Shown here: positions 1 to 64,000 of the stretch, one piece after another
Layout: each line of letters starts with the position of its first letter
How positions within the stretch are numbered: the stretch's first letter is position 1
Origin: Callorhinchus milii
Lineage: Eukaryota
Length of the DNA stretch: 64,000 nt
Direction: 5' to 3'
NCBI RefSeq assembly: GCF_018977255.1
Contig: NW_024704742.1
Location: forward strand, 33,234,001 to 33,298,000
Position numbers and translations under genes: made by a program
The notes under the pieces: model-generated
Databases searched by the model: none
Seen by the model: only the letters and a program-made list of their open reading frames with translations
Told to the model about the DNA's origin: nothing

Positions 1-322
1 GATGTCAAGGAGGACGAGGAGGCAGAGGGAGCCCTGGTCCCAGATGGACAGAATGTCATTAGTCACTTTGACCAGAGCTGTTTCTGTGCTGTGAGCGGCA
101 CGGAAACACGATTGGAGGGGTTCGAGAAGGGAGTGGAGGGAGAGGAAGGAACGAAGCTGGGAAGCAACAACTCATTCCAGGACCTCGGAGGGGAAAGGGA
201 AGATGGAGATGAGGCAATAGTTAGGGAGTAGAGAAAGGTCCAAGGAGAGTTTTTTAAGAATAGGAGTGATGACCGCAGTTTTTAATGGGGTGGGAACAGT
301 ACCAGAGGACAGGGAGAGGTTG
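1..322 (-). mobile_element. L2-clade LINE reverse-transcriptase fragment
   Basis: The minus strand reads KTAVITPILKK...HSTETALVKVTNDIL...LCLLVLLDI; degraded; similar to 4205-4465 and 63515-64000. Confidence 0.75.
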
Positions 323-566
323 CTATAAAAAAAGTTAAAAAAAATAAACCCTCCAGTAAACTCAAGTTAGCTTCACGTGTTTGTTCTAGAGTTACCCTGG
401 TTAATGGTTAGTGTATACTGATCACAACGTCACTTACACAACAGTGACCACTGTTCAAACACTAACTGTTCACACGTCACTAAAGCAGGCAGACCTCCAT
501 CAAGCGTTAGCTGGTCAGTGGTACTCCTTTGCAGGAGAAACAAGAATGCTACAAGCCAACCCAAAC

Positions 567-658
567 CTTTTAATAACTGATCCATCCTCTTTTACAATCT
601 CTTTCTGAACTACATTTGGGATGTAGTCTTTTCCGTGGCTCCCTGCAAAACTTAAAGC
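567..658 (-). CDS. ANK2: ANK2 extended C-terminal exon (ALSFAGSHGKDYIPNVVQKEIVKEDGSVIK-R)
   Basis: cccag|GCT...AG|gtttgg; 92 nt, phase 0 to 2; KEDGS(V/I)IKR motif. Confidence 0.88.
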
Positions 659-729
659 CTGGGTGAAATGGAAGACAATACAAATTTAAAGGAGGTGTGA
701 ATATTACTGCGATGACAATGTGTGCAATC

Positions 730-1850
730 CTTCTCAGTGAAGTCAATCAAAAAGGTAAGCAGGATATTGGGCTATATTGCTAAATCAGTTGAGTTTAGAA
801 GCAGAGCGCTGTCACATTCAGGCTATATAGTGCTCTGATCAGACTGAACCAAGTGCTGTAGAAAACAATGAGATTGATCCTCAGGAATGAGTTTTGAATA
901 ACGATTAGACAAGCTGCTTTATTCAGTCATGAGAGAAGATGACTCAAAGGGAACCTCATAGAGGTGTATAAAATTGTAATGGGATTAAAAAAGTAAACCC
1001 AGAACAATGTTTTAGAATGCACCAAGACTGTAGATCAACAGGACATAGGTTTAGAGTTGCAATTTCAGGACAGATAGCAGGAAGTTCTGCTTTACGCAGC
1101 TTGGCTCAGTGTTGGCACTCTTGCCTCTGAGTCAGAAGGTTGTAGGTTCAAATCCCACATCGGGTCTTGAACTCACATAGTCTAAGGTGACACTCCAATG
1201 CAGTGCTGGAGGTGTGTTGCATTGTCGGAGGCGCTGTCCTTCGGATAAGACTTTAAACCGAGAGCATCTGCCTGTTCTCCCCCGACCCCCAGCTCGGCTC
1301 TGAAACGCTGTACACTGTCCAGCACCTTGGGACGTCCTCCCGACGTGAAAGGCGCTATACAAATGTAATCTTGTTGTTATTATTGTTGTTGTTCAGGTGG
1401 ACATTTAAGATCCCATGTCACTATTTGAAAAGAGAAGGGAGTTTCTCCTGGTGTCCTGACCAATAAATAAATCGCTTAAATAAAATTGTTCACTAACTCA
1501 ATGGCTGTTTGTGGGACATTGCTGTGCACAAATTGCTGCTGCATTTGCCCACAAAATACAGTCACTCCACTTTACTGAATATCCTGCGAGGCATCTCAAT
1601 GACGTTGATAAGGCATTATATCAAATGCAGGGATTATTATTATTATTATTACTTAGAGGGTAATTAATGACTAGAACAAGTTTCCAGGAAAGGTATTTGA
1701 AGCCAGGACACTGGACTCATTTAAAAAGCCACTTGAAAGAATATTATGGGAAGACGATAGGGTGGGTATTCTCAAGGGATGAGATCAGATAGGTTGAAGA
1801 GCCTTCCTCATGCAAACTGATCTGGTGAACTTACGAAAAAAAAGATTGGT
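730..1850 (+). mobile_element. CR1-type LINE 3' fragment split by a SINE (LINE parts about 730-1099 and 1652-1850)
   Basis: CR1 ORF2 C-terminal motifs (GNLIEVYKIV, GHRFRV, FTQ) resume after the insertion; boundaries approximate. Confidence 0.65.
1100..1651 (+). mobile_element. tRNA-headed Deu-domain SINE containing an inserted L2-like 3' tail (about 1279-1393)
   Basis: A-box TGGCTCAGTG, B-box GGTTCAAATCC, Deu-type core (gacactccaatgcagtgctg...gtcggaggcgctgtccttcggataagactttaaaccgag), shared 3' module and (ATT)n tail. Confidence 0.75.
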
Positions 1851-2435
1851 GCAATGATCATATCTTTCCAGCAAATCAAAGTGGAGGTGCTGTGTCATTG
1901 TGATCAGAATAGGATCTCCGACTGTATGAAAAGCTTTAACGCTGCTTTTGAGACAACCATTAGCCACATCAGTTTCTACCTTATACAGATAGCACCTTAT
2001 TACATCTATTTTAAACGCTCGAGATTTGAAATACCTGAGGCAAAATATACTGAGGTTTTGCATTCTGAGGTGCAAGTAGTGCACACAATATTCAGCAGAT
2101 GGCATCATGGAGTGTCTGGAAATTATTCAGGTGAAGTGCTGCAATGCAGGGCTTTCACTTGGTCAGTCAATTATTTTCTATTTATAGTTTTGTTGTTTTG
2201 CCATGCCTCTGATGTTTTACAATGTATCTCACTTATCTAATGAACACACCAATAACCTGATCTTGCAGGCGATCACTTAGAGCAAAGGGGACGTATTCCT
2301 CAAGACCCACCTTATAACAACTTTGTTTACAAAATGCACTGCACAGAATTTTAGTCTGAGTTACATTTCGCAGCATAAACAACGCAGGGCAAGAAATTGA
2401 ACATTGAACATTGTGAGGTTCTAAATCTTTCGTAC

Positions 2436-2615
2436 CATATTGAAATCATCTTTGGCTGTGGGAAGGTCAGAGGATAATTTGGGGTCGCCCAGGTGTTTCT
2501 CCATTCTATCCCCATGGACCACGGTTGTCTTGACGACTCTGCTGACTTTGCGACCTGCAACTTGCTCTGACTGGAATTCAGAGCCAAAGGCCACTTGTGG
2601 TTCTGAGAAGGTTAC
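2436..2615 (-). CDS. ANK2: ANK2 extended C-terminal exon (VTFSEPQVAF...KVSRVVKTTVVHGDRMEKHLGD...AKDDFNM)
   Basis: ctacag|GTA...ATG|gtacga; 180 nt, phase 0-0. Confidence 0.9.
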
Positions 2616-2659
2616 CTGTAGATACAAATACAGGCCTTTACGTTATTAATGCAGAATAC

Positions 2660-2900
2660 AACCCAGTCAATCGGTGGATGACTTTTCCAGGGGTAACAAT
2701 CCCTTCAAAAAAAATAATAATTTGGTCACTCAGTCCATTACTGTTTGTGGGATGCTGCTGTGCACAATTGGCTGCTATGTTTCGCCCACAAAAATATTGT
2801 CAATTCACTTTACAGTATATTCTGTGAAGCACTTTGGTGAGACGTCTCAAAGACGTGATAAGGCACACAATATCAAATGCCAGGATGATTATTATTATTA
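2660..2900 (+). mobile_element. SINE 3' module (local family)
   Basis: ttggtcactc...ctgtttgtggga...caattggctgc...tatcaaatgc...(att)n, repeated at many sites in this window. Confidence 0.75.
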
Positions 2901-3548
2901 TAGAATAACAAGCAAAATCACTCTTTCTTAGAAATATAAATAGATGCTACTCCAAATGAAATAGCTCCAATGGCTCAGTCGCTAAAGGTAATGTCCATGT
3001 GACCTGAACATGCAAATTAGAAAGGTCTCAGATTCTGTGCCTGATTTTGTGGTCATTTAGTTACTTAAAACTGGAGTCACAGTTGGCCACTACAATTCAC
3101 CTCTGGATTTCTGGACTAGGGAGTGGAAAGAAATGAGGATTTTCTCCTCCCGTTCACTGTATAGTGACATCTGCTGGAATGCATAAATGTAATTGAGATC
3201 TGCTGACAAGAATATGATTGAGCATGGCTATGATGCTACTATAGGCTGTAACACTCACTGCTTAGTTGAAGAATGATCACTGAGGCAATGTTGGATCAAT
3301 GGCATCAAGAGAGGCAATCCAATGGATTACCCAAGAAATTTAAGAACAGAGATTTGTATAATCTGTAATTATGCTGCAATGTTGAGAATCAATGTAGAAT
3401 TGAGCTCAGACCTGATTGACTGAACTACTGAAATTTTAGTACAGAATTAGCACTAGTTTTGTATCAAATTAACAGGAACGTATGTAAGGCATTAATTCAG
3501 GAAAAAAAAGGACAAATCTCAAGTTATGAGTAGAGGGCTAAAGCTAAC

Positions 3549-3713
3549 CTCACTCTGCTCACTGTCACTTTTCAGTACAGTTCTCTTTAAGACTTTTGAA
3601 TACTCATCGCCATCTTCAATTGTGATCGGTTTCTGCTCTTCCCCTTGCATTACCACCTCCTCCGTTTCAATACCATCAGGTGAAACTATGCGTCTGATGA
3701 TTTTCCTGGTAAC
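3549..3713 (-). CDS. ANK2: ANK2 exon ([19 protein letters not shown]...[13 protein letters not shown])
   Basis: tttcag|GTT...GAG|gttagc; 165 nt, phase 0-0. Confidence 0.94.
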
Positions 3714-3854
3714 CTGAAAAAAAAGGAAAAAAATGGTTTATTCACCATTTTTATAGCAACTTTTCATGTCAAATAGTTTCAAATCACTTCACATGTAATT
3801 CCTGTCAAATTTAGTGTTTTTTTGGGAAACAGACATAAGGTCCACTGGCGGGTG

Positions 3855-4165
3855 GGTCGGTAACCCGAGGACACCAATTTAAAATAGTTGTTAAAAGAAA
3901 CAGAAGGGAGGTGAGGAGAAATTTTTTTACACAGCGAATTGTTCAGATCTGGAAAGGGTGGTGGAAGCCGATTCGATAACAACTTTTAAGAGAGAAGTAG
4001 ATAATTATTTGAGGACAAGTTTGCAGGGCTATGGGGAGTTAGCAGGGGATTTGAAAGCTCTTTACAAAGAGCTGGCACAGACACGGTGGGCTGAATGGCC
4101 TCCTTCTGTGCTGTATAATTGTAATGATTCTATGATATGAATGATATAATTGTAATGATTCTATG
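3855..4165 (+). mobile_element. CR1-type LINE 3' end
   Basis: TRGHQFK-, FFTQRIV- and FKREVD-type motifs followed by the tail gggctgaatggcctccttctgtgctgta and short terminal repeats. Confidence 0.7.
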
Positions 4166-4204
4166 AAGGTGAATGGCTAAAAGGTATAAGCACAAACACT
4201 TTCT

Positions 4205-4465
4205 CTTATTGACAAAATATCATTTGTCACTTTGACCAGGGCTATTTCTATGCTGTAGGCCGCATGGACACCCGATTGGAGGGGTTTGTGAAGGGAGTGT
4301 CGGGAGAGGAAGGAGCGAAGCAATGACTTGTTCCAGGACTTCGGAGAGGAAAAAGGAGGTTGGAGATGGGGCAGTAGTTTGAAAGCAGGAATGGGACCAG
4401 GGAGGGTTTTTTGAGGATAGGAGTGATGACAGCCATTTTTAAAGGGGTGGGAACAGTGCCACAAC
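4205..4465 (-). mobile_element. L2-clade LINE RT fragment
   Basis: AVITPILKKPSL...NYCPISNL and ALVKVTNDIL in adjacent frames. Confidence 0.75.
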
Positions 4466-4768
4466 CTATGCTATACAAACAAAACCTTTACATATGTGGA
4501 ACTCTCAGTAATTTGATCTTAACTATGGCGCTAGGCTTCTATTAGATACCTGGCTGACCAAAAATAGACAACCCACAACTCGCTGACCAGATACAAGAGT
4601 GCTAGAAACAACACCACCTCTTCATCTCTTCATTTTACAGCACCAATAAGCATCACTTTGCTTTTTAATCATCAAGTCAAAAGATAAATTGTCTCCTTGT
4701 CCCTGCCTAGGTATAATTAAAGAAAAGAAAAGGTTATACAGAGCTTATTTGCCTCAGTAATGCAATAC

Positions 4769-4852
4769 CTTTTTCACAACAATATTTCCATGTTCATCTG
4801 TATATTGTTCTTCTGTCACTGTCTCTGGTAGAATATCAGGCATGTCATCAGC
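4769..4852 (-). CDS. ANK2: ANK2 exon ([28 protein letters not shown])
   Basis: gctag|GCT...AAG|gtattg; 84 nt, phase 0-0. Confidence 0.93.
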
Positions 4853-6311
4853 CTAGCAAGTGAATTACACTATTAATACTTTTACTTAGATAACCTAGAA
4901 TATATACTATACGAATCGTCCCATGGGGCCAAAAATGCAAGCCATAACAGGATTATCAAATAATTTGTAAATATTGAATCTTTCCAGTAATCAGGTGTGC
5001 CTCCCACCAATCCACAGAAACTCTACTCCGAATCAAATGCCTTCCAAATCCTGCTGTGAACCCTGCAATTTTGACCGCTATGTAACGATTATATTGGGAA
5101 GGAGGGAAACCATGCAGGTTTTCACTTTATCCACTTTAACTCCTAAGTCCCAATACTGCTTGCATTTGTTTGATATGGTGCCTTGTCACACTGAAACAAG
5201 TCACGGCGCTTCACACAATGACTCGAATGAACCAAAGTGATTATTGTTCTGTAGGCAAATGTAGCTACTAATTTGTGGCAGTAAATACCCCACAACATGG
5301 CTCATAAACATTTGTAATCTTTTTGTGAATTTGAATGAAGGAAGAATATTTGCCGTGATACTGACCAGCTCTTATTCAAAATAAATCTATGAGAGCTTTA
5401 ATACCCTCTAGCAGAAAAGGTGGGAAGAACCTTGAGTTGATATCTTCTCTAAAAGGCACTCCCATTAGACTGTCAGTAGCAAGATCCTGTCTTAACTCTG
5501 ATCATTTTAGGTAACATGGTATTTTTCAGCCTAATGCTGTGATCAGTCAGTTGGACACCCAACGCATGGCTTCTTGGTTCAACCATTGAAAAGGTCATGA
5601 AATCAATGTCTGAACTCCACCAATTTGCATTTTTAACACGTTTTAATTAGCACCACCAGTGTTAATTCACACATCACACATTGCAAGTTTCACCCCAAAG
5701 ATGCTTAAGGAAGATTTGAAGCCTGGAACACTCTGTAAACAAAGGAGCAGCTCTCAACAAGCTGTTGTTGGCTTTTTAAAGAGAGTGGAGCTCTTACCAC
5801 CTGGTTTCTGCATCAGCTGAAAAACCGAAGCCTGGTGTGGTCTCTGTACATGTAATTTCCTTGCTTTTTTCCTGATCTTACGGGGTCTCTGAGTCAAAAG
5901 CCAGGGATAGGTATATGTTCTGACAGGGGAACATTCTTCGTTTACACTTACGCACAACTTTGTGATTAAATTTATGTCAAAACATTCAGGAAAAATACAA
6001 GAGACGTTATCGGTTTGCTCCATGAGAGCGGGCACTTTGCATATTGAGGCAAAACAAAATAAATCTCAAGCGTAGACAAGAATTGCTTCCTACGTCTTTA
6101 AACTGTGAAATTTACCAAAGTAAAGATTCCAACCAGTGCCAAGAGCTGCAGTCACACACGACAAGCCACACACAATCCTAACATGCATTATTGAATAAGC
6201 GTCGGCAAAATGGATTTAAGGCAACTATGGTCTAGATCCAGAACTGGTGCAATCCGTCGCTACTCTTGTGTTGATTTAAAGGCAGAATCCAGCATTCCTC
6301 CCACTGGGTAC

Positions 6312-6401
6312 CTGAATGATAACCCGTCGCCGGATGACCCGGGTAGTTACAGTCTCCTCATCTGAACTGGTCTCCACTTCCCCCAATTCTTCTGCTATCT
6401 C
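6312..6401 (-). CDS. ANK2: ANK2 alternative exon with obscurin-binding-type motif (EIAEELGEVETSSDEETVTTRVIRRRVIIQ)
   Basis: caccag|GAG...CAG|gtaccc; 90 nt, phase 0-0; TTRV(I/V)RRRV motif typical of muscle ankyrin isoforms. Confidence 0.9.
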
Positions 6402-8298
6402 CTGGTGAAGGCAGGGAAGCAGACAGCATTGCAAAATCTGACAGACTTGAACCCCCCCACACTATTATTCGCCATAGGTTTACCCATTTTAGGTCTGTAA
6501 TTTGCTATAAACTGTTTTCGGTTGAGAGGTTATTTCATGCCATCTGTAGGTTGATTTAAATGCTGGATTCTTGGTCCAGCCTTCAAAATCTGCATCCTCC
6601 TGTCACTTGAGATGCAAGTCAGTCATTTCTGTGAATTTCTCGTGAAGAGCATTGACAAGGCAAAACATTTTCTATTGATAGTATCTTCGCAACAAGATAA
6701 CAATGGTAATGTCACTGGTTTTTAAATGATTCTTGTTTCCTGGGTGTACAGGCAAGTTTATCTTCCATTCTTGGTTACACTCACACCAAGGCCCAAGTAC
6801 AGTCAACCTGCTCATAGGCTTCCTTCATTATTGCTATGAAAAGGCCACTAGAATCAAGCCCAAAACTCGTTGCTCTTACCTGGCCAGAGACAGCCTGTTC
6901 TAAGTAAAAAACAAGTGAGTCAAACAACCATTACAATGCTGTGTCTGAAGAAACTCTCATAGCTCTTAAATTTAGTGGACATAGCCTCCAACGCTTCCTC
7001 AGTAAAGGTAAAACTACTGATTCCTAAAAGCTGCCCTGAAACATTTCCTGCTAAGCACTATTTCTGACGAGTAAGTGACCACTTTGTATTAAGTGAATTA
7101 CAAACATTAAAAGGTTTTCACTCTATATGCCACTTCATCTCCACTGCCTATCCCACCTCAGAAACATTTTCTGCAGGTGAAGTTAAGTTGAATTGAATTT
7201 CAGCTAGTTCATAGTTCTCTATGAGTTCATTCGCTATTTAGCAAAGCCACTTTCCTCCACACTGTCCAGTGAAACAGGAAAACTCGAGAAGATTTTCTGA
7301 TCGTATGAACAAATACCTGCATGGTATTTGCCTTGCAGTTAAAGATAGCAGTAATGATTCATTTGTTCCAGTATCAAAGTCAGTGAGGATCTTTACTTTA
7401 AAAATGATGTGATCAAATTAATTTAGTTTTGTCAAAAATAAATATCTGTCAACATGCCTAATCTGCTAGATATTGAGCAATTTAATGGTCCATTCAATAT
7501 TTCGCACAAAGACTTTCAAAAACTGACATTCCGATAACCAGCAGTTATGCTACAATCTATTGCTTGGATGTGCAAAGCTGTGGGTGCATTACACTAATGA
7601 TTGCATTGGTAGGTCCATTTTCCACACATCTGTCTATGCTCAATGTAATGTGTATTGAATGTACTATTAGACTGACCCCCATTGATCAAATGGTTACAAA
7701 AAAAAGAAGCACAAACATTAACATCATGGGCATATTGTCGATGCAGAATTATGCCTAATTCTGCATCAATAAATCCGCTATCGCCCTACAAAGTTCATTT
7801 CACTCTCACTCATTGTTTGTACTTAACTAACTTTAGGTTAATTTAATTGATTCTCCTATCTACTGAGCTGTCCTTCGACACTCTTGATGCTCATTTTCCT
7901 CATGCTTTGCTGAGAAAGAGAACACCAGAAAATAATGCCACAAAACCTACTCAGAGAGATGTATTTTTCTTTAAGAAGTATCGTTCTACTGAGAAGGGAG
8001 CTCCGGGCCATAACTACGCTGAGGAGAGGAACATCCAATGCTTTGGTGGTGGAGATAAGACCTGCTTCTGTCTAGCCTGATCTCCTAAGCTGTTAGTTCT
8101 TCCCGAGAGAATGAAGCTCTTTATCACCCAATCTCTGCATCAGCTGAAAACCAAAAGCCTGATGCATGAATAGACATAGCATCCATTAGCAGAAAATCAA
8201 ATCACAAACAATAACATGGCTTTGCATGGTAGAAATAGGTAAACATCCTGTCCTTGTGTTACTCTTCCTACTTCATAAGGGTCTTACTACTGTATTAC

Positions 8299-8518
8299 CT
8301 TTTCCAGTGATTCCTCAATGGTTCTCTCAGAGACCTGTGGATGTTCCTCTGTTGTTTCCATTATAGTAGGGCCAGCTGCCTGTGGAGCTTGCACTCTCTC
8401 CAACATCTGAATTTCCTCAGGCTCCTGGATAATGGGGCTTTGTTCCTCTATCCTCAGCTTGGTTACTGCAGTGTCCTTCGTCTCTGGCTCCTCGTCTTCA
8501 GCCTCAGGGCTGGTCACT
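8299..8518 (-). CDS. ANK2: ANK2 exon, C-terminal domain (VTSPEAEDEEP...SPIIQEPEE...ESLEK)
   Basis: tcacag|A...AAG|gtaata; 220 nt, phase 2 to 0; SPIIQEPEE motif. Confidence 0.88.
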
Positions 8519-9172
8519 CTGTGAAATGGAATTTCATATCATGGGAATATTAGTTATTTGGACATTATTGACTACAGTAGAGATTAAATGTTAGCTTTTG
8601 GAACTCTTCCACTGCTCACCATCCTTCACCTCTGCAGTACCCACTGGCCTTATTCAGATTCAGCCTAAACTTAAAAGCTGGTTTCCCCGCAGGTCTTAAA
8701 AGAGAACCAGCTTCCAAATTACGACAAAGTTACAGAAGCTTCCAAAATTCTGCATGATTGCATCATCTTAAATTTTACAACAATGGTCTTTAAGACTAAG
8801 ACCACGTGAAATGCTGAGCCTCAAATATCTGTGTGTCTAACATGCCGCCCTGGTGTTAATGACAGGAGCATGTAATATATGCTATCCAATTGGAAATTTG
8901 GGTATTCCACTCACTCATATTTCTCACTCCTTGACTGAACCTGCAGGATGCTGATTTGAGCTTTGACAGCCACCACGTGAAGAATTGAAATCTCTACACA
9001 CCAGGCAGAAATAGTATTGGTGTCCCAATGTCCCAACACATACGTGCAATTATTTAATATCTTCGTTCAAAGTTAAAATTTACTAAAATGACAACTACAA
9101 TTTGAAACAATAACTGAACAATGCTATAGTTCCTTTTCCTGACTATGAGCCAGATGGAAGACGAAAGCTTAC

Positions 9173-9497
9173 TTGGGTCCTTCAGTCTGATTGTCAGGAA
9201 GTGGCTTCTGCTCCACCTCAACCTCTCTTTCCTTTTGAGTTTGTTTCAAGAGCTCCGAGATTGATAGTTCTTCCCCTGATTCCTCAAATTCCTCCTGCAG
9301 CTTTGTTCTGATTTTGGGGCTGGCTTCCTGAGATCTACAGTAACTGATGGATACATCTTCCTCAGAGACGAGTGGAGGTTGTGCTTGAAAGCTGTCGACT
9401 TGTTGATCATGTCCTACTCTGGCTGAATCTTTAGCTTTTGTGTGCCCAAACCTCATTGCCTTTGAACTATAGAGATCTTCAGACAGAGCAGAGAAAC
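9173..9497 (-). CDS. ANK2: ANK2 exon, C-terminal domain (GFSALSEDLYSS...PPLVSEEDVSISY...TEGP)
   Basis: cctag|GT...AA|gtaagc; 325 nt, phase 1 to 2. Confidence 0.88.
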
Positions 9498-10128
9498 CTA
9501 GGCGTAGAAAAACAGCAGCAGGTTTTAAAAGTGTCTAAAGCAAGCTGTCATTATATAGCATTGGAGTAATAATGAGTTACATTTTGTTCCCTGGATGTTT
9601 TAAATTCAGGGATAAACACCACCTGCTGTTCTCTGTGAACTTGGTTATAAATAACTTTAATGAGATTTTATATTCATATATGTAATTTTATTATCGAATT
9701 TTGATTAGTTATTTACATTACAAGCGCACAGCAACAAATTCAGGCTATTATCACTCACAAACAAAATGGTTATTCCTACCTGCACTCAATTAAAAAACTA
9801 AATTATTCATTAAAATACTGGGTCATAACAAAAATACTGTAAGTCTATTCAAATCCATTTTGAAGTAAAAATAAATCAAAATATTAGTTTTACAAGCAAC
9901 TCACCATCCATTCATTTTGGGTCTGTATTTCAGTCAGACACAATCATATCCCATTAACATGATATTATTGACAATGCAACCAAAAAATACTCTTCATAAA
10001 AATAAGAGAAAACAATGCATACCTATCTACTTGCACTCTGTGAAAGACCAGTTTGGTTTTTTTAAGGCAATTTGTTATCATACAGGTGCTTATATACAGG
10101 TGCTTTTATAACTGCAGCATATGTTTAC

Positions 10129-10275
10129 CTTCACTGTGGTCCAGCGCTATGGTCTGTTCAATTTCTGCGTAAGTGCGAGAGAGATGTTCTCTGCTGGGTG
10201 AGGACTGTGTGGTTTCCAGCAAGTTGATAATATCCATGCGATTAATTTTGGTAAGTGTCTGCAGTAACCTTTCAT
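10129..10275 (-). CDS. ANK2: ANK2 exon, death domain end ((D)[20 protein letters not shown]...[14 protein letters not shown])
   Basis: ttcaag|AT...G|gtaaac; 147 nt, phase 1-1. Confidence 0.94.
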
Positions 10276-11496
10276 CTTGAAATCAAAGGCAGAAAAAAGT
10301 AAATGGGGAAACAGCTTCGCAGAAATCATGGCTTTACACTACACCTGTTAAGGAACTGAAGAAATCTTCAGGTTGGGAAAATTGTAGATTAATTTATGGC
10401 AATGTGTAACAGGAGGTAAACTAATAATGTAGAATCCAGCGCTAACCAGAAATCTATCACAATGATCCAAGCAAATTTGAAGTTATCCCAGGCACGTTAG
10501 AGGAGGCTTGTCATGGGTCAGAGACACATTTTCAGATCTAACTTGGAATTGCAACTTGAAGTTGATATTAACATCTTCTGTTATGAAAGCAAATTAGATT
10601 CCTTTATTTCATTTTTGTCTTTTTAATCCACTTAACATGCATTAGTGTTAACATCACACATGATATTGCTTTTTAAACATTTTCTATCTCAAAAGGTGAA
10701 ATAGGTTCATCAACAAAAAAAATGCTTTAATGGATGCATCTTGTGATGTGCTCTCTGCACCAATATTAATTCAATTTATTGAGTTTATTGCTGACCAAAA
10801 CAATTCTCTTGCAGACCCCTCTGAAGACTATTTCTCCGGTATATTGGCGCTTCCTGGTATCTGCCTTTTCACAACCTTGACCCTGTGATCTTTGAATACA
10901 AGATTTATGTTTAACTGGTAATGACTGTTTAATCATCATGACTGTTCTTGCAGGCAAACATGGCAACCAATTTGTAATTAGGTCCAACAAGCAGTCAGTG
11001 GTAAACTATTAATCTGGAGGATTACTGAACAGTGAGCAGCTATTTCCTCTGGCAAGAGAATTGAAGACTATAGGCCATAGTCTGAAACTTGAGGCTAAAC
11101 GGCTTTAAGGCAGCAGGTCGTGGGAGTGTGGAATTGAAAAATTTAAAAGGCAAATAGATAAATACGAGATAGACAGGGATTGCAAGGTATATGGAGAGAG
11201 GGCGGGGAGGTGGAATTGAGTTGCACATCTGCCGTGATCCGGGGAAATAGTGGGAAAGGCTTGATGGGCTGAATGGCCTACTTCGTTTCCTATGTTGTCC
11301 AGGACACCACAAAAAAACTCCTTCCTCTTCAAATAATGAATGGGATCACAAACATTATCACTAACAAACCTTATCCTGACACGACATAGAGATGAAATTA
11401 AAAACTAGTCCATCACAGTACAGTGTACACATTGTTTAAACTTATTATTTTTCATATTTGTTCCAGTGAAGATGGTTCCAACGAAGCACAGCTTAC

Positions 11497-11628
11497 CTGA
11501 AGCATACTTGCCATCTCTTTCCATCCAATATTTTAGTAGTGCATGACTCTGGTCCACTAAAGAATTGGGGTTTTCAATTCTGATCTGATGGATCTGTTCC
11601 TCAGTGAAATCCAGTTCCCTGGCCAGCT
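11497..11628 (-). CDS. ANK2: ANK2 exon, death domain ([44 protein letters not shown])
   Basis: tttcag|AG...G|gtaagc; 132 nt, phase 1-1. Confidence 0.96.
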
Positions 11629-12327
11629 CTGAAAACAACAGGAATATATTTGCAAACACTATTTACAGATCCCATTTTGTTTTCCTTTCCCTGAGCTTCA
11701 TCAAGACTATTTTAATAAAATGTGGCAAGTTGTTTGAATGAAAGCTTACCGGGAATGACAATCTACCTAGTGTAATGGATCATTATAAAACCTTACTCTT
11801 CAGCACTAGATCATCATTAAACCTCAGAGGCCTGAAATAAATAAATCTTGCATTTGATATCATGTCATCAAAACACCTCAAAATCCTTCCCAGTGTCTAC
11901 TTTAAATGTAGTGACTGTGTCTTTTATATGATGAACATGGCAGCTAATTGGCAAACAGCAACTTCCCACGACCAGCCATGAAATGAATGATCAATTCAAT
12001 CTGGGGGAATGTTGGCCATTCACTTCATAGCTATTTGTGAGACATTGCTGGTGCGTAAATTCATTGCCACGTTCGCTCTCAAAAATACACAGTAACTACA
12101 CTTTACAACAAAGCCTATGAAGCGCATTGAGATACCCCCCTGTTGTGAATGGTGCTTTATCAATGCAAGGAATATTTCCATTTATTTCTTAAAAGTAAAA
12201 GAACTGGCGATGAGATGTGGCAGTGTTTAGTGACGTCAGTGTGAAGTTTGTGTGGGAGAAGTGGAAAGAGTAGGAAGTGTGCCTGAATAATGAAATCTAT
12301 TCAGTGGTCTCTCACAGGAAGACACTT

Positions 12328-12712
12328 TACAACAACAACATCTTGCAATTACATAGCGCCCTCCATGCAGGATAGCGCCTAGGAGTGCTTAACAGTGGTG
12401 GAGCCTGACTCGGAGCCGGGGGGAGGGGGAGGTGGCCGTAAGCACGGTCGAATAGGAAAGTTTTCAGGTGGGACTTGAAAGAGGGGAGAAGGGGGACAAG
12501 GCGGAGGGATTGAGGGAAAGTGTTCCAGAGTTTTGTGGCGTAGTGGCTGAATACGTGACTTCTGATGGTGGAGCAGAGGGTGCGAGGGACGAGCAAGAGG
12601 CGGTGCCAGTTGAGTGGAGGCGCCGGGTAGTAGATTGGGGAGTAAGAAGGTCGGAGAGGTAGGGAGGTGCAAGAGAGTGAACACAAGTGTGAGGATCTTG
12701 AATTCGATCCGT
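12328..12712 (-). mobile_element. L2-clade LINE 3' end
   Basis: RIEFKILTL, FSHYATKLWNTFPQSLR, FKSHLKTFLF, then a (TTG)n tail. Confidence 0.8.
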
Positions 12713-14992
12713 TCAGTAGACATGGAAATGTAGTTGTTGTGCTCTATATTTACGGTTGTGGAAAACACAGCAATGGATTTCAATGCTTTGGAGTGACATC
12801 ATAAGATCAACTAAAGTGTGATTTTGTTTTATAGCAAGGGGAGAGGGATGGTTGGATATTTCCTATCGTTTTTTTTCTAGCTGGCAAAACTAGGCAAGTT
12901 CACAGTATTCCCAGGTATTATTATGGTTAGCTCAGCAGTAACATTTTGAAGCTGTGTGGATACCAACTTAAAATATTAAAAAAAACTTATGTTTTGTAAT
13001 ATGTACAATAATAGTCACAGACTGTTTCTGTTTTCCAATAGCAGTCACTTATTTTTATACATGTTTCCATTGCTGACTGAAGTCTGGTCAACAAAGGTTG
13101 AATTATGCCATTTAACCAGGTACTGACTTAAAAGAATTGATGACAATGATTAATGAATTAATTAATTAATTGATGAATCATGGCTGAATTAGTCAGGCGG
13201 GTCAATTGTGCCACATCATTGCAAGTTTAGCAAGAAATTATTTGCAATTAAGTTACTGAGAACTGTTCTGACCGGAAGGAATTGTATAGGTTAAATGTAC
13301 CCTGAAATTATTCTTTAGCTAACGCTTAGAACAGGTTTTAATTGAATAAAAATGTGCTGAAAAGGCGATTACTGTGGGAGCATCGATAAGGCAGCATTAT
13401 AGTTGATACAGTGCACATCTGGTGCTTCAGCACCTTAACTAGATTTTAGAAAAATATACTGTTCTATATATAAATCTTATCAACTTGTCTATGGTTCACA
13501 ATCAAGTACAACTGGAGTTCACAAAAACCTAGACAAATGTTAGAATGGTAGGTAAAGTACACAGTGTTTTAAACCTGGATTTGTGTTAAATCTACACCAG
13601 ATAAACAGCCACTAGATGGCAATGCTCATCTCAGAGAAATGAAAGATTCCTCTTGAAACCTGGACCGCAGTCATCTCTGTAATTCCCGATGTGACTGTGA
13701 GTGTAATCGTAAACTTCAGCCCGAGAGTGTTTTTTAAGTTACCTGGTTAAGTCATCTTGTTTGTTTAATACCTCTTTCCCAGTGTTAATCTGTCGGGGAG
13801 GGGCAAACATTACACTCTGTGGCCGAAAATGGACATTTTAGCAAATGAGCAGTTTATTCCCCAAGTCTCTCAATTGCTAGCTAAAGTATTACATTTTGGG
13901 CTGGAAATCATTTCTCATCCCCAGATGAATACTGTGTGAAAATGGCAAATTATTTGGAAAACCTTAAACGCAAATAGTGCTAACGATAGATGACATCTGG
14001 ACCCATGAGAGATTAAGCCTTGAAAATAGAAAAAATAAGACATCAGATTGACTTTCATAAAGCGTTCAGTTCATTAAAATATACTAAATGTGTTTAATTT
14101 CAAAACAAATTTGTGCAAATTATTTTTTTAAAAAAATCTAGTAAATGTGTGGTGATGTGACTGTTCGCTAAAGATAGCAATTCTTTCACTAAGTCTTTGA
14201 TAATATAATTTCCAAGTTAAAAACATGAGGGAAAGATATTGCTTGTGCTAATGATCAGCGTAATTATGGATCTTACTGCAACATTGCAACAGTACTTTAC
14301 ATTTATTTGGCTCCCTCACTTTGGGAGGATGTCACAAAGTGCTTCACACAGCTGACTGGGAGCCCGTGCTAGGGGAGTTGATGGGAGGGAAAGGTGGCTG
14401 AAAGCACAGTTGAAAGATAGGTCTTCAGGTGGGTATTAAAGATGGAGAGGAGTGAGGCGGAGGGACACCGGGAAGCGTTTCTGATTATTGGCCAGGACAT
14501 TCCAAGAAACTCCCTTCATGACATTGGATTTTAGGAAAATATGTCACCAATGGTGATGTTGGGATGAACTGAGGCAATTAAATGAGTTAGCCCTTCGACA
14601 TGTGAATGGATGCATTGATATGGCACCGTTTCAAGCCCTGAATTCATTGCATGCTTACATTGCCCTGACTGAAAATTAGGCTTTGCACTGAAGGGAGGGA
14701 GGGGGAACCAGCCAAAGGCAGTCACATGTACCTCTTATTTGCCACTTATAGGGTGACACAGAAAAAGGCATGAGACGCGATAGCCTGGTTGCCCTCTAAG
14801 CTCAAGAATTGGAAGAACCAAAGACAGGGAAGAGAATGAAACAAATAAAGTGAAACAGAGTCATCTGTTCTCTCGCCAGTAAAGTTTGAAACAAAGAGAA
14901 TGTCTATAAAACCAATATTTAGTGGTAGATTTCCTGAATTTTTCATTCCAGAAGGCAATGTGAAGCATGCTCATTAGTTTGTTAGGTGTTAC

Positions 14993-15067
14993 CTGTCCAG
15001 CTGAATCCAAGGTGGTCGGCGATAAGGTACAGTCTCTGCTCAGCTCGTTCAGAATCCTCCTGAGCAT
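14993..15067 (-). CDS. ANK2: ANK2 exon, death domain start ((D)AQEDSERAEQRLYLIADHLGFSWT)
   Basis: ctgtag|AT...G|gtaaca; 75 nt, phase 1-1. Confidence 0.94.
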
Positions 15068-16009
15068 CTACAGCTTAAATTAAGAGAGAATAGCAACAAC
15101 CGTCTATAACAGTTACAGCAAAACAATGTACTCAGTATCCAAACTTGGAAGACAGTCTACCTATTTGTGTTACTAACAATGTCTAATATCAAACATGTCC
15201 TTATTTCCTCTCCTTTAAATACAGTTGATCAGCTGAATTACACTGACAAGCCAGTTTGGAGTGAAAGAAGCTGACTCCTGCCTGAAATGTTTTCATCAAA
15301 AAAGGCTACTTTTTTCCCATTTGTTTCTGTCATTGCTTTGCACTATTCAATGTGTGATCATTTGCTTTATAAAACAGAAAGGTAATGGAATGGAATCCTT
15401 ACCTGCTCTTCAATGTTCTTCGCAGTTGATTTTCAAATCATTTATGAAGATAGTGTTAGCGCAGTACACCCTCAACAACTGACAGCATTTTAGTGTTAGG
15501 TTAAATGACATTCCTATACAGATCAAGGTTGATGCCAAGGTAAATATATTATTGTGATGACAAAATTAGTGAGGATTAAGATCGTCCAACAGTCCTTCCC
15601 AATATTCTTGATCCTAAAGTTGAATGTGTTTTTATAGTAATTTGATGTTAGCAGCAAGTAACAGAAAGAGATCCTAAGTCCATAGAAATTAAGGCATAGG
15701 AATAGGCCATTCAGGCCATCAAATACTGTATAAAGTGATGCTCACTCAACCACTGGAGCTAACTGCCCTGGTTACATTTTCTTTCCCTGTAAAGGAAATT
15801 TATACCATGCCGAAAATGACTAACCTGCTTGTGTACATAATCCACTCGTCTATATTATAGATTTCATCAAACTATCAATTTAGGCATGAAAACCATATCT
15901 GATAAATATAGACCCATTAGCCTGACCTCAAAAAATGGAAAACAATGCAGTCAATTATTAGAAAAAAAGGAAGATTTCTTGTACAAAATGAATCTAATAA
16001 ATTACAGTG

Positions 16010-17210
16010 AATATGATTCAGAAGGGGTAGATCTTGTCTGGTCAATCTCATAGACCTTTTTGAGGAGATGACAGCCTAATTTGATTGTGAGAGCCCATAT
16101 GATGCAGTGTATCTGGACTTCCAAAAGAAGTAGATAAGGTACCACATGAAAGACTCCTTCACAAACTAAGATCACTGGGTTTCAAAAGCAAGACATAGCC
16201 AAGGATTCAAAACTGGTTGAAGAGAAATAAACAGAAGATCTTTTTAGGAGAGCTGGGACAAAATGGAGGAATGTATTAAGTGAGGTGCCTCAGGGGTTTG
16301 TAATGGAACCCTCCTATTCCTTGTAAACATGTTGACCTGGATTCACAGATCCAGTGTAAGGTTTGCAGATCATACCAAACTGGGGGGAAACTGGGAATCA
16401 GGAGGCAATAAAGGTCTTACAAAGAGAGCTTAATGGAGTATGCACGTGGGCTGATGACTGGTAAATCAACAACAACGACTTGCATTTAAATAGCTCCCTT
16501 CATGCGGATAGTGTCTTGGAGCAGTGTCACTGAGCTGTGAAGGGAGGGGAGGTGACGGAAGTATGGTTGAAGAACAAAGTCTTCAGGTGTGATTTGAAGA
16601 TGGGCAAAGAGGGGACAAGACAGAGGGATTAAGGCAAGGAGTTCCAGAGGTTCGGGGCACAGTAAAGTTCAATACAGTTAAATGCGAGGTGCTACAAATA
16701 AGAAATAAGAATAGGAAACGCAAACACGCCATGTATGGGATAGAACTTTCCAAGGGGAAAGCTGAAAGCGTTCTAGGGTGTAGTTGATTCATGTCAAAAA
16801 AGCGTGTGGCAACAATAAACAACACAACAGAACTCTGGCTATATTGCAAAAGCAGTGGAGTTCCGATTCCCAGGGTCATTTTCAAGCTACAAAGTATTTT
16901 GGTCAGGCTGGACCTGGAATACTTCATAGAGTTCTGGTGATCGCGACACAAGAAGACTACCCATGCACCAGAGGCAGTACAAAGAGGAGCAACAACAGTC
17001 ACCCCCAGTGTTTGAAGAATGATCTACGAGTAATGATCAGACAAGCTGGGCTTGAAAGGAGACATCTCAGAGGGGACTTTTATAGAGGTGCAGAAGATTT
17101 TAAATGGGTTTGAGAAAGTAAACTTAGAACAATACTTCCAGATGTAGAGGGTAATAAGCACTGCAACAAGTTTTCCAGGAACGGTGGTTGAGGCCAGGAC
17201 ACTGGACTAG
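16010..17210 (+). mobile_element. Degraded CR1-type LINE RT region with an antisense L2 3' tail inserted at about 16467-16660
   Basis: GRSCLVNL, DAVYLDFQK, DKVPHERLLHKL, VPQG, FADHTKLG, KFNTVKCEVL motifs with stops and frameshifts. Confidence 0.75.
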
Positions 17211-17451
17211 TGTTCCATTTAGTCCCTTTTTATTTTTAAAATTCTACTTGTGCATGCATGCACACTCATGCTGTGTATACACGCATAGAATCCATAGGCA
17301 TGCACAAGAAGACATAAAAAAATAAATGGAGATATAGCACTATAAACAGCACTCAGTCTACCTGCCCAGAATTGAGTATGCAGCATAGGGGCCTCACCAT
17401 AAACATAGTGTTAGACAAAGATGTTCACAGTAACAAATGCTGTAAAGCTGG

Positions 17452-17620
17452 ATCCATTCACATGTTCAAGATGGAAGTAGATAAATATTTGTTCGGTCAG
17501 AGTATCAAGGGATATGGGGCAAGGGCAGGTAACTGGACTTGAGGTATAGATCAGCCATGATCTTATAGAATTGTGAAACAGGCTTGAGGGGCTGAATAGC
17601 CTACTCCTGTTTCTATGTAT
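17452..17620 (+). mobile_element. CR1-type LINE 3' tail
   Basis: ttcaagatggaagtagataaa...aagggatatgggg...gatcagccatgatct...gggctgaatagcctactcctg; a similar tail lies at about 11125-11296. Confidence 0.65.
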
Positions 17621-18898
17621 TTTATGTATTCCCAGCAGATTTAGAGCACAATTTAAACTTAGATCAGCCCTACTTTACTGTGAATCACATGTATTTCACA
17701 CTATTTCTCGTGTGAAATAGATTCAGATACCAAAGCTATCATTATAATCAGTACTGTTAGTCCAGAATGGCTGGAGACAGTAACAGAAAATCTCAAATCA
17801 GCAAATCAGGTCATATTACACAGCCTAAAAACATTTAAATTAATATCACTCATTATTAGGTTTTGTTTTAAGGGACTTTTTTTTAAGAAAGGAAAGATTG
17901 ATCAGGCATTATTTTATCTCCTTAGATAGTGAATCATATAACAATAACATATAAAGTAAGGTTTATGAGGCTTCCAGTATTGATTTCCCTCGGATTGATC
18001 TTGTAAAGTGTACACTCCAAATCCCCTAAATGCACATTTGTGATGGTCTTACAACTTTAGAGAAAGAAACTATACTAAACATCTTGTATAGGCCAGTGAA
18101 ACTACCAAAAAACCTCAACTGCTAGAGATGGAGAAACGTATCTGGAAAACTTGGTTGGTTGAAGAGATGCAATAGAAATGTGTTTACTCCCACTCCAGAC
18201 TGGTCATATCAGTGTAATTAGAGCTTTGGTCCCTGCAGTTTATCAACAAGACTGGCTTTGAAGTGTCAGGATTTTTGAGTTTCAATTTTCCCAGTCTAGC
18301 CAATTTTCATAAATTGTATTAAATTATATGAAATAAAGTAAATGTATTGAAACTAGAGGTTTCCAAATGTACTTTTTTTCTTTGTTTTTAAAATAATAAA
18401 TTGCTCTTAACCCTGTTTTTCAGACAAGAAATTGAAACATTCCTGTTGATACAGCTGGACATACGAGAGCAGATTATTATAAAACAAATAGCATTTTAAG
18501 TAATTCTCACATTTTACAATTTTGTATAAACATAGAATTTTAGATTTGACAACTTCTCGTCAACAGTTTTGCTGGTTGATTGACTTGTTCCCTGCAGAAA
18601 CGGGAGAAATCAAAACTCAAAAATGTGCAAGGTTCCCTATGAAATATATGTGCTCCCTGATTATAGAGTTAATGTTTCTTTGCTACCATTATCATTTTGA
18701 TTGTCCTTTTTTGCCTTTCCAGCTTGCCAATCTTGAGATCGGTCCAGCAGCACATCACAAAACATGAAAATCACAATGCCACAGCACAGACACTCACAAG
18801 ACCACATGATCGCAAAAGCATTAACTCAATGAACTGCAAAACTAACTACAAGTTCTGATGTGCTAGGCCACAGAGAACTCCAGTAGATCGGCTGGTAC

Positions 18899-21800
18899 CT
18901 TCAAAGTGATCATGGCCACTTTCTTCAGGAAATCTTTCAATTTGAGTCTCAACAGACTCATCCCAGATAGGTCTCATGTCAAATAAGTCTTCAGGAAGAG
19001 GTTGCTGTATTTCAGTGGGTTGCTCATTTTCAATAACAGAGCTATCTAAAGTGCTACTTTCATCATCTGATAGTGCTTCATGATCTTGCTCTTCCTGTGT
19101 CAAACGTTCAACCAATTTCGAGGCCTCATCACTTATCTCTTCAAAAAATTCAATGGAATGCTTATAGAGTTCAAAAAATTTATCTTTATTGCCTTTGGCA
19201 GAAGTAGATGTTGCTTGTGAACTTTGGCTAGTTTTGGTCTTGACTGGAAGTCTTGATTGAAATGATTTTGGCTTTGTACTTTCTGGTGTTTCTGATCCAG
19301 CGGGAGTACGGTCTGGCTTCTCCTTTACCTCTGGTTCTGTGTCACAGCTCTTCCCTTTAACAGAAAGCTTGGATTTCATCTCTGCAGAAGCAACAGTGTC
19401 AGATTCAGACTTGCTCCTGGGCTCCAGCCGTACTGGAAGTCTAGACTTGACCGACTCCACAATCTTTTTTGTTTCAAGTTCTGTAGACGTAAAAGAGTGG
19501 TAGTCTACTCTGTGTGCACCGGCCTTAACAGGAATTCTGGATTTTGATTTGATGGTATCGTCCGCTGGTCCTTCCTGTGGACTTGCTGGAGATAGGCGAG
19601 AAGGTGATAGAGCCCTGTCCCTTGGAGTCGGTTGTGCTCGAGGTACTGCTGTTACAATAGCAGTATGTCTGACAGGAAGCTTCGATCTAGACTCTGTGAT
19701 GGGAACTTGTTGGGCAATAGCAGGAGGAATTTCAATCACCGATCGTTGTTCTTCAGGAGACGAGTCTGATGAATCATCATCACTTTTTGCAGCTTGCTCT
19801 GAATAAACTGTCCTGGTGACTATAGAAAAGTCTAACTGGACTTGAGTCATAGATGACTCAAGGGAGGTAGGAGATTCCACATCACCATCATAAGTGAAGG
19901 GCTTCACTTCAGCCACTTCAGGTAGAGCAGAATCTTTCCTTAAGGACTTGGCTGATGCAGAGATCCCCATTTTGATTGGAATTCGTGACTTTTGTTCCGT
20001 TTTTGTGGCTATTTGTTCATCTGTGGCATTTGACCCAATGAAAGGCTCACCACTTGAGGCACCCGGAAGTGATACATCTGGTAACGAGTACTGATAATGC
20101 TCAGATTCAGTCTGAGCGGTGGGAACAAGCATGGCTTCAGGCTCAGCAAACGTCATCTCATCCTCAGCCCCTTCCATTTGGGATGCGTACGGAAAAGAGT
20201 CATCAGCCTGGTTTTCTCCAATTTGGAAAAAATGGTAGTTTTCATCTGTGTAGTTCCTTTTGCTCATGTCAATCGCACCACTTCGGGTCATTTCAAATAA
20301 TTTCCCTTCCTGAAACAAGAAAGGATTTTGTTCATTGGTGGGTGTACCATCCTCAGTGGGGGTTCTTACAGGTGTAATATCCGGAGTTGTTCCCTGGGAC
20401 CGTTTATCATTCATTGGACCAAAGATTTTCTGCTCTTCCTCTTTAAGACGGGCTGCAAATGCTTCATCGTCCTCTCTGATAGTGCTCCATGTGTCTACAT
20501 CGGGTTCAGTCTTAGTTATTATTATTTTGCTAAGCTGCTCTTCAGCTTGTTCTTCTGAGGGCATGTCTCCTAACGTAGGGTCACTTTGGCTCAGCTGAAT
20601 TTCCTTCTCTGCTATTACCTGAAGTCCTTGACGTTTGCTTTCCAGCCACAACGCAGCTTTCTCTTCTGCTGTTTGCTCAAAGTGCGGAGCATCTTCCTCG
20701 ACTAGACTCGCTTCCGCTTCCACCTCTGGAGCAAAAGGTGACATTTCTGAAGATTCAGTGTCTTTGGTGGAGTCACCAGTGGCTGTAAAAGAGCAGACTG
20801 CAGCAGCATAATCCAATGAACTATCAGTTTCATTACCTCCAAGAGTAACAACATTGGGCACTGATGGACAGGACTGTGAGTCAGCTAGTATATTGCCTTC
20901 CGAATCCAGGCTTCTGCATTCTTCATTTGGGATCACATCATCTCTGTCATCGGATATTTCTTCGCTTGTAATTTCTTTTGACTCCTTTTCATCATCTATA
21001 ATCTTAAATGTGTATTTTTTGTTAACTATCGGATGAAATTCAGGATCTTCAGGGCTAGAACTACCATCAGCTCCTGGTGGGACTGGAGAAGGCGGTTCTA
21101 CCCGAATAACTGGATCCATAAGAAGCCCAGATTCAGCCTCTCTGCTTAGCTGAGTCAGTTCTGGTTCACTTTCTGAAGATGAGGAACTCTTTCTGCATTC
21201 AGTATGAGATCTGAATATTACCTCTGCTTCATCAGGATAAGTGAGAGAAGAGGGAATGGGCATTTCAGATGGTTTGGTTTCCTTTTTGAATTCACGCTTT
21301 ATTCTCGCTTCCTGTTCCAAAACATCAAATGTTTTAATTTTAGCTGCCATTTTAAACATTTCCTCTTCGGGTGTGAATCTCTTCTTTGAATCACTCTCTG
21401 TGAAATCATCGTCAATTTCTTCTTGGATCTCCGGAATGGCAATTGGCTTTTCAGCAGCTGATAACACATGCACATCAGGGCTTTGGGGGGTAACTTCATA
21501 ACTGACCTCCTCGGAGCTGGGTGTTTCAGGTGAAAGGGGGCTTTTCCCTGAACTTTCCATCTGTGATATTTGATCCAAGCTATCTTCCTCAGTACTTTCT
21601 TCTGGAGACATAAGCTTCCTTGGTTCTCTACTTGGAGGTCCATCTCCCCTCATGTCTCTGAAAACTCTACTCCTTACCGGTATAGCATCCAAAGTAATGT
21701 CCATTCTGCCACTAGGTTTTTCGGGGAGCATTGCAGGAGCTGACGTCTCTTTCTGTTGTGCCATGAAAATAGCTGCACTTAGCTTGCTTTCTACAGGACT

Positions 21801-24724
21801 ACTTTCAAGAGAGTCTGGGCATGGCGATTCTTTAATGGGGCTTGGTTCAAGTGAATCTGGGGATTTGTGTGAAAATGTATCACCATCATCTTGCATGGGA
21901 CTAGCCTCAAGGGAATCTTTATGACTGATGGCCAGAGATTCGTCTCCCATTGGACTTAGACTGTCAGTATCAATAGACACTCCAGTAAGGGAAAGTTCCA
22001 TTCCGTGATTTCTTGCTGTGTATTCTGGTACAACTGGAGGTTTAACCGATGAAACCTTTTCTTGATCGTTTTCTTCTTTCAACTCTAGAGAGGTCTGATC
22101 ATTTGACATTTTTTCAGCACCAGGTTCTCTCATTATTCCTCTTGGCATAGGAACAGGGAATTTTGAGTCTTTGTCTTTGGATTTGCTGTCCGGTGAAATG
22201 TCATGACCATCAAGCAGTTCTGCTTCTTGTTGCATAACGGTGTCTGAAGGCGTATGGGTACCTTCACCACTGATGTTATCTACATGTAAACCACTGTCTG
22301 TTTTAAGGACAGAGACTGATTCACTCATGGTCTGTTCATCCACATCATCTTGAGTCGTTTCCATTGACTGTAATTCATCATATACTACGCAGCCAGAATC
22401 CGCAGTAAGGTCATTATCGGTGGAGTCAAAGGACTCTTTTGTTGCTAATGGTTCAGTTGAGCCAACATTGTGAGTTTCTGATAATACGTCTGCTTCCTCC
22501 TGAGATCCTATGGCAGTCACTGCAAACTTATCATTTATGCCAGATTTAATTTTATTGGAATGAACATCTTTTTTTATACCTGCAGAATTGTCAATTGGTG
22601 GTGTAGAAGATTCATTACTCTGGATTGGTTGATCCTCACTGTCTATTTTGGCAACATTTGCAGTATTGTTTTTGTCCAGTGCTGGCTCTTCAGTTTTCTT
22701 CGGCGAAAGGGACAAATCTTCTGGGCTTGTTTCTGGAGTCTCAGCAAGACCTTCATGTTTATAACTCTCCTCCGAGCTGATCTGAGGTGTCCCATCACCT
22801 AAGCTAAAACTGGGAGAGTCGGCGATGCCTTCGTGTTTTAAACTTTCTGAGCTGTCATCAAGAGCACCATTTGACAAACCTATGTCTGACAGAAATGCAT
22901 CCTTCACATATTCTTGTGGGAAACTAATGTTTAGACCGTGCTGAATTGGACTTGTCGCAACTTGCTCCAAGTAAACTTCTGCTTCTTGAGTATCTGACGT
23001 TTTCTTAAACTCTTGATATTTGTCATTATCTTCCAACTCCTCCTTTATGACATCGCTGAAATCGGTGGATGTCTTTCTGTCCGGACTGATCTGTAGATCA
23101 CTATCATGATGGTCATCACTCGTCACAAAGATTTTGTTTTGCCTCTCAAGATCTTCAGTAAAGACTAATTCGTAATTATCCACTTCAGAACACACATCAT
23201 GTTTGTCAACAGATATTATGATGGCTTGTGTATCTTTGGTTGAAGGTATTCCAATTGTTTCTTGAGATTGAACTGAACAGGTCATTTCTACATTTGTTTC
23301 CTCCACATCAAGTGGAATTTGGGTAATCTCAATTTTTCCACTGTGGTCTCTATGCATCTCTGACTGATGTACTTCGGATGAAAGTTCTACCACATCTGCT
23401 TGAGCTCCTTCAGCAACTTTCTCCGTGGACAAAAGCTTTCCTTTACCTTCATCGTTAGACACTTTAGGCTTATTTAATTCCTCCAAATCTTGGCTCTCTG
23501 CTTGTGAAGTAACAGATGAGTGCTGAAAGAGTCGATTCATTTTCTTGGATGGATCTTGTCCTGACTGAAAAGCTTTCATGAGTTCACGCACTGACATAGT
23601 CTCTTCAAGTCTTTCTGTCACAGTGGAGGGAACAGGGGGTTCTTCTTTGTGTGGTGCCCGTTTACTCGTTGTTGTAGAAATCTCTTCTTTTCCAGGAACT
23701 TTTACTTGCTTGCGCTGGCCTTCCTCTGCTTCTACACGTTTCTGAAGAGCCTTTACCTTCTCTTTTATGGAACCAATGGGAGTTTCTTCCACTAGAGGCG
23801 AGGTAGCATCTGAAATAGGTGGAGGTACTAACGTGGTTTCTTTCAATGACTCACTGACATCAGATCTAATCGTAACTTCATGCTGCATTTTTCTAACCTC
23901 TGTCCAAGTTTCAGTAGCTGAGCCTTTAAGTGCAGGATCTGTAAAAGATATTACCATGCTTCCTTCCGTGAATCTCCGAAGTACTGGTTTAGTTTTGCTG
24001 GGTTCTGATCTAGTTTGGTCTTTTGTGTCCAATTCTTTCTTCGCCACTGAGCCTACAAACTCTGAGATAACCTTGTAAGTTCCACTGTTAATATCCTTGG
24101 TAACAATAACAGCATCAAACGTTTCTTGAACAATATCTGCTTGGCAAACAGTTGCAGGTGCATTGTTTTCATGCTGTGTTAGATACATCCCTAGGTCCTC
24201 AGACAAATAATTCAACATTCCACTCATGTCTTTCTCTATCTTTACTGTCTTTGCTAGAGCTCCCCTATCAACTTTGCACTCTACAAATGGAGGTTCAAAG
24301 ACGTCTGCTGGCACATTTTTCTTAACTTCTTCGATTTCTTCATCGCTGAGAATAACCCAGTCTTCACATGGTTCTTCACATCTTGCACCATCATCGACTG
24401 CTTTCCTAGATTTTTCACCTTCGTACCTTCCGCTTCTTAAGATTTCACTCACTTTTTCCAAATCTTCCTTCACTTTTTCTACAATTTCAAATGGCTCTCC
24501 TGGTTCGTCTTCAGTTTGCTTTCCTACCTCCTTTACCTCTATGGGGCTTCCTTTACCTGTTGCTGTCGAGTCTGTTTTTAAGAGCTTAGTCACCTTGATC
24601 AAATCTTGTTTCATGTCAGACACATCTGAAAGCAAATCTGGGCTTGCTAGTACAGGGATATCATGAACCAGATGAGATTTTATTGCTGCAGAAATCTCAA
24701 TGGATTCGGTCCCCTCTTCTTCAT
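18899..24724 (-). CDS. ANK2: ANK2 giant neuron-specific exon (5,826 nt, 1,942 codons; giant ankyrin-B insert)
   Basis: Contains the 1929-aa ORF. Acceptor atgaag|AT follows an AG-free zone of about 88 nt; donor GAAG|gtacca; phase 1-1. Conserved motifs EEPGEPFEIVEKVKEDL-type, EETPIGSIKEKVK, NPFLFQEGKLFEMTRSGAIDM, DMRPIWDESVET. The exact acceptor could shift by a few codons (nearby AAG sites). Confidence 0.93.
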
Positions 24725-27447
24725 CTTCATTTTTAATAAAAACATTTAAACAAAAAAATGGGATTCAAAAAACAGAGATTGGAAAATGTAATCAGGGATG
24801 ACACAATACAGAGTCTTTAGCTGAAATGGTGGGTCAAAAATAAAACATGGATTTGGATGGTAGGTCGGGTCCACATGGTCTGAGGATGGATACAATTGCA
24901 AAGCGAAGCCAACTCATAAACAGGAAAAGAAACAGGCAGGAAATAACTTGCTTTATTTTCACCAGAACACATCCACACCACGGACAACACCAAAGCAATA
25001 AACAAACCGAATTAACCAGGACACCAACAGATCAATAAACAGAAATAAATAAGAGCAGTGGGTTTACACAGAGATAGGCATCTCAAGATTGTTCAGATGT
25101 AACAGATTCATGTCTAAAGAAAAAGATCAGAAACGACTGAAAGCTGATATCCTCTTAAAGAAAGCCAGTACTAGCAAACTGTCAGAACAACATTTGTAGC
25201 TCTCTTTATTTCTATAGAATTGTAAGTAAAAGCTTATATTATTTTTAGGAGCTGGAGCTAAGAAAACCCTACAATGACATGTCGTATTATCTGAACCAGC
25301 TGCAAACCGGCATTTCAACAAGAAGAATCTCAAACCTAAATGCACAGAGTAAAGAAAAAGCTATTTAAGGAAAGTAAGATTCTTTCCTTGGAACATCCTA
25401 GTTGTTCTGACAACTAAAAAAGCTAACATTATTGCAAATAAATTAATCAAAATGGATCAACGAAAAAAGATCTACAGAGAAGAGTTCAAAATGTAACCAA
25501 TAAGTGAATTCAGAGGAAAATAATGCGGTGGATATAGCAAAACCAAAAATTTTTGCAACACTCACACAAACACACATAACACTTAAGCAAAGTTATTTCC
25601 ATGCAAAACTAAAGTGTTGGCAGCACTGGACATGCAGCCTGATGTAAACGCTGGAGAATAGACACTTAACATTGTGTGGCGTTGCAATGAAGTACAGTGG
25701 TTAGTTTGACACAGGACATTTAAAAGTGAATTCACAGCATTCAATAAAATTGTATTCCTATCAGAATTTGAAAGAACACTTTAAAAATAAAACAGACTTT
25801 GTTATTGAAATAAATAAAACCTGAAAATCTGAAGGACTGATGACTTTAAAGGGATCTGTGGGTATTTTTTTTGTGAAGTAAGTTGTGATTATAAACAACT
25901 ATCATTTTTATGAAAAGTTGATGAACTTTATCCAAAATGAAATTAGCTATCTGGTATCAAAATCCTTGACTACTTTTTAATTCTATTAATATTGTTGTTA
26001 TTAGATAATATATTGCGAAACATTGCTAAATGTACATTTCCCTAAAATAACTAGCTTTATACATCTATATGCCAATTTTGAGTAGACATATAAAAGGAAC
26101 TTAAAACAAATTATGTGTGAAAAATGTGACTTTTGAAAGCTTTTATTTTATATCCAGAGTATCAATGCAGTTTAGGGCAAGCAAGACATTCCTCGTGATA
26201 ATACTCAGTATATGAGGATCATATAGAGAATAGCAGAGTAATACTAATCTTAAAAATGATTGGCCACTGATTGAATCCTGTGTTAATTTTACAATAAACA
26301 TTATTTTGAATATTCTCCATATCAGGATCTTCACAAAAATACCTGGATGAGAAAATCCAATTTTATTGAAATAATTTGCTGCAAATCCAATCTACTGACT
26401 CTGTTATTGACTTCTCTGCAAATTCATTACATCCTTACATATTGACATCATGTCAACAGAATTATTTTGCTTGCAAACTACAGCTGATGATAGGGTCTTT
26501 AACAGACTCAAGGTGCATTCAGTGGCTAGACAAGCGATTATCAATACTAATGATAATATGAACACTAATTGAGTTTCAGGAATATTAATAGGTTAATTAT
26601 CTGAAAGGACAAAACTGAGCTGGTCGCTAAAGACTGTAAAATAATTCTCATAATTCTTACATTTGGTGCAACACCATCCATGGTGGGTGGGCTTCATTAG
26701 ATTTACAGTGCAGTGACTGTGTCATTTGTGGATGAAATCAGACTAGTCATTGATAAATTCTGAAACAGAAACTACCACAGCTAATGAACTGTTTTCAATC
26801 AAAATAGAGGTAATGTGTTCTGTTAAAACTCCCAATGCTTTGGTAGGATCAACTGTACTTCTTAAATAGTATTCACATCTGAACACTTTTTGGACTGTTT
26901 TATAGATATATAGAAATGCCTAAATAATGGGATATTCCACCAAATGCTCCTGTCCTATTATCATTTGACTTTTACAATTATGCGCAAATGTGCGTTAGTG
27001 TTTTTAAATGTAAAAGAGACCAAACTGTACTTCACCACAGCAGTTGCCATTGTGACGATTAAACATTCATTTGAACAAAATGGAGGTAAATGTCAAGTGA
27101 GACATGGGAGCAGCCATGTCTCCTACTCATCAAAGAGCAAAAAAGTTAACAAGACAAACATGAAGAACTGAAAGGATTTCATAATGAGTGCAACAGGCAC
27201 AGCAGGACTATAAGGGATGTCAAAGGAAAATGAATACTTAGATGATATAATTTAATTCAGTATTAATGTTCTATATAAATACTGTACCGAACTATTATGT
27301 GGTTATAGATTTAACAGTTGTTAATTTGAATTACTGTTACTTCTAAAAGCATTAGTAACAAATTGTTAAATTGTTTTAAAACTTTCACACTCTTATGCTG
27401 ATCTCCATTAGTAGTTTTTTTAATATAAGGATAGAAAAGGTTCTTAC

Positions 27448-27469
27448 ATTTTTCTTGCATTCCGGTCGT
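27448..27469 (-). CDS. ANK2: ANK2 22-nt microexon (TTGMQEK)
   Basis: ttgtttcacag|ACGACCGGAATGCAAGAAAAAT|gtaaga; supplies the phase 0 to 1 shift needed before the giant exon; positional equivalent of mammalian IDMTSEK. Confidence 0.85.
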
Positions 27470-27544
27470 CTGTGAAACAACAGATGCAAAATTAGTGTGG
27501 AAAACATTACATCATTTTGAGCTGGTTAAAATATTTCTAAAACA

Positions 27545-27765
27545 GAAGTCGCTGGGAACACTCAGCAGGTCAGGCAGCATTTATGGAGAAAGGAAAGTGA
27601 GTCAACGTTTCGGGTCCACGACCCTTCAGTTCTGATGAAGGGTCGGGGACTCGAAACGTTGACTCACTTTCCTTTCTCCATAGATGCTGCCTGACCTGCT
27701 GAGTGTTCCCAACGCCTTGTGTTTTTGTTTTCAGATTTCCAGCATCTGCAGTATTTTGCATTCTG
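27545..27765 (+). mobile_element. Palindromic non-autonomous element (Penelope-like terminal structure) with a hammerhead core
   Basis: Inverted repeat of about 79 bp (27550-27628 versus 27636-27714) plus a 3' extension; CTGATGA...GAAAC core at 27632-27657. Confidence 0.65.
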
Positions 27766-28107
27766 TTTTTAAAAAAACATTTCTAAACTTGGGTCCTATG
27801 GTTGGGGCCAACAATGGTGCGAAGTGAGTATATGCTCCTATCCACTCTCCCCTTGCCACTGAGGTCCTAATCTCAGTGAGTTTGTTATGCCTGGAAAATT
27901 CTTAACATATCTTAATTTGGAGGCAGGCTTTCCACTGAAGGTATTCCAAAATTCGGCACCATTCGTACCTCAAATGATTCCAGGAGGGTGAAATAATTGG
28001 ATAGTCATTCCTGAATCTCTTAGCCCGCTCAAGCTACTTTCCTTGGCAGAGTCCCACCTGCTTGTCCTCCCAGCCTCTCAGTGATGATGAACACAGGCTT
28101 CAGTCAA

Positions 28108-28265
28108 CAATAGTAATAATCCTTGCAATTGATGTAGCGCCTTAATACATCTTCAAGATGTCTCAAAGCGCTTCACAGAATATACTGTGACGTCAATCGA
28201 CTGTATGTTTTGTGGGTGAAACGTGGCAGCCAATTGCGCACAACAGTGTCCCACAAACAGTCGTG
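28108..28265 (-). mobile_element. SINE 3' module
   Basis: Reverse complement of the shared SINE 3' module. Confidence 0.75.
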
Positions 28266-29589
28266 GATTAAGTTGCAGATTTCCTGGATGGATGTTTAGT
28301 TGAATGACTTCACTGCCACAGTCAGTTGTTGGGGACAGCAACCATGTACACATTCAAAAATATACTGGACACATGGATAAGAGAGAATAAAGTTGAGCAA
28401 TATGGGGAAAATGCTGGGTTATGACACTAGGGATAGGATCTAGGATGGGCACTTGGGTGTAGTATGAACACCAGCTGGACGGGATGGGACAAATGATCTG
28501 TTTCTGAACAGTACCACAGTCAGCACAGCAATTCAGTGAATGCTTCACAAATACTGGCTTATAGTGAAAGAAGTTTAGTTCTTTCAATTTCACTCTGGCA
28601 GTCAGTGATATTTATGTCAAGTTATAATTCATGCCATTTAACCTTACCGCCTTTTTTAGATCAATGTCATAATTATCATCATTCACAATAATACCACCCG
28701 TCTGTCGTATTTATTAAAATCTATTATTATTATTACTAAAATCTGACGTCAACAGTAGGAAACCCACACACATATTCACTGAATGAAAAGAGATGTAGGA
28801 GCAGTAATGCAAAATTAGTAAAGAGCTTATATTTCTTAAGTACCTTATCATACTGCAATATCACAAAATCTTAACAGTAGTTATAGTAAATGTTTAGGAA
28901 TGAGCAAAATGGAAGAGCTAATACAAGACTGTGCGGTGTTGGTTTTATGTGATTACTGTGATCAATTGAGGACATGCTGCCTTGTGTGGACCCCTAGCCT
29001 GGCATCATTGCGGCATATCTACACTACACCAACTCTGTGAAATGGATCTTTGCATGCAGGTTTTGCAAACAGATGATTAAAGGGCTCAGGCAGGTGAAAA
29101 AATCCTCGGGAAACTCTTAACAAAAGTACTTAGCTGCAATAGTACCAGTGGCAGTATAGTGGTTCCTTTAAAACCAAATTTTTGCCACAATTTGTGAAAT
29201 TCTTGTTTACTACCACATACAGCACAACCTCACAACTATAAACCCATGGGGAAAACAAGAACATCACTTATCTCATTGAGGTTGGAGCTCCTAATTTAAT
29301 TCTAATGAAAATTCAGCTGGAACCAAGAAAATGAATGGAACCCTTGCAGGAATAGGGTCACTTGTTACCATACGTCACCAGAATTGTTAATTAGTCACTA
29401 CACTTGCTTTTGTGAATAGTTTTGCCCCATTTCAACATGATAGAAGGCTATAAAACCAAGCTTTTCCTTTCTTCTTTCTTTTACAAAGTCTGATTTGAAT
29501 AGTCCTCAACATCACTTTCATGCTTTGGAAATTCTGGGCCTGAGTTAGTAATGATGTAAGCAGAATTGGGTTATGAGTGCTAAAATTAC

Positions 29590-29622
29590 CTCTTCCTCTT
29601 GCTCCTGATCTGATTCTGACTC
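29590..29622 (-). CDS. ANK2: ANK2 33-nt exon (ESESDQEQEEE)
   Basis: aaag|GAG...GAG|gtaatt; peptide matches ANK2. Confidence 0.9.
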
Positions 29623-30204
29623 CTTTTCCATCCAAAGGTGGTTACAGGAAAAAAAACAAGAGCGGGCAGAGGGTGGATTAGTAAGAAAAAAGATAAACAC
29701 CTAGATAAAAGAGCATCAAAACAACACACACACTAACATTACAACTTGCTCAGCAAAAAAGTTCTGCTATAAAACATGGGTTTTAGTACAAAGCCTCAAC
29801 AGAATGAAATGAGTTTGATATATAGGGCTAGTGCTTTTTAATCAATCCGCAGTGTAAAGCAACTTGCTTCTGCTTTAATGGGCTGATTAGTAAAAGCATG
29901 GATTGTTCTGCTTGCTGGAGGAGAAAAACAGAAACGATCTGATTCTCTTCAGAAATTGGATGAAGCTGAAAAAAAAATTCAGGTATCAAGTGATAAATAA
30001 TGGATTAACTCTAGTAATCTGCAGATCTGAACGGTTTCACATCCACAAATAACTACTGTTAAATTAAATTTTATGAATGTCCCACAACTGTTTTCATTTT
30101 CTTTGCTTTTGTTAGTGCTTTTCTTTGCTTTAAGTGTTCTGGATCAATTCAAAGTCTCTACTTGTATCCTGTAGTAATTCCTACAGAAAAGAGTTAAACA
30201 TATA

Positions 30205-30565
30205 AATAATGTAAATGATCCTTATATTTTATATAGCCCTTAATCGCGTCATTGAAACGTCTCAATGCGCTTCACAGGATTTTTACTGTAAAGTGTAATG
30301 ACTGTGTATTTGTAGGTGAACGCAACAGCCAATTTGCACACAGAAATGTCCCTCATCAAGCCAAGAGAGTGAGGGCAGAAAGGCTGGAAGGCCCAACAGC
30401 CAATGCTTTGGGGGATAGAGCGGGGGATGTTAAGCAGGTGAGTGCCTGCAGAGCGGCAGGAGCAGGCAGGATGGTAGGGTTTTAGAAGGTCACAGAGGTA
30501 GGGTAGGGCAAGACCGTGGAGGGATTTAATAGTGAGAATGAGGATCTTGAACTCGATCCTTTGGG
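30205..30565 (-). mobile_element. SINE 3' module (about 30205-30350) abutting an L2 fragment (about 30355-30565)
   Basis: Similar to the other SINE copies; gaggatcttgaactcgatcc matches the L2 RIEFKIL segment. Confidence 0.6.
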
Positions 30566-30775
30566 GAGATCACACAAACATTAGGCATTTTGTAGCATGG
30601 CAAGCTGGCTAGTCAGCATCAAAAGGGCACAGTGAACTTCTGGTCAGTTCAGGTCCATATTAGACACATGCTGTAAGTGTGCAGCTCGGATTTAATTGAC
30701 AATAATGAGAACCTGGAGTTCTATACAGTGATGATCCACAAACAAGATGTAGAGTAAAATAGCATTTTGTTTTAC

Positions 30776-30898
30776 CTTGGTGTAAGAGGGAAGTGTGATA
30801 TTTAGGTTGCAGATAGCATGGTGTGCAAGGCCTCTTGTGGACTTTGGCTCTCTTATGAAGGATAGGCGCCCACAAGGTTCCTGAGTGGTATCTCGTAT
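30776..30898 (-). CDS. ANK2: ANK2 exon, UPA domain ([41 protein letters not shown])
   Basis: aatag|ATA...AAG|gtaaaa; 123 nt, phase 0-0. Confidence 0.95.
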
Positions 30899-31923
30899 CT
30901 ATTATGATAAAGAATTTGGGTTGTCAGATGGAACGGCAGTTAAACAAGCACTGTTTCCATAACAATATAATAATTATAACCATGCGGTATTGATCCAGCC
31001 ACCTAGGATCACCTTACCTGTTAAATCACTGTCTCAAAGGGTTGAGGGCACATCTGCATTTCCAAGCCTCATTGTTCAGATAGGCAGGTTGGTCAACTAC
31101 CAACAATATCTAAGTCTACTGAGGATCTGTTAGCTTTGTCTGTAGTGTCTCTTGGAGTGATTTTAGCCATTAAGACTCTACGAATGTTGATCATTTTATT
31201 AATGCTGAAAGAGTGAAGTGCTGAGTGCACCCATCTTCCTCCAACAAAGAAGTGTTGCCACTTTCATGAAAATAGTGTCCATTTAAAATAATGACATATC
31301 CAACATTGCCTCAAAACATCCAGCTTGTGCTCTCCACAATCCAACAGAAGCTGACCTCATTAAGCTTTCCTTTTTGTAACAGAGGGAGATCAGTAATCCT
31401 CCCTGACCCCATAAATATGTCTCCACTGGCACCCTGCAATATAGTCTTTGATACAAAAAGCTCCTGTAAAAATAACCCTGAGATATCACTAATAGGAGAT
31501 GTCTGGAGATTGTCTCTTTGCCTGCAGCAGGATTACAGACAGACACCTTAAAATCTTACATCAAAAGGTATCTAACCCCATTCAAACTGTCTCAATACCA
31601 GCCTGCCCTAACTGGAGAACTCAAGACAGAATTGTGGCCAAACTGGCAGATGGTTACACATTCTGGTAATGTCCTCGACTCCAGCCTTTGGAAAAGGAAT
31701 CCATTTGAATTCTCAACAGCCTAGACCTGACAACCACAATTTGTATAAGAACTACACACAATCTTTCATACAACTAAGCCCAAGTGCCATGTATGTAGTA
31801 TACCACATTTTAGTTTACTGACTTAGAAAAATAAAGGGTTAATGTGATCAATGAGCTTCAGGTCTCAATATTTATATATCTGTATTTATACAGCAAGTGC
31901 ATTACATCGTTAAGTTATTTTAC

Positions 31924-32049
31924 CTTGACAAACAATGCAAGTCGGTTTTCTTTGAAAGCGTAGAAGCTGAAGAGATGGTGCTGGCCGCTCTTCGTGAGAG
32001 GTACAAGGTTACCAAAGCAGTCAGCGTAAATAGGCTTGCCTTCCAAAAC
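31924..32049 (-). CDS. ANK2: ANK2 exon, UPA domain ([42 protein letters not shown])
   Basis: aacag|GTT...AAG|gtaaaa; 126 nt, phase 0-0. Confidence 0.95.
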
Positions 32050-33714
32050 CTGTTCAGTCATAAACAATTCATGATGGAAAACAGTACTTTTGATTTATCA
32101 TTTTCCTGTTCCCTGTTGGATTTATTACTGTGCTAGAGCCACCGCAGAAATTCATAAAGCTGTACATGACACCATTGTAAAAGAAAGTCATGCGATCAAG
32201 TACAATAGTATCTTAATATGAAACATTGCAGTGAATCTCCTCCCAATTTTCCCTCACATTACAATTTATCCCCAAATTAATCCATTTACTGAAATCACAT
32301 TGAAGGGTATTCTGTCTTCGTAGCTATGACTCTTTTCTGATATTTGAACATTAATTTTCACATTATCACATTACACCACCAAAGTTGATAAATTTACCAG
32401 TGAGATGAGAATATGTCTTTGAAAGGCTACGCTGACTTAAGGACACAGTCCAAAACAATTCTGTTCAGCATTTTGCCATCATGTTTAGTGAGCCACTAAA
32501 GTGATTTTCCATTTTCAAGTAATGCTGTATAGAATTGTTCCCCTGATTTGTTTCTTTCAGTGCAAGGATACTGAGATACTGGGAACCCTATATCCGTTAA
32601 AATAAACATTCCATATTCACAGGAGAGTTATTTAAATCACAGAATATTAAACGTTCCTTCAAGCTTTCAGAAATTAGCTGCTGCCATTAAATTACCTGTT
32701 GCAAATGTTTGATTAAGTTCAACTTTATTAAATTCAGAAATAATAACTCTTGTACCTGGACTGAAATACTAATTTGCATTTTAAAACATTTGAGTTCAGT
32801 GTTACAGGTCCAGCTTTACAATTGCATATTTTAAAATATTCCTTTTCTTTTGTGGGGTTAAGATCAAAGTGGTTAACTGGAAAAGAAGGACTAAAGCAGG
32901 CCTTCTTAATACACTGCTTCAGCACTTATACTCACTTAAACTGCTCCATCTCTTCCAACAGCAGAGAGGATCAGACCAGAAGACCTGATTTATATCTACC
33001 TATTTCCACTTGTTCCTGCTGTGGGGCTGAGCACAGCAGAGAGCAGCGAACCCTCTTTAATAACATAACAAATGGTCCACTAAATCGGTTGAGAAACACA
33101 TTTTTGAGCAGGGGCCGAATCGATTTGCATTACACTGATGGTCTCAGCAGCTGGACTTCAGAGTAAATGACTGCACGTTAAACACAGATTATACTGTGAT
33201 CTTTGGTGTTAATTTGGCACAATTTTTGCAGCAAATCATTATGAAAAGCACAGTACAGGTTTGCTATTAAGGACTCCATAGGATTTTTATCCTCAGCCAA
33301 TTTTTCTTTTCTATTTTCTTTTCTCCTCTTCTCCTGAAGGCATCTGCCTTCTTTTCCTTCTATTGCCGTACAGTTCCCCTGGAACTTGCTGTCTTCTGAT
33401 GACTAATATTCATAGCTTTGACAGTAAGTGTCAGCAAACTATTTGACCACAATGGACATCATAGCCAATTCTGTCCACGCAAGAAAACTTTGCAGTGGGT
33501 GTCTCTCTTTAGCAATTGGGAGGGTAACTGTGACTATTTTTCTCCTCCATAACTCATGGAGCCTTAAGTCAATTGTAGTACCTCATCTGCTGTCCCACCT
33601 GAGATCAGTTTACTCAGTACTGACAATTGCTCACTGGTCCGTGTCTTTATGCAGTCGGCCATCAGTGCCCAAGGACATCATATCGCCAAACCTGTTGAAT
33701 ATTCCTTCCATTAC

Positions 33715-33943
33715 CTCAACATCTCTGCTTCTCGCAACTTCTGTGAAGTTTTCCTGTTGTTCCAGTGTTTTGTCCACTTTGTCATCTGTCATACAGAAGC
33801 ACCTCAAACGGGCCTCAATGGGATCCAGTGATTTAGCAAACACCACAAATTTGGCCATGTACGGTACACAGATAATCTCTCTGTACACTTGTGTGGCAAA
33901 GTTAACAGATTCCTGGATCTGCCGACAGTCTATGAGCCAGAAT
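33715..33943 (-). CDS. ANK2: ANK2 exon, UPA domain ([12 protein letters not shown]...ARSRDVE)
   Basis: tttccag|A...GAG|gtaatg; 229 nt, phase 2 to 0. Confidence 0.96.
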
Positions 33944-34734
33944 CTGGAAAAAAAACAGGGTTCATTTTCTGAGCTGTGTACATCTCAATTTTAATGCTCT
34001 AAATTATTTGTTAATGCATCAGATTGAACGAGTGATACTACAGCATCTGATTTTTCTTATTGGCCACTTTGATGAGAGAGTCAAGTCTTTAAAGGGACAT
34101 TTGTCCTCTGGAATAGAACCTTATTCTTAATGCTTGGTTTGCGAAAGTGCAATTCTGTGATCATGAGACTGCAACCAGAACACTGAAGTGAAAATTGGGC
34201 TAAACAATGTGATAATTTGTGATGTGATAACTATTTTACAGTTGTTCTGTAAAGCACTTTGGAACATTATCCTGATGTGAAAGGCGCTATTCCATATGCA
34301 AGGATTGTTATAATGACAATACACAAAGTGTGATCACACTTGTCTTGAACTATCAATATGATTAGGAATGAACACCCTGCAACCATACAAATCCTCTGCC
34401 TTTTGAAAGGAACACAGCGTAGCCAAATCAGATTTGGCTGATATTCCATACAGCGGGAATGAAAGTGGTGGCAGCAAAGATGGTCACCAGTGATAATTAT
34501 CACATCACACCCCACCATATTTTTCACTCCAATCCCAAAGGATTTATCTGGAGGATTGTTGGCCAGGATACTAGAAGATATGGATACTCTTATCATCTGA
34601 ATAGGCAGATGGGATCTTGGTTTAACATCTCATCTGAAGGACATGTGCAAGTTGCGTGCTCATGCTAACTTGTTAACAATTAAAACTTGTCAACAATTGT
34701 AAGCTTGAATGAATTTCTGCTTGAAAATCCTTAC

Positions 34735-34831
34735 CTGGCTGATACATTTGTTGTGAAAGAAACACATTCATTAACAAATGATAAAGGAGTAGTTCCTGTT
34801 ATATCTTCCCATTGGGCTGGAGTTGTTCCAC
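34735..34831 (-). CDS. ANK2: ANK2 exon, ZU5-B ([33 protein letters not shown])
   Basis: ttccag|GT...AG|gtaagg; 97 nt, phase 1 to 2; translated by hand. Confidence 0.95.
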
Positions 34832-36093
34832 CTGGAAAGAAAAGCAAATCCTGAAATCACGAGATTAATATTACCAATACAACAGCAACTTGTATTTATA
34901 TAGTACAGTTCACAGAGAGTAACACATTGGAGCACTTTAAAGCCTCTGAGATTCGCTCTCAATGTGAAAGGCGCTGCATAAATGTAAAATGTATTGTATC
35001 CAACTGGGCTTAAAAAACAGCATGGCAGAACTCTCCAATTAATTCATTACATTTCTTAACTTAAGTTTTTTGGGGATGTTCCCCTGGTGTGAAAGGTATC
35101 ATATAAATATAAATTTGTACTGTGCATTTTATTGTGGTTTTCATTGCTGGTTCTTACAAAAATCATGGTTGTGGTCTCTTATTGTCAATTTGAGTGAGTT
35201 GTAGTTTCCTCCCCTGGAAATTAGCAGCTTGATTTCCCCAGAGTCCAGGCTTTTATTAACCAGGCTTATCCATTCTGGTTATCATTTAATTTACGAGCAA
35301 TCCTTTTAATTTCTATAAATCTATTTACTCTTACCATCCATTAGGAATAATAAGGGTTTCCCATGTTACTCTTTAATTAGTATGGATGCTGGACTTGTAA
35401 TTGAAGATAACTCACACAGTGTGAGTATATTCCCCTTGATTACTGTCTTCATCAGTGGCAACTGCTTGACAGCATCATTTCAGTCATAAGAGACTTGCTT
35501 CATGATGGTGACCAAGATGGACAAATAACAGATTCAGATTCCTCAACTCGACACTAATGCCTACTTGTAACTCATGTTGATTGCACATCTAGCAGTGAAT
35601 TACTGTAGCTTTGACAGAGATTTATCATTAAATATGCAAATATAAATGAGGTCTCGGGCAGTGTGAATTGTGCTGGAGATTGTTCTCTATCAAAGCCCTT
35701 GGACCATGCATTACACAACCTGGGGACTTTGAACAAAGTTAATTTTACTATTCTAAAGAGGCAAATGTATGACCAACTCTTAGTAATGTTAAAAAAAAAG
35801 ACAATTTGGGGATCGCCTTTTTTCTTTGCAATCTGATTAAAAATAATGTATAAACAAGCAATATAAATCCAGACTCCTGTTCAACACCGCTGTGATGCTG
35901 GGCACAGCACAAAAGAGTAATACATGAGGTTTCTCTTCTTAATTTCCTCAGACTGTGGTTCCCATTTGTAAACAAAATGTAGGACCTGTGCTTATCGGAG
36001 TGTACCCTTAACTATGAATGCCTGAATTTTTCTTCAAGACCACAATCTTGGTGTGTATCTCTGCCATTTAAAACCAAGTGTCAAATATCTTAC

Positions 36094-36298
36094 CTGTTAT
36101 ACTGCAAAGTAACCTGAGAGTTGGAGTATCTCCGCCATAACCATTCATCAGTCCATCGGGAGAGGATTTCGGAATAGGAATCGTCATAGTAATAGGTTTA
36201 TGGAACTTCCTCCTTCTGGGCTCCAAGGTGACAATTGGGCTGAAGGTTGCCTTGTTGCCCAGAATCTTCTTGACTAGTTCAATATGCATAGGCTGGGC
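36094..36298 (-). CDS. ANK2: ANK2 exon, ZU5-B ([37 protein letters not shown]...LLCSIT)
   Basis: tcaag|GCC...G|gtaaga; 205 nt, phase 0 to 1. Confidence 0.96.
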
Positions 36299-36472
36299 CT
36301 TGATATTGAAAACACAGCAGTAATTAATACTCTTATTCAATAGTGTCTGCAAAATACACTACATTATTAATATTCCCTGTTCACATTGATGAATTATACA
36401 TCAAACTGAATGTGTGTTTAATAACTTATACCAAACCTTATACATTTTTAAACTTTGAGAAGCCGTGCTTAC

Positions 36473-36684
36473 CTGAAGTCCAACTCTAATCCTCTTGGTT
36501 AAGGCTCCTTCAGGGAACACTGCCTGGACCTGTGGTACCACAGTACTGCTCAGTATACCTCCTTCAGGTCCAATCAGGTTGCTGTCCTGTCTGATCCTGG
36601 ACACCACTGCAAAGTACTGTGGAAAGTCTCTGGTGATGATGCGACAAATACGCTTTCTGTCAAGTTCTTCTGGACTGTCGAGCA
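36473..36684 (-). CDS. ANK2: ANK2 exon, ZU5-A/ZU5-B (VLDSPEEL...RIRVGLQ)
   Basis: ctatag|TG...CAG|gtaagc; 212 nt, phase 1 to 0. Confidence 0.96.
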
Positions 36685-36759
36685 CTATAGCAAGAACAAA
36701 ACAAGGCAATTCAAGTGCTATTTCTTTTAAGGTGCAAGGTCTGGACTCAATTTTGCTAC

Positions 36760-37140
36760 TTATCGGCCACCGATGGTAGGGCGGTTGGGGCGGGGGATGT
36801 GGAGCAGACCGGAGCCAGAGGAACGGAGGTTATGGGCAGGTAGGTAGGGGGATAGTAGGTCGGAGAGGTAGGAGGGAGCAAGGCCGTGAATAGCCTTGTA
36901 GGTGAGGATGAGAGACAGAGCCTAATAATAATCCCTCCAAAAACCAAAAACAATAATAAATTGGTCATTTTCAATCTACGACTGTTTGTGGGACATTGCT
37001 GTGCGCAATTGGCTGCCGCGTTCGCCCACAAATATACAGTCAATTCACTTTACAGTGTGTTCTGTGAAGCGCTTTGGGACGTCCTCCCGACGTGAAAAGC
37101 GCTATATCAAATGCAAGGATTATTATTATTATTATTATTA
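36760..37140. mobile_element. L2 fragment (minus, about 36760-36915) joined to a SINE 3' module (plus, about 36920-37140)
   Basis: Matches the local L2 and SINE copies; ends in (ATT)n. Confidence 0.7.
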
Positions 37141-37517
37141 GGCTTCTAATTCTAAAGCATAAATCTGTATTAATCATGGATACGGGAATTTAGACTTGAC
37201 ACACAATATTTAATATTATTAGAAGACGTTCTCCTTGCAGCTCTGATGCAAGTTGTCAACCCAGAAATCAGTGAACGGAGCAAAACAGGAGTGACACAGG
37301 AAAGCTTTGCTCTCGAGAAAACACTTGCTTTAAAATCCAAGTCCGTCGTACAGAGTATTGTGCGCCAGGCAGCAGAATAGTCACATCATTTTTCAAAATA
37401 CAAAATGGACCAAGTATGCTGGACCCATAACTGAGCAGCTTTGATTCAAGATCATTAGATGTATCCTTTGTTGATTCATAACCTTGTTATTTGTGCCCAT
37501 CCCCAAGCAACAGTTAC

Positions 37518-37672
37518 CTTCGTCCATTCCATTCAATATTTCATTCAGCTCTTCCTCGGTGTATTCACACTGGTGCTCTTTCCAGATCTCCCCGGTCTCG
37601 CTGCGTAACACCACCAGCTCTCGTTCCTTCCCACGCACCGCAGCAAAATGTGGGATCTCCACAATCACTGGC
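37518..37672 (-). CDS. ANK2: ANK2 exon, ZU5-A ([25 protein letters not shown]...NGMDE)
   Basis: gacag|G...G|gtaact; 155 nt, phase 2 to 1. Confidence 0.96.
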
Positions 37673-40600
37673 CTGTCACACCAGACGTCAGAAAAGTGAG
37701 CGAGGGACTTGCTAAAAAACAACCCAATTCTGGAATGTCTCAATTCTACTCTCTAGCATTTTTCATGCATAGTCTGTAACAAAGTGAGCTGGCATTCATC
37801 GTTCAATGCAGGTTCAAGGTAATCAGATAGAAATTACAGAACAGAAAATTCTGCCTTAGTGTCTGACTTTTATCTCAAATTATGTGGGATATGAAAGCTG
37901 TGGTATCATTGAAGCAGCATTTTTAAACTCAAAACTAGTTAAAGGAAATCATGTTTGGCTTTCTTTTCAAGTTTTATTTTCTCTCCGTTTGCAACTCATT
38001 TCTAGGAAACCTCATTCCACTAGGTCCAAGAGTGGGATCTGTTCAACCTTCACCATGACTGTTGCCAATGGTACTTCTTGGTCAGGCAGTTGGTATCGAG
38101 ATTAGAAAAAGCTTAATTCAGTTTAGTTATTGCATCTGATTGAGCAGGAACCCTGATTTTTAGGTGACTGCAACCTTCCTCCTATGATCCTCCACCTAAT
38201 GATCCCTAGAACTTAACAATTGGGAGTTGAATGACAGACAGTGGAGTTAAACTGATTTACAACACATAAAACACTCAATAATCTGATCTCTTACACCACA
38301 GAAATAAAATCAGAATGCTTATTAATTCAGTCAGTGTTTACTTGCATCATAAAGGTGTGTAATATGTACTTCCTGCAATATGTACTTCCTGTTGGATATG
38401 TACTGCACAAGAATCAGAAGCAATCCTGAACCCTGGTAAACCGGCACAAATTTACAGCTTCTACAAATAAAATAATACTCTGGACAATTCTAAAACTAAT
38501 GAATAAATACAATAAGGTTGTTTCAGCTATTTCTTGATTAAGATTAGGAACAGAAACAAAATATGGATCAAGAAGAGAATTTGGCCTATCAAGGTTCCTC
38601 GTTCCACAAACTGTACAAATCCTACCTTATTATGGGCTTAGAAAGCCGATTATATAGCCAATTCACTCAATATCCTGGGGAAAAGTTCTGTATAAATTTC
38701 CCGTTCCCTTAAGATGATCAAGGTAAAATTCCAGAAAATCAATAACTCCATTGCCACAACTACACCATTCAATCCTGACCTGCTTCTCTCAAACAAACCT
38801 ATAACTTCCGATGTAATACGTTGGAAGATAATTAATTTTCCAGTTTTTTTCAAAAGAATTAAGCAATGTAATGTTAATTGCCTTTGTTGGCTGTCTGACT
38901 TGACATCCACTAACTTGTGGGCAAAAAGGTCCTTTTAATCTCTAGTTTTACTTGAATCTTATTCATTGTAAAACTATATTCTATACTTTTGTATTCATGT
39001 TCCAAATGATGCAGTCTGGCTATGTTTACATTATCTATTGAATCTTTTAAAGACCTGGATCTTGCAATGTAATGAAGATCTATATCCTCCTTAAGTAACA
39101 TTAAAAAAAATTTAAAATTTGAACCAGTCTTTTTTATTTGTCTCAATTTTTTTTCAAGTCACTATTTATATAGCGAAATACCTTAGTGAAAATATTCTCC
39201 AGTAAAATCGCTCTCCAGTTGATTTAGTACTGAAAGGTTCAGTTTGAAACATGTGAGTCGAATCAGTTCTTCACTATTCTGAGGTTCATAAAATCAATAC
39301 CTTGTCTGAACAATAGGTCCACAGGAAGGGAGAGCAAAACGAGGTTGAACTGACTCCAAAGAGGCACAATTGCCAAACCCAGTCAAATCTGCATTAATCT
39401 GCGGTAAAGTCAAAATTGCAAATATGTTTTCAACTCTGCAAGTGCCATGGTTATAAATTAATTCCAAAATAAAATATTACCTCTGTATTTTCTGACTGGC
39501 ATAGAGTACAATATCTCTTGGTGATGCTCTATACTAATGGTAACAATTCTGGGTCACTGATTCAGTACTGAGGTTTGGCAGTCCTGTTAATGTTCTTCCC
39601 AGTCTGTTTGTTGACTGTCAACACTACAACGTTTGGAAGTTCAGATCAACAGACAGTCAGCGACATGGGCTTTCACTGAAGGCTAACTGGAGAGCTAACC
39701 AAACCTTGCAATTTCTCACAAACCATGGAATATTGGTGAAACAGCATCAGATGTGGAATGCAGACAGTAAAAAGCAGTGGCACAATAGTTGAATGTGAAA
39801 CAAAGTAAAAACCAGAAACAAAAGCAGAAAGAGTGTGAATCTATAAGAGAAAGCAATTAATTTGGTAAATGGGTAAACATTTGTGTCTACTTAGTGCAGA
39901 CAAGGTAGGTCCAAATTAATAAATGAACCAGGCAGCAAAATAGAGCAGCAAAGTATATCAGAAGATAATGAACAGTAAAAGATATTAAAGAAAATAGCAA
40001 CAAAAGTAGTGGAAAATAGAATTAAAAAGACAAGTATTGATTTTATTATTATTTGTGCATATATTTTGTTACTTTTCCTCCTTCACCCTTGATTCCTTCC
40101 CAAGTGTCCCATGCTAGCTGCTAATCTTAATGTGACTTCATGTTAAAAATAAATTTAATGAAAAGAGAAAGAATAATTAAGATAGAAAAATTATATTACA
40201 GGACAGAAATAGACAAAGGGAAAACAGAGACAATAGTTGCACATTGTAAATGAATAGGCAAGATACTGGTTTGGACTTAAACTTTGGGGTTTAAAAAGTT
40301 AAGTCATATTAAGTCCCAGGACTTAACTGTTTTAAATCCTAGCAGGATCGTGGCCTATAAGCAGGAAACAAGACATAAACTGTATTGCACTTGAGTTATA
40401 TCGCTCACAACAGCACTTCAACTTCTTTCCAGTTCATTTTGTTACAGACTACAGTTTAATACACTGTTTGACATGGAGAGGGAAAAAACAAAATAAAGCG
40501 GAAACAGCTTGCAACAAACACATGAGGAATTAACAAAAGGAGGGGAGGGGTGGAGAACAGGGGAGCAGGCTCCTTGTTGGTTTTAAATAAACACATTCCC

Positions 40601-40853
40601 AACTATGACAACAATCACAACACAAAGCCACATAACATCACAATGACAAGATACATCTGGCAAATGTGCTCAAACGTGTCTACATCCAAAATATACATAT
40701 ACAATATTAAAAAAAAACATGTAAGGGATAAAGTCAGGAAAAAAGATCTTCTTGAACAAAACAAATTTAAAAAAATATTGTGAAAGGTGCAGGGGATATA
40801 GCGAGGCTGCATCCAATAAATTCTTCTCTGAACATTTTGTTAATCTCTCCTAC

Positions 40854-40952
40854 CCAAGGAATTTGGTTCCTGAAGGCCCAAGCTGCAGGATTCGGCTAAC
40901 CAAGCTTTCTCCCTCATTTAGAGGGGGAGGAGAGTTAGGAAGGTGCAGCTTA
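40854..40952 (-). CDS. ANK2: ANK2 99-nt alternative ZU5 exon (KLHLPNSPPPLNEGESLVSRILQLGPSGTKFLG)
   Basis: ctcag|T...GG|gtagga; phase 2-2; closely matches the ANK2 KLHLP exon. Confidence 0.93.
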
Positions 40953-42759
40953 CTGAGTACATCCAAGCAGCAATGGAAGAGAGAAGGTGAAGATATCAAA
41001 CCACACTGGATTTTATTACAGAAAACATTCATTGTTCTTCCCCCTTTATTTTGCTATTCAAATGTTTGAAGGTCTGCTCTTCTGTTGGTAATAATCAAAA
41101 TGCAATCAGTACCTTCTCTGTTATTTCCCTGGGATGATTTGCTTAATCAATTTTAATATTTGGAATGTATATACCACTGCAGTCAAAGCTTTCATTACCG
41201 ACAATAATTGCCAATCAATAATGTACTCAATTATTTGGTATTATGTTTCAGGAGTGGACAAATTTATCTTTTGAGAAATTGTTTTCATAACAGTCAGCAA
41301 AATACGAGTAAACAGTTAAACAGTTAAACACTTTCTTACTTTCCTGATTTCCTTCCTTGTTCTCCACACTGTTTTGAGCCACTTGGTGAAGCCCTGGCTT
41401 CACTGCAGCAGGTTGGGTAACTCAGTGATCACTATTGTGCCACTGAAGCTCAGCTCACAGAGGCTTCCACTGTTGAAATCTTCCAACAATTAACAAGTCC
41501 TTCTTACCTGCATAAGTGATGAAGCCACAGAGCAGAGAAAAAGCTGATGGGCAGAATGGGGGAAGGAATGGCAGGAGGGTATGAAGCATAACACACTTCT
41601 ACCACCATGTGCAGGATATTTCTAACCAAATACCAGGATAGATTATCTGGGCATATATCTGCAGTTCAATTTTTATATGAGTTTTCAGACATTAATGTTG
41701 TTGAACCTTTCATCACCAGCTGCACCATAGATGATTTGTCTCTGTCTTGGATTTATTTCACCTTATACCAACAGTATATTTCACAGGATTTCCATAAAAC
41801 CAATTGAATTGTTTAATTTATCATGTTGCAAAACCCGCCTCCTCTCCCAGGTGAGTGAAGAGAAAGTTCTGAAAGTAGAAGTATCCTTTTAATACACTTC
41901 ATGTCCTGAGCAAATATTGTAAAACGAATGCAGCATATTATATTATTCATAAAGCACCACCACATCTAGCAGCAGAATGTTATAGTGCAGCCTAGTTGTG
42001 ACGCAGTAGCTTGGGGACTATAAAGTCCCAACCCACTTCATAACTGAGCACGATGCCCGTCTGCATTCACTGGGCATGTGCACCGAAAGTTGTCTGTTCA
42101 AAACCCCAACTAGCTTCTCATGCTAAAATATAGCTGACTTCTGTCCTGATGACTGGAGGTTAGTCATTTTCTCGTGGTTTTTTTTTGTGGTTTGAAATAA
42201 GTCGGCCATAGGTCTGGAAATGTTCCAGTGAGTAAACATCAAGGACGACCAACCATTCACACAATAATGTTATAATCTTATAATGAAGCACAGGGTTCTG
42301 CTGTGGAAATGTGTGGAGATCAAACGTTATGGAGATCAATATTAAGTGATATCCCATTGAAGCTTCATTCTTTCTTTGCCAAACCGAAATTCATCTTTGA
42401 GGCTTTAACTGTCTATTACATAAAGCTGCATGTTTATTGCATTGCCCAATTTCATACGTTTGCCCCCATGCTGCTGTAACTGCATTGTAGTGACAGACTG
42501 ATTCTTATGGAAGGAACTTTGTTTTGGTAAATGCGAACTTTCAGGCAAATGTCATCCATATTTCATCTGTTCTGAAACATCGCATCTTACACTCGCTGTT
42601 TCTTCCACTTTCTACAAATATGTGTTGTCAAACTCATGGAGAATGTAATATGGGACCTTTCAAATATAATCAGGTCATGATGGGTTTAACATTACCATTT
42701 GAATGACAGACAAGAGAGCTGGCGTTCAATTGCAATTATTTGCATATTTAAACACTTAC

Positions 42760-42984
42760 CCAAGGAACTGGGCACCAGATGGTCCCACTTCAATCAGTCG
42801 ACTTGTGAGACCCTCTCCTTCCACCATGGGGGGCATTGTGGCCAGTCTATGACGTTTAACCAGGCGACAAGTCACACGGGTTGGAGCCGTGCATTTCCGG
42901 GGAGGAATGATAATGCGAAGTCCATTGTGACGGCAGCCCCGCATGGATCCTCCACGGGCATCCACCATAAAACTAACCAGGAAC
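42760..42984 (-). CDS. ANK2: ANK2 exon, ZU5-A spectrin-binding domain ([12 protein letters not shown]...GPSGAQFLG)
   Basis: ttgcag|G...GG|gtaagt; 225 nt, phase 2-2; contains the DAR spectrin-binding motif. Confidence 0.97.
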
Positions 42985-45900
42985 CTGCAATTGAATACAG
43001 AGGGTTTATCCATTGGCCACTTATTTCTAATCAGTGACTAGTTGTCTCTCAGGGGAGGAAAACAGTTGCCGGCTGTTCAGATGAGGGAGAATATGGAATA
43101 AAGGAACGCTCATGCAATCTTTGACAGCTCTGAATACTCCTAGGTCAAGTGTGGTACATGAGTGAAGGGCTGAGGTTGAGTTCCCACACTTCACCTAGAT
43201 GATGTAACCTCAGCTAAAATTAATTCCAATTTCTGCTAGACTAGGTGACATTGGCACTCCTAAATTGAGTCAGATATCTCATTTAAGTGTGAGCTTCTGA
43301 TCTACGTGATAAATTCAGGGTTTTTTGTGCTGTTGTATTAGAGGCAGTAAAGAGACTCCTCCTTTCAAATCCAAGCCACATCAGATCTTCTTTCCAACTG
43401 CTCAATTCAGTGGTAAAGACTTGTTTTTGATCTAAGGTTTCACTTTTGCCATTAAAACTACGACCTTTAAAGATTTAGCACCACCGAGGTGATGTGGGTT
43501 CATGTGCACTGAAGAGTAAACTCTGACAACAAACATCTTTCACTTGTGGTCCTTCACTTCTAATCCAAAGACTCAGCCCACCATTGTTACCAACATTGTC
43601 ACCTAGTCCTCTGCAAAAAGTTAGCAAACACTATAAATGGGTAACATGCAGGATAGTTTCCTTATGTAAAATGTTCTTTATTTTTGCTCCATGGATAAAA
43701 TCCACAAAGTGGGATTGTTTTTCATGTTACTGTGGGTGCAATGGTCTTCAACATCCTTCATTCAGATAAGTTTCCAAACATTGCATGATTATTGCTTTCC
43801 AGCAATTCAGTTTCATAGAAAAATTGGGACTGGCACCTCTCTAAGGAAGCATTCTTTTTTGTAAACGTTAGGGAGTTTCTGAAAATATCATCTTCACATC
43901 ATGCAGGTACAGCAGCTAGTTTAGAAAGAAACTCTGGGAACACCATGCCATCCTACATAGGACAAGGTCCAACACCACTGGAAATGACCCTTTGTTTTAC
44001 ATGAGCATCAGATTAATGAGATCATATTGCCATTGTTATTCCTTGATTGAATTTTCCTCCAAGAGCTGAGCCTTTGCAATAAACCAGCTTTGAGACTAAA
44101 AGGCTTACAGTTTTCTCTCTTAGACATCCAGACTTGAGGTCTCCTATTGGGACTTTGGTTCTCCATAACCCAGCAAAGTGATAATTGCTTCAAACTATTT
44201 CAGTAACCCCCCAACACTGCCATCATGTTACCTTAGTTATTAATTTCTTCTGGATAAATGCAAATGTTTAAAAACATGATACAGATAGGTGCTTGATAAT
44301 TCCACTGCTCAGTGATGTGATGACATTAAAATCGCAGTTGATCACCGGTTCATAATCTGAATCCTTAAGAATTTCCAGCCCCATATAGATCAAATACAAT
44401 TTAAACCTGCGCTGCGCATTTCTCTACATTAGTTGCATTAACTCTCAGAACTAACAGTTAATTTATAGTAACAGGTAAAAAAACAGTAAGAACATTAAGG
44501 TTAAAAATTGCTTTCAGTGTTACATCAATCATCATTCGACATGTAGGCTCTTGATAGAACTTCACAAAAGTCTAAACGGAATTTGTACCCAATTATTAGG
44601 GAGAAATTCCACCTGGATTGGATTTACTTTACGAACAATGATCTCAGCCTTAACTTTGAAGATGGTTTTCTCCAGTTCTGAAAGAACTTACAGAAACAAT
44701 GGCTTCAAAATTTGTCTATATTTAAGAATTCATAAAATTTTAGGCGTTCTAAAATGACACATTCATAGAGAAAATCTAGACACAGGTAAAATTTCTCTCC
44801 CTATATCTACATCAATTGGATTACGGATCAACATGAATTGTGAAGCAAATTTCATCAAAGGCCATTACCCTCCCTACTCCTCTAATCGTTTGCATTTCTT
44901 TTTACTTCAGTGGTTATTTAGTCACAAATATGCAGCATACATTCAATCACTGATTTCAGTCACGCTTTGGAAAACAAAGATTTTTCACACCAAACACAGG
45001 TCAAATTGTCTGTGTAATTCATTTCCAAGATATAAGATATGCAGTTATTTCTTTGTTAATTAGTGCACTCCTATGGGAAAATAAAACTGCAAATTTCAAG
45101 TGTTAATACAAAATTATGAAGCGGATACAGAATGGGAGTAGCAGAATACCCAGCTTATTTCTTTATCAAGGAGCAAGTGAGTTATAAAGATCATCCTCAC
45201 AGAGGAATAAACCAGATATTTTGCCAGTCCTTGCTGATATTCTTGATACAACGGGTGAGGAGATGGTTCGCTATACATCAATTTTGATTTGATTTATTTC
45301 TCTTGTTTTAAATGGTGATTGTTACCAGAGCCAAACCTGTCACGTGAACAAGCTGTATCCTCTCGTTAAAACACAGTGGGCTGCAATTTTGAAAATCCAC
45401 TTAACCATGGAAGTCACCATCTCTTTCAGCTTCAAATATTATTCCCTTCATGAGTCAGTCGTAGTCATGACAAAACATGAATCATAGAGCAATCTTGAAT
45501 ACCACATGGCTCCAAAAACAGAAAATATATATTTTTTAAATTCTGAGGCCAAAACGGGGAAGAAAGATTGCTGCTCAATTCCTTATAATCGACCATAAAT
45601 GTGATCCTCTCAATGGTTGGGAAAAGCAGATTTATGTAAGAAATCTGAGAGTGAATATTCCCGTCTCACCGGAGTGGGATAACAGCAGTATTTTTGCCGC
45701 ATTCACCTATCTCAGCACCAGTTGTATAAAGAGAGACAGACACTGGAATCAGTGTGATTGCTTCAAAATGGGTCAGTGCTCTACATTATTGAGGCCCGTA
45801 AACCTAGGGTACTAACCCTTCCTATGGGAAAGCATGAGCATTTTAAGTAACTAAAGATACAACTGAAACAGCTTAGTTGATTAAGAAATGTTATGTCGCC

Positions 45901-46268
45901 ATAATTCAAGCAAAATGTGAGAAAATTGTCAACCACATTGGTGCTGTTGCAAACCAATCATCTTATAAGATGTCTTATAGTCTTATTTGTCGATTTTGTT
46001 TTTCCCCTTTTCCCCATTGTATTCTACTGTGCTTCTTTTTTAACGCATTTGCTTGTTCAAAGTAACTGATGGGATAATTATAGGCATCTCCGTTCTGGAT
46101 GACTTGGCTTGAGTTACATCATAGCACTGTCAGGTGCCTGTGTTTGCAGGGTGGGGAGGCTCATCAATGTACGTCGAAGCACTGAAGAATTTTGAGGCTG
46201 GGTTACGTGGAGCTGAGAAAACAAAGAAAGCCAATGGAAGTGCATGAAGGCACAGTGCAAATCTTCAC

Positions 46269-46301
46269 CTCGATTCACTTTCGGGGACTGGCGAGGAGCA
46301 G
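46269..46301 (-). CDS. ANK2: 33-nt alternative exon before ZU5-A (CSSPVPESES-R)
   Basis: tcttctgtttcag|C...AG|gtgaag; phase 2-2; peptide resembles the 33-nt pre-ZU5 exon of ANK3 (CSSPLPQYDSR, from memory). Confidence 0.75.
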
Positions 46302-46377
46302 CTGAAACAGAAGATGCGTATGAGCACGAGAAAAGCATGGTGCCAGGATGACAGCAGTTAATTCACAGAAAAGCTAC

Positions 46378-46392
46378 CTGACAGTGATATCG
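46378..46392 (-). CDS. ANK2: Candidate 15-nt microexon (DITV)
   Basis: ttgttgccttgcag|CGATATCACTGTCAG|gtagct; phase 2-2; weak donor. Confidence 0.4.
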
Positions 46393-47420
46393 CTGCAAGG
46401 CAACAACAATTAAACCACAGCATTGTTTGCACGTAAAGGATTCTTAAGAAATCATTCATTGTCCTAATGCCCAAGGGTTAAACATGGCTTTGCCTTCATA
46501 TTGTCAATCAGAAGTTTGCATTCTGGTCTATTGCCATGTTCTACTTTTTCTTTCAATTAAGTAATAAAGAAAATGTAGTGATTCCACATGGCCACCAACC
46601 GACAGGAGTCTGCAGTAATGATAATAATAAATATAATCCTTATGTCCGTTACAACGCCTTTCACGTCAGGAAGACTTCTCAAAGCGCTTCACAGGATATA
46701 CTATGAAGTATAATGACTATACTTTTATCTGCAGGCAATGAATTGGACTCGCAGTCCAGAGTTTAATCTTCTAGCATTCTGATTTTAATTATAATCAGAA
46801 CAATGTCATATTCTGAACTTTTCTCTGGTTTCTTTCTTGTTATGTTTTCTCCCACACAGTGAGTTTGTGCGTAAAAATGCAATATTCCATTAGGCCTGGA
46901 AGACATCAACCAAATCAAAGCGTTATATATTTCTCAATCCAGTCGTTGCACCACCACATTTTAGAGGTGTTTCCACCTCGTAGACACGGTGATTAACATT
47001 CAAATTGATTTTACCCCTGGAAATAATATTGAAAGTAATGCTTTACTGACCAAATGCTAAGCAAGATAATCAGAGGCACTGTGGTGGGGGTATTAATTCA
47101 TCTCTGTTGTTTACTGTGAATTCTGCAAACCTTCAAAAAGGGATTTGCGATATTCAATAATATATAGATCTCCCTATTATTTCTACGAATCCATATATAT
47201 TGTTGAATATCCCAAATTCCCTTTGAAGTTTTGCAGTATTGATAGGAAACAACAAGTATTAATTAAATCTACCTATAGCAAGTGGAGGGAAGGATGTTTC
47301 CCAAAACCTAGGACAACTCACGTGGTGAGTTCAAAAGCAGCCTAAACCAATGAGTTAGAAATATCCTCCCTCTTCTGCCGATGAAATTATTTGGGGCAAT
47401 TTCAATCATGAGCGCAGGCA

Positions 47421-47788
47421 GGTCACAGGCAGCACCGGGGTCACAGGCAGCCGTGGGGTCACAGGCAGCCCCGGGGTCACAGGCAGCCCCGGGGTCACAG
47501 GCAGCTCCGGGGTCACAGGCAGCCCCGGGGTCACAGGCAGCCCCGGGGTCACAGGCAGCCCCGGGGTCACAGGCAGCCCCGGGGTCACAGGCAGCCGTGG
47601 GGTCACAGGCAGCCCCGGGGTCACATGCAGCCCCGGGGTCACAGGCAGCCCCGGGGTCACAGGCAGCCCCGGGGTCACAGGCAGCCCCGGGGTCACATGC
47701 AGCTCCGGGGTCACATGCAGCCCTGGGGTCACATGCAGCCCTGGGGTCACATGCAGCCCCGGGGTCACATGCAGCTCCGGGGTCACAG
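47421..47788. repeat. GC-rich minisatellite, 18-bp unit GGGGTCACA(G/T)GCAGCCCC, about 20 copies
   Basis: Directly visible tandem array with a few variant units. Confidence 0.97.
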
Positions 47789-47996
47789 AGAGAGCTTGGA
47801 CCTCATTAGATTGAGCACGAAAATCTTGTTGGGGATGGACACAGTTGGACAAGATGGAGAGAGTGAAGATAAGGAACTGGATTGACGAAGCTTTCCATAT
47901 AAAACCATACCTTCCAGTGGTCAATCCCAACTGGAGCTGTGGGAAACGACACTCATTTCACGGGCTTGTTTTGGAAACTGAAGCATGAGGCATGAC

Positions 47997-48019
47997 TGTG
48001 TGTGTGTGTGTGTGTGTGT
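47997..48019. repeat. (TG)n microsatellite
   Basis: About 11 consecutive TG units. Confidence 0.9.
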
Positions 48020-48861
48020 TGGGGGGAGAGTGGGAGGAGAATACTTATTTCTAAATATTTTTGAAAGTAGCTGTGGTCCTTCCATTTAAGAAAAATGGGT
48101 ATTCTGTCCATACTGAAGCTATTAACCTATCAAAAATCACGCTTTTTTCTCCCTGGATTTCTCTCTCATGTTTTATTGCACCACAGTTACTGTTGATTTG
48201 TTCTGTCACCAGCTGCTCTGCTGTGAATGTGTTCGCTTTGAAGCCATGATGAATGATGATCATGAAAAGTTGTACTCAAAAGTCAGCCATCTGCTCTTCC
48301 TTTAAAAGTCCTACACAGCCTTTAAGTCATTTAAGTGGACACTTAAATTGGTGACATTATGTCAAAATGGTTCATTTGCTGAAAAATTGCATCTGGGATG
48401 AACTGAATGAGCAGACACTTGAAATCTGGTACACCATTACTGCATGCTATATATCACTTGTTGCAACTTGGGTGTGAATCTTCCAGCCACCCATTTCAAA
48501 TCAATATTTTCTTTAACTGAAGAACAGCAAAATACTGTACATCATTAATTTCAGTTTAGGAAGGTAAGACTCTTTTGGACACATTTTTGAAATGAGCAGA
48601 GCTTTCATTCCAGAAAAGATTTGCCTTCCAATTCCTGGTGTCCCAATTCTTTCCCAAAAGGAAATGTTAAGTGGTCTGTATTTTCTATGAAACATAGGAA
48701 CTTTGTTGGTCTGGGGACCGTTCCGTACGACACTAATAGGAGGGCATGGTGCTGCAGTATGTTACTGTACCAGTCCACTGTTCAATGGAGTGGTAGGGAA
48801 CAAATTCGCCCCTCACAGTTCCCCATGCCATGAAGAGGAGGTGGTGAGGCCACATACTTAC

Positions 48862-49041
48862 CCATAGGGAGGGACAGTAAAATCAGAGGGAGAGGCATCC
48901 AGGGCCACTGTTGTGTACCTCCTAATAGGTGACTCAAGAGTGTCACTAGCAGAGCCCTGGAAGTAGGTTGTCTGCCCACTCTCTTGGCACTGGAGCACCA
49001 ATGGCCCACGCCACCGTCCAGCCTTGATTTTCTGAAAATTT
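48862..49041 (-). CDS. ANK2: Candidate 180-nt cassette exon ((G)NFQKIKAGRWRGPLVLQCQESGQTTYFQGSASDTLESPIRRYTTVALDASPSDFTVPPY(G))
   Basis: CTAAC branch point about 24 nt upstream, tctttag| acceptor, GG|gtaagt consensus donor, phase 2-2, no stop in frame. Confidence 0.6.
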
Positions 49042-51159
49042 CTAAAGATAAGTATCATGAAGCAGGTTAGAGAAATGCACAGAGCCTAAGAATACTGATT
49101 CATTCAAAATGTTCTTGGAAATAAGTTAATCGTGATCTGGTGTTGGTTGATTTTGTTCAGTCCTTGAATATCCACACAAGATGCTGTTTGATGGTCCTCA
49201 TATGTTTATGCAGTCAATCATTGAGAACTAGATCAACAGCTATGTTCAACACATTGCTATCAGGTACAAGATATTTTTAAAGATAAAAATGTCAAATGCG
49301 TGTGATTAATCACTCTAATAGTTAATACAAAATCTGGCAGAGAAGGAAATAAACACTGAATGCAGAAAATAACTACTGAAAAATAAGGCTGATATAAACA
49401 TTGTCTATACTACTTTTTCCCCAAATGTGAGCTGTAAAATAAGGGGATTTATGGACTGTTATTTCCAGTGCGAATTTTACACAGTTTACTGAGACTATCC
49501 TTGAGCTTGATTACATTGTTTGTTTGGTCAATCAGGTGTCTAACAGATGTAGAAAGAGTATCAAAACCACAGAGTTGCACATATTTTTACCATCTGTGGA
49601 GGGAAATTTCCCTGTGTCTGGAATGGAAAGCATACTCCCTCCCTGGAGGAATGCATCCTACTTTCCTAGTGCAGGAGAGTATTAGGTGCAGATGGGCAAG
49701 AGCCAAGATTTAGAAACCCCAGACTGTGCATTGAGAGTCCTACAAGAGTTCAACCAGCCCAAACCACACATTTTACTGTTGTCAATACTGTCTGGCAAGC
49801 TTCCAAATACTTATTAAACTAGAGCCACCCTATCCACAAGGACTTCCGTTTGTAGGACTAACAGGAGCCAAGTGAGAAGAATCCCCATCTCCAGTGACTG
49901 GTTTGTACCTCCAAATCCTGCTGATAAGCTAGGATGATCTGTCATCAAAAGGGTCCTGGAGTACTGCAGACTTGTCTAGGAACCAGATTACCAAAACAAC
50001 CACAGAGGATTGACTCAATTCTGATATTTAGTTGCCAAGCACGTCACCTTGGAGCCAGCTCAGCCCCCAGGGTCCATCGGTTCCCTCCTCCATCTACCCC
50101 AAGAGAGGACAGTCACTAATTAGTCACTTGCCATCCATTCTTTGACAAAAGTGATTAAAAAATGTTGGCTTCTTGCTGGTTGAGACGGCAGCAGATAGGA
50201 GATGACTGTGAGCTGCAATATTCTGGAAACTACAACCAAAGCCCACGGTGCTCAATATGCTGTATTTGCCATTGCTCCTTTGAAAGAGCTGCAAAATCCG
50301 TATGCTTCTCCGGACATAGCAACTACCTCCAAAATGTCTGTTTGTTGGCAGCCTTGTAATTTGTAGCAGTCGCCATAATCTTTATAAAACTACTGTTACA
50401 TCTCTGAACACTGACAGAATACCTAACAAGATCACAGTCCTTCATTTCTTGCGAACATCATGAATTAAGAAGTAAAAGTTATAGAAAATATCAGAAAAGC
50501 ACAGCAGACCCATCAACATCTGAAAGAGAAACCTCGGTTAATGTTTCAGGTGGAATAAGGGGTGAAAATTCTATGTCCCTTAACAGATATGATGAAATAT
50601 CAACCTGTTACAAACATTGTAATGTTCTCCCTCTAGTTTCTAAATGTATTCAGAAATCTACATTTATTCTTTGCCCAAACAACAAGTGTGCTATATTCTG
50701 ACTGGATTACTCAGAGTTTCATATCCAGTTCACGAAGCAATAAAACGTATGTTTCAGTTCCAGTTTAAAACAATGCTTTATATAGGGTTTTATATATTTG
50801 GTTATGTAGTTGGTGCTAGTTTAGAATTATGGTCAGCACAGTTTACACAACAATCTGTTTGGGGATTCAAAAGTGAATTAAGCGTGCTTTGAAACTATCA
50901 CAGAAAATGCTTAAATTAGCAACTTGACAATAAATTACAACCAGTTTAATTAACAATGTTTTTTTTGTCTTATTTTAGGTTGAACAATATAAAACTCAAA
51001 TAATTTGTAAATCCTATGATGAAGGAAGCATGTCTTGCTGATACAGAACAGGATAACATAGCCTCGAACTCTCCTCCTCACATCTCCTTCCCCCCATTTC
51101 CATGCCTCACCAGGCTCCACTCACAAGCTTATACATAGATTTTCTTATTTGTTGCTTAC

Positions 51160-51263
51160 CCTGAATGGATTGGGCTGGAGGAAAGAGCCACATTGTCCAA
51201 GTTCTCCTGTTCCCAATTTAAGCGGTAGGTGGAATCCTTATCTGGGCCTTTGGCCAGAAGTAC
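51160..51263 (-). CDS. ANK2: ANK2 exon ([35 protein letters not shown])
   Basis: gcag|GTA...GG|gtaagc; 104 nt, phase 0 to 2; [16 protein letters not shown] is an ANK2 motif. Confidence 0.93.
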
Positions 51264-51639
51264 CTGCATGCACAAATGGACAATTTCTTTGAGGCAACAA
51301 GTTGTCTCTGTAAATACTAATGGCTATTTAAAAAGTTAAATCATATTTAAAAATAGTAATGATTCACTTGAATAGATGTAATAGCATTTAATTCTACATT
51401 TGTAAAAGAAATCAATTTCAGTTTAACATTACTCCACACAATAACTAGACAATTCCCATCCTCCAACACATTTACACTTTTAATCAAAGAAAAATGTTCA
51501 GCAACTGACTTTGCTTTTTATAACCCACGTAAACAGATAATTTTGTAAAACTGTCTTCATAATTACAATGAACTATAACAAGAAGTACATTAAGATGCCT
51601 ATGCAAGAGAATATTTCTCAATGAACTGAAAAGGAATAA

Positions 51640-52008
51640 AGTCTTACACTTGTGTTCAAATCCCTTCACTCTCTGGCACCTCCCCACCTCTCCAACTTCC
51701 TCACTCCCCAATCCACCACCTGACGCCTCCACTCGGCTGGTACGGGCCTCCTGCTCGTTCCTCGTGCCCTGCGCTCTATCATTGGAGGTCGCGCATTCAG
51801 ACATTACGTCCCGAAACTGTGGAATGCTCTCCCTCAATCCCTCCGCCTTGCCCCCTCTCTCCCCTCTTGCAAGTCCTGCCTGAAAATCTTCCTTTTCGAC
51901 CGTGCTTATGGACACCTCCCCCCTGGCTCGGAGTCAGGCTGCGCCACTGTTAAGCTCTCTGAGACGCTACCCTGGTGGAGAGTGCTATACAAGTGTAAGT
52001 TGTTGTTT
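51640..52008 (+). mobile_element. L2-clade LINE 3' end
   Basis: Close similarity to the reverse complement of 12328-12712, ending gtgctatacaagtgtaagttgttgtt. Confidence 0.8.
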
Positions 52009-52139
52009 TTACAAGATGCAGACCAAACACAACAACATAAATAGTCACTAAAACGTCACAGAGAAGCATTCCCCAGAAATTTATAACCATTAGCACATCA
52101 CAATGATATTCTGAATCTTGGAAACACAATGTTTCATAC

Positions 52140-52242
52140 CTGGCTGTTAGTAGCAGCGACGAACTCCTCGATCATGGCACTGTCCCTCTGGTATGGGCCA
52201 TGGCTTGGTGTGTTGGACCTGTCTGAACTGAAGGATCGCAGG
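52140..52242 (-). CDS. ANK2: ANK2 exon (LRSFSSDRSNTPSHGPYQRDSAMIEEFVAATNSQ)
   Basis: cattag|C...CAG|gtatga; 103 nt, phase 2 to 0; a possible in-frame alternative acceptor lies 15 nt inside (exon start 52227). Confidence 0.92.
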
Positions 52243-54129
52243 CTAATGGATGGGTGGGCAGGTTGCCATGAAAATGGAGCAGCACGATGATGATGGGATG
52301 GGCAGGGGAATGAAGAAAGCATGCGGTTAGCATATTATGCAACTTCCAGGGGGCTGGGAATTAGCATAAAGAAAAGTGAATTCACTGACAGTGCTCATCA
52401 GATTCAGCACTAAATAGACAGAATATTCAACCATCATTAACCACTGGATGAACCAAATTGGGGTGGAGGTAGTTTTGGTTATGGATGGAAACCAATCAAT
52501 AGTTGAACCAATTCAGCAAGCGATTATTCGGACACATGATACATAAAAGAAACTGGGGTGAAATTTGTGGCATTTTAATAGCATAATCTTTGTGAAGATT
52601 ATCACAAGGAATGCCTTGTGAAATGGCGCAAATTTCACCCAGTGTAGAAATGACAAGATGTTTCGCTCAAACCTATGTTGCTTCTCTCTCGAGACTAAAA
52701 TGATTCTGAAAATAGGAACTGAAGTGGCTTTTAGAGCCACTCTATTTTCTCTGCTGGGTGAGTGACCCAATACATAAACAAATCTCTGTGCAGCAAAGAG
52801 CACCAGGTATCTCATGCAATTAAAATAATTAAATAACATTGCATTAATTCAAACTATCACCAATCTAAGAGGATAAACCATAACACAAAAAATCTTAACA
52901 GAGAAATTTAATTAGATAATGTTCACCTCAATACTTAAAGTCATCTCTTTTCAGGGGCTTCATTTTAATTCTGTATGGACTGATTAGGCACCTAGACACT
53001 GAGCACGCACTCTTGTGCAAACCCCTGGAAGATATACTGAGCCAAGCTACAGTCAAGTCAACCATATGCTTTTTAAAGCAATGTGACTGTGCTGTGTCCC
53101 AAGCGGTTACAGAGTTTTATGGCTCCAGGTCTATAATTTCTAGTTTCCTTCAACCCTGTAAGTTCACATAGTGAACTCGAGTTAATTGAGTAACATAAAA
53201 AATAATATAATGGAATCCTATGGAGGTTTTTAACCCAATCACTGGCAACAAGTGTACATCATTTGACCTTCAATGATAATAATAATAATAATAATGAATG
53301 TTATTTCTATGTAAAATACAAATATCTAAATAAAATCCATGCAGGGAAGAGCATAAATCAAAATCTTTGTCCTCAGCGGCCATGTATTTGTGAGAATGTT
53401 TTTGGGGGAGGGCGGAGGGGAGTTGTTTTCGTGACTTAATTTACCCAATTTAATCCAATGTGTGTTCAGCAAGTCTCAGTTGAAAGTATAGTTTCAGAAT
53501 CTATTTCACATTTTGTGAGAATAATTACACCACAAAATGATTAACGGTATTCAAAAACATACTGATACAACGACTTGCAAAGTGTCTCAAAGTGTTTCAG
53601 ATAAATGGTTTTGGAGACCAAGCGGAGAGATAACTGTGGGCAAAATCAAAAAGGTAGCGTTTCAGGAGGCTTTTAAAGACCGTTAGGCAGGGGTTGAGGC
53701 TAGAGAGGGAGATCCACAAGGTCGAGGCATAATGAATGAAAGCTCGGTCACTAATGGTGGGGCAAAGGGGTCAAAGTGAACAATGATAATTCTGCAGGTG
53801 CGATTGCCCACCGTGTGGGGAGGTTACAAATCCCAAGGGCACTGTTGCAATGAGACTGGAAACGTCACATAGATAAGAAAAACAATCAATAGCAAGTGGT
53901 TGTAAAGTCAACCTCTTTTTTTTCTTCTTAGTGCAATTTTTTGAGCGGGTTTGGGATTTAAGCTGAGTTTCACTGAGCTGGTTTTGTGTTATTTTCGCCC
54001 CGCGTGACTCAGCTAGAAATGTGCTCTTAAACAGTTAAGTGTTGGTGAGTGTGAAGGCAGCGAGTGCAGCGATGGAGATGGGAGAGAAGGCAGAGAGCTG
54101 CAGCCGCTCACTCGGAGCTCTAGCGTTAC

Positions 54130-54203
54130 CTTAATGTGGCAGCCAAGTAAACCAGCTCCACGCAATCTATATGAATGGAGTCAGTGCGGAATCTTTGTAA
54201 CAT
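54130..54203 (-). CDS. ANK2: Candidate alternative internal first coding exon (MLQRFRTDSIHIDCVELVYLAATL-S)
   Basis: gccATG start, 24 sense codons plus AG|gtaacg donor in phase 2, matching the acceptor at 52242. Confidence 0.6.
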
Positions 54204-54942
54204 GGCAATGATTATTAATGACATAAAAATCAAGATTTAGTCATCTCCACAGTTAAAACCTTCACATTAAATAAGAATGCAGTCACGCCTGCAAAATAAA
54301 AGAAATCACTGCACCATGCTTTGTCAAATCCTTAACAGCCAAACGGTGCATCAAAGAGAGAGAGAGATAGCACTAACTCTCAGCATGAACGGTAAATAGG
54401 TGTTGACAGTAAATGCCAAACAGCAAAATCAAAAATCAAACAATTTATATATTTTCCACATGAAATACCTGAACGTTGAAATATTTTGTCTCTTGAAGCC
54501 AGAACGTGTCTCTTAAAAATATAAATCCAGCAATCGAATGGTGGTGGGGGGTTGGGGGGAGGAGGAGGAAACAATTGTAAAATAATAATTGAGCTTCCAC
54601 AGCTCCCTTTGGTCAATCAATGGTAGAATCCAGCTGAATAATCCAAGCTGCCGAATATCAGACCAGCAGTCACAAGCAGAAGGCAATAGTGATAGCTCTA
54701 ACAGCATTATCAGTCTCACGTCGACCCAGCCCAGCCCAATGTGTGCAGCTTAGCAGTGAACACAAGAAGACACCGCGGAAAGTGATGCAGCCATGAAAAT
54801 TGCTCTAGAGCACAGGGTGAGCATCCTCATCCCACATCCATTGTTCCTCCCACACCCAAGCAGCATTATCTCAGCTAAAGAGTGGGTTGCAGATAGAGAC
54901 ATCATTGCACTGTGACATTTCTCTGTGTCGGAGACCACCTAC

Positions 54943-54954
54943 CTGTGAACGGCA
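54943..54954 (-). CDS. ANK2: Candidate 12-nt microexon (S-AVH-S)
   Basis: tgctttcatacag|TGCCGTTCACAG|gtaggt; phase 2-2, frame-preserving, UGC just upstream of the acceptor. Confidence 0.75.
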
Positions 54955-55654
54955 CTGTATGAAAGCATATGAAAAGGAGAGGGAAAACAGCAACAATGAA
55001 GGGAAAATGGTTGAACAATGGTAAAACTATTCTCAGTTTCTCTCTCGCACACATACACATATGCACAAGTATAGAATGACAAGGTTAAGATACATATGAA
55101 AAACAAGACCTTAGACACCATGGTGATTTGTTCACTAAAGCTGACCGACACACCTTATCTCACAACAATGTTCCATTTACCTTGATAATTGGAAAGGATG
55201 GATTTGTTTTTGATTAAACACATAACATCTCACAGTACACATCGAGAAATTGTATCCTTCCTTATGGGGAAATGGGTTCCTCCATGAAATTGTGAACTGT
55301 ATTCCTCTCTACAAAAGAGTGTTGCAGGAGTTCATTATTGTGAGCACAATCCCCCATGTGCTACCCATCCTATGGAGGTGTGCTGGAGTCAACGTACCAT
55401 GTAGTGCTGTAGGGAACCATGACAGGCAGTAGGATTATAGGGCACACCACGTTTTTATTAAATTGGTGCTCAATCTGTGTTCTGCAACTAAAATGTATTG
55501 TGCAAATGCATGGGTGTGGCCTTGTCACACATTTATAGCTCATCAGTTTTACCCAGTTATTTGTAGAACAAAAGTAAAATGCCAGGTGATGGCAAGGAGC
55601 CCTTTTATATGGGCTGGAACAGAATCATCGGGACACCATACCTGTGCTAAATAC

Positions 55655-56060
55655 ACAAGAGAGGGGGACAACAAGAGAGGGGGACAACAAGAGAGATTGA
55701 GAAAAACAAGAGAGAAATAAAGAGAGGAGGGGAAAATGAGAGAGAAATTAAACAGATAAATAGAAATGAGAGAGAGATAGGGAAATGAGAGACAGGGAAA
55801 TGAGAGAGAGGAAAATTAGAGGGAAATGAGAGGGAGAGATAAGAGAAATTAAGATATAGGGTGAGAGATACAAGAGTGTATGTGATAAAGAGAGAATGTG
55901 GGAAAACATTAAAAAAGAGAGAAACAGGGTGAGTAAAAAGAGAGTGTAAATGTAAAAAATCAGAGAGCCAGAGAGTGGGTGGGAAAAAACAAGAGAGAGT
56001 GTGTGGGTGGGGAAAATGAGAGCAGGTGGAAAAATGAGAGAGTGGGTGAAAAAATGAAAC
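55655..56060. repeat. GA-rich low-complexity tract (CU-rich on the ANK2 sense strand)
   Basis: Degenerate gggaaatgagagag-like units. Confidence 0.8.
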
Positions 56061-57311
56061 TTCTGTGGTCATGAGAGGCAGTGTGTGACATGGGATTTCA
56101 GGGAATTCACAATCATTAAGCAAGACTGGGGGGGGGGAGCGAAGGCTATAGCTGATAAGTTGCCATTTGTTAGTAAAATTGAAGAACAGTTCTCATCTGG
56201 GCTCTACTGCAAAGATTAAGAATGGACAGATCAAAGATGGGACAAGAGCAGTCTGGTTGCCAGCGAAGTGTATTTCTCTCTACAAAATGGTGGAGTAGGA
56301 GCTCATTATGTTGTCAATATGATTTTGTTTTGTTGCAAACTTGCCAGTTATTCAGTAGCAGACTGGCGACAGACGGGAACCTTTTACTTCAGAAACGCCT
56401 GTACTCTTTGTCCTGCTAAACTAACAACAGCTGTTCAAAGTGTGAAGCTGAGCAGCACCCTTCAGCAAAGGTACTGGGGTTTCTAGATTGCTGCAAACAC
56501 AGATGCTGTCGACAGGAAAAATCCCCAGGAGCTTTCTCTGGTTAACCCACTGGCAATGCTTTGTATAATGCTGTGCAATTATCATGTGAGGATTACACTG
56601 AGGTTTTGAATAGGAAGCAGCTAAACAGAATTCGTAGCTTTCTGCAGCTTTAGATGTTGCTTTTTAGAATATAACTTCATGTTATGTTATATCTCAGTAG
56701 CAATACAGAAATATGTTTACATTACTACCGTGTTTTGCGGTCACATGAGCAATATCTTCTTGAACTGTATATCTAAAGATCAGAACAATCTCAAGACATA
56801 ACCGTTTTCACTCCACTCTAACCTCCATCTATTGTGTAGCCTAGAATTATTTTACCCTAAGTAAATAATTGACCGAAACACTGACTATCTTGTCTCGACT
56901 TGGGATGTCCTCCCGACATGAAAGGCGCTATACAAATGTAATTTTGTTGTTGTTGTAAGTATATGAAACATGAAGTAAGCATTTTCAGGTAAATTCTTTT
57001 CAGCCTTTGGATCCACTGAAGTGATATTTAGGGTAACATACAGCAGGATTAATCTGTGTTGAATCTCTTATACTTATTGAATTGCTAGTCCTATCTTGAT
57101 TCAGTTAAGAGGTTTACTTGTGTACTGGATAACTGGTTGCATTAGTCACCCATGGGATGAGCGGGATGGGAAGAAAATGAGATAGGGAGAAAGGGAACTT
57201 GAATATTTTAATAGATATTGTAGAAAATGTCAAGTATTTTATGTATTATTCATGTTTAAGTTTGAAAACGTAGTGAGGGATAAGAATTAAGGTAGCAATG
57301 GCATAATATAT

Positions 57312-57555
57312 AATAAGAATCCTTGCATTTGATATAGCGCTTTTCACGTCTTCTAGATGTCTCAAAGCGCTTCACAGAATATACTGTATAGTGAATTGAC
57401 TGTATATTTGTGGACGTAACGTGACAACCAATTGCGCACAGCAGTGTCCCACAAACAATCGTGGATTGAAGTGGCCAGTTTATTATTCTTTTTTTCTTGA
57501 GAGATTATTATCAGGCATGTGGAGTAAGAAACTTGCCCAATATATCCCAGTCTCA
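57312..57555 (-). mobile_element. SINE (local tRNA-derived family), 5' truncated
   Basis: Reverse complement matches 63140-63370. Confidence 0.75.
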
Positions 57556-57599
57556 TGAGTAGACTCTGATCTGCACCAGAAATCCCTTTTTAAGAATAC

Positions 57600-58030
57600 T
57601 GTGGCTCCCAGCAGCTCACATTTATGCCATCTGAAGATTGCGAGTTCAAGCCCCAATTTGAGACTTTGAACTCACATAGTCTAGGCTGACACTCCAATGC
57701 AGTGAAGGGGATGTGCTGCATGGTTGGAGGTTCTATCCTTCAGGTGTAACATTAAATCGAGGTTCCTTTTGCCTGTTGACGTGGGTGTTAAAAGATCCCA
57801 TTGAACGATTCAAGAAGAGAAGGGTGTTTCTCTCAATCTCTAAGCCAAAAATCCTCCATATAAAATTGGTCATTAACTTCATGGCTGTTTGTGGGACGTT
57901 GCTGTGCTACAAATTGTTGCTTCATTTGCCTCCAAAATATCTTCACTCCACTTTGCAGTAAAACCTGTAAAGCACTTTAAGATGTCGTCCCAATGCAAAA
58001 GGCACAATATCAAGTGTATTTATTATTGTT
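57600..58030 (+). mobile_element. Deu-domain SINE, uninterrupted diverged copy
   Basis: Colinear with 1100-1651 without the insert (gaactcacatagtctaggctgacactccaatgcagt...aagatcccat). Confidence 0.7.
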
Positions 58031-59753
58031 ATATTTTGGCTGATTCACAGTGGAATTGCAGTGGAAAAAGTTCTTGATTCTCAAAGTGTGGCCCACTATT
58101 GCTGACAAAATGCCACTCTCACAGGCCGTTCTCTGACGAACAGCAAACTTTTGGGTTTCATTTGCATACTTTCAAATCAGCCTGGAAACTCAAACTGTCG
58201 AAATATCTCAAAAGGATTGATCAATTATACTGTAAAAAGGATTGACTGTGGGCGAACGAGGCAGCCAGTTGTGCACATCAATAACCCACAATTTTCTGAC
58301 TCAGGCAAGAGTGCTTACCACTGAGCCGGGCTAACACTCTTTTCTGTGAGATTCGCAAAATGACAGTTTTAACAGAAAAATACGCTGTTCAGAAACTGCC
58401 AAAGGTTTTCTTCTCCAGGTATTTTGTAACAATGTGGTAGCTTTCAGAAATTACATATTACTGCAAATTTGAAAGCAAAAGAGAAGTCACAATTAGCACT
58501 TTGCACCTATCTTGCAAAGACTGAAAAATATTGTCTTTGTTGCTGCTAACCTAATAGCATCATTAGACCTCCATTTATGAATAGCACTCTTAATATATTA
58601 CTGCAAACAGTCAAGCACACATGAGCAGATGTTATGAAGTTTGGCTCCTTTTAGAGTAGAGGTATCAGACTAAAATAATACTGTAAATGGGTCATAAGTG
58701 TGAGAGCGCTCAAATGATCACAAGCTTATTTAAGTGGAAACAGTGAGTACAAAAGTGAATAGTTTACCACATATTTGTATAAATAAACTACCATGACTAT
58801 TAGAGAATGTGACGCGTGATCTAGTGTAAAGCTAGACAGTGTACTTGGTGTTATACCGAGCTGATTGATAAACAGTAATTAGATGTGGACATACTTCATC
58901 AGTAAGTGTAAAAAATTTGAACACAAACATTTCTCCCTTTGTACAATTTTCTGATTAAAGATTGCTTTGGTTGACCCTACTAATCGTTACTCTGCTACTG
59001 TTTATTGGCTGTTAAAACATTGGCTGGTTGACAGCTAATGCCAGTTAATTTATTGTGGGGAAAAAGTCCGACATCCAAAACGTGTGGTGGAAGCAGGAAG
59101 ATAGAAGAAAAGGAAATGATGAGTTTATTAAACGTAGAGTAGCTGTAAAATATTGAGGATAAAGTTAAATTAAAAAAACAGAGAAAGTATGGACAAGAGG
59201 ACAACACAGAATGGAAAAGGGCAACCGGACAAACAACGGTAAAGGTTTCAGAAAGTTTTCAATTTCAAATTATTTCCTCAATTGATATCAGTAGAACAGG
59301 GTTAATGTTGCATTGCTAATGCTGTTGGTAAGTTTATTACATTAATATTCTTGTATGTTGGGGGGGGCGTATGGGGATAGAACATAACAGGACATGAGCT
59401 GAAAAACATACAGAATTAGTTGCCCATAGGGACAGGTATCTCCCCAGCTGTCAGTTGTCAAATGGTTAATTGGAATTACAGGTTCAATGATTCAAAACAC
59501 AGAACAGGAAGTGGCAGTGGACCACTGAATCCTTTCGGATAGCACAAAAACCAAAATCACCAGTTGACATGAGAACATTTAGCGATGGCCCAGTTGCTGC
59601 TGGATTACATATTCTTATGAAATTGTTTTCCTCTGGAAGTGAACTTGCACAGTGGATATTGCACCTGTATTCGGTCAGTGTTTTAAACATCCATGATCTA
59701 ACATTGCATTCGGATCAAGCCCCACCCACCCCAATAAAAAAAAGCAAGACTAC

Positions 59754-59898
59754 CTGTCTGAGCGCTCTCCTAAACGCCCTAATCCTCTGTACATCATATT
59801 GTCCAGATAACGACTGCTGGGTAAAGAGTCATCTCCAAGCTCTTTCAGGTCCTCTGCTCTAAGATACTCTCCTCCATCTCCAGTCATTGTATCATCTC
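59754..59898 (-). CDS. ANK2: ANK2 exon, linker after the ANK repeats ((G)[47 protein letters not shown])
   Basis: cccaag|GA...AG|gtagtc; 145 nt, phase 1 to 2. Confidence 0.93.
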
Positions 59899-60439
59899 CT
59901 TGGGAGCAAGAAAGAGTTTGATCAGTCAGGAGACGTACGTCGGTTGCTATGCAATCCCAGAGTAAAACCACGCAGCTGGAAACTAGCCACTCATGGCAAT
60001 GCGGTAATGAAGCAGGAAGTGCTCATCACTAAAGGCTTAAGAAAATGTATAAACAGAACCTACTGGCTGCAATACATCACAACAATTAAACACACAGCAA
60101 CTGAGGTAAGTTGGATTCTCTCCATTACACAGAATTGGGAGGACAGGTGACTAAAATACAAGGTATGAATCAGAGTGACACTGTACACATCCTGACAAGA
60201 TGTGGAGCAAAAAAGGAAATCTACTTGACCACAAACAATCAAACGTCAAAATGGTCTCAATGTAGCTGTAGCATTCTAGCAATTGTAACATTTTAGTCAG
60301 ATTTTTATACATTGAGAAGACTCATAATGTCCAACTTTATTAGAATAGTCTAATTCAAATCGGTGATCAGATCCACAGGATAGTGCAGTCATGGAATGCT
60401 TCTTACATAGAAAAACACCTTTAAAACACACAATTCTGC

Positions 60440-60810
60440 ACGTTTCGCCCCGCCCAGGAATCAAACCCAGATCCTTTCGCAAGTGAGAGGACTTGGGTTT
60501 GAGTTCCGGGCAGGGTTGAAACGTTGGACAAGTTTCCTTACTCCACATGTTCACCTAGCAGTAAGGAGGATCCCAGTTGTTAGTCGATTGGTGGATCACT
60601 TTTCTGGGAGTAATAATCCCTTTAAAACAATTTTTTAAAAACAATAGTTTGGTCACTCAATCCACGACTGTTTGTAGGACACTGCTGTGTGCGATTGGCT
60701 GCCACGTTTCACCCACAAAATATACAGTTAATTCACTATACAGCATATTCTGTGAAGCGCTTTGAGACGTCTCAAAATCATGATAAGGCGCTATATCAAA
60801 TGCAAGGAAA
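60440..60810 (+). mobile_element. SINE with an inverted (fold-back) 5' end
   Basis: From 60479 it follows the 63065-type SINE; 60440-60480 is an inverted copy of 60483-60524. Confidence 0.7.
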
Positions 60811-62224
60811 TCCAAATGCAAAGATTATGTAGCATTGATCCACAGTTTATGCAGCCAATTGTTTAAATAGTAAGGAAGCTATTTTCAAATATTATCAATA
60901 ACATCTTTTGCTAGCTCAGTAAACATGCTAAGCCAATTCAAGGATTATTATTATTATATCCCCCAATCCCTTTACTGTCAACATTTTTCTGAAACTATTT
61001 TGAAACTGCAACCACTAATATTTTAAAAAATCAGTTTGAGATTCAACCACCCTTCCAGGCAACCTGTTTTAGTCATTAATTCCCTCTGGGTAAAGATGAC
61101 AAGTTTATGATCTGAGCCTTTAGTCACGAAAAGAATTTGGTAGGAAATGTCAATTATTATAGTTTCCATATCAAATGATTGATAGTGTTCCCACTCATGA
61201 TCAACAACTCTGAAATTGTTGATGTAAGTGTATCAATTAATACCTCATTTGCAGTGAATTAAGAATCAACTTACTACATTCTGAATGTAAATTAACAATA
61301 ATATTTCTTTGAAATACAAACAGAACTGAAAAAACCTTTATACAATACAAATTTATATTTATGTCACACCTTTTATGTCAGGATGACATCCTAGAGCTCT
61401 TAATAGTATTGACTGGGCACCTGAGCTGAGGGTGAGAGCTGAGAAAGATGATTGAAAGCATAGTCAAAGACGGATGTCTTCAGAAAAACCTTGAAAAAGT
61501 GAGGGATGGAGTCGGAAGCCCTCTGGGATGGAGTTCCAGAGATTGGGGGTAGAAAGGCTAAAAGCCTGCCCACTAATGGTGTGGCTGGTAGAGCGATAGA
61601 CATAAAACAGGTCAGTGCTTGTTGAGCACAGGGATGTTTTATGATGGTGTTTTGCTTCAACCAGGGTTTAGAACTTCCCTCATTAGAAAATAGTATTGTT
61701 AGAAAAGATGACACCTTGTATCATGTAATTTAGCCGAAACATCCTCATTTTGATTTGAAATGGAAGTATGTGCAGAAGGCTTAATTTGCATCATTTTGGT
61801 AACCTCTCTATTTTCATCACTAAACAAGAGGGAAAAAAATCCTATATAAAAAAAATGGATCAGATAGTGACATAAGCGACATATCAACTTACATTTTAAT
61901 AACCATTTACTTGTTTTTGCTTGTACACAACTGATTCACTCACTCAAAAATATTTGTGGAGACTTTGTCTTGTTTATTTATATTAGTTGCACAATATGTG
62001 TATGCCAAATATAAGGATTATTATTATTAATATTCATGAATCGTGATGGTAATTCAATGGTGAACAACAGTAAAATATCAGACCTAGTAGGGGATCTATG
62101 CAGTATTAAGTGACATCAGGGCTAAAACACTGTATTCGAGGCAGGAATTGCAAACACAAAGAGTCACACCTGCTGATAACTAGGGGTGCCCTGCGCCAAC
62201 TTTCACTCGGAGGTAGGTTGCAAT

Positions 62225-62740
62225 GACAACAACAACTTGCATTTATGTAGCATCTTTCACAGAGAACACTTGACAGTGGTGGATCTTGACGCCTAGCCGG
62301 GGAAAGAGGGTGGTGACTGTTAGCATGATAGAAGAGGAAGGGATTCAGGTGTGATCTGAAGATGGCAAGAAGGAAACAAAGCAGAGGGATTGAGGCCGAG
62401 AGTTCCATAGTTTCAGGTTGTAATAGTGGAAAGCATGGCCACCAATGGTGGAGCGGACAAGGGACGTGCAGAAGGCGGGAGCCAGCTGATCAAAGGTCGG
62501 ATTGCGGAGTGGGGAGTATGCCGATTGGAGAAGTAGGGAAATGCCATGGCATGAAGTGATTTGTACACAAGTGTGAGGATCTTGAAATTGATCCATTCTG
62601 CAATAGGTAACCAGTGGAGCCTAGTACGGACTGGGGTGAAGGGGGCACAGAGTTTGGTGTGAGTGAGGATACAGGCAGTGGAATTTTGAATTATTTGGAT
62701 TTTATGAATGGTGAATCTGTGAAGACTACTGAGGAGGTGT
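62225..62740 (-). mobile_element. L2-clade LINE 3' end
   Basis: Similar to 12328-12712 (caacaacttgcattta tail, gaggatcttgaa). Confidence 0.7.
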
Positions 62741-63064
62741 GGATCGATGAAACTATGTTAACTTGAACATTATGCTGTTGTACTGCTATATATTTTGTCT
62801 AAAATGAATAATTACTCAACATTTGCACCTGTGAATTTCACTATTAAACTGCATCAAAAATAGGCATTGGACACGATATGAACATTCATGATCTGCGCTG
62901 ATTACAGAGGTGGGTTTGATTTGAGAGGAGAGAATTCTAGCCTTCCTTGGAATACACAGATCATTTTTCTTTATAGCTGACATTGCACAATTCAATCTGA
63001 CTGCTTATACATTTCCCCCCCATAAGCAGAAATATTTTCGTAATTTATTAATTGATCCCGTTGT

Positions 63065-63372
63065 GGAGTCCTGTAGTTCAGTGGTTAGAGCACTCGCCTT
63101 GCAAGTGAGAGACCTGGATTCGATTCCTGGCAGGTCGAAACCTTGGGCAAATTTCCTTACTTCACACGCTTGATAATAATCCCTCAACAAAAAAAATAAT
63201 AATAATTTGGTCACTCAATCCACGACTGTTTGTGGTTCACTGCTGTGTGCAATTGGCTGCTGCGTTTCGCCCATAAATATCCAGTCAATTTACTTTACAG
63301 TATATTCTATGAAGCGCTTTGAGACGTCTAGAAGAAGTGAAAAGCGCTATATCAAATGCAAGGATTATTATA
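63065..63372 (+). mobile_element. Near full-length tRNA-derived SINE
   Basis: A-box TAGTTCAGTGG, TGC anticodon-like loop, B-box GATTCGATTCC, followed by the shared 3' module and ATT tail. Confidence 0.8.
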
Positions 63373-63514
63373 TTATGTAACCTTGGTTGTGAGCATCAGA
63401 ATTTTTAAAAATGAGTAATGTCTGTGTGTGTCTTGTAATTACTTTAATGTCCTTGATCATGTTTGTTGTAAATGGGTAGAAAGAGGTTGCGTAACCAGAT
63501 GGTCTTTGTATGTA

Positions 63515-64000
63515 GATGACCCTGCGGGAATGGGAGGAGTGTCACTCGAACCAAGAGAGTGAGGTCCCACTGAGGTGGATGAGGGAGGAAAGGCAGTGGA
63601 GGAAGATGGCGTGATCGACTGTATCGAACGCAGCAGAGAGGTCCGGGAAGACAAGGTGGCAGAGGGAGCCCTGGTCAGAGAGAGAGGCCATAATTTATGA
63701 CTTTAACAAGACGCTGTCTCGTTGCTGTGAGCAGGGCGCAAATTGACTTAAGGAGCTCAAGGAGGGGGTAGAGGGAGAGGTGTGAGCGAAGTTGATTGGC
63801 AACAATCTATTCCAGAACTTTAGCAAGGAAAAACAAGTTGTGAATAGGCCGGTAGTTTCAGGTTAGAGGGATTGAGGATGGGATTTTTGAGGAGTGTGTG
63901 ATGACAGTGGCTTTGAGGGGGAGTGGGAAGGAGCCTGAGGAGAGGAACTGGACAATTGTGTTTACCATCAGGCGGCAAAGGAGGGGGAGTTGGGTGACAG
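63515..64000 (-). mobile_element. Degraded L2-clade LINE RT fragment
   Basis: Similar to 1-322 (ggcagagggagccctggtc, gatgacagtggcttt); runs to the window edge. Confidence 0.7.

What the first reader, a model, noticed from the sequence alone, without database searches (positions are those of the whole stretch)
48862..49070. Unrecognised 180-nt in-frame cassette exon just before the spectrin-binding ZU5 domain
Seen: on the minus strand there is a CTAAC branch point (49070-49066), acceptor tctttag|, exactly 180 nt with no stop in the frame inherited from the phase-2 upstream exon, and a consensus GG|gtaagt donor in phase 2. It would add 60 aa (NFQKIKAGRWRGPLVLQCQESG...DFTVPPY). Knowledge: small exons at this junction tune ankyrin-spectrin binding, and I do not recall such an exon in mammalian ANK2. 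Inference: a lineage-specific or ancestral insert that modulates ZU5 function.
Basis: partly seen in the sequence, partly recalled or inferred. Interest (0 to 1): 0.75.

Follow-up and report, generated by a model that had tools for sequence, protein, structure and literature searches.

The report
Alternative end exon truncating ankyrin-B
The predicted 180-base exon is real and is spliced into ankyrin-2 messenger RNA, but the assembled transcripts run straight through its predicted downstream splice site into a stop codon, so it looks like an alternative last exon that makes a short ankyrin-B without its spectrin-binding half, not an in-frame insert.

Summary
The sequence features are exactly as described. 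They are a CTAAC branch point, the acceptor tctttag|A at 49042/49041, 180 open bases in phase 2, and GG|GTAAGT at 48862/48861. The gene is an ANK2 orthologue. RNA-derived contigs of two studies join the upstream donor 51160 to the acceptor 49041, so the exon is real. No contig splices at 48862. A 3345-nt spliced contig (run X1) and contigs of X2 and X3 all cross it unspliced, X1 for 470 nt more. Read through, the frame gives ...VPPYG then TAA, and the TAA lies inside the GTAAGT. The supported reading is therefore an alternative 3'-terminal exon. Its product would be ANK repeats plus linker plus a 60-aa unique tail, without ZU5-UPA-death domain. The cassette reading is not excluded. This is the best in-phase donor-like site in the 8.2-kb intron, and the downstream exons lay outside the stretch I laid. 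The tail has no family, no homologue and no paralogous copy. Conservation, the poly(A) site and the protein are untested. Modest interest: a new member of a known kind.

The parts
49066..49070 (-). CTAAC branch-point-like motif, 25 nt upstream of the acceptor AG
   Evidence: Read directly. Its function is inferred from the consensus only.
49042..49065 (-). Pyrimidine-rich tract and acceptor AG (49043-49042)
   Evidence: Sequence. The acceptor is used: the joint 51160/49041 has GT..AG ends (CT..AC on the + strand) in X1 (contig of 3345 nt, 101 nt on the shorter side) and in X4 (30 nt on the shorter side).
48861..49041 (-). Coding part of the alternative exon. The first base completes Gly, followed by 59 codons NFQKIK...TVPPY and a final Gly codon GGG.
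   Evidence: Covered by contigs of X1, X2, X3 (partly) and X4 (49041-48985). Single copy in the 991-Mb genome.
48858..48860 (-). In-frame TAA stop that lies inside the donor-like GTAAGT
   Evidence..VPPYG*. The ORF listing gives 48858..49085.
48856..48861 (-). GTAAGT, a consensus 5' splice-site hexamer. Its use was not observed.
   Evidence: the best in-phase donor-like site of the intron, and one of two GTAAGT. Contigs of X1, X2 and X3 cross it unspliced.
48392..48857 (-). Read-through stretch, at least 466 nt, acting as 3' untranslated region in the X1 transcript contig
   Evidence: X1 record 2 lies on 49041-48392 without a break, and the record ends at 48392. The X3 contig 48580-48962 also spans the donor.
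48172..48177 (-). The only canonical AATAAA downstream of the stop before the next exon, with a U/GU-rich stretch about 30-45 nt after it. A candidate poly(A) signal, not shown to be used.
   Evidence: No listed hexamer lies within 35 nt upstream of 48392, so the real 3' end is unresolved.
51160..51263 (-). Constitutive upstream exon (104 nt, [34 protein letters not shown] + GG) whose donor joins to 49041
   Evidence: joints 49041/51160 and 51260/52137 with 'cut +3'.
52140..52242 (-). Next upstream exon (103 nt, ..SLRSFSSDRSNTPSHGPYQRDSAMIEEFVAATNSQ)
   Evidence: It has the same length as mouse Ank3 exon 28 (103 nt; PMC4449188).
59756..59899 (-). Linker exon part ([48 protein letters not shown]) also carried by the X1 contig
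   Evidence: The loose end of X1 record 2 behind 52244 matches 59756-59785 exactly. It is 96% identical to shark ankyrin-2b.
42760..42984 (-). First ZU5 exon (225 nt), skipped or never reached in the truncated transcript
   Evidence: Pfam ZU5 E 3.4e-20. Best PDB match is Ankyrin-2 6m3q/4d8o at E 1e-45.

Best explanation
The 180 nt are the coding part of an unannotated alternative 3'-terminal exon of the ANK2 (ankyrin-B) orthologue. The donor of the exon ending ..SSSPIHSG (51160) is spliced to the acceptor at 49041 instead of to the 33-nt microexon or the ZU5 exon. The donor-like GTAAGT at 48861 is not used, and the transcript runs on for at least 470 nt.

Translation adds 60 residues (NFQKIK...TVPPYG) and stops at the TAA inside that hexamer. 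The product would be a short ankyrin-B with ANK repeats, the autoinhibitory linker and a unique, probably disordered tail. It would lack ZU5-ZU5-UPA, the death domain and the C-terminal regulatory tail, so it could hold membrane partners but could not tie them to spectrin.

Shown: the acceptor is used, the transcript is unspliced across 48862, and there is an in-frame stop.

Inferred: polyadenylation in the intron, translation, the domain content of the 5' part of the contig, and any function as an uncoupled or autoinhibited competitor.
For::
- X1 record 2 (3345 nt, mean word depth 19.7) lies on 52244-52137 | 51260-51160 | 49041-48392, with GT..AG joints.
- The same 51160/49041 joint stands in an 87-nt contig of X4, from another study.
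- The X1 record is not broken at 51160 or at 48862, so no rival path of comparable depth survived assembly at either point.
- The record ends at 48392. Beyond that X1 has only 0.47 to 2.6 depth.
- The X3 contig 48580-48962 and the X2 contig 48100-49502 also cross 48862 unspliced.

the record's loose end matches 59756-59785 exactly, so it is a spliced mRNA of at least four exons with 2695 nt upstream of the junction.

the frame reads ..VPPYG then TAA.

the gene is ANK2. The ZU5 exon is nearest to PDB Ankyrin-2, and the linker exon is 96% identical to shark ankyrin-2b.

(passages of PMC3663501 and PMC5779224): engineered ANK-repeat plus B-linker constructs fold and are kept off the lateral membrane by the linker. 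The inhibitory segments AI-c and AI-b lie in the linker, and AI-a lies in the far C-terminal tail.
Against: - No poly(A) tail or cleavage site was seen. None of the 15 hexamers I scanned for (canonical and variant signals) lies within 35 nt upstream of 48392. The only AATAAA is at 48177, and an X1 contig at depth 2.6 (48100-48269, running past the stretch end) passes it.
- Contig depth is one mean figure per contig. The 470-nt read-through could therefore be low-depth unspliced RNA appended to a well-covered mRNA. Intron background in X1 is 2.6 to 5.
- Logan contigs drop rare variants.
- The hexamer at 48861 is a perfect GTAAGT in the one phase that keeps the frame. I estimate roughly a 1-2% coincidence if it is not a splice site (my estimate, not a computed test).
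- The downstream exons were outside the laid stretch, so a 48862 junction could only have appeared as a loose end. Only 24 of 95 loose ends were shown.
- All four runs are 'RNA?' by guess. X2 covers the intron evenly and may be DNA or nuclear RNA.
- No evidence of conservation or of protein.
Confidence: 0.6

Rival explanations
1. One reading: a true in-frame cassette exon. It would be spliced 51160>49041 and 48862>46301 or 42984, and would insert 60 residues between the linker and the first ZU5 domain of full-length ankyrin-B. The read-through contigs would then be splicing intermediates, or the poly(A) arm of a composite exon.
For: - Perfect GTAAGT in phase 2, which keeps the frame. It is the only 7-of-8 donor among 238 in-phase candidates, and one of two GTAAGT in 8175 nt.
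- The acceptor is proven.
- The same junction takes other small cassettes in other vertebrates: 20 of 102 proteins, and the mouse Ank3 33-nt exon.
- In any phase-2 exon with GTAAGT, read-through gives an immediate TAA. So the stop is what a skipped donor would produce.
Against: - No joint or shown loose end at 48862 in four runs.
- 3 of 3 runs covering the site cross it unspliced.
- The X1 contig is not broken there, as it would be if a well-covered spliced path existed.
- No ANK2 protein of up to 2000 aa in the databases holds a similar insert.
Confidence: 0.2
2. A real but functionless by-product: a cryptic acceptor in a long intron caught by premature termination or slow splicing. It would give an unstable or untranslated transcript whose 60-codon frame is open by chance.
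For: - The tail has no Pfam family.
- There is no true homologue among 1.84 billion representatives. The 3 hits are unrelated tandem-repeat proteins.
- The word searches found none.
- There is no copy at the two ankyrin paralogue loci.
- Two of three sense frames are open across the exon.
- No clear poly(A) signal sits near the contig end.
Against: - The junction is seen in two studies.
- In X1 it is the path that survived assembly of a contig with mean depth 19.7, i.e. apparently the main form there.
- Good branch point, pyrimidine tract and exon-like GC of 0.528 against 0.404.
Confidence: 0.2

Closest known systems
Alternative last exons / intronic polyadenylation giving truncated proteins, for example the Ankrd11 intron-8 isoform that keeps only the Ank-repeat region (passage of PMC8820740)
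   Same: An exon inside an intron of the full-length gene is spliced to and then not spliced out of. The frame ends shortly after, and the product keeps the N-terminal repeat domain and loses the C-terminal domains.
   Different: Here no poly(A) site has been mapped. The exon carries a perfect, frame-keeping 5' splice-site hexamer, so it may be a composite (dual-use) exon. Ankrd11 is not an ankyrin in the ANK1-3 sense.
Engineered ankyrin-B 'ANK repeats + B-linker' truncations (He et al. 2013, PMC3663501; Chen et al. 2017, PMC5779224; passages)
   Same: Same predicted domain content up to the end of the linker: 24 ANK repeats plus the AI-c and AI-b segments, with no ZU5-UPA-DD. Those constructs are stable and autoinhibited.
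   Different: Those are laboratory constructs of mammalian protein. The natural transcript here adds a 60-aa tail of unknown effect, lacks AI-a, and its protein has not been seen.
Small alternative exons at the linker/ZU5 junction. These are mouse Ank3 exon 30 (33 nt; PMC4449188), the 12-aa insert in tetrapod ANK2 isoforms, and the 16-aa insert in Heterodontus francisci ankyrin-2b X9.
   Same: Same intron, same phase-2 context, alternative use. The window also holds the 33-nt exon (46301-46269).
   Different: Those are 33-48 nt in-frame cassettes present in full-length proteins. This exon is 180 nt, unrelated in sequence, and is seen only as a transcript end.
Known truncated ankyrins, as I know them from these papers' titles, abstracts and the passages read. 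They are AnkG119 (PMC2120834, search listing only), the ankyrin-3 isoforms lacking the N-terminal repeats (PMC2132472, listing only), and AnkG107 / sAnk1 (mentioned in PMC4449188).
   Same: Ankyrin genes make short isoforms by alternative transcript ends.
   Different: The MBD-less forms are truncated at the N-terminus and keep the spectrin-binding or C-terminal parts. A form that ends before ZU5 did not turn up in my searches. Those searches do not cover subscription journals.

Membership tests
ANK2 / ankyrin-B orthologue (host gene) | ZU5 exon and linker exon closer to ankyrin-2 than to ankyrin-1 or ankyrin-3 | tested here: met
   PDB matches: Ankyrin-2 E 2.8e-45, Ankyrin-3 3.3e-40, Ankyrin-1 2.4e-34. 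The linker exon is 96% identical to shark ankyrin-2b, and all named hits are ankyrin-2. Two other ankyrin loci exist in the genome, at 88% and 77% identity.
Cassette (internal, in-frame) exon | Upstream junction into the exon observed in RNA | tested here: met
   The joint 51160/49041 is seen in X1 and X4, two studies.
Cassette (internal, in-frame) exon | Downstream junction out of the exon observed in RNA | tested here: not met
   No joint or listed loose end at 48862. X1, X2 and X3 contigs cross it unspliced. Caveats: the downstream exons lay outside the laid stretch, 71 of 95 loose ends were not shown, and contigs drop rare forms.
Cassette (internal, in-frame) exon | Length a multiple of three with no stop, and matching phases | tested here: met
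   180 nt, phase 2 in and out.
Alternative last exon / intronic polyadenylation isoform | Spliced into from a constitutive donor and continuous past any internal donor | tested here: met
   X1 record 2 lies on 51160|49041-48392 without a break.
Alternative last exon / intronic polyadenylation isoform | Mapped cleavage and poly(A) site with a signal | tested here: inconclusive
   The contig ends at 48392 with no A-tail reported and none of the scanned hexamers within 35 nt. AATAAA lies at 48177-48172 only. Contigs cannot show RNA ends.
Alternative last exon / intronic polyadenylation isoform | Stop codon in the terminal exon | tested here: met
   TAA at 48860-48858, directly after ..VPPYG.
Conserved coding exon | Orthologous or paralogous copies with the frame kept | tested here: not met
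   None in protein databases, in shark ANK2 isoforms, or at the paralogue loci of the same genome. Orthologous genomic loci of other cartilaginous fishes could not be searched with these tools.

The most novel reading that the evidence does not exclude
The exon is a dual-use (composite) switch at the linker/ZU5 boundary of ankyrin-B. When the strong GTAAGT donor is used, it inserts 60 residues directly in front of ZU5. When the donor is ignored, the TAA built into that donor ends the protein and the transcript is polyadenylated in the intron. The result would be a spectrin-uncoupled, linker-autoinhibited ankyrin-B that competes with full-length ankyrin for membrane partners. In at least one sampled tissue (run X1) this short form would be the main ANK2 product.
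Probability: 0.15. Interest if true: 0.55.

Novelty: new member of a known kind. Interest (0 to 1): 0.3.

Why it matters
Ankyrins work by coupling membrane proteins, held by the ANK repeats, to spectrin, held by ZU5. A natural isoform that stops exactly between the two halves would be a built-in uncoupler or decoy. It corresponds to laboratory constructs already shown to be folded and autoinhibited (PMC3663501, PMC5779224).

If it is abundant in some tissue, as the X1 assembly hints, gene models for this species miss a major ANK2 product. It also shows how a prediction from sequence alone can be right about the exon and wrong about its kind, because the donor consensus hides a stop codon.

If it proves lineage-specific and untranslated, it is an ordinary example of transcript noise in a long intron.

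Tried and rejected
- **The look-up of sequencing runs.** No listed holder is on record as RNA. The four runs used are 'RNA?' by guess. X1 and X4 are shown to hold spliced RNA by their joints. X2 covers the intron evenly and says nothing on splicing.
- **Parts without cover.** These include the upstream exon in X2 and X3. They are no finding, because human-like contigs are filtered out.
- **Choice of laid stretch.** I laid 48100-52400 and left out the downstream part, which holds an 18-bp x 20 minisatellite at 47421-47788 and the highly conserved ZU5 exon. Junctions from 48862 to 46392, 46301 or 42984 were therefore not directly testable.
- **Protein searches with the tail.**
  - Word search, longer proteins 105-2000 aa: none.
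  - Word search, 32-104 aa: none.
  - HMMER over 1.84 billion representatives: 3 hits, all unrelated tandem-repeat proteins with 3-8 summed stretches, rejected.
  - Own-genome six-frame search: two weak hits (E 0.13 on C2, E 2.4 on C386) that are not at ankyrin loci, rejected.
- **Other library searches.** Pfam on the tail: none. Rfam on 42000-53000: none.
- **ANK3-paralogue intron.** It is only about 1.3 kb, and its best in-phase candidates are TE-derived. The ANK1-paralogue upstream exon was not found within 10 kb.
- **Shark 16-aa insert.** It has no counterpart in the window intron; the score is at shuffle level.
- **Literature.**
  - No paper holds both 'Ank2' and 'intronic polyadenylation'.
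  - The searches gave no natural ankyrin isoform ending before ZU5.
  - The organism-name guess gave nothing relevant.
  - The human ANK2 exon paper (PMC2630508) is not held, so its exon table could not be checked.
- **Earlier findings of this scan.** None.
- It failed because the query was under 40 aa. I used the neighbouring linker exon instead.

Full report
**1. Observation**

On the minus strand the sequence reads ctaac (49070-49066) ... tatctttag|AAATTTTCAG ... CCCTATGG|gtaagt. The acceptor AG is at 49043-49042, the exon runs 49041-48862 (180 nt), and GT is at 48861-48860.

- The upstream exon ends ..CCA ATC CAT TCA GG| at 51160.
- The first ZU5 exon starts |G TTC CTG GTT at 42984.
- So the exon is phase 2 at both ends and keeps the frame, coding G-NFQKIK...TVPPY-G.

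The consensus hexamer GTAAGT therefore contains an in-frame stop at 48860-48858 if it is not spliced.

**2. Is it more than chance?**

Openness alone is not strong evidence.
- Stop-to-stop ORFs of 45 aa or more number 219 in 24 kb.
- Two of the three sense frames are open across the 180 nt.
- 59 open codons have P of about 0.026 at local composition.

The splice signals are better evidence.
- I enumerated all in-phase, open AG...GT candidates of at least 30 nt in the 8175-nt intron (51159-42985).
- Of the 238 found, this site alone has 7 of 8 matches to AGGTAAGT.
- GTAAGT occurs only twice in the intron.
- Exon GC is 0.528 against 0.404 for the intron.
- The 301 nt around the exon are single copy in the 991-Mb genome, so it is not a repeat.
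- Rfam finds nothing in 42000-53000.

**3. The gene**

- The ZU5 exon (Pfam ZU5, E 3.4e-20) matches PDB Ankyrin-2 best: 6m3q at E 2.8e-45 and 4d8o at 1e-44. Ankyrin-3 follows at 3.3e-40 and Ankyrin-1 at 2.4e-34.
- The linker exon 59756-59899 is 96% identical to ankyrin-2b of two sharks, and every named hit in the 120 rows listed, of 2250 below E 0.001, is ankyrin-2.
- The genome has two further ankyrin loci, on C7 (88% identity) and C28 (77%).
- Exon sizes around the finding are 103, 104, [180], 33 and 225 nt. They parallel mouse Ank3 exons 28-31, which are 103, 107, 33 and 225 nt (table in PMC4449188).

**4. RNA evidence**

One search for runs listed no holder on record as RNA. It did list small assemblies that hold the exon. 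I laid the contigs of X1-X4 on 48100-52400.

X1 record 2 is 3345 nt with mean word depth 19.7.
- It lies on 52244-52137, 51260-51160 and 49041-48392. The joints have ends CT..AC on the + strand, which is GT..AG on the gene strand.
- Its loose end behind 52244 matches window 59756-59785 exactly.
- It is therefore a spliced ANK2 mRNA of at least four exons, with 2695 nt upstream of the junction. That is room for about 898 codons, which fits the ANK-repeat domain and linker given that human ZU5 starts at residue 961 (PMC3663501). I did not see that part of the contig.

The same 51160/49041 joint stands in an 87-nt contig of X4, from a different study, with 30 nt on the shorter side. The predicted acceptor is thus used in two studies.

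The predicted donor is not seen in use.
- X1 record 2 continues unbroken 470 nt past 48862 and ends at 48392. Beyond that X1 has depth 0.47 to 2.6.
- The X3 contig 48580-48962 and the X2 contig 48100-49502 also cross 48862 unspliced.
- So 3 of the 3 runs that cover that base show it unspliced.
- No joint from 48862 is listed, and no loose end at 48862 appears among the 24 of 95 loose ends shown.

Contigs end at unresolved branches. The X1 record being unbroken at 51160 and at 48862 suggests that, in that sample, the path into this exon and through its donor is the dominant one. This is an inference about how the assemblies are made, not a measurement.

In X4, contigs start or stop exactly at 51160 (records 23-25). 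That fits several competing continuations there.

**5. Limits of that evidence**

- I chose a stretch that left out the downstream exons. The reasons were an 18-bp x 20 minisatellite at 47421-47788 and the very conserved ZU5 exon.
- Contigs give one mean depth each, cannot show RNA ends, and drop rare variants.
- Human-like contigs are filtered out.
- X2 covers the intron evenly and may be DNA or nuclear RNA.
- Intron background in X1 is 2.6 to 5, so the read-through could be thinly covered.
- No poly(A) site is established. None of the 15 hexamers I scanned for lies within 35 nt upstream of 48392. The only AATAAA before the next exon is at 48177-48172, followed by a U/GU-rich stretch.

**6. 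Best reading**

The exon is an alternative last exon. Splicing 51160>49041 is followed by read-through, and translation stops at the TAA within the donor-like hexamer.

The predicted product ends ..[14 protein letters not shown]...TVPPYG. It keeps the ANK repeats and the linker and lacks ZU5-ZU5-UPA, the death domain and the C-terminal tail.

By established knowledge, ZU5 is the spectrin-binding site, and deleting its first exon abolishes spectrin binding in Ank3 (PMC4449188). Such a protein therefore cannot link partners to spectrin.

Laboratory constructs of ANK repeats plus the B-linker are expressed, and the linker keeps them off the lateral membrane (PMC3663501). The linker holds inhibitory segments AI-c and AI-b, while AI-a lies in the far C-terminal tail (PMC5779224). 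The short form would thus be partly autoinhibited, with the AI-a site free. All of this functional part is inference.

**7. The cassette reading is not dead**

Given that the acceptor is real, a perfect GTAAGT as the first in-frame stop, in the one phase that keeps the frame, is an unlikely coincidence. My rough estimate is 1-2%. In any phase-2 exon with GTAAGT, a skipped donor yields an immediate TAA. A composite exon, acting as a cassette in some tissues and as a terminal exon in others, would explain both facts. I give cassette use as the main role 0.2, and the dual-use version 0.15.

**8. Conservation**

None was found.
- The tail has no Pfam family.
- It has no word-sharing protein of 105-2000 aa or of 32-104 aa.
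- It has no true hit among 1.84 billion representatives.
- It has no copy at the paralogue loci.

Among the 124 proteins then held (P0001-P0124), 102 show the [20 protein letters not shown] junction.
- 82 have no insert.
- 19 have a 12-aa insert, of which the window's 33-nt exon at 46301-46269 looks the counterpart.
- 1, Heterodontus francisci X9, has an unrelated 16-aa insert with no counterpart in the window.
- None has anything like the 60 residues.

No protein 100% identical to the window's linker exon was listed. This species' own ANK2 models of up to 2000 aa are apparently not in that collection, so absence of the exon from it is weak evidence. Orthologous genomic loci could not be searched here.

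**9. Comparison and novelty**

It works like the many alternative-last-exon isoforms that keep an N-terminal domain. One example is the Ankrd11 intron-8 form that keeps only the Ank repeats (PMC8820740).

Among ankyrins, the short forms I met in the papers read or listed are truncated at the N-terminus or keep spectrin binding. My four searches found no natural ankyrin ending before ZU5. They cover open-access text only, and the human ANK2 exon paper is not held.

I file it as a new member of a known kind.

Noticed in passing
window 46269-46301 (-): A 33-nt phase-2 microexon, ag/CTGCT...TCGAG/gt, reading G|CSSPVPESES|R. It has the same place, length and first bases as mouse Ank3 'new exon 30' (PMC4449188). 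It sits at the same junction as the 12-aa insert seen in 19 of 102 ANK2 proteins. It is probably the conserved neural microexon at this junction.
   Followed up: partly
I gathered no evidence for or against its use.
   Followed up: no
protein P0005 (Heterodontus francisci ankyrin-2b X9), between SSSPIHSG and [12 protein letters not shown]: A 16-aa insert, YWSKMVQDIGTLQPAG, at the same junction. It is unrelated to the window's exons and has no counterpart in the window intron. The junction seems to gain lineage-specific alternative exons repeatedly.
   Followed up: partly
window 47421-47788: A minisatellite of an 18-bp unit (GGTCACAGGCAGCCCCGG) x 20.4 copies with 94% matches, inside the same intron. 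It gives long open frames on both strands.
   Followed up: no
window 51556-51987, and L008 about 9025-9200: A high-copy element with word depth of 500-4000 in all four runs. Its ORF motif RAF.HY.P.LWN.LP recurs in the ANK3-paralogue intron. It is probably a SINE or other transposon family of this genome.
   Followed up: no
window 48381: Run X2 carries one extra A in the A5 run at this place, 11 nt from where the X1 transcript contig ends. It is a length polymorphism that may contribute to the contig break.
   Followed up: no
window 40955-41053 (-): An ORF KLHLPNSPPPLNEGESLVSRILQLGPSGTKFLG that resembles the end of the first ZU5 exon ([26 protein letters not shown]). It looks like an internally duplicated small exon after ZU5 exon 1.
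   Followed up: no
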